Shown here: in pieces, positions 1 through 28,711 of the stretch
How positions within the stretch are numbered: the first letter of the stretch is position 1
How the letters are laid out: each line of letters opens with the position of its first letter
IMG/VR virus record: IMGVR_UViG_3300020043_005973
Location: 1 to 28,711 of that record
DNA from: a virus
Lineage: Duplodnaviria; Caudoviricetes
Direction: 5' to 3' (one strand)
Length of the DNA: 28,711 bases
Program-made: the position numbers and the translations under genes
The notes under the pieces: model-generated
Told to the model about the DNA's origin: nothing
Database searches by the model: none
What the model saw: the letters and a program-made list of their open reading frames with translations, nothing else

Positions 1-75
1 TCCTCCTCCAATAATTAAAGATGATTGATTTGTAAAATCAACCTGTATAGTTAAACCTGATGTTATTAAACTCAT
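1..75 (-). CDS. 5' fragment of a probable virion protein (LamG/concanavalin-like start), runs off the window
   Basis: ATG at 75 overlaps the TGA (74..72) of the upstream -1 frame (ATGA). Translation MSLITSGLTIQVDFTNQSSLIIGGG resembles the 'ITxGLxxxxD' starts of phage LamG-like domains. Not in the ORF track. Confidence 0.5.
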   Translation of the reverse strand, partial: MSLITSGLTIQVDFTNQSSLIIGGG

Positions 76-335
76 TTGTTCGCTTCTTTCATTTGTTTTT
101 CTTTTTCCTTATTGAGATCCATAAGGAAAGAAAGATGATTAAGGGCAGCCATAAGGGGGATGTTAGTAACATGATCAACTTGCCAAACTTTGTTTTCTGC
201 AAGGAAACTAATCGCTGCATACCAATTCCAAAACCCGACAAAACTATTCTCAACCTCATCATCTGCCACATTACCGGACTCTTCGAATAAAGATCCGAAA
301 GAGTTTGTAACGCCCTTCCTGAATTCAACAAAAAA
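72..335 (-). CDS. -1 frameshift extension of the chaperone (gpGT-like; fused product ~248 aa)
   Basis: The -1 frame is open from the slippery run (339..330) to TGA at 74..72, reading FFVEFRKGVTNSFGSLFEESGNVADDEVENSFVGFWNWYAAISFLAENK...; its stop overlaps the next ATG. Confidence 0.65.
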   Translation of the reverse strand, partial: FFVEFRKGVTNSFGSLFEESGNVADDEVENSFVGFWNWYAAISFLAENKVWQVDHVTNIPLMAALNHLSFLMDLNKEKEKQMKEANK

Positions 336-817
336 AAAACTGCTGATTCTAAATATTTAATTTTGAGATCAGAGAATTCTTCTATTCTTTTTTTGAAATC
401 TGATTCAGAATATTTTGTTCCTTCCTCTATGTATAAATAGGCTGCAAGTTCATTTAAGTTTGCTATTCTGTACCCCTCATCTTTGTTAAGGAATGTGTCG
501 ATGTCCACGAACTGACCAAATGAAATTTTGTTTACATCAACTAATGTATATTTTATTCCTTTGTGTTCAATGTTTTTGTATAGTTCCTTCTGTTCTTGGT
601 TGATGAATTTATACAACTCACTACCAACTCTTCTTATTGTTGCTGCATCTGATTCAAGTATGATGGATTCTTTTAATCCTGTAACCTTTGAGATCATTCT
701 TACAAACATTTCTTGTTCGTCAAGGATGTCTTTTAGTTTCATTATTTCAACCCACATTGAGATCGTAGGTTCTTTAACCTCATACTTCTTTCCATTGTAA
801 TCAATATACTGATTCAT
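89..817 (-). CDS. Tail assembly chaperone-like protein, zero-frame product (242 aa)
   Basis: Motifs Y-E-V-K-E-P-T-I-S-M-W and ISFGQFVDID; 'SAVFFL' is encoded over a U10 run, as in gpG-type chaperones. Confidence 0.6.
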   Translation of the reverse strand: MNQYIDYNGKKYEVKEPTISMWVEIMKLKDILDEQEMFVRMISKVTGLKESIILESDAATIRRVGSELYKFINQEQKELYKNIEHKGIKYTLVDVNKISFGQFVDIDTFLNKDEGYRIANLNELAAYLYIEEGTKYSESDFKKRIEEFSDLKIKYLESAVFFLLNSGRALQTLSDLYSKSPVMWQMMRLRIVLSGFGIGMQRLVSLQKTKFGKLIMLLTSPLWLPLIIFLSLWISIRKKKNK

Positions 818-834
818 ATTCTTAAATATTATTT

Positions 835-1974
835 TTAGTAGACATAAACTTGTGTGTTTCTTGCCATCTTCATTTCCAACACATACCTTATACCATCAAT
901 GATGTGGTTGTTGTTGTCGATCGGCTCATCAAGGTTATTGTTATTCTTGTCAACCTTCCAAACATACTGTTGTAGTTCTGATTGTAAATTCTTTGATTCT
1001 TGGTGGACATAAAAGTTAGATCTCTTAATTAGATCTATTCCATGTAATATACTTTGTTTCTTTACTGGTTTTGCATTGATCCCATTTCTCTTTAACTCTT
1101 CTATTGCTGCTGGATTTGCAGAATCACAAATGTAGTCATCATATAAGTTGAGACCCAAGTCTTTGATCTTATAAACGAAGTCAGGGATCGTTACATTTTT
1201 GAGGTATAATAATTCCTCACAGAATATGTCATCATTTAATTTGTGGACCTTAACCAGTGTTGATGGATCTGAATAACCCCAGTCAATTCCATACCCTAAT
1301 AACTTTGCACCATCAGGTAGTTTGTCATATGTCTTTTGATGTGAGAATACAACTCTTGTGGGGGTTCCTCTTTGACCAAGACCAAACACTCTCCATAAGT
1401 TTGGGTCTCTGTCTTTTAGTTTCTCGATCTCATCGATCTGTTGTTGTGGTAGGAATGGATTGTTCTTGTATGTTACAACTGAATAGAAGGTGTCTGGTTG
1501 ACCTTCCATGTCGTAGAGGTAAGAGTTCCATAAAGATGGATTGAAGTCAAGGATCATTCTCTCTGATGTTCTTAATGACAATTGAACGAACTCATCATAA
1601 GTTATTTCTGTTGCTTCATTTACAAAACATACATCTCTCTTCCTTCCCCTGATTTTTTCCTCGCTGTCCAACGAGAACCATTCAATGATGTTGGTCCCTA
1701 TTTGGTAATAACCATCGACAGAATGCCAGTCTTCTTCTTTGTAAATTTCAAGTAATAACAGGATCTCTTTTAGATCTCTCAATACAGATCCTTTGAGTGC
1801 TGGTAATGTCTTTCTTACAATGGAATAAGTTTTGTTGTCCTCATTGAGAATATTAATTACGAGCCACAGAATGATGTTCCATGTTTTTCCCGCACGACTC
1901 GATCCCTGAAAAATGTAGTTTCTATAATTGGGATTCAATAGATCCTCAAATACTTTTGTTGTCTGAATCTTCAA
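835..1974 (-). CDS. terL: Terminase large subunit (PBSX/Terminase_3 type)
   Basis: Walker A QGSSRAGKT, Walker B VNEATE, LDFNPS, TYKNNPFL; RNase H-like nuclease GIDWGYSDPS and NHIIDGIRY; TTG start. Confidence 0.95.
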   Translation of the reverse strand: MKIQTTKVFEDLLNPNYRNYIFQGSSRAGKTWNIILWLVINILNEDNKTYSIVRKTLPALKGSVLRDLKEILLLLEIYKEEDWHSVDGYYQIGTNIIEWFSLDSEEKIRGRKRDVCFVNEATEITYDEFVQLSLRTSERMILDFNPSLWNSYLYDMEGQPDTFYSVVTYKNNPFLPQQQIDEIEKLKDRDPNLWRVFGLGQRGTPTRVVFSHQKTYDKLPDGAKLLGYGIDWGYSDPSTLVKVHKLNDDIFCEELLYLKNVTIPDFVYKIKDLGLNLYDDYICDSANPAAIEELKRNGINAKPVKKQSILHGIDLIKRSNFYVHQESKNLQSELQQYVWKVDKNNNNLDEPIDNNNHIIDGIRYVLEMKMARNTQVYVY

Positions 1975-1976
1975 GT

Positions 1977-2783
1977 TTACTTATTCATTATTTTTTTTGC
2001 CACATCGTAATATGGTTTATGAATTTCTGATCCGATCCAATTTCTATTTAATTCTTGTGCAACTCTTGTTGTTGTTGCTGATCCTAAAAATGGATCATAG
2101 ACAATGTCCCCTTCGTTTGTCCAACTTATAATATGTCTTCTGGCAATTTCATCAGTCATGATTGCTGGATGTTCTCTTATGTCCAATGTTTTCTTATATG
2201 ATTTATTAGCACCATTTGCAATGTGCCACACATTGTCATCCAATCCATATTCTTTGATCGGTACTCCATTAAAACCATCCACAAATTCACCATTATGATT
2301 TCTAAATCTTCTTGAATTTCTAACTGCTCCTGCTGTTTTATTCTTTTTTAATATTGGATTGAATGTTGTTGGTTTTCCTTTTGAGAATATAAACATATTT
2401 TCCCAAACATTTCTATACCTGTATACAGATGGGAATGGTGTACCTGTCTTATACCATATTAAATGATCATGTAGTAATAACCCCAAGTCCATAAAATATA
2501 ATGCTTGTCTCATAGAATTACCAGTCCTTGATCCTTTGATTGTTTGATCTGCAACATTCCACATAATAACTCCACCAGGTTTTAATACTCTTTGTAGTTC
2601 TTGTGCAATCTCTTCGAATTCAAATGAGAATCCTGTGTCGTTTAATCTTTGATGGTATGTTTTATTACCTCCATACTTTCTCATCGCATCATAAGGTGGG
2701 GATGTTAATACCAAATCCAAATAATCATTTGGCATTCTTCTCATTGTTTCCAAACAATCTTCATTGAATATGTTATTGATCAT
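1977..2783 (-). CDS. DNA N6-adenine/N4-cytosine methyltransferase, beta class
   Basis: DLVLTSPPY catalytic motif precedes HPA and the DPFLGSATT SAM-binding motif; also RVLKPGG and WIGSEI. Confidence 0.93.
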   Translation of the reverse strand: MINNIFNEDCLETMRRMPNDYLDLVLTSPPYDAMRKYGGNKTYHQRLNDTGFSFEFEEIAQELQRVLKPGGVIMWNVADQTIKGSRTGNSMRQALYFMDLGLLLHDHLIWYKTGTPFPSVYRYRNVWENMFIFSKGKPTTFNPILKKNKTAGAVRNSRRFRNHNGEFVDGFNGVPIKEYGLDDNVWHIANGANKSYKKTLDIREHPAIMTDEIARRHIISWTNEGDIVYDPFLGSATTTRVAQELNRNWIGSEIHKPYYDVAKKIMNK

Positions 2784-2907
2784 TCTTTTTTTCTTGTGCT
2801 TCTTTTAGGAGTCTGTTAAACTCTGCTGTTATTTTCTTTGCCTGACCTTTCAGTCTTTCATTTCTGGCTTTGACTTTCTTCCTGTGTTCTTTTTCTTTCT
2901 TTCCCAT
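2773..2907 (-). CDS. Small basic protein, 44 aa (MGKKEKEHRRKVKARNERLKGQAKKITAEFNRLLKEAQEKKNDQ)
   Basis: Translated by hand; fills the gap between 2858 and 2783 and overlaps both neighbours; below the ORF-track cutoff. Confidence 0.55.
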   Translation of the reverse strand: MGKKEKEHRKKVKARNERLKGQAKKITAEFNRLLKEAQEKKNDQ

Positions 2908-3358
2908 ATAGTGGTTTTTTTGATCTTACATACTTCATGAATTCCAAATTCTTCTCTTGTCTGATCGCATGATTGAATATGTCTGTGGCTATTCTGTTCA
3001 TCTCTTTTGCTGCATCAACTCTGTTTAGTTCCTTAATACCAAAGAATGTGATTTCAAGGGTAAAGAAACACTCACCAGTCCACGCAAATGAATCTTTGAT
3101 CATTGGATCTATTAAAAACTTTGAATGGAAATTTGACCCCTTTAAAGAAGAATTAATAACTTGTTTAACTCTATGAACAAAGTTCCTTGATGCAATCTTA
3201 TTGTTGTCAATTTGTGAGTTCATAAATCCTTTGATTTGCAAGTAACAACTCTTCATGTCTTTTCTGTTTGCTGCTCCTGCTGAACATTGTAGTTCATCAA
3301 ATGTTCTCATCTTAAATGTTATTGGATTCCCCTTTATAATATTACTTCTCGTCATCAA
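2858..3358 (-). CDS. Hypothetical protein (166 aa)
   Basis: ORF packed between terS and the methyltransferase; no motif recognised. Confidence 0.7.
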   Translation of the reverse strand: MMTRSNIIKGNPITFKMRTFDELQCSAGAANRKDMKSCYLQIKGFMNSQIDNNKIASRNFVHRVKQVINSSLKGSNFHSKFLIDPMIKDSFAWTGECFFTLEITFFGIKELNRVDAAKEMNRIATDIFNHAIRQEKNLEFMKYVRSKKPLYGKERKRTQEESQSQK

Positions 3359-3770
3359 GTTTGTTTTTAATTATTTCTATTTCAATTTTCTTTGGTGAGT
3401 CAATCTTTTCTCCACCTGATGTTATGTCAACTTTCTTTTCAACATTCCACTGATCCTTAAATTTGTTTCTCATTATTAGGGACCACAGGTTTGAGTTTAG
3501 ATCTTTTGACTTACCATCTTTGAATCCTTTTCTTGGAATGGATGCCCACCATGTGTGACTTAATTGTCTCATCTCATTGATGGTCTTTGAAAAATACTCA
3601 TTTTCTTCGACCCATTGGTAGAATAACTGTGATCCTATTCCCAAGTAAACGATCGCATCGATGTCAAACATTCCTTCTGATCCCATTTCAATCAGTTTTG
3701 TTTCCCATCCTTCTGGTAGATCATTCAGGGTTTTCTTCGGTCTCCCTATTGGATTTTTCCCAATCTTCAT
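3342..3770 (-). CDS. terS: Terminase small subunit
   Basis: N-terminal GRPKK, HTH-like YLGIGSQLFYQW, MRNKFKDQW and C-terminal KVDITSGGEKI; lies upstream of terL. Confidence 0.8.
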   Translation of the reverse strand: MKIGKNPIGRPKKTLNDLPEGWETKLIEMGSEGMFDIDAIVYLGIGSQLFYQWVEENEYFSKTINEMRQLSHTWWASIPRKGFKDGKSKDLNSNLWSLIMRNKFKDQWNVEKKVDITSGGEKIDSPKKIEIEIIKNKLDDEK

Positions 3771-4059
3771 ATGTCTTTAATTTTCTGTCTAAATGCTCAA
3801 TTCTATTTTTTAATCTGATCCAACATTCAGCACAATTGATTGAAAGTTGTTCAGGGAATTGAGAGTTATGGAAATTTACAACCCACTTTTTTTCTGTGAG
3901 TGTTTGATTCCTTGAAATGAAATAATCCATACATCGGTTTATTTCTTCTCTTGTGTAGTTCGGCTTTGTTGGATTAGTTAATGTAACAGATCCGTCATCG
4001 TTCTGAATTACTTGTGGTCTTGGTTCCACCTTTTGTTTTTGTTTACAGCCACATCCCAT
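3721..4059 (-). CDS. Hypothetical Cys-containing protein (MGCGCK... CAEC), possibly metal-binding
   Basis: N-terminal GCGC and C-terminal CxxC motifs; directly upstream of terS. Confidence 0.65.
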   Translation of the reverse strand: MGCGCKQKQKVEPRPQVIQNDDGSVTLTNPTKPNYTREEINRCMDYFISRNQTLTEKKWVVNFHNSQFPEQLSINCAECWIRLKNRIEHLDRKLKTYEDWEKSNRETEENPE

Positions 4060-4061
4060 TG

Positions 4062-4562
4062 TTAATTTTTTTTATAATGTTCATTTCTAATTCTTCTTAA
4101 TTCTCTCCTGTACTTGTTGATGTCCCTACTTACTGAATTAAGTGGTATTGTTGTTCTCTTTGAGAGTTTTGTTATTGATGCTCCCTCCTCTAAATATAGT
4201 TCGAATAGTCTGGCGTAATACCACCATTCTCCTTTCTTATGAAAGGTAATCATTTTATTCACCCAATCAAGATTGATTTCAGATTCTTCATATTCCTGTT
4301 CTTTGATGTTTGTATTGTTGAACTCTGTGAACTTAAACTTATTGTATTCGACATAATACTTTGATGTTTTTGAGTGTGCATTGTTTCTCACTATACGAGC
4401 GAAAAAAAACAACCTCTCTTTGTCACCGATCATGGGAGCGTTACGGTTTAGGAGAAGTTGCTCTATGCAAGAATGCAATAAATCATCAACATCTTGTTGC
4501 TTTGTTATTTTTTGACAAATCAGTTTTAGTTCGGAATAGTTTTCCGTAATCCATTGATTCAA
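4062..4562 (-). CDS. Sigma-70 family (ECF-like) phage transcription factor
   Basis: Region-2-like DVDDLLHSCIEQLL and region-4 HTH LFELYLEEGASITKLSKRTTIPLNSVSRDI; 166 aa. Confidence 0.7.
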   Translation of the reverse strand: MNQWITENYSELKLICQKITKQQDVDDLLHSCIEQLLLNRNAPMIGDKERLFFFARIVRNNAHSKTSKYYVEYNKFKFTEFNNTNIKEQEYEESEINLDWVNKMITFHKKGEWWYYARLFELYLEEGASITKLSKRTTIPLNSVSRDINKYRRELRRIRNEHYKKN

Positions 4563-4564
4563 TT

Positions 4565-4813
4565 TTATTCGGGTTTAATACCTTTATACAAAACTCTGTT
4601 GAAGAATTGTTTGTCAGCGTTCCAATAGTTTAATACTCTTTGGAATATACCTTTCTTTACTAACTTGGCTACATGATCCCTTATACTAAAAGGACTTATG
4701 TTTGTTTGTTTTGAAATCTCATTGTTTGTCATCAGTGAATAATTCCTGTCATGATTTTTCATGTCAGCGATTATTAGATCATAGATTTCTTGTTGTACTG
4801 GATTTAATTTCAT
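4565..4813 (-). CDS. Winged helix-turn-helix DNA-binding protein
   Basis: MTNNEISKQTNISPFSIRDHVAKLVKKGIFQR fits the wHTH pattern. Confidence 0.75.
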   Translation of the reverse strand: MKLNPVQQEIYDLIIADMKNHDRNYSLMTNNEISKQTNISPFSIRDHVAKLVKKGIFQRVLNYWNADKQFFNRVLYKGIKPE

Positions 4814-4831
4814 TGTAATTCTTTTTTATTA

Positions 4832-4860
4832 AATATAAGTGTAGGATGGTATAGTGTAAA
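4832..4860 (-). promoter_or_regulatory. -35/-10 type promoter TTTACA-N17-TATATT
   Basis: Hexamers at 4860..4855 and 4837..4832 with a 17-nt spacer, just after a terminator and before the wHTH gene. Confidence 0.5.
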
Positions 4861-4870
4861 TATATTCAAT

Positions 4871-4897
4871 AAAAAAACCTCACCATTTCTGGTGAGG
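4871..4897 (-). terminator. Rho-independent terminator
   Basis: CCTCACCA-gaaa-TGGTGAGG followed by U7 on the minus strand. Confidence 0.85.
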
Positions 4898-4919
4898 CTC
4901 ATATTAAAACAACAAGTAG

Positions 4920-5171
4920 TTATTTTTCAGTAAAACAATCGTGTGTAGTAAAATCTCTTGACAATGCAACTCCTACGATTGAGAAGTAAGTTTTTTCATC
5001 ACCAACCCAATCAACGAATGCCACTTCCTTTTCATCGAAGTTGATTACGAGTTGTGATCCGTCATTTAATACCCAATCAACAAGATTACCTTGTGTGGTT
5101 GCAATTGATTCATTCAAGAATACAGAGACCATTGAGATCATCCATACATCCAATTTGTTATTCTTTTTCAT
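4920..5171 (-). CDS. Hypothetical early protein (83 aa)
   Basis: Own TACCTTTG promoter and AACAACT-ATG leader; followed by a terminator. Confidence 0.7.
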   Translation of the reverse strand: MKKNNKLDVWMISMVSVFLNESIATTQGNLVDWVLNDGSQLVINFDEKEVAFVDWVGDEKTYFSIVGVALSRDFTTHDCFTEK

Positions 5172-5183
5172 AGTTGTTATTTT

Positions 5184-5459
5184 TTACAAAGGTAATGAAT
5201 TTTCTGATTCCAACATCAAATCTTGAATTTTTATTTTTACAATAGATTCGATGATTGATGTGTAAAGACTGGCTTCACTTGAATTTAAACCATGAAGCAT
5301 TGTATTTGAACCATAGAAATCATTACATGAATCGTACTGATCAAATATTTTTTCTACAATTTCATCCATACAATCTTCTGTAAGGAAATCACCATAATCA
5401 TGGCATAATGATTCTGTAATTGAAACGATGTCTTCGAGTGTTAGTTGTTTGATGTTCAT
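5184..5459 (-). CDS. Hypothetical acidic early protein (91 aa)
   Basis: Preceded by a TAATTTTG promoter and a leader shared with the gene starting at 8463. Confidence 0.7.
   Translation of the reverse strand: MNIKQLTLEDIVSITESLCHDYGDFLTEDCMDEIVEKIFDQYDSCNDFYGSNTMLHGLNSSEASLYTSIIESIVKIKIQDLMLESENSLPL
5187..5194 (-). promoter_or_regulatory. Bacteroidota housekeeping promoter -7 element TACCTTTG
   Basis: Matches TAnnTTTG with TTG upstream; about 15 nt before the ATG at 5171. Confidence 0.7.
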
Positions 5460-5479
5460 ATTGTTTGTTGTTTAGAGAA

Positions 5480-5512
5480 CAAAATTACGAAACCTTTTTC
5501 TTTCCACCAAAT
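5480..5512 (-). promoter_or_regulatory. Bacteroidota promoter TTTG-(~20 nt)-TAATTTTG
   Basis: -7 element at 5487..5480 with TTTG about 20 nt upstream. Confidence 0.7.
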
Positions 5513-5778
5513 CTTTTTTTTAATTCTTTTATTGTTCTTTTCATAATGTCACATCTCTCGAACTCATCATCCATTTCTGCCTGTTTAATACTGTCTTTAA
5601 GGATCGATGAATACATATGGATCATACGGGGTTCAATATTCAAATTAACCTCGTAATACCCCAATACAATCTCAACAATCTCATTCTTGTCATCTTCACT
5701 CAAAGAAAAATAATCACTAACCTGCATGTCATATTTCTCTTCCAATAATTCCCTGAATCTGTCTGGTGTTTTTTTCAT
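5485..5778 (-). CDS. Hypothetical protein with a C-terminal UVR (UvrB/UvrC)-like motif
   Basis: KQAEMDDEFERCDIMKR resembles the UVR motif. Likely start is ATG 5778 (MKKTPDR), coupled to the stop at 5780, rather than 5808. Confidence 0.55.
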   Translation of the reverse strand: MKKTPDRFRELLEEKYDMQVSDYFSLSEDDKNEIVEIVLGYYEVNLNIEPRMIHMYSSILKDSIKQAEMDDEFERCDIMKRTIKELKKRFGGKKKVS

Positions 5779-5779
5779 A

Positions 5780-5989
5780 TTACATTTTTTCTCTTTCCAA
5801 TTCTTCATCTGTTAAAATTGATTTAGCGTCATTGTTGGATGTTAGGGACGCCATAGTATTCTTCAAGTGGATTAAATATAAGTCGTGAATCCTCGCTCGT
5901 TGAAGTGAGTTCATTGTGCTTTCTGTTCCCTTGTTCCAATCTGTATTGAATATTAAATTCATCTCTGAATCTGTAATCTGGTTCTTCAT
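5780..5989 (-). CDS. Possible hypothetical protein overlapping the 3' end of the nuclease gene
   Basis: ATG start; TAA-T-ATG coupling to the next gene; 161-nt overlap with 5829..6476. Confidence 0.35.
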   Translation of the reverse strand: MKNQITDSEMNLIFNTDWNKGTESTMNSLQRARIHDLYLIHLKNTMASLTSNNDAKSILTDEELEREKM

Positions 5990-6476
5990 CTTTGAATATT
6001 TTAAATTTGTGTTTGAATTTGTCTCTTGGAATCAAATAACCTTTTGACAATTTGTCATCTCCTCCTTCTTTCTCTTCGAATCTTTTTTGACTGTGTGAAT
6101 TCTCTTCGATTATTTCTCTTAATTCTTTCGTTGGAATAATCCAAATCTCATCCATCAATGTTAAAATAATAACCCAATAGTCAGCAAGTGTTGTTCTTAT
6201 ACCAGAATTCTTTCCCTTACTTTCGAATTCAATAAACAATGTATTGTATGGATCAGGTGGTACTGTAATATTTCTATAATGTCTTTCATCATGAGAAAAG
6301 AAATCACCTTTTATTTCAAATGTAATCCATTCTTCATTTTTAATTATTGAAAGATCAAACCATCCATCTTGCCTAAATGTAACCTCTTTTATATTTTTAC
6401 TATTTCTTAATAACCAATTAGCAAATCTTAATTCTTGCTTATTGCCTTTCTTTAAATCTTTAATGAATTTATTCAT
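5829..6476 (-). CDS. PD-(D/E)XK family nuclease-like protein
   Basis: GNKQE, WFDL, FEIKGD, LFIEFES, SGIRTTLADYW and SKGYLIP match a phage restriction-endonuclease-fold family. Confidence 0.75.
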   Translation of the reverse strand: MNKFIKDLKKGNKQELRFANWLLRNSKNIKEVTFRQDGWFDLSIIKNEEWITFEIKGDFFSHDERHYRNITVPPDPYNTLFIEFESKGKNSGIRTTLADYWVIILTLMDEIWIIPTKELREIIEENSHSQKRFEEKEGGDDKLSKGYLIPRDKFKHKFKIFKDEEPDYRFRDEFNIQYRLEQGNRKHNELTSTSEDSRLIFNPLEEYYGVPNIQQ

Positions 6477-6479
6477 ATT

Positions 6480-6750
6480 ATTTCTTATTTATACTGGTTC
6501 TTTATACTAAATCAAGGTCAGAGAGTTTACCCCCCCTTTCCCCCCCATTAATGAAAATGAGAAGTGAAAGGAGGATCAAGGACACACTGTTGTTTGGTTT
6601 ACCCCCCAATCATCCAACAGAGCAGGGATTTAAAATAAATCTCTAAACTTGTATAATAATAAATACTTCCTAAACATAAAAAAGTTAAAAGACTTTTCCA
6701 AATTTTTTAACTATTTATTTTAAGACGATTTAAGACAATATTTTTTTAAT
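6480..6750. other. Divergent intergenic region with a C7-TTT-C7 tract, GTTTACCCCCC direct repeats and hairpins
   Basis: GTTTACCCCCC at 6525..6535 and 6597..6607; C7TTTC7 at 6530..6546; CTGTTG...CAACAG stem around 6578..6610. Confidence 0.6.
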
Positions 6751-6751
6751 T

Positions 6752-7186
6752 ATGAGTAGACCTTTCATAGAAAGAAAAAGTCCCACTGGTGAAGACGGCA
6801 TGAGGGAATGCAGGGGATGTAACAAGAGGAAGACACTAAACTTTTTTTATAAGTCAGGAAATTATGTGGATGGGTATTCTTACTTGTGCAGAAGATGTTT
6901 CACTGACAGGAAAAATGGTGTTAAGGAATTTAAATTACCAAAGAAGGAAAACATCAAATCAACCAAAGATGACATGGCTAAAATGACCGTATGTTCCAAA
7001 CAGGACTACATGGACATGTATACATTCTTTGAGAAGATTGGTTATGACATTACAAAAAACATCTCACAACAATTCTGTGAGAAACATGATCTCAAATACA
7101 GAGACAGAAGACAACAAGACATTTCATTATACACACATGATGGCAAAAAAAATCCCCTCCATAGAAGTATGAAGGGGAAACTATAA
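6752..7186 (+). CDS. Zinc-ribbon protein (CxxC...CxxC), the only credible plus-strand gene
   Basis: CRGCNKRKTLNFFYK...DGYSYLCRRC resembles the N-terminal Zn ribbons of phage HNH/EndoVII-associated proteins; no HNH motif follows. Confidence 0.7.
   Translation: MSRPFIERKSPTGEDGMRECRGCNKRKTLNFFYKSGNYVDGYSYLCRRCFTDRKNGVKEFKLPKKENIKSTKDDMAKMTVCSKQDYMDMYTFFEKIGYDITKNISQQFCEKHDLKYRDRRQQDISLYTHDGKKNPLHRSMKGKL
7145..7178 (-). terminator. Rho-independent terminator for the lipoprotein operon, overlapping the end of the plus-strand gene
   Basis: TCCCCTTCATA-cttc-TATGGAGGGGA followed by U8 on the minus strand. Confidence 0.8.
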
Positions 7187-7203
7187 ATGGAAAAGAAAGA
7201 GAG

Positions 7204-7554
7204 TTAGTAATTACCACTGACAGTTGCGATCACATAACCACCACTACTGGTTTGAGATGCAACAACCCTATTATTTTTGAAGATCTTAACAGTAACAGTT
7301 CCCTGTGAACTTCTATTCTGTGCAGAAATATACAACCATCTTCCTGATCCACCTGACCAAGTATATTTCCAACCATTACCAACATTTGCATATTGGACAG
7401 TTCCTTTGGGAGCACCTTCCAATGTTACAGAATATTGACCTCCTGTCCCCGTAACTTCATAATAGAATTGTGCGGGACCTAATAGTTCACCCTTTGAACA
7501 AGATGTAAATGTGAGAGTAACCAATGCGATTAACGCGAATAAGACTTTTTTCAT
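7204..7554 (-). CDS. Lipoprotein with an MmpS-like/Ig-like beta domain
   Basis: Signal peptide MKKVLFALIALVTLTFTS-C (lipobox); YEVTG...W...SAQ...GTVTVKI pattern. Confidence 0.75.
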   Translation of the reverse strand: MKKVLFALIALVTLTFTSCSKGELLGPAQFYYEVTGTGGQYSVTLEGAPKGTVQYANVGNGWKYTWSGGSGRWLYISAQNRSSQGTVTVKIFKNNRVVASQTSSGGYVIATVSGNY

Positions 7555-7566
7555 AGTTGTTGTTTT

Positions 7567-7848
7567 TTAATTGTTGAACGAAGGTATGTTATTATTTTCA
7601 ATTGTTGAAATAAATTTTTCAATTTTTTTATTAATACTCTTTTTTGATTCACCATTCATGTGTAAAAAAGTACACAACGCAGAGATCGCATTCTTCCAAC
7701 TTTTGATTGGGATTTCAGTTATTACATCTTCACCTTTGTTTGGAAGCCAATACTGTGCCTTCAAACCCGTGTTGTCAGGGTTATAGAATAATAAATTTAA
7801 TTCCGATCCTTTGATTTGCATTCCGTCTAAAATTTCAAGATTTGTCAT
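7567..7848 (-). CDS. Hypothetical early protein (93 aa)
   Basis: Own TACCTTTG promoter at 7872..7865. Confidence 0.7.
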   Translation of the reverse strand: MTNLEILDGMQIKGSELNLLFYNPDNTGLKAQYWLPNKGEDVITEIPIKSWKNAISALCTFLHMNGESKKSINKKIEKFISTIENNNIPSFNN

Positions 7849-7864
7849 AGTGTTTTAATTTTTA

Positions 7865-7872
7865 CAAAGGTA
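7865..7872 (-). promoter_or_regulatory. Bacteroidota -7 element TACCTTTG
   Basis: Part of the repeated CCTTACCTTTGTAAAAATTAAAA cassette. Confidence 0.65.
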
Positions 7873-7876
7873 AGGA

Positions 7877-8080
7877 TTATTCTGACACGAATTCATATTC
7901 GTAAGAAATTATTTTTAGATCATCACGATCTTCTGATTCATTACAATCATCTTCTTGTTGTTCAATTTGACCTTGAACATCACAGTCATCCTCATCATCA
8001 TAAGGACCAATTTCGAACCATTCATTTACATAGGTGGTGTCATTCCACTTGATGTTGAAAACTCTTAATACTTTTTCCAT
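7877..8080 (-). CDS. Small highly acidic protein (67 aa)
   Basis: D/E-rich core (YDDEDDCD, QEDDCNESEDRDD); own promoter at 8110..8103. Confidence 0.7.
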   Translation of the reverse strand: MEKVLRVFNIKWNDTTYVNEWFEIGPYDDEDDCDVQGQIEQQEDDCNESEDRDDLKIISYEYEFVSE

Positions 8081-8102
8081 AGTTGTTGTTTTTTAATTTT
8101 TA

Positions 8103-8110
8103 CAAAGGTA
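8103..8110 (-). promoter_or_regulatory. Bacteroidota -7 element TACCTTTG
   Basis: Same cassette as at 7865 and 5187. Confidence 0.65.
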
Positions 8111-8115
8111 AGGAA

Positions 8116-8463
8116 TTATTTTTGATTTACTTGATCATATTTCTCAATGAATGGATTTGCAACTTTTTTAATAAAAATTACTCTGATTTTTTCCAATTCA
8201 GAATCAGAGACCTTTCCATCGACCCACAAAGAAAGAGTCGTCATGGATGTCTCATCGATCACTTTGAGCAATTGTTGATCTTTTGTAGAATCACCAATCA
8301 AAGTAAAAGTTAAACCAGTTCTTAACAGGGTGTCTTTCACTTTCTCGATGTCACTTAACATTTTTTTCATAGTAGGGTATTGGTCATTGTAGTTGTCCTT
8401 AAAAAACCCTCTGAATTTTCCTTGTAGAGATTGTAACTTTTGTAGTCTTTGTAGTTTTTTCAT
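8116..8463 (-). CDS. Hypothetical early protein (115 aa)
   Basis: Own promoter TTTG-N20-TACCTTTG and leader AAACAACAAACAAT-ATG. Confidence 0.7.
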   Translation of the reverse strand: MKKLQRLQKLQSLQGKFRGFFKDNYNDQYPTMKKMLSDIEKVKDTLLRTGLTFTLIGDSTKDQQLLKVIDETSMTTLSLWVDGKVSDSELEKIRVIFIKKVANPFIEKYDQVNQK

Positions 8464-8483
8464 ATTGTTTGTTGTTTAGAGAA

Positions 8484-8515
8484 CAAAGGTACGGGCAAAA
8501 AAAATGACCACCAAA
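8484..8515 (-). promoter_or_regulatory. Bacteroidota promoter TTTG-N20-TACCTTTG
   Basis: -7 element at 8491..8484; the TTTG element lies inside the upstream terminator stem. Confidence 0.75.
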
Positions 8516-8533
8516 TTTATTTTGATGATCATT
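8497..8533 (-). terminator. Rho-independent terminator
   Basis: AATGATCATCAAA-ataaa-TTTGGTGGTCATT (G-U pairs only on the minus strand) followed by a U-run. Confidence 0.75.
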
Positions 8534-8555
8534 CTTTTAAACAAATAAATAAACC

Positions 8556-8831
8556 CTATTCATATATGTCCAAATCTAATATATGTTTTCCGATCAATAC
8601 AACCTCATCACCAAGTGGAGTTGGAACCTCCATGATTTTGGGGTTTAAAAAGATCCCTGCATATACTGTGATCGGGGACACACCGAATCCATTCTTGGAA
8701 CCATCCATCAAGATCTCCTCCAAATTTCCGTTCCTAACAGCAACTCCATACAACTCAATGTCCCATATTACAAACACCTCCTGTTGATTAGGCATTATAA
8801 ATGTCAGAACTACCTCATATTTTTTTTCCAT
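8556..8831 (-). CDS. Hypothetical protein (91 aa)
   Basis: Overlaps the upstream ORF; followed by a terminator. Confidence 0.65.
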   Translation of the reverse strand: MEKKYEVVLTFIMPNQQEVFVIWDIELYGVAVRNGNLEEILMDGSKNGFGVSPITVYAGIFLNPKIMEVPTPLGDEVVLIGKHILDLDIYE

Positions 8832-9030
8832 ACTTCTTGCTTAAATATTGTTTCATGGTTTCCATTCTTTCTTTAACCTCTTTGGTTGGTCCCAATTGAC
8901 AGAATTGTACCAATACATCTGTGACCAAACAGATGTCCAATAGATCAGGTCTAATTTGATGATCAACGAACCATTGTCTTGAAAGGTGCGATTGATTTTG
9001 CCATACGATTTGTTCTTCTTTCGTTCTCAT
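8815..9030 (-). CDS. Hypothetical protein (71 aa)
   Basis: ATG 2 nt after the stop of the 9033..9203 ORF. Confidence 0.7.
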   Translation of the reverse strand: MRTKEEQIVWQNQSHLSRQWFVDHQIRPDLLDICLVTDVLVQFCQLGPTKEVKERMETMKQYLSKKYGKKI

Positions 9031-9032
9031 AA

Positions 9033-9203
9033 TTAATTGTTTTGTGCAAAGTTATTAAATCCTTGTGAATCAGCCAACATCTCTTCATAAGCAGATTGTT
9101 CAGCCTTCTTTTGTTCCAACCACATTTCATATTCGTGGTCGAACATAATGTCGAATTCTTCATTCGTTAAGTAATCATCCAATAGTCTTTTAATTTGTCC
9201 CAT
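9033..9203 (-). CDS. Small acidic protein, 56 aa (MGQIKRLLDDYLTNEEFDIMFDHEYEMWLEQKKAEQSAYEEMLADSQGFNNFAQNN)
   Basis: Translated by hand; A-rich leader, upstream promoter and tight coupling to the next gene. Better supported than the track ORF 8963..9163. Confidence 0.7.
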   Translation of the reverse strand: MGQIKRLLDDYLTNEEFDIMFDHEYEMWLEQKKAEQSAYEEMLADSQGFNNFAQNN

Positions 9204-9226
9204 AATTTATTCTTTTTATTAGATTA

Positions 9227-9255
9227 AGTATAGGGTATAGGAGGGTAAAGGTCAA
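9227..9255 (-). promoter_or_regulatory. -35/-10 type promoter TTGACC-N17-TATACT
   Basis: Hexamers at 9255..9250 and 9232..9227 with an exact 17-nt spacer. Confidence 0.55.
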
Positions 9256-9265
9256 TAGATCATAC

Positions 9266-9376
9266 AAAAAAAAGACCGAAAGTGGGTAAACAATCGGTCC
9301 TCGTATAAATAAGAAGTTAGTGAGTGGAAAAAAGAATAATGACAAGGTGTAAAAATAAACAACAACTCACTAACAA
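9266..9376 (-). ncRNA. Candidate small RNA (~110 nt)
   Basis: Upstream TTG-N19-TATATTTG promoter (-7 element at 9387..9380); 10-bp stem (9374..9365/9325..9316) enclosing a 39-nt U-rich loop; terminal hairpin GACCGA...TCGGTC followed by U8. Confidence 0.5.
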
Positions 9377-9425
9377 TTACAAATATAATCGTTGTGAATT
9401 ACAACTCAAGCCCTACAAAAATAAT

Positions 9426-9923
9426 TTAAAAATTAACTGGTTCCTCAATGATGTCATCATCATCTTCTTCACTCAATACAATAGTTGTGTTTGGTGAAAT
9501 AGATTTTGTTGCACATCTGGCATAAGCCTCTTGGTATGTAAAACCTTTTGACTTTTCTTTTGCAATACACATACCCAACGCAGAATCTTCGGGTACATCT
9601 CCGAACTCTTCCAATCTTGACCAGTATTTGTAATAGGCATTGAATGAATTCAAACAAAATCCCAACCTTTCTTTCATGTTTGGAAATTGATTTTTCATCT
9701 TTGAATTATTGGAACATCTTGTAATGAAAGACCCTCTTCCCTCTGACTTTCTTGGTTGTATTACAAATAGGTCTTCTTTGTCTGTTTTAGACATCTTCTC
9801 TGATGATTTGGAGTAACATATAGCAGCAGCCTGTTCCTGTCCGTATTCGTCTATAATTGAGGAAATACAACGACTTATAAAGTCTTGTTCTGGCTCACCT
9901 TTTTTTCTTGATGGGATCGGCAT
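9426..9923 (-). CDS. Protein made of three small Cys-containing helical repeats, possibly head-associated
   Basis: IPSRKKGE..DFISRC...QAAAICYS / QPRKSE..SFITRC...RLGFC / ALGMC...EAYARC. Confidence 0.65.
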   Translation of the reverse strand: MPIPSRKKGEPEQDFISRCISSIIDEYGQEQAAAICYSKSSEKMSKTDKEDLFVIQPRKSEGRGSFITRCSNNSKMKNQFPNMKERLGFCLNSFNAYYKYWSRLEEFGDVPEDSALGMCIAKEKSKGFTYQEAYARCATKSISPNTTIVLSEEDDDDIIEEPVNF

Positions 9924-9924
9924 G

Positions 9925-10179
9925 TTATAAACTTGATTTTAATCTCTTATTCTCTTGATGTAATTCGTCAACCTTTTTCTCCAACTCTTGAATTTTAATA
10001 TTCAATTCGTGGATCTCTTGCTTCAAATCGTCAATAATATTCTTATAAAGATTCACAGCAAGTTCAAGGTTTCTTAATACTTGATTGTCCGTCTCTGCTT
10101 GTTGTCTTTTTTTACCAACAAACCAAGCGGCAATTCCTGTTAAGGCATTTGAAACAAATAATAATAAAGTCTCGTTCAT
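9925..10179 (-). CDS. Single-TM coiled-coil protein, holin-like
   Basis: N-terminal hydrophobic helix LLLFVSNALTGIAAWFVG, then KKR and a long coiled coil. Confidence 0.5.
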   Translation of the reverse strand: MNETLLLFVSNALTGIAAWFVGKKRQQAETDNQVLRNLELAVNLYKNIIDDLKQEIHELNIKIQELEKKVDELHQENKRLKSSL

Positions 10180-10788
10180 TTAACAACCATAAATACAAGC
10201 ATATTCAGGTCCCGCATAGTATGTCATACCAGGGAAATTGAATCTGTTTATGTCAGCAGATCCTCCTGTGTCAGGAATATGTAGACCAGAAAAATATTGT
10301 TTTCCAAGATGTGGTCTAATACCATCATTACTTGTCCACTGCCAAACAAGTGGGTATAAATTTGAATTCCAAACAATCTGTTCAATAAGTCTTGCTTCGA
10401 AGAATTGTGATCTGTCATCAGCCTTCTTCTGCATATATTCCATCTCTTTAATTGTTACAGTATTTTCTGCACCTGTAACAATACCATTATTTTTAATTCT
10501 CATAAAAATTGATGGTAATGCTTCTGCGTAGGCTGCCCAAATTAACATTGGAGCGGCATAAAAATTTAAGAAATTTTCGTTGACTGTTGAAAGAGTCGAT
10601 CCTGAAACTTGATTTAATAACTCAACATAGAATCGCGACCCTATAATATATTCTAACTTGCTTTGTTGTACCATTTGAATAAACGGTAAAAGGACAGCAC
10701 TGGTTACATTCTGATCGATGTCAGTAAAGTTTTTCAGTTTGTTCTCACTGATTAAACAAATATTTTGGGGGACTATAAATTGACTCAT
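10180..10788 (-). CDS. Putative head-tail adaptor/connector
   Basis: Directly after portal (TAATG overlap); LISENKLKNFT-IDQNV...PFI..VQ...IG..FY pattern recalled from Bacteroidota phage neck proteins. Confidence 0.6.
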   Translation of the reverse strand: MSQFIVPQNICLISENKLKNFTDIDQNVTSAVLLPFIQMVQQSKLEYIIGSRFYVELLNQVSGSTLSTVNENFLNFYAAPMLIWAAYAEALPSIFMRIKNNGIVTGAENTVTIKEMEYMQKKADDRSQFFEARLIEQIVWNSNLYPLVWQWTSNDGIRPHLGKQYFSGLHIPDTGGSADINRFNFPGMTYYAGPEYACIYGC

Positions 10789-11996
10789 TATTGTTGTTGG
10801 ATTGTTTCATCTTTTATTTCATCAACTGAAACATCTCTTGTTTCATTGATGTCTTCAACTTTGATCGGGGCTTGATCTGCGATTGTAACCATATGGAATT
10901 GATCAACAATTATTTCTGCTGGTTTACGATCTCTTATTAATAAAATCTTGTCGAACACATTAAGGATCTCACGCTGTAAAGGCTTAATAACCAAATTATG
11001 GAAGTGATCTTGTGCTTCGAGGTGATCAGGAGTTCCAAGACCACCAGGAGTTATAATACCCAATAGTTCAGGTGAACTAATTTGATGTGATGTAAGGATC
11101 GCTTGTTGGATCATGTCGTTTAATTCCATCCACATCCTGTCAGATGAGTTGGATGCGATTGGTGTAATTTCTGGCGCCATGTCTCTTGAATCAGAGAATG
11201 TTAAAAATAATTTACCGGCTTGATTTGATCCACCATATTTCGCCATCATGTTTTTATAAATCTCTTCTCTCTGTTCAGGAGCGGGAACTCCCATTAACGA
11301 AACAAAAAGTGATGGACTTAATCCATTGATGATGTTGTTATAATGCCAGTTGAATACTTCAACCTGTGTGGCGATTGCTGTTGCAGATCCCCAATAAGTT
11401 GGGGTTGGGTAATAGTTATTTCCACAAGAGTGAGTTGTGTAATAAAATATTTGAGAAGGCTCTTCTGTATTTGCATTGAATGCTGGTATTCTTCTTGGAA
11501 CAAACTTTTTAGGGAATGCCCAATCTGCTGAATAATAGAAGTCTTCGATCCTGTCATTCATGTCAGTTTTACCTGCTCTTAATTTGGAAAAGTCTATGTA
11601 ATAAATTTCAAACCCTTGTTCACGATCTCTTCTCCAAACAATGTTAAGAGCGAATCCACCATATAAAATGAAATCGAGTGATGCTTTTGCATATACTTCA
11701 TATAAAGTGTCACCCAAAGAATTGACCATCATTAAACGATCATCATCACCTGATGCAAGTTTAATTCCTTCACCTCTTACTCCAAACCATTTTGAAGTAA
11801 TTGCGGCTCTATGTGTTGGCGATGTGTTGTATAAACGAATTAATTCTTGTGGAGCCAAATTAGCAACCCCGTACCACACATATGGAGTTCTTGTATTTAC
11901 GATTAGATTCTCCTCAATGATCGGAACTCTGGCAACTGCACCAAAATTAAAAACCTTCATAAGGTCATCACCATCATATTTTATTTCTTCACTCAT
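10788..11996 (-). CDS. Portal protein
   Basis: YNTSPTHRAAI..K...G.G, DFILYGGFALNIVW, YYPTPTY, HQISSPELLGI and VIKPLQ motifs; 402 aa. Confidence 0.88.
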   Translation of the reverse strand: MSEEIKYDGDDLMKVFNFGAVARVPIIEENLIVNTRTPYVWYGVANLAPQELIRLYNTSPTHRAAITSKWFGVRGEGIKLASGDDDRLMMVNSLGDTLYEVYAKASLDFILYGGFALNIVWRRDREQGFEIYYIDFSKLRAGKTDMNDRIEDFYYSADWAFPKKFVPRRIPAFNANTEEPSQIFYYTTHSCGNNYYPTPTYWGSATAIATQVEVFNWHYNNIINGLSPSLFVSLMGVPAPEQREEIYKNMMAKYGGSNQAGKLFLTFSDSRDMAPEITPIASNSSDRMWMELNDMIQQAILTSHQISSPELLGIITPGGLGTPDHLEAQDHFHNLVIKPLQREILNVFDKILLIRDRKPAEIIVDQFHMVTIADQAPIKVEDINETRDVSVDEIKDETIQQQ

Positions 11997-12034
11997 AATA
12001 TTAAATATAGTTTTTTAACACAATAATCATAGAC

Positions 12035-14704
12035 TTATAAAGCGTAAGTAATTTTCATTATTCCACTACCTCCGTTTCCACCAACTCCCGCTGTTCCAAC
12101 TGCTCCACCTCCACCATTTCCTGTGTTTGCAGATCCATTTGCTCCATTACCAACTCCACCTGAACATCCATAACTACCACCACCAATAGAATAACCTGGT
12201 TGATTATTTGATGATCCACCCTGTCCTCCTGCGGCACCACTCTGTCCATTATTACCTTGACCTGCCGTTCCTAACCCTCCATTTCCTGAAACTCCACAAG
12301 AGTTTCTTGAATTACCTCCACCACCGTTTCCACCATCAGAACCATTTTGTGCTGTGTTGTTTGAAAAACCTGCCGCTCCACCTCCACCACCAATTGCAGT
12401 GAATGTTAAGAATGTTGAATTTGAACCATTAGATCCTGCTACACCAGTTCCACTTCCTCCATTACCACCATTACCAATTGTAACAGTTCCACCAGTTGTG
12501 ATTGTAAATGCTGTGAAGATTTGACCTCCGCCACCTCCACCACCACCGGCTCCACCTGAATTACCACCACCGCCACCACCACCGGCACCGGCTACTAATA
12601 ATAATTCAACTGATCCACCTTGAATAACTGTTAAAGTTCCTCCTGATGTAAATGTATGTGTTCTGAATCCACCGGCATCGGTCACAGTACCACCACTTAA
12701 AATAACTTTTGGTTGAGTAGGGCTCGGAGTATTTGTTTGTGTGATCGTTTGCGTTGGAGTCATCGTGTTAGTTGGAGTAACACTCGGAGTTGGAGTTACT
12801 GTTTGTGATGCAGTTTGAGTTGGAGTTGCGGTTTGTGTTGCACTCACACTTGGAGTTGGAGTTGCAGTTTGACTTGCAGTAATACTTGGCGTTGGAGTAT
12901 TCGTCTGACTTGCAGTAATACTTGGAGTTGGGGTTGAAGTCCTCGTTGGAGTCATCGTGTTAGTTGGAGTAACACTTGGAGTGGGGGTAGGCGTAACTAA
13001 CCATTGAGAATATAACCACTTATTTTCAAGTTGTGTTCTAACAACATCAATAGCAACTTGATTAAGAACACGATCAAATACCAATATTTCCATAACCTCT
13101 GAAAGAGCCAAGAATTGTGATGTGGATCCCGATGGACCACCGACAGCAATTGATGTTATTGTGGTTGATGTTGTTCCTGTTTGCTTGGTTGTTAATGTAA
13201 CACCGTTTAACTGAACTTGTGAATTACCATTCGTTGTACCAGTTACAACACCCAAGAATAATCCTGATGATCTCGAAATCGTGTCACCTGAATTTTGTTC
13301 TAAATTTACAGACCAGTTGTCAGGAACAGCACCAACATAAACTCTGTCAGTTCCACCTCCCTGATTTTGTGAATATAAATAATAATTTGAATCGAAAACT
13401 GGCGAAGAAGTTGGACCATCCATTGAGAATGCAAACCCTTCGGATTCATCTCTACTAATACCAGCAACAAACATATATGTATAACCTGTGTCAGAGAATG
13501 AAATACCTGAAACAGACATAAATGTACCACCTGTTGAATTGATTCCATTGAACGAAACGCAATTGATTCCTGTCACTTGTGGGTTCAATGTAGATGCAGT
13601 ATAAACAGGTTGATTAACAGAATTTGATTGTATTAAATTATAACCATAAGGTCCTTTGTCGTTCCATTGAGAAACTTTGTTGTTGACATCTTTTGTTATT
13701 GTTGATGTGTCTGATGCATCAATCCAAAATCTCAATCCCAAATATGGCGGAGTAACACTCGGAGTAGGTGTCATCGTCATTGTCTGACTCGCAGTAATAC
13801 TCGGAGTTGGAGTCATCGTGTTAGTCGGAGTTGCTGTCGAAGTGCTTGTTTGCGTTGGAGTGGCAGTAGGAGTGCTCGAAACAGTCAAAGTTAATGTTGT
13901 TGTTGTGGTCGGAGTGGCAGTTTGCGTTGGAGTTGCAGTTTGTGTGTTAGTAGGGGTGTTACTCGGAGTTTGAGTCGGAGTGCTTGTAGATGTTTTAGTT
14001 GGAGTTGCAGTTTGGGTTGGTGTGTTTGTATTAGTTGGCGTGACAGTTTGACTCGCAGTAATACTTGGAGTTGGAGTCATCGTGTTAGTTGGAGTTGCAG
14101 TTTGAGTTGGAGTGCTTGTAGATGTTTTGGTTGGTGTTGCGGTCTGCGTTGGAGTTTTTGTTTGAGTGTTAGTTGGAGTCACCGTAGCAGTATTACTCGG
14201 AGTTTGCGTTGGAGTGCTCGTATTAGTTGGAGTTATAGTGGGGGTGGGAGTAACTGATGCTGTAACACTCGGAGTTGGTGAAGGCGGATTTAATTCACCA
14301 GGTGCAAAGATTATATTTGAGTTGTCCTCATCAGGAGAAATATACTCAATGTAATAATCATTTGTTGTATTGGCAGACATTGCGATTAATAACGCAAGAC
14401 CTGACTCAACTTTATTATAAGCGAGAGCAGGATTTAAGTTTGTTGATCCTGAAAACTGTTCATAGATTCCATAAATGTATTGTCCCTCATATGGGAATGC
14501 AATTTCACCAATACCTTGACCTTCAATAAATTCAAATTCATCATAACGAACTTGATGTGTTGAAATGTTAGGTAGAATAAAAGTAACTCTTTCCTTACTC
14601 ATTTTATGAGTGAAAGAAAATAACCATTCAGGATTCGCAAGTTCTGCGTTCTGTGAAACGGTTGTTATTATTTTATTTAATTGATTTGTTTTAAGTAGAA
14701 TCAT
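12035..14704 (-). CDS. Neck/head-closure-like domain fused to Thr/Pro stalks, a LamG-like domain and a glycine-rich domain
   Basis: ~140-aa N-terminal domain ([10 protein letters not shown]...[10 protein letters not shown]...VESG); two TP-repeat tracts; FWIDASD...VSQWNDK...EILVFDRVL LamG-like fold; [10 protein letters not shown]...[10 protein letters not shown]...[10 protein letters not shown] Gly-rich domain. ATG 14704 preferred because the GTG at 14722 lies in a hairpin. Confidence 0.75.
12715..13000 (-). repeat. Thr/Pro/Ser coding repeat tract ([20 protein letters not shown])
   Basis: Recurrent GGAGT/TGGAGTCATCGTGTTAGTTGGAG units on the plus strand. Confidence 0.9.
13750..14285 (-). repeat. 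Thr/Pro/Ser coding repeat tract
   Basis: Recurrent [19 protein letters not shown] and [17 protein letters not shown] units. Confidence 0.9.
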
Positions 14705-14717
14705 GTGCGTAAAAATA

Positions 14718-14747
14718 ATCACAAGGGAAAGTTAATCCCCTTGTGAT
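14718..14747 (-). terminator. Hairpin/terminator after the tail tube gene
   Basis: 10-bp stem ATCACAAGGG...CCCTTGTGAT followed by TATTTTT on the minus strand. Confidence 0.7.
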
Positions 14748-14762
14748 GTATATTATTTTTTA

Positions 14763-15287
14763 TTACTGAACAGTAATACCAGCCGCAGCCGCAGAAAGAG
14801 ATGGTGAAACCTCATTCATTGGATTTGGTTCAAGGTATTGTAAAGTTATGTTATAACCTTGCTGATCTCCAAGAGCCTTACCAGTAACAGAACTACCAGC
14901 ACTTACATACATACCGTATGTTTGTCCCAAGTAGAAGTATTGTCCTATATTGTCTTCCATAACCACAGAAAGTTTCGGTGATTGTGCCAAAGTTTTAAGG
15001 ATGTTTCTCTTGTCTTGATCAAGTTTGTTGAAGTAAAGAACTAACTCACCTGTATAGAATACTGTTCCGTTTTCTAATGAAGCGTTTACAGTCTCTGTAA
15101 ATTGAGATGAAGTTCTAATCAATTCAAACTTGTAGTAAGTACCAGTACCTGAAATTTGAGTAATGGTGTCACCAGTTGATTGTGTTAAAGAAGTAATGTT
15201 GTCGAAGTCAGTCATCCAAACTGTTTGAACGCCACCAACTACATCTCTACATCCTAACGCAATTCCTGAATTTAAATTACAAGCCAT
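14763..15287 (-). CDS. Major tail (tube) protein
   Basis: MAC-L-SGIALGCRD-VGGV, ASLENGTVFY, TGKALGDQQGY-ITL...EP; 174 aa; follows the capsid gene. Confidence 0.75.
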   Translation of the reverse strand: MACNLNSGIALGCRDVVGGVQTVWMTDFDNITSLTQSTGDTITQISGTGTYYKFELIRTSSQFTETVNASLENGTVFYTGELVLYFNKLDQDKRNILKTLAQSPKLSVVMEDNIGQYFYLGQTYGMYVSAGSSVTGKALGDQQGYNITLQYLEPNPMNEVSPSLSAAAAGITVQ

Positions 15288-15329
15288 TTTATATTAATTT
15301 ATTAGATTAGTTTATTTTATTTTATTAAA

Positions 15330-15355
15330 GTGAGAGGTATATTTCAACCTCTCAC
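15330..15355 (-). terminator. Hairpin after the spliced capsid stop codon
   Basis: 9-bp stem GTGAGAGGT/ACCTCTCAC a few nt after TAA 15364..15362; short U tract. Confidence 0.65.
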
Positions 15356-15361
15356 AATTAA

Positions 15362-16589
15362 TTATGACAATCCGTTTGTAACAAAGAATTGTGGGAATGC
15401 GATTGCAGTTCCTAATTTCCAATTCACAGCCATTCTTACCTCTTGGACAGAGTTTTTGTTTTTAACTACTGAGGTTGTTTACCCTCAATTTCACCACTTT
15501 CCTTTTTAACTTATATGTGGTGTTCAGACTATATCATCACCTTGCGGTGTCGGATGCTCGTGTCGGTTTCATTGGTGTTCTACCTGTGTACCGTTAGTCG
15601 TTGAACCTTCCTGATGTCCCCATCAGGCTCGGCTGCTGATTGTCTTGTTAAAGAGTTTCCAGCAATTCTTCCGATTTTACAAGACCTCCAAGTTGTAATT
15701 TCTTGATTGTTAAGTCTTGTGACCACCACATTCTGTAAGAATCTTCGTCAGACATTAAGTCTGTTCCTACTAAGAAATATTGTTGTGCTGATCCTGCGAT
15801 TAAGTTTGATCCGTTAAGACCAGGAACACCAACAACTTTGATGTTTGTTTGTGGATGGAATACTTCATAAACTTGACCTAATGTTGGTTCACTGAAATGG
15901 AAGTTGTTCACATTTCTGATTGCAACTAAATAACATTTGAATTGAGCCTGACTCATAAAGATTACAAGATCTTCTCTACCATAAATGTTTCTGTCGAAAG
16001 CATTGATGATGTTGTCAACTTGTGCAAGAACATTGTATGCTTGTTGAACTGTTGAAGAACCTGTTACAGAACATAATGCTGTTTGACCAGTTAATTTAAC
16101 AACACCTGATGTGTTTGCAAGTAATTCTTTGAAACCAGAGAATGATGAAGTTGCACTTGATGCACCCCATAACAAATCTTCGTTATAACGCTTGATTTGT
16201 TTTGTTTGTAAGTCAACAATCGCTTGTTCGAAAGGAACATTCTCATTGTATGAACCAGCATTTAAATACTGACCAAGCCACAGCGAGTTGAGTTCTTGCA
16301 GACATAATGATTGGTTTACTTTTAACGCTTGAACTGTTAATGGAGCAACTGTAAATGTTACATCACCAGCGTCTGACCATCCACAAGTTGTACCTGTTTG
16401 AACAGAAAGAGTTTCAGAAAGTAAATTCACATTCATTGTCCCCTTAATTCCCGGAACAACATTACAATACTTCATTGTTTGTGGAGTAAGAACTGCTTCT
16501 GAAATGATGTCAGAATTCAATTGATCCACATAAGCACTCAACCCACCTAAATCGTAGTTGAAAGCCATTTTTGAAAGATTTTTTTTCAT
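15362..16589 (-). CDS. Major capsid protein, split by an intron: join(16589..15713, 15447..15362), 320 aa
   Basis: Follows protease and scaffold, with HK97-like size. Splicing gives ...RMWWSQD-F-QEVRMAVNWKLGTAIAFPQFFVTNGLS*, a plausible capsid C-terminus in place of the intron-derived LTIKKLQ...ETL. Confidence 0.9.
15448..15712 (-). ncRNA. Group I self-splicing intron, 265 nt, subgroup IA-like, no homing endonuclease ORF
   Basis: P motif AAUUGCUGGAAA, Q AAUCAGCAG, R GUUCAACGACUA, S GAUGAUAUAGUCU. P1 ACAAGACU/GGUCUUGU has U-G at the 5' splice site; P10 CUUGGA/UCCAAG; terminal G at 15448. Confidence 0.95.
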
Positions 16590-16612
16590 CTTATTTTTAT
16601 TTTTTTTTAGTT

Positions 16613-17623
16613 TTATTTTTGAGACATAGCCTCTCTTAATCTTCTGAATTGATCTAAACGATCCACATCAGAAAAATTTTGTGTTATGGTTTTTTGGTTA
16701 TAAACCTTTTCACCTGCTGGTTCCTTTGAGAATTTCTTAAATGATCCATCAAGTTCAGTTTGTTTTTGTGCGATTGCATCGATTTTGTTTTCAAGTTTCT
16801 TTAATGCTTGAGAAAAGATTTCAGCGATTTCAACAGCGGTCATCATCTCTTCTTCATCTTCTGTTTCTTCAACATTAGATCTTTCAGTGATTTTGCCATC
16901 TTTGACAATTACTCTAATCTTAACTTCATTACCTTCTGAATCTTTTAACTCAATTTGGTGCTCTCCGTCTGGTGCTGGTGTCTTCTCTCCGTCTTTAACA
17001 ACATCGATTGTTTCACCCACATCAAAAGTTGGGGATTCCAAAATTGCTCCATCGTATGATTTCGCTTCAACGAATTTTCCTGCTGCTTTGTCCGCATCTG
17101 ATTTTGATTGAACACCCATAATTTCTCCACCTACAATAGAAATAACTTTTCCATTTTCAGTTTCGTAACTACCATCAGCAAGTGCTGAAAGGGTTCCGTC
17201 ATAACCGACTTCCTTAGCCATCGTTCCCACTGCTGGTTCTTCTGTGCTAATTCTAATCATCTTGCCGTCTTTCAATTTAACATCAGCGAATTTTTCAGAC
17301 ATTGTTTCGTCTTTGATGTCCGCTTCCTTCTTTTTGTCTTCGATTTTTTCGTCTTCGGTTTTTTCCATCTCCATGTCGCCCATTTTGATTTTTGCAACCT
17401 TGCCGTCTTCATCAACTTCAATTTCAGAACCGTCATCGAGTTTGTGTGTTCCCTGCGGTGCAGGAATCATACCTTCCTCCGTAGACACATAAATTGGTGC
17501 TCCGACTTCCAAATCACCATCAATTTTTACAGGGATCCCTTGTTCAGTTTTCGCCTCATAAAATGATTGTGGAGTAAGACCCAACACTTTCATTATTTTG
17601 CCTATTGCTTGTTTACTATTCAT
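16613..17623 (-). CDS. Capsid scaffolding protein
   Basis: Between protease and capsid genes; acidic; three internal repeats (VG..I.V...G..PAP.G.H.L.DG..I.V..G.I); C-terminal coiled coil. Confidence 0.75.
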   Translation of the reverse strand: MNSKQAIGKIMKVLGLTPQSFYEAKTEQGIPVKIDGDLEVGAPIYVSTEEGMIPAPQGTHKLDDGSEIEVDEDGKVAKIKMGDMEMEKTEDEKIEDKKKEADIKDETMSEKFADVKLKDGKMIRISTEEPAVGTMAKEVGYDGTLSALADGSYETENGKVISIVGGEIMGVQSKSDADKAAGKFVEAKSYDGAILESPTFDVGETIDVVKDGEKTPAPDGEHQIELKDSEGNEVKIRVIVKDGKITERSNVEETEDEEEMMTAVEIAEIFSQALKKLENKIDAIAQKQTELDGSFKKFSKEPAGEKVYNQKTITQNFSDVDRLDQFRRLREAMSQK

Positions 17624-19235
17624 CTGTGATTGATTTTAGTATATTTTTTATTTTGTTTATGGTTTTGTCTTCCTTTGAGAAAACAGATTTCTCTGCGAAT
17701 AACCCTTCAACTGAATAACCAGTTAAGTTATTTTCTTTGATTGATTTCCAAACCTTTGGATCTTCAACCTTCATCTGAACAAACCATGTACCTGCTGGTA
17801 ATTCAAAACCATATAGGTTTGATTTGTCTTTGATTGGATCTTCTGAAATCCAAGATTCAGTTATGTATACTTTGTCAGAACCTAATTTAATTCCATCATG
17901 TTCAATGTTGGTTTCATCAGTTCTTTTTTGTCTTAAAAATTTGTCAGCAAGTTTTCTAATTGATTGCTTTGAGAAAAATACATAATATAAATTTCCCAAT
18001 TCATCATAACGACTAATCATTTTGTTTGGAACCATTGCAGCACCCACAACAATTCTTTTGTCTTCATTAGCCACAGCGAATGTCATCTTCTCTCTTTCAA
18101 GTTGTTTCAACTTTCTCTCTGCCCATGCGAGACCGGCTTCACCTCCCCATGAATCATACATTAACTTTCCACAACCATCTTCATAACTCTTTGAAGAAGT
18201 TAAATCAGATTTGTGTCTGCTTAAATATGAATACATGCGTTTTAATGTGTCAACAGAAATATTCTCACCCTTTGCGAGTTGAGATGCTCTTGTTTTCCCT
18301 ACTTGTGTGCCACAAGATCCCCAACCATTCTTTTCAGCGTAATCAACAGCCTTCTTGGCTGCGTTCTTAACACCTTCGGGGTAATCAGAAATAACATCTG
18401 CGAAATCATCTTCTGTCATTTTGATTGGAACACAATTTGGAACTTCTCTACCATCAAGTATTTTTGTTCCGATCGGCTCATAACCTTCCCAACATGCATC
18501 TTCCAATGAACCTTCCGCAAATAAATTCGGTCCTGTTCTTGGCATTCCTGGCTTCCATTGTTTTGATGGATTAGGTGAATTGATTGTTGTGTCAGTTCTT
18601 GTGTCAGGTTGTAATGATGATGGTTGTGATTCAGGACCTCTTTCAACCCCTTTGGTTGATGATCCTGAATTTCTGATCTTACCTGTTGGAGCGTACCATA
18701 ACTTAACCCATGTGTGTCGGCAGTTAAATGATCCTCTCCATAAAAATATATTGTAAAAACCGAATTGTTCGTTTGCAACAGAGTCAGTTAAGTTGTCGAT
18801 GTCCTCTTGTCTGTATACTCTATTCTTGGAAAGCATGTCAGCACAGAACTGTCTGTTCTTGTCATCTCTCGGTCCAACATACTTGAATCTGATTCTATAT
18901 TGATCGTTGTCCAAAAATGATGGTGCATTAGGATCGGAGAATCTCTCCATTGACATTTTCCTGACCATTGCAGGAGTTATTTTCTCAACCTTGAACACTT
19001 CCCACCCTTCGTTAATTAAGTCCGAATATGGTTCTCCTAATTCGTCTAATTTGGGGTTGTGATTACAGAAGTCATCTTCTTTATAAATGTATTCAGGTTC
19101 CAACTTTTCAGTTGAATCTTCTGCGTTAAATGCAATCCACGATTCTTCATGTGCGGGACGAGAAACAAGAGAGATGGCTTCAATACCACTCTCATCAAAT
19201 TCATCGTCAATGAAAAGTTCTACAATGCGAGTCAT
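17616..19235 (-). CDS. Prohead protease (XkdF/Peptidase_S78_2-like) with inserted MuF-like and other head domains
   Basis: N-terminal GIEAISLVSRPA; C-terminal KRIVVGAAMVPN, TNIEH, ESW, GTWF and LTGYSVEG; internal RQFC...RGSFNCRHTW. Confidence 0.85.
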   Translation of the reverse strand: MTRIVELFIDDEFDESGIEAISLVSRPAHEESWIAFNAEDSTEKLEPEYIYKEDDFCNHNPKLDELGEPYSDLINEGWEVFKVEKITPAMVRKMSMERFSDPNAPSFLDNDQYRIRFKYVGPRDDKNRQFCADMLSKNRVYRQEDIDNLTDSVANEQFGFYNIFLWRGSFNCRHTWVKLWYAPTGKIRNSGSSTKGVERGPESQPSSLQPDTRTDTTINSPNPSKQWKPGMPRTGPNLFAEGSLEDACWEGYEPIGTKILDGREVPNCVPIKMTEDDFADVISDYPEGVKNAAKKAVDYAEKNGWGSCGTQVGKTRASQLAKGENISVDTLKRMYSYLSRHKSDLTSSKSYEDGCGKLMYDSWGGEAGLAWAERKLKQLEREKMTFAVANEDKRIVVGAAMVPNKMISRYDELGNLYYVFFSKQSIRKLADKFLRQKRTDETNIEHDGIKLGSDKVYITESWISEDPIKDKSNLYGFELPAGTWFVQMKVEDPKVWKSIKENNLTGYSVEGLFAEKSVFSKEDKTINKIKNILKSITDE

Positions 19236-19272
19236 TATTGTTAAATATTAATAAGTTATTGTTTTACCACTT

Positions 19273-21564
19273 TTAGATCAGAGAACGAGATTTGATTACT
19301 CTGTCAAATTGTTGTTGATTGGAAATGTCTGCTGCGGTTACATAAGTTCTGATCGGTTGTGATGCGAATGCACTTTCAACTGCTTCAGCAATTCTTTCTG
19401 TATTGTCAGGTTCTTTTCTCATCTTTCCATTAACTAATCCACCCACTGCGAATTGTGGCATCCCCGCAGTTGCATTGATGGCTGAAAGTAATGGTCTAAA
19501 TATTTGTGTTGATCTTGCATTAACAACAAACTCACCATCACTTAATAATGCTGGTATTGAATCTGATGTTGATGTTCCTGGTCCTCTAACCAATCCACCC
19601 GCTGCTTTTCTTTGTGGTGTTGCATTTACTGCAATTGGAGATGGGGGAACCGTTGTATTACCTGGTGTTGTTGGAACAGATCCACTCGCACCACCTGGTC
19701 CGCCAGGGACCTGAACCGCAACAATTTTCTTCACTGTCGCAATACCTGTGGCAACTGCGGCTGCCGCTGCAATCGCTCCTAATGCAGGACCAATAACAGG
19801 AATTCCTGAAAGAGATTTATAAGCAGCCACGGCTGATTGGTATGTGTCGATCGTTGCCTTGGCGATTGCGAATGCTTTACCTGCAACAGTGTCTTTACCA
19901 ACAATACTTGACAAGTTTCCTAATGCATCACCAATGAGAGCAGTTTTTTCTTGTGAAGATCTTACTTCTAATCTGTCAAGTTCTCTTTTTGCTTTGGAGT
20001 TTGCTGCGGATCTCTTGTTAAACTCATCCTCACTGATTGCACCACTTTGTCTTAATTGTTTTAGTTTGTCTAACTGACTTGTTAATGCGGTTCTTTGTTC
20101 TTCATAATACGCATTGTCAAATCTTGCGAAGTCCCCATATTTCTCTTCAATCAAACCAGTCTCTGCTGTAAATTGATTGTCGATTATTGAAATGATCTGA
20201 TCAGAATAAGTCTTTCTTAATTGAACTCTTTCTTGTTCTGAAAGATCGGTACTACTTGTAAGTTCTGTCTGTAATGCTTGGTACGCTGCAAGGGTCTTGT
20301 CATAATCACCTTTTGCATCATCAAGATCTTTTTGTAATCTGTCTTGTTTTTCTTTCTTTCTTTTCTCATCATCCGCTTTAATTGCGTCGTCAAGTTGTTT
20401 CGCATACTTGGCTCTGATGACTTCTTTCTGTGCTTCACTCAATTCAACATTGGCAAGTTCTTCTGCCATACGAGAATCCAATAGAGCCTTTAATTCAGTT
20501 CTTCTTGTATTCTCTTTGTCTATTTCGAGTTGAATCTGTGCATCAAGATCTGCCTCTCTCTTCTTCTTTTGTTTTTCTGAATCAGCAGTTAAGGCTTCCT
20601 CCAATTTCTTTGCATACTCTTGTCTGATGACTTCTTTCTGTGCTTCGGTAAGTTCTGCATTACTTAATTCAGCATTCATTCTCTGATCTAAAAGTTTCTT
20701 CAATGTTTCCCTTGAAGTGTTCTCTTTGTCAGTTTCTAATTTGATCTTTGCATCAAGATCGGCTTTTAATTTCTCTAATTGTTTTTGTCTTAACTCCTCT
20801 GCTTTCTTGGCAGCATCTTCGTTGTTCTTTTGTCTTGTTGCCTGATTGTCTTTCTCAATCTTTGTTTGTTCTTTCGTACCAGCAGCAAATCTTGCGTATG
20901 CCTGATCACCGGCTTTTACTGCATTACCAATTGAACCAGCAACTTGTGAGACACCTTCTGTTATTGAATCCCAATCAAATGTAAAAATACCTTTAAGAGT
21001 TTTTCCGACTCCCACCCCCACATCTTTGATGAGAGTAAACAAACCAAATAAAACAGAATAGAATATTCCAATACCTTTTGTAAGTGGAGGCAATACAGCC
21101 ATAACCATCTCGATGAAGATGTCCAATAATGGCTCCATCGCTCTGAATATTCCACCCAATATTTTTTGTAGACCAATGAATAACGGTTCAAGTTTTTTCA
21201 TTGCCGTTTCATTCTGACTGAATGCAGCGACAAGTCCACCAAGAGCAGCAACGATCAATCCAATACCTGTTGCCTTTAATGCAGTTCCAAATGATTTGGT
21301 TGCAACTTCAATAGAACGAAGTCCTTTGAATACAGCACCCAATGGACCTGGTGCCTCTTCCAAAGAATCAATTAGTCCCTTCGAACCAAATTTTGCTTCC
21401 TCCAAAGAATCTTCAACATCCTTGATTTGTTTAGAAATGTTTTTGAACTCTTCTGATCCCGCAGCAGTTTCTCTTAATTGTTTTTTTAGTTCTCTTAATG
21501 CTTGTAAACTCGGTTCGAGTTCCAAATTAATGTCAACATCAACTTCTACTTTCTTCTTTGCCAT
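19273..21564 (-). CDS. Tape measure protein
   Basis: ALKATGIGLIVAALGGLVAAF; long charged coiled coil; Ala-rich segment; C-terminal AGGLVRGPGTSTSDSIPALLSDGEFVVNA. Confidence 0.9.
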   Translation of the reverse strand: MAKKKVEVDVDINLELEPSLQALRELKKQLRETAAGSEEFKNISKQIKDVEDSLEEAKFGSKGLIDSLEEAPGPLGAVFKGLRSIEVATKSFGTALKATGIGLIVAALGGLVAAFSQNETAMKKLEPLFIGLQKILGGIFRAMEPLLDIFIEMVMAVLPPLTKGIGIFYSVLFGLFTLIKDVGVGVGKTLKGIFTFDWDSITEGVSQVAGSIGNAVKAGDQAYARFAAGTKEQTKIEKDNQATRQKNNEDAAKKAEELRQKQLEKLKADLDAKIKLETDKENTSRETLKKLLDQRMNAELSNAELTEAQKEVIRQEYAKKLEEALTADSEKQKKKREADLDAQIQLEIDKENTRRTELKALLDSRMAEELANVELSEAQKEVIRAKYAKQLDDAIKADDEKRKKEKQDRLQKDLDDAKGDYDKTLAAYQALQTELTSSTDLSEQERVQLRKTYSDQIISIIDNQFTAETGLIEEKYGDFARFDNAYYEEQRTALTSQLDKLKQLRQSGAISEDEFNKRSAANSKAKRELDRLEVRSSQEKTALIGDALGNLSSIVGKDTVAGKAFAIAKATIDTYQSAVAAYKSLSGIPVIGPALGAIAAAAAVATGIATVKKIVAVQVPGGPGGASGSVPTTPGNTTVPPSPIAVNATPQRKAAGGLVRGPGTSTSDSIPALLSDGEFVVNARSTQIFRPLLSAINATAGMPQFAVGGLVNGKMRKEPDNTERIAEAVESAFASQPIRTYVTAADISNQQQFDRVIKSRSLI
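20351..20770 (-). repeat. Tandem 70-aa (210-nt) duplication within the tape measure protein
   Basis: ADLDA.I.LE.DKENT...L..AEL.EAQKEVIR..YAK.L occurs twice; GATGACTTCTTTCTGTGCTTC at ~20416 and ~20626. Confidence 0.85.
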
Positions 21565-21712
21565 TTTGGTCTATTAGGTCAAGAAACTCAAACAAATGTT
21601 GATTGTCCACAATGAGTGGGAAATACATTTTGAGTTCTTCAATATTTAGGTTTAGTGTTTTTGGCTCGGATGGTGTTATTACATCATCCCCATTTTCAAA
21701 TATAAATTTCAT
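21539..21712 (-). CDS. Small hypothetical protein, 57 aa (MKFIFENGDDVITPSEPKTLNLNIEELKMYFPLIVDNQHLFEFLDLIDQNGKEESRS)
   Basis: Translated by hand; fills the 21564..21727 gap, has an AACT-ATG leader and overlaps the tape measure start. Confidence 0.6.
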   Translation of the reverse strand: MKFIFENGDDVITPSEPKTLNLNIEELKMYFPLIVDNQHLFEFLDLIDQNGKEESRS

Positions 21713-21726
21713 AGTTCGTCATTTTT

Positions 21727-23244
21727 TTACCCTAAAAAACATGTTGAATATGTGGTACAAGAACTTCCTTGAATCCAAGTATAAGGATCACAAGTAACTT
21801 CTAATCCACCCTGAACACAAATAGGTGTTTGGTATGCTCCACCTTGTTTTACACAAATACATGCGGTATAAGTTCCATCACCATTGTCTAAAACAGGTAG
21901 AGATTGAATTAATTCTGTTTCAACACTTGCAGTTCCACATAATGCATACCTAACATATAAATCATTTGGAACTGTTGTATATGTTAAACAATAACATAAA
22001 CAATTTGCTTCACCTGATGGACTCGGAGTTTGTGTTTGCGTTGGTGTTACATTAAGTGTTGCGCTTGGACTCGGAGTTTGCGTTGGTGTTGAACCGATCG
22101 TCGCACTCGGCGTTGCTGTTTGTGTCATAGTTGGAGTGGGGCTCGGAGTCAATGGAATAACACCAGTAGGACATTCAAAAGTATTACAATTTCCACCGTA
22201 TATTGTTGGTTCCGGCATTCCTGTATAATTGAATATTTGAGCAACACCCATAGTATATTGAATACATCTATACCTTGTTCCATTTGTAGTGAATACCTCA
22301 TTAATCAAAGTTCCGAAACAGTTGTTATATTCTATTGAAGCAAATGATTCTTCACTGCTTCCTGTAACAGTAATCTCCATACAAACATTACTATTAGTAC
22401 AAGCGGTAGGGGTGGGAGTCATCGTTGGAGTTCTTGTCATCGTTTGAGATGGAGTTTGCGTTGGTGTTGAACCAATGGTCGAACTCGGAGTTTGTGTTTG
22501 AGTTGAAGTTGGGGTGGCAGTTTGTGTTCGAGTTAAAGTTGGGGTGGCACTTGGAGTAATTATTGGTGGACAATTAACATAAGTTAATGTTGCTAAACCT
22601 GAATTTCTCGATGGACCTTCTGCTGGGTATACAAATCCATTATAAGTAAATCCTGTATTGAATACGGCATCAATACCCAAAGAACCTGATCCTTCTCCAC
22701 AATCATTTCTTGCACCAGCCGTTAAACTATATGTAACATATGCCCCACCACCTGCGTTATTAGGGTAATAAATAACAGAGTGTCCCGTTGTTTCACCTGT
22801 GAAAAATGCGTATGAATTACCACTGAACGGTGAACATTCAATATAGAAGAATTCAGGTGTCCCTCCCGTTGCAATATATGCTGGTGATTGAGGAGAATAT
22901 TTATAATATTGTGTAAGACCTGATGATGCTCCTGTAAATTGAATATAAATCCTTTGACATACTGGCGGAGTTGGGCTCGGAGTCATAGTTTGCGTCGGAG
23001 TTCTCGTGGTAGTAACTGATGGAGTTAAACTTATGGTTGGAGTATTCGATGGAGTGACACTTGGTGTTGGACACATTCCTCCAATACTAAAATAATCACA
23101 TAGAATTATTGGTCGATCTATGTCCATACAAATTGAATCACCATAGTTTAAATAAAAGAAACCTGAAACCCCTTGGCATGTTGTTCCTGAAAGTTCTTTT
23201 GAACCTGAAAATTCATCATTATTTGTGTAGACAATACAATTCAT
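21727..23244 (-). CDS. Putative virion appendage protein: four Cys-rich modules joined by three Thr/Pro stalks
   Basis: GTTCQG, YNNCFG and YALCG modules separated by TPTQT repeats; lies in the tail operon. Confidence 0.7.
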   Translation of the reverse strand: MNCIVYTNNDEFSGSKELSGTTCQGVSGFFYLNYGDSICMDIDRPIILCDYFSIGGMCPTPSVTPSNTPTISLTPSVTTTRTPTQTMTPSPTPPVCQRIYIQFTGASSGLTQYYKYSPQSPAYIATGGTPEFFYIECSPFSGNSYAFFTGETTGHSVIYYPNNAGGGAYVTYSLTAGARNDCGEGSGSLGIDAVFNTGFTYNGFVYPAEGPSRNSGLATLTYVNCPPIITPSATPTLTRTQTATPTSTQTQTPSSTIGSTPTQTPSQTMTRTPTMTPTPTACTNSNVCMEITVTGSSEESFASIEYNNCFGTLINEVFTTNGTRYRCIQYTMGVAQIFNYTGMPEPTIYGGNCNTFECPTGVIPLTPSPTPTMTQTATPSATIGSTPTQTPSPSATLNVTPTQTQTPSPSGEANCLCYCLTYTTVPNDLYVRYALCGTASVETELIQSLPVLDNGDGTYTACICVKQGGAYQTPICVQGGLEVTCDPYTWIQGSSCTTYSTCFLG

Positions 23245-23257
23245 AATCTAAATAATT

Positions 23258-26200
23258 TTATATGGTACAAACGAAATTACAATTCTTGCTTGCTCCAACT
23301 GTTGTTAATATTAATCCTGGTCCTGATGGCGCTGAACCTGTAATTTGGTAAACATAACCACTTGGGTATAATTCAGAATAGAAAGTTCCAACATTTACAG
23401 ATGATCCTGTCGGGAATGCTACAACAACATTAGAAGCAACATAAGAACAACCAGGGTAATTACATGTATACTCATCAGCATAATACAAATCGAAACTCGT
23501 TGGAGTAGAACTCGGGGTTGGTGTTGAAGTCGGTGTAGCCAATATTGTTGTTGAGGTGGGGGTTGGAGACAAACCAGGAGTGGGAGTTTGCGTCGGAGTT
23601 CTCGTGGGAGTTGGAGTGACACAACTGTCAGCACATAATTGTCCCCTAACAATTGGACCATCACCACTTACTGTTCCTTCATTAGCACCAATACAAGGAA
23701 TTGTATAGAACTCACCTTGACTAACAAATGCATCTGAAACAACTCCATCACAATCTCTCCATACTAATAGACCTGAACTATTTGCTGGTCCAAATGTATA
23801 TTCATAACATTTAATACAAGAACAAGCCGCACATGTAGCGTGACTACTAACCTCTGTGTAATCTGTTTCAATTGTAAAGTATGGTGTGATTCCTGAAACA
23901 CAATATTCTGTAAATGAGATCGGACTATAAACTTTATGAACTAATCCTAATGTTTCAAGAGATGAGTTTGTTGAGTTAAAATATATTTCTGTTGAAGTGT
24001 TACAAACAACTCCTCTATAAACGAAATACCTGTCATCACCTGGCTCTTCTTGTATAAGATCCATTGATGTTCTTGCACTACATCCACAATCACTGAAAAC
24101 ATTTACAAGATTGTTTGTATAAGCAGATCCAATGAAGTATTGATTGTAAGTATAACCTGAATTATAACCTCCAATCTGAACATTGTAACAACCCAATGAA
24201 TTATTGTCTGTGTCATAAAGACTTACATAATTATTTGCGTAAGCGTAAAGATGGTAGTTAAGATCTGAATTGGAATGTAGTTCTGCACCACCAGCACAAG
24301 GTATTAGATCATAGTAGAGAACTCTATGACCAGGGTATTCCTTTGTTAATTTAATTAATTCAACATCACATATACTTGGTTCTGTAATGTTATAGTTAGT
24401 GATCTTATTGATTCTAAAATAAGTATTGTTGATTAGAATTTTTTCGTTCCATCTCAATTGTTGAATCTCTTGTGGGTATAAATAAATCTTACATGCGTAG
24501 ATCTTATTTTCTGCACTGATTAAATCATCAACATAAGGTTTGTAATAGATGTCATATAGATCTTCTGATTGGAATACAAATTCTGATGGTGTAATGTCAG
24601 TTCTGTCTTCCCCTCTAAAATTACAATAGTGGGAGAATCCTGTATAGGCAAATGGGTATGTTGTAAATCTGTTTAGATTGTTAAATCTGTCTTGTTGTAG
24701 TCCATCCATATACCAGTATTGGAATGGTGATCCAAAGAATGTTCCACCACAAGTTGTACCTGTTGATGTAACAGAAAATACAGGGTATGGAAATAATACA
24801 TAAGGTGCTCTCAATGATGTTGGATCTCCACAACTATTCACTGTATTAGATCCTACTGATGCATTAAAGTTTTGTTGTATTCCATCACAATCGTCATAAT
24901 AAAATGTTGCAGCAGTATTGGTTGTAAATGTCCAACCTGAACTACAAATAGTTGTCCCTGTTTCTCCACTTATTCCAAGAAATCCGTAGTTGTCAACTGG
25001 TAATGTTGGTCCTCTGAATATTAATTTGGGTAATACCTTGAAGGGAACGAATGTTTGTTCTGATTGACCATCCTTGTCGACTGTTTTAAGTTTCGACATG
25101 GATCCCAATGTTAATAAGGGAACATATGCGTTCTGTATTGTTATGTCGATCGGTGATGAGAATTGGTAATCGAATTTTGTGATCGTGTCTTTATACTCCA
25201 AACCTAATTTGAATTTGTCTGTCCCAAATGTTCTGTTGGTTTGTGTTTTAAAGTCTTGGTTTGCATAATCCTGATCGGTACGGAATTCGTATTGTAATGT
25301 TCCGTTCAATAAAGATGTTGTTGGGTATATGGATTGTAGTTGAGAGAAATCAACTTTTGTTGTCCAATCTAATACAGGTCCCTTTCCAATATAATCAACG
25401 ATCGGTTCAACAATCAATGATTTTGGTTTGTCGGGATTGGGAACAATAACAAGGTTAAAATACTTGTTGATCGATGTAATGAAATCAAGTTGAGAATAAT
25501 CATTGTTAGGGAATTCAAGAGCATAATCAACTGTTGACCCCGATGGAATAATTCTTGGACCACTTAATATTTCCGCACTAAAATTTGTTATATTAACATA
25601 CTCACCTGCAAAAATAAATGACACATTGGATTCCCCTGTGAATATAAAGGCTTGTGTTACATCAACGGTTGTTGTTCCTGAACAATAATTTGATGCTAAT
25701 AATGGTACTGTTGAAACACCATCATCAAAATACAAATACAAATAAGGTGGAACTGTAAAGAAGTTGTCACAAGTATTTGTCGGAGTTACTGTGAATTGTA
25801 ATCTCCATGTATAAGTTCCTTCGAACTCTGGTATTGTTCTTATGGTTGTTGAGTTTGCAGAAAATCCAAGTGAGTTACAAGTAACACCTGTTGAGGGGTT
25901 TGTGTATACACCAGTGAAGGTTGGTCCAATAAAATCATTTATGTATTTGTAACAAGGGATGATTGCGTTTCTTGGGTATATGGTTTCATCCAAATATTTC
26001 ATTGGCATAAAGAAGTGTTCAAAATAACTTGTGTTGAAAAAGTCAGATTGAATTTCATAACCAGCATCACGACAAATTGCTTCGTATAATGCTTTAACCT
26101 GAATGGTTGGCTTAAAGTAATAGTTGTTTACAGGAGTGTTTACATTGTCAAAAAATCCTGGTTGTGGATTATAACTTATTGTTCCACCTGAATTGACTGT

Positions 26201-26797
26201 TGGTGTGAATTGAACCAGTGGTGAGACTGCTGCGTTTACTGTTGTCCCTGTTAAATACTCATAACCAATATTGTATAATCCCCATAATGTTGATCCTGAT
26301 TGGTAAGAATAATTTGTTGATCCTGTTAGGTTAAACAAGTTGGGATCGATCTGTGATTCAAGTATAACATTCTGTGTGAATGGATGTGTTAAACCAGAAA
26401 GATCTGTGTTGAATAAAAACTTGTCACCAATGTTTGCTGCAAGGTCCCCAATTTGATTATAAAATGTTGTTTGGTATATGATCTCATCATTAGCAATAGA
26501 CACCCCATTTAGTCTTATATGACCTTGTAATATTTCATAACCATCCCAAAGTAATACTGCATCGAATTTATTGTTCGGATCGAAGTCTAATGGTATTGAG
26601 TTTAGATCATAGAAGAAGTTGAATATTTCATTGTTTCTCTGTGAACCAGGAACAGAGAATGCTTTCGAGAATGCTGAATTCTTTTTTGTGATGTCTTGTA
26701 GTTCTGCGAATGACAGAGACAACAATACAGGTTCATCTTTGTAGAGATCAAGGAATTTATAAACACCAGAAACTTCTGTTCTAATCTGTAACGCCAT
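23258..26797 (-). CDS. Large tail tip/baseplate hub-like protein with Cys-rich and TP-repeat extensions
   Basis: LDLYKDEP..LS...QDI.K.NS.FSK.F.VPG...NN.IF start, QLDFI.SI.K.FNL and I.INN.YFRINKI..Y...CDVELIK, typical of Bacteroidota siphophage tail proteins. Confidence 0.75.
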   Translation of the reverse strand: MALQIRTEVSGVYKFLDLYKDEPVLLSLSFAELQDITKKNSAFSKAFSVPGSQRNNEIFNFFYDLNSIPLDFDPNNKFDAVLLWDGYEILQGHIRLNGVSIANDEIIYQTTFYNQIGDLAANIGDKFLFNTDLSGLTHPFTQNVILESQIDPNLFNLTGSTNYSYQSGSTLWGLYNIGYEYLTGTTVNAAVSPLVQFTPTVNSGGTISYNPQPGFFDNVNTPVNNYYFKPTIQVKALYEAICRDAGYEIQSDFFNTSYFEHFFMPMKYLDETIYPRNAIIPCYKYINDFIGPTFTGVYTNPSTGVTCNSLGFSANSTTIRTIPEFEGTYTWRLQFTVTPTNTCDNFFTVPPYLYLYFDDGVSTVPLLASNYCSGTTTVDVTQAFIFTGESNVSFIFAGEYVNITNFSAEILSGPRIIPSGSTVDYALEFPNNDYSQLDFITSINKYFNLVIVPNPDKPKSLIVEPIVDYIGKGPVLDWTTKVDFSQLQSIYPTTSLLNGTLQYEFRTDQDYANQDFKTQTNRTFGTDKFKLGLEYKDTITKFDYQFSSPIDITIQNAYVPLLTLGSMSKLKTVDKDGQSEQTFVPFKVLPKLIFRGPTLPVDNYGFLGISGETGTTICSSGWTFTTNTAATFYYDDCDGIQQNFNASVGSNTVNSCGDPTSLRAPYVLFPYPVFSVTSTGTTCGGTFFGSPFQYWYMDGLQQDRFNNLNRFTTYPFAYTGFSHYCNFRGEDRTDITPSEFVFQSEDLYDIYYKPYVDDLISAENKIYACKIYLYPQEIQQLRWNEKILINNTYFRINKITNYNITEPSICDVELIKLTKEYPGHRVLYYDLIPCAGGAELHSNSDLNYHLYAYANNYVSLYDTDNNSLGCYNVQIGGYNSGYTYNQYFIGSAYTNNLVNVFSDCGCSARTSMDLIQEEPGDDRYFVYRGVVCNTSTEIYFNSTNSSLETLGLVHKVYSPISFTEYCVSGITPYFTIETDYTEVSSHATCAACSCIKCYEYTFGPANSSGLLVWRDCDGVVSDAFVSQGEFYTIPCIGANEGTVSGDGPIVRGQLCADSCVTPTPTRTPTQTPTPGLSPTPTSTTILATPTSTPTPSSTPTSFDLYYADEYTCNYPGCSYVASNVVVAFPTGSSVNVGTFYSELYPSGYVYQITGSAPSGPGLILTTVGASKNCNFVCTI

Positions 26798-26799
26798 TA

Positions 26800-28482
26800 T
26801 TAAATTGGTAATTCAAATCTTCTGTAAGGAGTTTGTTTAAGTTCAATTGTATATTGGAATATACGCTCATACTTTTGTTCAAACACTTTTACTTCTTTAT
26901 TTTGTACGACACATGGAATCAAATATGGATGAATAATTTGTTGGTTGTCTATTGGAGTCCAGTTGTCACCTATGATGTAAACATAAGGGGACAATAATAA
27001 CTCTTCAATAACAACTGCATCATTTTGATTAACAAAGTTTGAATCAACTGTAACAAGTTCATCTGCTTGACCGTAGAATACTGTCTCCAATGAATCATAT
27101 GATTGTCTATTCCAAACCTTTGTGTTTAATGTTTTATATTGTGAATATACTTTTCTTGTTGGTGCATATTTCTTTACATTCTTTTTTGTGAATGTATATG
27201 TGTCCCATACTCCATAACGATTTAGGAACATGAAATTAATTGGATCGTTGAAACATTCTTCCCCAACCATTTTATACTGAACGATTTCTGAAACACCAGA
27301 AAAGTAATTGTAATCACAAGATCCTGAACTTAAATAAACTGCAACATCAGATTGAGTATATGCATTTGGATTTTGTTTCCATACCGCATAAGCAATTCTT
27401 TGTCCCAAATATGAATAAGAACTAAATGGATTATTTGTATAACCTATGTCTGATGAAGATGAAACCTCATAGTTCATTTGGTTATTGTTATTTAATTTTT
27501 TTAAGAATGAAACTGATCCAATAACAGATGAGTTATTATAAAGTGGATTGTTTCCATAAATGAATGGAAGTAATATTGGACACTTATAATAGTGAGTTCT
27601 ATAACGAGTTTGAAATACAGATCCGCCAGAGATTGTCATTGGGATTGTTTCGTTTCCAAATGTTGCCATGAATTGACCCTTAACATTGTAAGGATTGAAT
27701 CCCTGATCCATTGCGAAGTCAAATATTTTGTAGTTCCAATAGTTATATTTCCCTGACAAGTTTGACGGATCGTAGTAATAGTCAAAGTTTGGATTGTTGT
27801 CAGCATAACCATACCTCTTGTTGTCCTGAACACCAGGCCAAATCATAATACCATAAGGTTGTGTTGATGCTGAATATGGGGAAATAACTCCTGTTATTTC
27901 ATTGTATGATGTGTATGCTGTAAAGTCTGTTGGTATGATTACCTGTGTTGTCCCACCAGAAGTGAATTGGACCCCGAAAATCAGTCTATATTCGTTGACA
28001 TGGTATATGTTCTCAAATCCATCATAACCCCCGTTAAACCCGTTAGAAAAGGTAATATACGATGGTCTGTCAGAAGTGATTGTTGATTGTGATGTTAAAC
28101 CTGTTGTTGAAACTGTTGATGAGGTATACGCATTAACCAAATACGGATTGTTTGTTGCCCCACTTGTTGATCCTGTATAGACCATTGTCATGTTTCTTGG
28201 GTTGGGCATTGTGAAGTTTCTAATAACAGTTTCCACATTGAATATGCAATTACCAAATTCATTGGATGGGATTAATAGTCTTCCGAACTTTCCTGAATCT
28301 TGGCTTGTACCTTTTGTGTTGTTTGGTCCCAAATCATTTCTGTATGGGTTCTTAAAAACATCAACAACTAATCTGATGTCAGTATATGCCGAAAAGTCGT
28401 TAAGAGCAACATTCCATGTGTGATCGGAGTGTGACTCTGTAACTGCAAGTGGTTTCTGTAATATGGTTAAATCTAAACTCAT
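26800..28482 (-). CDS. Tail structural protein (distal-tail-like)
   Basis: C-terminal FLNRYGVWDTYTF...EELLLSPYVY...FQYTIE; lies upstream of the tail-tip gene. Confidence 0.7.
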   Translation of the reverse strand: MSLDLTILQKPLAVTESHSDHTWNVALNDFSAYTDIRLVVDVFKNPYRNDLGPNNTKGTSQDSGKFGRLLIPSNEFGNCIFNVETVIRNFTMPNPRNMTMVYTGSTSGATNNPYLVNAYTSSTVSTTGLTSQSTITSDRPSYITFSNGFNGGYDGFENIYHVNEYRLIFGVQFTSGGTTQVIIPTDFTAYTSYNEITGVISPYSASTQPYGIMIWPGVQDNKRYGYADNNPNFDYYYDPSNLSGKYNYWNYKIFDFAMDQGFNPYNVKGQFMATFGNETIPMTISGGSVFQTRYRTHYYKCPILLPFIYGNNPLYNNSSVIGSVSFLKKLNNNNQMNYEVSSSSDIGYTNNPFSSYSYLGQRIAYAVWKQNPNAYTQSDVAVYLSSGSCDYNYFSGVSEIVQYKMVGEECFNDPINFMFLNRYGVWDTYTFTKKNVKKYAPTRKVYSQYKTLNTKVWNRQSYDSLETVFYGQADELVTVDSNFVNQNDAVVIEELLLSPYVYIIGDNWTPIDNQQIIHPYLIPCVVQNKEVKVFEQKYERIFQYTIELKQTPYRRFELPI

Positions 28483-28483
28483 T

Positions 28484-28711
28484 TTATAATTCTATTATTG
28501 ATGGGAATTCTTTCGTAATAACTTTGTCCATAAAGTTTTCAACATCTTGACCAATCGCTTCATATAATGACTCGTATTCGTCTCTAAATTCTGCTGGAGG
28601 GTTTTCCAATAAGTCTTCAAATGAATCATATGCTTTGTCATAAATATTAGAAGGAGCGATGCCATACTTGTATATGTTGGTCTGTATTGCGAAAGCCAAT
28701 GAAAGATTTGG
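28484..28711 (-). CDS. 3' part of a putative tail-completion/neck protein (HK97 gp10-like); 5' end outside the window
   Basis: Frame is open to the window edge; SLAFAIQTNIYKYGIAPS resembles the gp10-like 'AF.I...I...GI.P' motif. Confidence 0.5.
   Translation of the reverse strand, partial: PNLSLAFAIQTNIYKYGIAPSNIYDKAYDSFEDLLENPPAEFRDEYESLYEAIGQDVENFMDKVITKEFPSIIEL

Follow-up and report, generated by a model that had tools for sequence, protein, structure and literature searches.

Small RNAs that act on translation start regions are known both from Bacteroidota and from bacteriophages. In Bacteroides thetaiotaomicron, the trans-encoded RNAs GibS and FopS present an AT-rich single-stranded seed, followed by a terminator, to several starts that lack Shine-Dalgarno sequences, and they repress these mRNAs by pairing with the start region (PMC7366714, PMC11697453). 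Among phage RNAs, c4 of P1 and P7 is encoded beside its target, carries complementary elements that probably lie in loops, blocks the ribosome-binding region and varies in specificity between related phages, and PreS of lambda and VpdS of VP882 are phage-encoded, trans-acting and tied to phage development (PMC12197685). A search of the open-access literature, mostly at the level of titles and abstracts, found neither an RNA that represses a whole class of genes in a phage that seems to be lytic nor such an RNA from a Bacteroidota phage, and the available text of a 2025 review of phage sRNAs (PMC12197685) holds no word beginning 'Bacteroid' or 'Flavobacter'.

The locus considered here lies in a 28,711-nt stretch of viral DNA (IMG/VR record IMGVR_UViG_3300020043_005973; the whole stretch is called the window below), and was originally predicted to encode an sRNA whose loop is antisense to the initiation regions of the phage's own early genes. 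Such an RNA would be like GibS and FopS in layout, but these are host-encoded, have metabolic targets and carry the seed at a free 5′ end, whereas the seed of the present unit would be a loop closed by a 5′ stem. It would be like c4 in its position beside a target, but c4 controls ant in temperate Escherichia coli phages, whereas here one large loop fits many early leaders; PreS and VpdS differ in being Hfq-dependent RNAs of temperate Proteobacteria phages with largely host mRNA targets (PMC12197685). Membership of the GibS/FopS family was considered and rejected (no Rfam match), as was membership of the C4 antisense RNA family (no match to the Rfam C4 model). The CI RNA of P4 is a phage RNA comparable to c4. 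More generally, neither the unit in the window nor the loci of 12 relatives gave a gathering-level Rfam match, a local search returned none below E 1.3, and ARAGORN found 0 tRNA or tmRNA cloverleaf genes in the window. The genes downstream of the unit, where an antirepressor of a temperate immunity region might be expected, have no PHROG or Pfam names.

The window comprises most of a tailed phage of about 31-33 kb with recognised terminase, portal and tape measure genes. Nearly all of its genes are on the minus strand, the only clear plus-strand gene (6752-7186) being endonuclease VII-like (PHROG 2633, E 3e-5). By portal, the only cultured relatives are the Nonlabens phages P12024L/S (27% identity); among the best 80 terminase relatives in species genomes, 79 are titled Bacteroidota (30-40% identity), and Bacteroidota is the likely host phylum. 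A close prophage was not found: the 202-aa neighbour protein has no relative among the species genomes and the terminase relatives are only 30-40% identical. The phage is apparently lytic, and 0/5 near-complete relatives carry an integrase or resolvase; P1 itself is a plasmid prophage, however, and absence of an integrase thus does not exclude a carrier state.

The term 'early' is used here for the small genes downstream of the unit, a presumptive class so called because 60/230 of their starts have a TAnnTT[TC]G box of their own, against 1/211 structural starts. This box fits the Bacteroidota promoter consensus (PMC6847099, PMC7366714). Starts in all classes were called by one simple rule (ATG, at least 35-40 codons, A-rich leader), by which some are wrong or missed. 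A gene at 4062..4562 (minus strand) may encode a sigma-70-like factor, a candidate driver of a late programme; this is a lead only, from language-model feature look-alikes at 0.97-0.98 named sigma-70 family, and the protein has no Pfam match over the cut-off.

The predicted unit, i.e. promoter, stem, loop and terminator, is present on the minus strand with the loop as originally quoted. A TTG resembling a -33 element (9407..9409) lies 19 nt upstream of the -7 box TATATTTG (9380..9387), the Bacteroidota promoter consensus being TTTG/TANNTTTG (PMC6847099). The 5′ arm of a 10-bp closing stem follows at 9365..9374, and transcription is predicted to start at its first base, 9374. The start is placed there because of the spacing of the -7-like box, which precedes the stem by 5 nt in 14 and by 3-5 nt in 20 of the 33 lineages compared below (none was found in four). 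The stem encloses a 39-nt U-rich loop (9326..9364; mean unpaired probability 0.81), the predicted pairing region, which holds the runs complementary to early starts, and is completed by the 3′ arm at 9316..9325. An intrinsic-terminator-like element (9266..9302, fold z -3.9), with a hairpin beginning at about 9300 and a U8 run at 9273-9266, closes the unit and also ends the structural operon, whose last gene (9426..9923, minus strand, 165 aa) served as the anchor for finding relatives; the hairpin sits between this gene and the terminator. As a 117-mer it folds with z = -5.1, and 0/200 shuffles were as good. A short palindrome occupies 9393-9407 (minus strand) in the promoter spacer, and L001 and L007, the two closest relatives, lack an intact copy of it; when a longer RNA of the window is folded, the palindrome region takes up the 5′ arm and the stem is lost. 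One metatranscriptome holds 6% of the window's words in four contig pieces, none of them over 9171-10673, and the unit is therefore uncovered.

Relatives were fetched with neighbouring proteins plus one motif, two of the searches being confined to the best 80 of 102 and the best 80 of 171 matches, and a script using the terminator as search anchor found 51 distinct junctions among 215 anchored loci. Of 53 candidates, 9 were dropped (6 hairpins elsewhere, 3 re-delimited), and after curation at least 57 distinct units, all from uncultured phages, occupied the same slot, forming 33 lineages when clustered at 75% identity. One family (L003/L006) has no large-loop stem by the rule used, only a 9-bp hairpin with an 11-nt loop and 1/12 own starts matched, and was excluded from the unit counts. 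In every unit the 5′ arm is rich in purines and the 3′ arm in pyrimidines, the loop measures 19-65 nt and a terminator follows, and across the 33 lineages the predicted RNA is 83-140 nt long, with motifs in kept positions at the sequence level. The stem is better than all 40 shuffles in 26/33 lineages (stems had been picked for score), and the sequences of the arms vary between lineages while pairing persists. The internal non-Watson-Crick stem pairs of 31 lineages comprise 11 G-U, 0 A-C and 8 other pairs under a scoring blind to strand, and the presence of G-U with no A-C points to an RNA on the gene strand. Two-sided changes occur at 5/12 stem pairs in the one subfamily in which covariation is readable; a consensus fold over 16 divergent units had 0 pairs, because their stems do not align by sequence.

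The loops are 55% U, with unpaired probabilities of 0.63-0.88 in 10 units. CCCAU occurs in 23/33 loops (0.6 expected) and CCAUU in 27/33 (2.0 expected), counts reached in 0/1000 shuffles; the kept core CCAU would be an anti-start-codon. The loop of the window itself has GUCAU in place of CCCAU. Outside the predicted transcript, the box of the unit's promoter is a canonical TAnnTT[TC]G in only 3/33 lineages and TATTTA in 23/33, and a ACCAAGATA-like box, a candidate regulator site, is found in the promoter spacer of 23/33 lineages (for example in L014, just upstream of 7013); exact copies of it occur at most once per long record, and it is absent from the window's clade. Taken across relatives, the small RNA-like element is real and conserved by position and structure, as judged from sequence comparison. 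In L123, near 12329 (L330), the early region contains a further small hairpin, with CCAU in its loop, directly before a terminator.

In the window, the matches named by the original prediction are largely as described. Just downstream of the unit, a promoter-like site TTGACC-N17-TATACT (9227..9255, minus strand, as are all sites given here; a similar site exists in relatives) precedes the first early gene (9033..9203), which encodes a 56-aa acidic protein with no PHROG or Pfam match and nine homologues, all unnamed or hypothetical. Its leader holds an 11-nt match to the loop (9207..9217; duplex -11.4 kcal/mol), and genes of its kind are the best-supported target class in the cognate tests below. 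Matches of 10 nt lie in the leaders of 8463 (8469..8478), 5459 (5465..5474) and 4813, a helix-turn-helix protein gene (4818..4827); those at 5459 and 8463 have nine of their bases in the loop. The 11-nt matches before 8080 (8081..8091) and 7554 (7555..7565) do exist, but only 8 nt of each come from the loop, the other 3 belonging to the stem. The start region of 5171 (5158..5190) pairs both through its leader (-12.3 kcal/mol) and through 11 nt matched within its first codons (5158-5168). Part of the 9-nt match before 7848 (7858..7866) falls upstream of the start site predicted for that gene itself.

With the loop and two stem bases per side, 8/12 early starts of the window have a run of at least 9 nt (shuffle mean 0.92, 0/2000 as high), and the loops of 29 other phages match 0-4 of the same 12 starts. 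The excess is weaker with the loop alone and dinucleotide shuffles (6/14, mean 1.76, p 0.012), late starts of the window also exceed chance (4/16, mean 0.79, p 0.007), and the duplexes are modest, at -5 to -12 kcal/mol. When pairing energy was compared with shuffles, as had been proposed, the 34 called starts of the window proved no better than 100 shuffles (z 0.17, 0.13, -0.94). By complementarity to early starts, the window is among the strongest cases.

The main test of the antisense idea, a comparison between phages of how well loops fit their own genes, was passed. For the first early gene (n=30), the phage's own loop pairs at -10.88 kcal/mol against -9.43 for loops of other phages (p 0.0004), the longest perfect run is 7.83 nt with the own loop and 6.74 nt with foreign ones (0/20000 permutations), and runs of at least 9 nt occur in 12/30 own pairs against 9.7% of foreign pairs. 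A control on promoter DNA was null, as was a coding-region control by run length; by energy, however, the coding regions also had a cognate excess (p 0.015; pairs p 0.002), and part of the energy signal is thus confounded. The first-gene excess also holds inside clades, with p no higher than 0.0021 at any of three cut-offs, and in tree-independent pairs, drawn from a tree covering the 47/57 units with the tree protein, the own loop had the longer run in 10/12 untied cases (15 pairs, p about 0.007; coding control null), and the better energy in 10/15 (p 0.05-0.08). For later early genes, 23% of own and 11.6% of foreign pairs have runs of at least 9 nt (n=20, p 0.0002), a signal that fades in the tightest clades (p 0.12-0.27) and stands at 10/14 in tree pairs (p about 0.05). 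The own-versus-foreign test was null for late (structural) genes (n=27).

Over 30 phages, 49/214 early starts have a run of at least 9 nt, compared with 16.6 for dinucleotide shuffles (maximum 28 of 100) and 18 for reversed loops, whereas late starts are at chance (10/183 against 8.7 expected). The runs centre on -14 to 0 of the starts; in Flavobacterium, adenines at -3, -6, -12 and -13 promote initiation (PMC6847099). ATGGG starts are found in 39/230 early and 6/211 late genes. The paired words differ by lineage, with loop/leader combinations UUAUUCUUUUU/AAAAAGAAUAA in the window, UAUUGUUUUU/AAAAACAAUA in L042 and UAUCUAUCU/AGAUAGAUA in L011, and a single swap separates the relatives L128 (UUAUCUUU/AAAGAUAA) and L136 (UUGUCUUU/AAAGACAA). 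In the early region of L112, four consecutive genes start Met-Gly and 7/10 early starts match the loop at 10-12 nt, making this phage the best natural test case besides the window. On these comparisons, a loop tends to change along with the early-gene leaders of its own phage, most strongly for the first early gene.

Several results go against pairing with early leaders. The loops of the two closest relatives match 1/9 of their own early starts but 5/12 of the window's; their first gene is 53% identical to that of the window amid genes at 79-99%, and a swapped module is a possible, after-the-fact explanation. No long match was found at the own early starts of L002 (0/7), L021 (0/6), L055 (0/8), L113 (0/5) and L119 (0/10). 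The covariation that was proposed as a check is accordingly borne out in part, in that stems keep pairing and loops track their own leaders over the relatives, but it fails in the closest relatives and in several lineages. Swaps between nearest neighbours were not significant (energy 15/23, p 0.105; runs 7/10, p 0.17), a whole-genome cognate test was null for best and top-5 targets (p 0.46, 0.13), and energy ranking over all called starts gave a weak signal across 16 records (mean z -0.3 to -0.95). G-U pairs are not enriched at the flanks of matches (12/66 vs 24.5%), and, among 17 long matches at genes that have a -7 box of their own, 7 extend past the predicted +1 on its upstream side, which would limit their pairing to mRNAs started at promoters farther upstream. 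No association was detected between UUUUAC loops and GTAAAA following early boxes (p 0.29), or between CCCAU loops and ATGGG starts outside the first-gene family (15/151 vs 3/58, p 0.41).

The explanation put forward here, held at slightly better than even odds on these sequence-level results, is that the unit is a gene for a trans-acting sRNA with a predicted length of about 108 nt, which would block translation of the phage's own early genes; when the form in which the loop is part of an mRNA tail is counted too, antisense action on early leaders becomes reasonably probable. Transcription would run from the -7 box and start at the first stem base (or the RNA would arise as the tail of the structural message), and the stem would protect the 5′ end while keeping the U-rich loop open. 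The loop would then pair in segments with the first codons, the AUG(GGA) and the leader, and would cover early mRNAs from about -14 to +6, their leaders having a predicted length of about 14 nt. Such pairing would occlude the upstream adenines used by Bacteroidota ribosomes and block ribosome entry, and early proteins would be shut off as the RNA accumulates during lytic growth. A broader reading, for which the odds are clearly below even, is that in lytic Bacteroidota phages one self-encoded RNA acts as master off-switch for the early-gene class, with loop and leader addresses that co-evolve and with incoming related phages maybe silenced too; within this reading the leader would serve as an address because the hosts start translation on short A-rich leaders.

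Other explanations account for parts of the same evidence. The antisense loop may have no gene of its own and be the 3′ tail of the structural (late) mRNA, whole or cleaved, in which case late timing would be automatic. The place of the hairpin, downstream of the last structural gene and ahead of the terminator that ends the operon, suits this idea, as does the canonical box in only 3/33 lineages (TATTTA in 23), but it is made unlikely by the box 3-5 nt before the stem in 20/33, by the ACCAAGATA-like spacer box kept in 23/33, as for a regulated promoter, and by the different fold of the longer window RNA, in which the stem is lost. Another proposal is that the loop duplicates an early leader in inverted orientation and does not pair with mRNA, acting instead as a DNA site or as an RNA that binds protein or senses a nuclease; its matches would reflect its origin or a shared binding motif. 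Lineages match different leader words, which argues for repeated fitting and not for one old copy, G-U-only stems favour RNA, and the anti-AUG holds the most conserved letters; these points leave the inverted copy improbable, even though the plus strand of the loop resembles the promoter-leader stretch of 8080 and 5171, some matches run past the predicted +1 into upstream sequence, the flanks have no excess of G-U and close relatives match poorly.

It is also conceivable, if doubtful, that the conserved ACUCCCAUUU core is directed against a single start or a small number of starts in host mRNAs (AUG GGA GU), or against early genes of related phages that act as competitors, own matches being secondary. 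The core is kept beyond what the own targets need, since the first gene offers only AUGGGA, the loops of L001/L007 match leaders of the window better than those of their own genes, and RNA-based exclusion is known from STnc6030 and c4 (PMC12197685); set against this are the cognate excess over other phages and the stand-in host starts, which matched at shuffle level (3.0% and 1.4%; a small sample, and not the true host). Silencing in cis, by an anti-leader that acts on the first early gene only when transcription has run through the terminator, would suit the strongest covariation, which is with the adjacent gene, but is very improbable: read-through RNAs fold without loop-leader pairs in 7/10 phages including the window (1.8-5.5 pairs in the other three), and matches also lie kilobases away. 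Hardest of all to credit, and largely refuted, is that the plus strand encodes a small protein starting near 9339, or that the arrangement arose by chance in AT-rich DNA. The window does have a 52-codon frame with an A-rich leader there, expression of which had been named as one of the findings that would speak against an sRNA, but the frame is not conserved (17 codons in L001/L007); frames opposite the loop CAU motifs vary in length between 1 and 99 codons and have no peptide in common, and structure and loop core are conserved.

Returning to the trans-acting sRNA, the original reading as a multi-target silencer is upheld for a conserved RNA unit whose loop tracks the phage's own early leaders, and is not upheld for general host targeting or the protease. 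Specifically, 328 starts from two stand-in Bacteroidota genomes (162 and 166 starts, of which 3.0% and 1.4% matched) gave matches at shuffle level, in a small sample that does not include the true host, and the 9-nt match at the protease start 19235 is present in the window while late genes across the family are at chance. Timing is the weakest step of the mechanism, and early-to-late action is presumed. The unit lies at the end of the structural operon, and in most lineages it has a promoter unlike the early boxes, but TATTTA is no commoner before late than before early genes (19/211 vs 26/230), and the promoter of the unit cannot therefore be classed as late.

The locus bears on how Bacteroidota phages shut off early genes. 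Matched and mismatched natural loop-leader pairs (L128 vs L136, the window vs L097) make the proposed pairing testable by reporters in Flavobacterium johnsoniae without phage culture. If the proposal is true, it (i) would offer a compact design for gene repression in bacteria that lack Shine-Dalgarno sequences and (ii) with silencing of those related phages that fit, would amount to an RNA-coded exclusion system without a repressor protein.

Further features were observed in the structural region of the window. Long Thr-Pro repeats occur in proteins encoded at 12035-14722, 21727-23244 and 23258-26797 (minus strand). A group I intron (RF00028, 58.5 bits, E 1.3e-12) lies at 15504-15747 (minus strand), in the 3′-terminal part of what is probably the major capsid gene, and relatives match this open frame to residue 293 only. 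In L322, the homologue of this gene (13469-14624) matches in two pieces, residues 1-45 and 36-293, which suggests an insertion at a different site.

Follow-up and report, generated by a model that had tools for sequence, protein, structure and literature searches.

The major capsid gene of the phage described here is very probably interrupted by a group I intron that lacks an open reading frame (ORF), the arrangement that best explains the data, and joining the two exons restores an HK97-fold capsid protein. The window, that is the whole stretch of DNA that was analysed, comprises an entire virus record of 28,711 bases with an estimated completeness of 88%, and the gene lies on its minus strand. 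Capsid exon 1 (15713-16589, 877 nt, 292 codons plus one base) was delimited from its ORF and from homologues, and exon 2 (15362-15447, the last 28 codons and the stop) from homologues; the intervening 265 nt (15448-15712), which we call site A, are IA-like, end in G and are defined by Rfam model RF00028, by covariation and by an exact skip in the DNA of relatives. RF00028 matches 15747-15504 on the minus strand with 58.5 bits (E 1.3e-12, gathering cut-off 50 bits), and this is the sole match above a gathering score anywhere in the window. When all candidate junctions were scored against intron-less homologues two tied, one base apart and within 3 points of the top, of which only 15712/15448 places a U before the intron and a G at its end; the same one-base ambiguity recurs in the skips seen in RNA and DNA contigs. 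The longest ATG-initiated ORF inside the 265 nt has 30 codons and no endonuclease ORF is present.

A preliminary description of this DNA had proposed a group I intron in the major capsid gene with these boundaries, a terminal G and no ORF, and had suggested a covariance-model search as a check. That search returned RF00028 above its cut-off, and together with the covariation and the homologue alignment it bears the proposal out, the junction scoring fixing both the coordinates and the G at 15448. By all sequence tests 15712-15448 is a class IA-like group I intron. Chance or assembly error is ruled out by the RF00028 match, the covariation, eight further contigs with an intron at site A and an independent intron-bearing contig in sequencing run X2.

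With 16589-15713 and 15447-15362 joined, the frame stays open for 320 residues, and this product finds one uninterrupted match in 46 of 54 related viral loci (two of them ending early) and is split in the other 8; the best intron-less homologue is 91.7% identical. The unspliced ORF has 313 aa, with the exon 2 sequence replaced by 21 unrelated residues, and since plain ORF calling returns just this product the warning that automated annotation would give a wrong capsid C-terminus was justified. A capsid that truly ends in the read-through tail is ruled out by exon-2 coverage and by the homologues, which end in exon-2 sequence and in no case in the tail. In order to examine the fold we have used a structure model of L001, an intron-less homologue that shares 91.5% identity with the joined protein, computed from 142 sequences with a pLDDT of 89.6, for which Foldseek returned 358 matches at E 0.001 or better, including the HK97-fold capsids of T7, HK97, T5 and others with E from 5e-10 and TM 0.43-0.57. 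On the model of L001, rather than of the window's own joined protein, the gene product is an HK97-fold major capsid protein, and the capsid identity assigned earlier is confirmed by this fold and by a head module of terminase, portal and protease. A first capsid fold (22 rows, pLDDT 49.7), whose matches were also capsids, was too poor to use and is superseded by that of L001. Capsid Pfam families are matched by 8 of the 142 homologues; Pfam gave no match for exon 1, nor did a PDB sequence search with the capsid. In the L001 model exon 2 encodes a core strand, residues 295-308, with pLDDT 93-97, and this strand is covered in 142 of 142 distant homologues, Gly305 being present in 99%.

The window phage carries terminase, portal, prohead protease and tape-measure genes. 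Directly upstream of the capsid gene, with no nuclease gene in between, is an acidic protein of 336 aa (16613-17623, minus), likely the scaffolding protein from its position after the prohead protease. The gene that follows the capsid (14763-15287, minus, 174 aa) is intron-free in the window and possibly encodes the tail tube, the function that its Atlas look-alikes give at 0.84 (a lead only); its homologue in a second phage clade carries a sister intron. Hairpins lie just past the capsid stop (15330-15355) and past the next gene (14718-14747), the latter terminator-like and on the coding strand, and a promoter scan of the window showed no excess over shuffled sequence. Three large minus-strand proteins (12035-14722, 21727-23244 and 23258-26797) with long Thr-Pro-Thr repeat linkers and Cys-rich parts are probably tail or fibre proteins; Pfam gave a single glycine-rich match, in the first, and nothing more. 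An N6/N4 DNA methyltransferase gene (1977-2783, minus) lies directly upstream of the large terminase. The labels of public runs that share 23-46% of the window's words read freshwater, lake water or simply metagenome, and contigs aligned from freshwater and metagenome runs are ∼93-96% alike to the window. Among cultured phages the window capsid is matched only by Nonlabens phage P12024, at 24% across 54% of the protein and with the same local gene order, which weakly suggests a Bacteroidota host.

The intron region folds better than 200 of 200 shuffles (z -3.45). P1 (15679-15720, minus strand as for all helices) pairs the eight last exon bases, 15720-15713, with a guide at 15686-15679 through 8 bp that include a U-G pair at the splice site (shuffle p 0.001), while the adjoining guide strand 15687-15692 pairs with exon 2 bases 15447-15442 to form a P10 of 6 bp; the same strand has an alternative partner at 15706-15702, as an extension of P1. 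Synonymous changes in exon 2 are accompanied by changes of the P10 strand in three other site-A introns (L026, L144 and L230), suggesting that splicing is under selection. The core (15550-15674) consists of P3 (15674-15668 x 15556-15550), P4, P5, P6, P6a and a P7.1 insertion (15593-15564), from the fold and covariation. The G-C pair of P7 serves the guanosine site of group I introns, and P7 (15526-15601; 15601-15595 x 15531-15526, placed by fold and alignment) has both this pair and the bulged C. P8 (15549-15538) and the terminal P9 (15522-15492) and P9.1 (15488-15469; together 15469-15522) are again placed by fold and covariation. An alignment of 20 related introns shows pairing in 97.5% of its 920 cells, and in 19 of the 46 pairs both partners vary; none of 500 shuffles did as well, and slid controls pair at 28-44%. 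P3, P6 and P8 covary, and both-side changes were found in 3 of 6 pairs of P9, 5 of 6 of P9.1 and 1 of 3 outer pairs of P7.1; P4 and P7 are invariant in these 20 introns and so receive no covariation support.

The helices P3, P4, P5, P6a, P7, P7.1, P8, P9 and P9.1 of the preliminary description are present in the sequences it gave, as are P1 with its U-G pair and P10, and its statement that P2 is essentially absent agrees with the 4 nt between P1 and P3, in which no P2 helix fits. Its list needs amendment in that P3 is formed by 6 bp around one A-A mismatch, P6 (15633-15631 x 15607-15605) had been omitted and the P7.1 stem encloses a second hairpin. Class IA is defined by a helical insertion between P7 and P3, and subgroup IA2 (the T4/Twort type) by P7.1 and P7.2 hairpins side by side. 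The insertion at 15593-15564 is the single feature that carries the subgroup IA label proposed for the window intron, which has one P7.1 stem with a nested hairpin and by this layout does not belong to IA2. P7.1 and P7.2 are among the class features given in PMC3984707, the subgroup scheme is described in PMC11878797 as fitting phage introns poorly, and the IA3 alignment quoted in PMC6125680 spans 205-374 nt. The ribozyme, which had been called very compact, is indeed small but with 265 nt falls inside this IA3 range and is not unusually minimal.

From its sequence the site-A intron is predicted to splice itself out. By group I chemistry the guide would pair with the last eight exon bases as P1, free guanosine bound in P7 would cut after the U of the U-G pair, the 5' part of the guide would then pair with exon 2 as P10, and exon 1 would attack after the terminal G so as to restore Asp292-Phe293. 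Unspliced RNA would yield the 313-aa protein lacking the core strand, and because such a read-through protein would not be expected to assemble, the supply of capsid would depend on splicing.

Contigs that skip exactly 265 bases were found in two of four RNA runs (X15 and X20). We have rejected them as proof of splicing, the identical join existing as DNA in two of four runs (X1 and X4); with ∼5-6% of their bases different from the window, and with the exons joined in DNA too, the RNA contigs may derive from intron-less alleles. Nor does it count as evidence that RNA in X15-X17 leaves the intron uncovered. In DNA run X2 a contig crosses the region with the insert present, and with both the skip (X1, X4) and the insert (X2) seen in DNA the intron is optional among close strains. 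Site A carries an intron in 3 of the 52 loci that reach it, 49 being without; eight other contigs have it, and most relatives lack it, including strains ∼96% identical in exon 1. The list of the best 80 of 248 matches favours intron-less genes and was not used for frequencies.

That most relatives, the ∼96% identical strains among them, do without the intron argues against a regulatory switch tying capsid synthesis to GTP or growth state, or giving a second form of capsid with another C-terminus, and we consider a role of this kind most improbable. Hypotheses in this vein exist for phage introns (Discussion of PMC11878797), splicing of the S-PM2 psbA intron is reported to be light-dependent (PMC5931967), and in each of the six site-A introns inspected the read-through frame runs on for 21 codons. 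Yet this open frame overlaps the conserved P1-P4 RNA, which explains its conservation, in the sister introns of other sites a stop comes after 0-18 codons, and read-through would, on the structure model, replace the core strand. Degron-like tails, sought in the read-through products of 33 introns, were not seen.

Pattern scans combined with junction mapping gave 33 distinct introns of 246-287 nt with no ORF above 61 codons; the catalogue omits L334 and L336, whose 3' ends had been wrongly set, and L299, L337 and L342 are cut or unplaced. These introns occupy nine sites in two phage clades, eight in the capsid gene and one in the next gene, the capsids of the second clade being 24-34% identical to those of the window's. 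In the window clade the capsid sites are at approximately codons 45 (E), 105 (F), 120 (C), 220 (D), 293 (A, the window) and 297 (B); in the second clade they are at approximately codons 71 (G) and 97 (H) and at a site matching C, with site T in the next gene, the possible tail tube, at its codon 13. With respect to capsid conservation the sites are unremarkable (18th-81st percentile). Two-intron capsid genes occur in L166 (729-1329, minus; a 66-nt exon between the introns), L244/L279, L050, L049 and L335. The site T intron is found in L140, L151, L173, L218, L245 and L334, its frame stopping at the first intron codon.

Introns at A, B, C, G, H and T resemble that of the window. Those at D, E and F (L027:2336-2589, L042:3108-3357, L049:2771-3020, L049:3200-3467 and L054:2554-2808) have another P7 sequence, a P2, a P7.1 and a covarying group I core; RF00028 finds none of the class (7 introns at 6 loci) at E 0.1 or at its gathering score, and the covariance model built here scores them at 67-84 bits. 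At site F (L049:3200-3467, L291:1366-1632 and L298:1366-1632) the junction restores the frame and there is an extra hairpin at the 5' end, and P1 is not clean, its 3 bp not exceeding what shuffles give. Looser relatives of the D/E/F class are seen in terminase, tape-measure, dUTPase, polymerase and helicase genes of other phages.

A specific core pattern was found in 25 viral contigs, 22 of them with the match in the capsid or next gene, and in 11 metagenome contigs, 7 in those genes. In 50 whole records (1,069,225 bases) the model gave 22 matches, distributed over 19 records; the capsid gene accounts for 18 and the next gene for 4, and none falls elsewhere. With all 50 records chosen through the capsid gene and the 19 for their introns, this establishes absence elsewhere and not frequency. 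Among 70 further loci with looser relatives, 10 lie in other major head genes. In another phage group (L137, L150, L177, L160 and L194) introns sit at one site of a gene that is possibly a capsid gene, some with a LAGLIDADG ORF and some without, and in L160 and L194 another intron follows within a few codons. In L190 (1000-1330, minus) a very short ORF is interrupted by a related intron and followed by a nuclease-like gene; the joined ORF may resemble the PQQ precursor peptide PqqA.

Capsid and tail introns have been published before (PMC3706429, PMC7886860, PMC11878797), so that the rarity implied for them in the preliminary description was overstated. In Cluster J mycobacteriophages (Pope et al. 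2013, PMC3706429) the capsid intron of LittleE has 819 bp and a nuclease ORF, the tail intron of BAKA and Optimus has 265 bp and no ORF, the LittleE capsid and BAKA tail introns have 156 bp in common at 98%, and splicing was shown by RT-PCR and protein sequencing. As in the window, an intron there interrupts the major capsid gene, has a U before it and a G at its end and is optional among close relatives; in contrast, its splicing is demonstrated and the capsid intron bears an ORF, whereas the present family is ORF-less throughout and spread over nine sites. Among the 30 of 49 blastn matches listed there is no Cluster J phage. The closest studied intron in the same 30 is that of S-PM2 psbA (70.5% over 151 nt), which scores 109 bits with the model built here and, like the window intron, is ORF-less, lacks P2, has short P5 and P8 and carries a P7.1 insertion. 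It differs in its host gene, psbA, and in an adjoining nuclease gene, the window capsid having no such neighbour; it is reported to splice efficiently in infection (PMC5931967), and collaborative homing with the free-standing nuclease F-CphI has been described for it (PMC6083498).

A capsid gene with group I introns is also reported for crAss-like phages of the Delta and Zeta groups (Yutin et al. 2021, PMC7886860), hit repeatedly and with several introns per gene as here, and blastn relatives at 69% are present in cr1_1 and cr50_1 among the 30 of 49 matches listed. Those are large gut phages whose introns were found via endonuclease domains, unlike the ∼30-35 kb freshwater phages of this work, in which the introns have no ORFs. 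The orf142 gene of Staphylococcus phage Twort reportedly holds three ORF-less introns of subgroup IA2. It is the tail tube gene (PMC11878797), and with the capsid intron of lactococcal phage Tuc2009 (cited in PMC3706429) it provides, in other hosts, self-splicing introns in late structural genes (tail tube and capsid) like that of the window. PMC11878797 restates the view that split genes in phages belong for the most part to DNA metabolism; the available parts of PMC12350094 and PMC11835236 hold nothing on capsids, and in open-licence papers, as main texts without supplements such as Table S1 of PMC11878797, no literature on the window's phage clade or on this intron family was found.

On a quick capsid tree (95 rows, 8 of 126 loci having been dropped as incomplete) the site-A hosts are scattered among intron-less relatives; among the 17 intron-bearing rows there are 5 changes, 4 of them forced by starred branches, although such counts cannot separate gain from loss. 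The intron of the window is 92.6% alike to that of L276 in a host with 52% identity at four-fold silent sites, compared with 69-78% at these sites between the window and its nearest intron-less relatives; L276 groups with L261 on the host tree and yet its intron is 92.6-95.1% like those of the window and L026 and 83.7% like that of L261. At site E the introns of L042 and L335 are 100% identical with silent sites at 72%. Whole introns, loops included, agree to 99.3% and 100% between hosts whose silent sites agree to 76% and 72%, and other alleles of those same introns differ by 10-19%; strong purifying selection on cores inflates intron identity relative to silent sites and weakens this comparison as a test of lateral spread. 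Beyond ∼16 nt on the upstream side of the intron and ∼14 nt on the downstream side, the window has the codons of its own clade. The simplest reading of these sequences is lateral spread in which little neighbouring DNA travelled with the intron. An old intron inherited vertically with many precise losses, its conservation due to selection on the ribozyme and nothing else, would agree with the single clade of site-A cores, with a P10 tuned to the exon of each host, which takes time, and with change counts that are blind to the direction of change. We nevertheless hold it improbable, in that exact losses would be needed many times over (49 of 52 loci have no intron), loops are conserved as well as cores, and the intron of L276 departs from the host tree.

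On the core tree, where 13 of 17 inner branches are open, the site-A introns group together (100/100). Monophyly of the introns at a site is rejected for C (p-AU 0.006), G (0.0003) and H (0.0015) and not for T (p 0.36). The two introns of the L166 gene are sisters (90/97). The 5' guide always follows the site, and B and C introns share 89-93% of core and P9 with unrelated guides, a pattern compatible with gene conversion that exchanges cores, or with transposition that has occurred repeatedly. With site A forming one clade and T not rejected, core exchange holds for the sister introns only and not for site A. We consider the chances about even that the introns spread by DNA recombination between co-infecting relatives within the small patch of conserved sequence that surrounds the site, no nuclease of their own being involved, and that sister introns at other sites would swap cores by gene conversion with the site-specific guide retained. 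Lateral spread is hard to explain, however, because no driver has been found. As regards movement we favor plain recombination accompanied by core exchange, followed by homing driven by a nuclease and then by reverse splicing.

Homing driven by a nuclease, from a rare ORF-bearing allele or a free-standing gene and with the ORF-less forms as passengers or remnants, is in our estimation unlikely, although distant relatives often stand beside LAGLIDADG, HNH or GIY-YIG ORFs, ORF-bearing and ORF-less alleles share one site in the other phage group (L137, L177 and L160), and the closest studied intron, that of S-PM2 psbA, uses F-CphI (PMC6083498). Given the nuclease genes of more distant relatives, a rare nuclease-bearing donor may exist. 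Against this, all 33 catalogued introns of both clades are ORF-less with 246-287 nt, so that no internal endonuclease ORF marks them as homing introns, and no gene lies between the capsid and its neighbours. Pfam found neither a nuclease nor a reverse transcriptase among 77 ORFs of three complete intron-bearing genomes and 35 window ORFs; the 93-ORF scan covered 92 of 113 listed ORFs (known structural proteins and those already scanned being omitted) and one of 645 aa, leaving out other ORFs above 450 aa and genomes G004 and G005. In the window there is no free-standing endonuclease beside the capsid gene and no match to a nuclease family, in a record that is ∼88% complete and from which 12% may be missing. 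Two window ORFs were considered as helpers. The first (5829-6476, minus, 215 aa, phrog_13596 of unknown function) has a PD-(D/E)XK-like motif read by eye, is sporadic and is named by no family match; it does not fit the role, being found in 1 of 27 relatives, where it is broken by stops and the relative itself is intron-less. The second (6752-7186, plus, 144 aa), a zinc-finger ORF that is the sole long plus-strand gene, is weakly like the N-terminus of endonuclease VII; its comparison with F-CphI is not significant (E 0.22), and it occurs in 19 of 27 relatives whether or not introns are present.

An RNA route, in which the intron would reverse splice into abundant late mRNA at guide-matching sites, be copied by a host reverse transcriptase and recombine into the genome, strikes us as somewhat less likely again than homing. 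It would explain why only the capsid and next gene are hit, where all 22 model matches in the 50 records fall, and would be in keeping with the little flanking DNA carried along, the exon ends common to different sites (TGGAT at G and T, TCCGT at H and C) and the exon ends at D and E, one base apart with the guide changed to match. Related introns at two places of one gene are regarded in PMC3984707 as the best circumstantial evidence for such a route, direct proof of which is, according to that paper, lacking so far. Neither the 93 ORFs scanned with Pfam nor 19 window ORFs include a reverse transcriptase, and the like cores and unrelated guides of B and C are not given by reverse splicing alone.

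Capsid-gene introns that splice are already known, and what is added here is an ORF-less family with nine sites in two genes and probably exchangeable cores. Gene callers give a wrong capsid here and, because RF00028 misses the D/E/F class, genes holding those introns are mis-annotated silently. The family adds evidence that virion genes, and not DNA-metabolism genes alone, are regular homes of phage introns. Its pattern (nine sites, two genes, no nuclease, exchangeable cores), for which there is a precedent in the Cluster J phages, is in our view the part worth following, the more so as it supplies matched pairs, near-identical cores at different sites with known guides, that permit the movement of ORF-less introns to be tested. 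A doubtful reading, to which we give slightly less credence than to the RNA route itself, is that freshwater phages harbor a nuclease-free intron system made up of a guide and an exchangeable core, confined to the capsid and next gene, that moves by reverse splicing at five-base matches and by gene conversion. If true, this would constitute a natural, short and testable case of RNA-based group I intron transposition.
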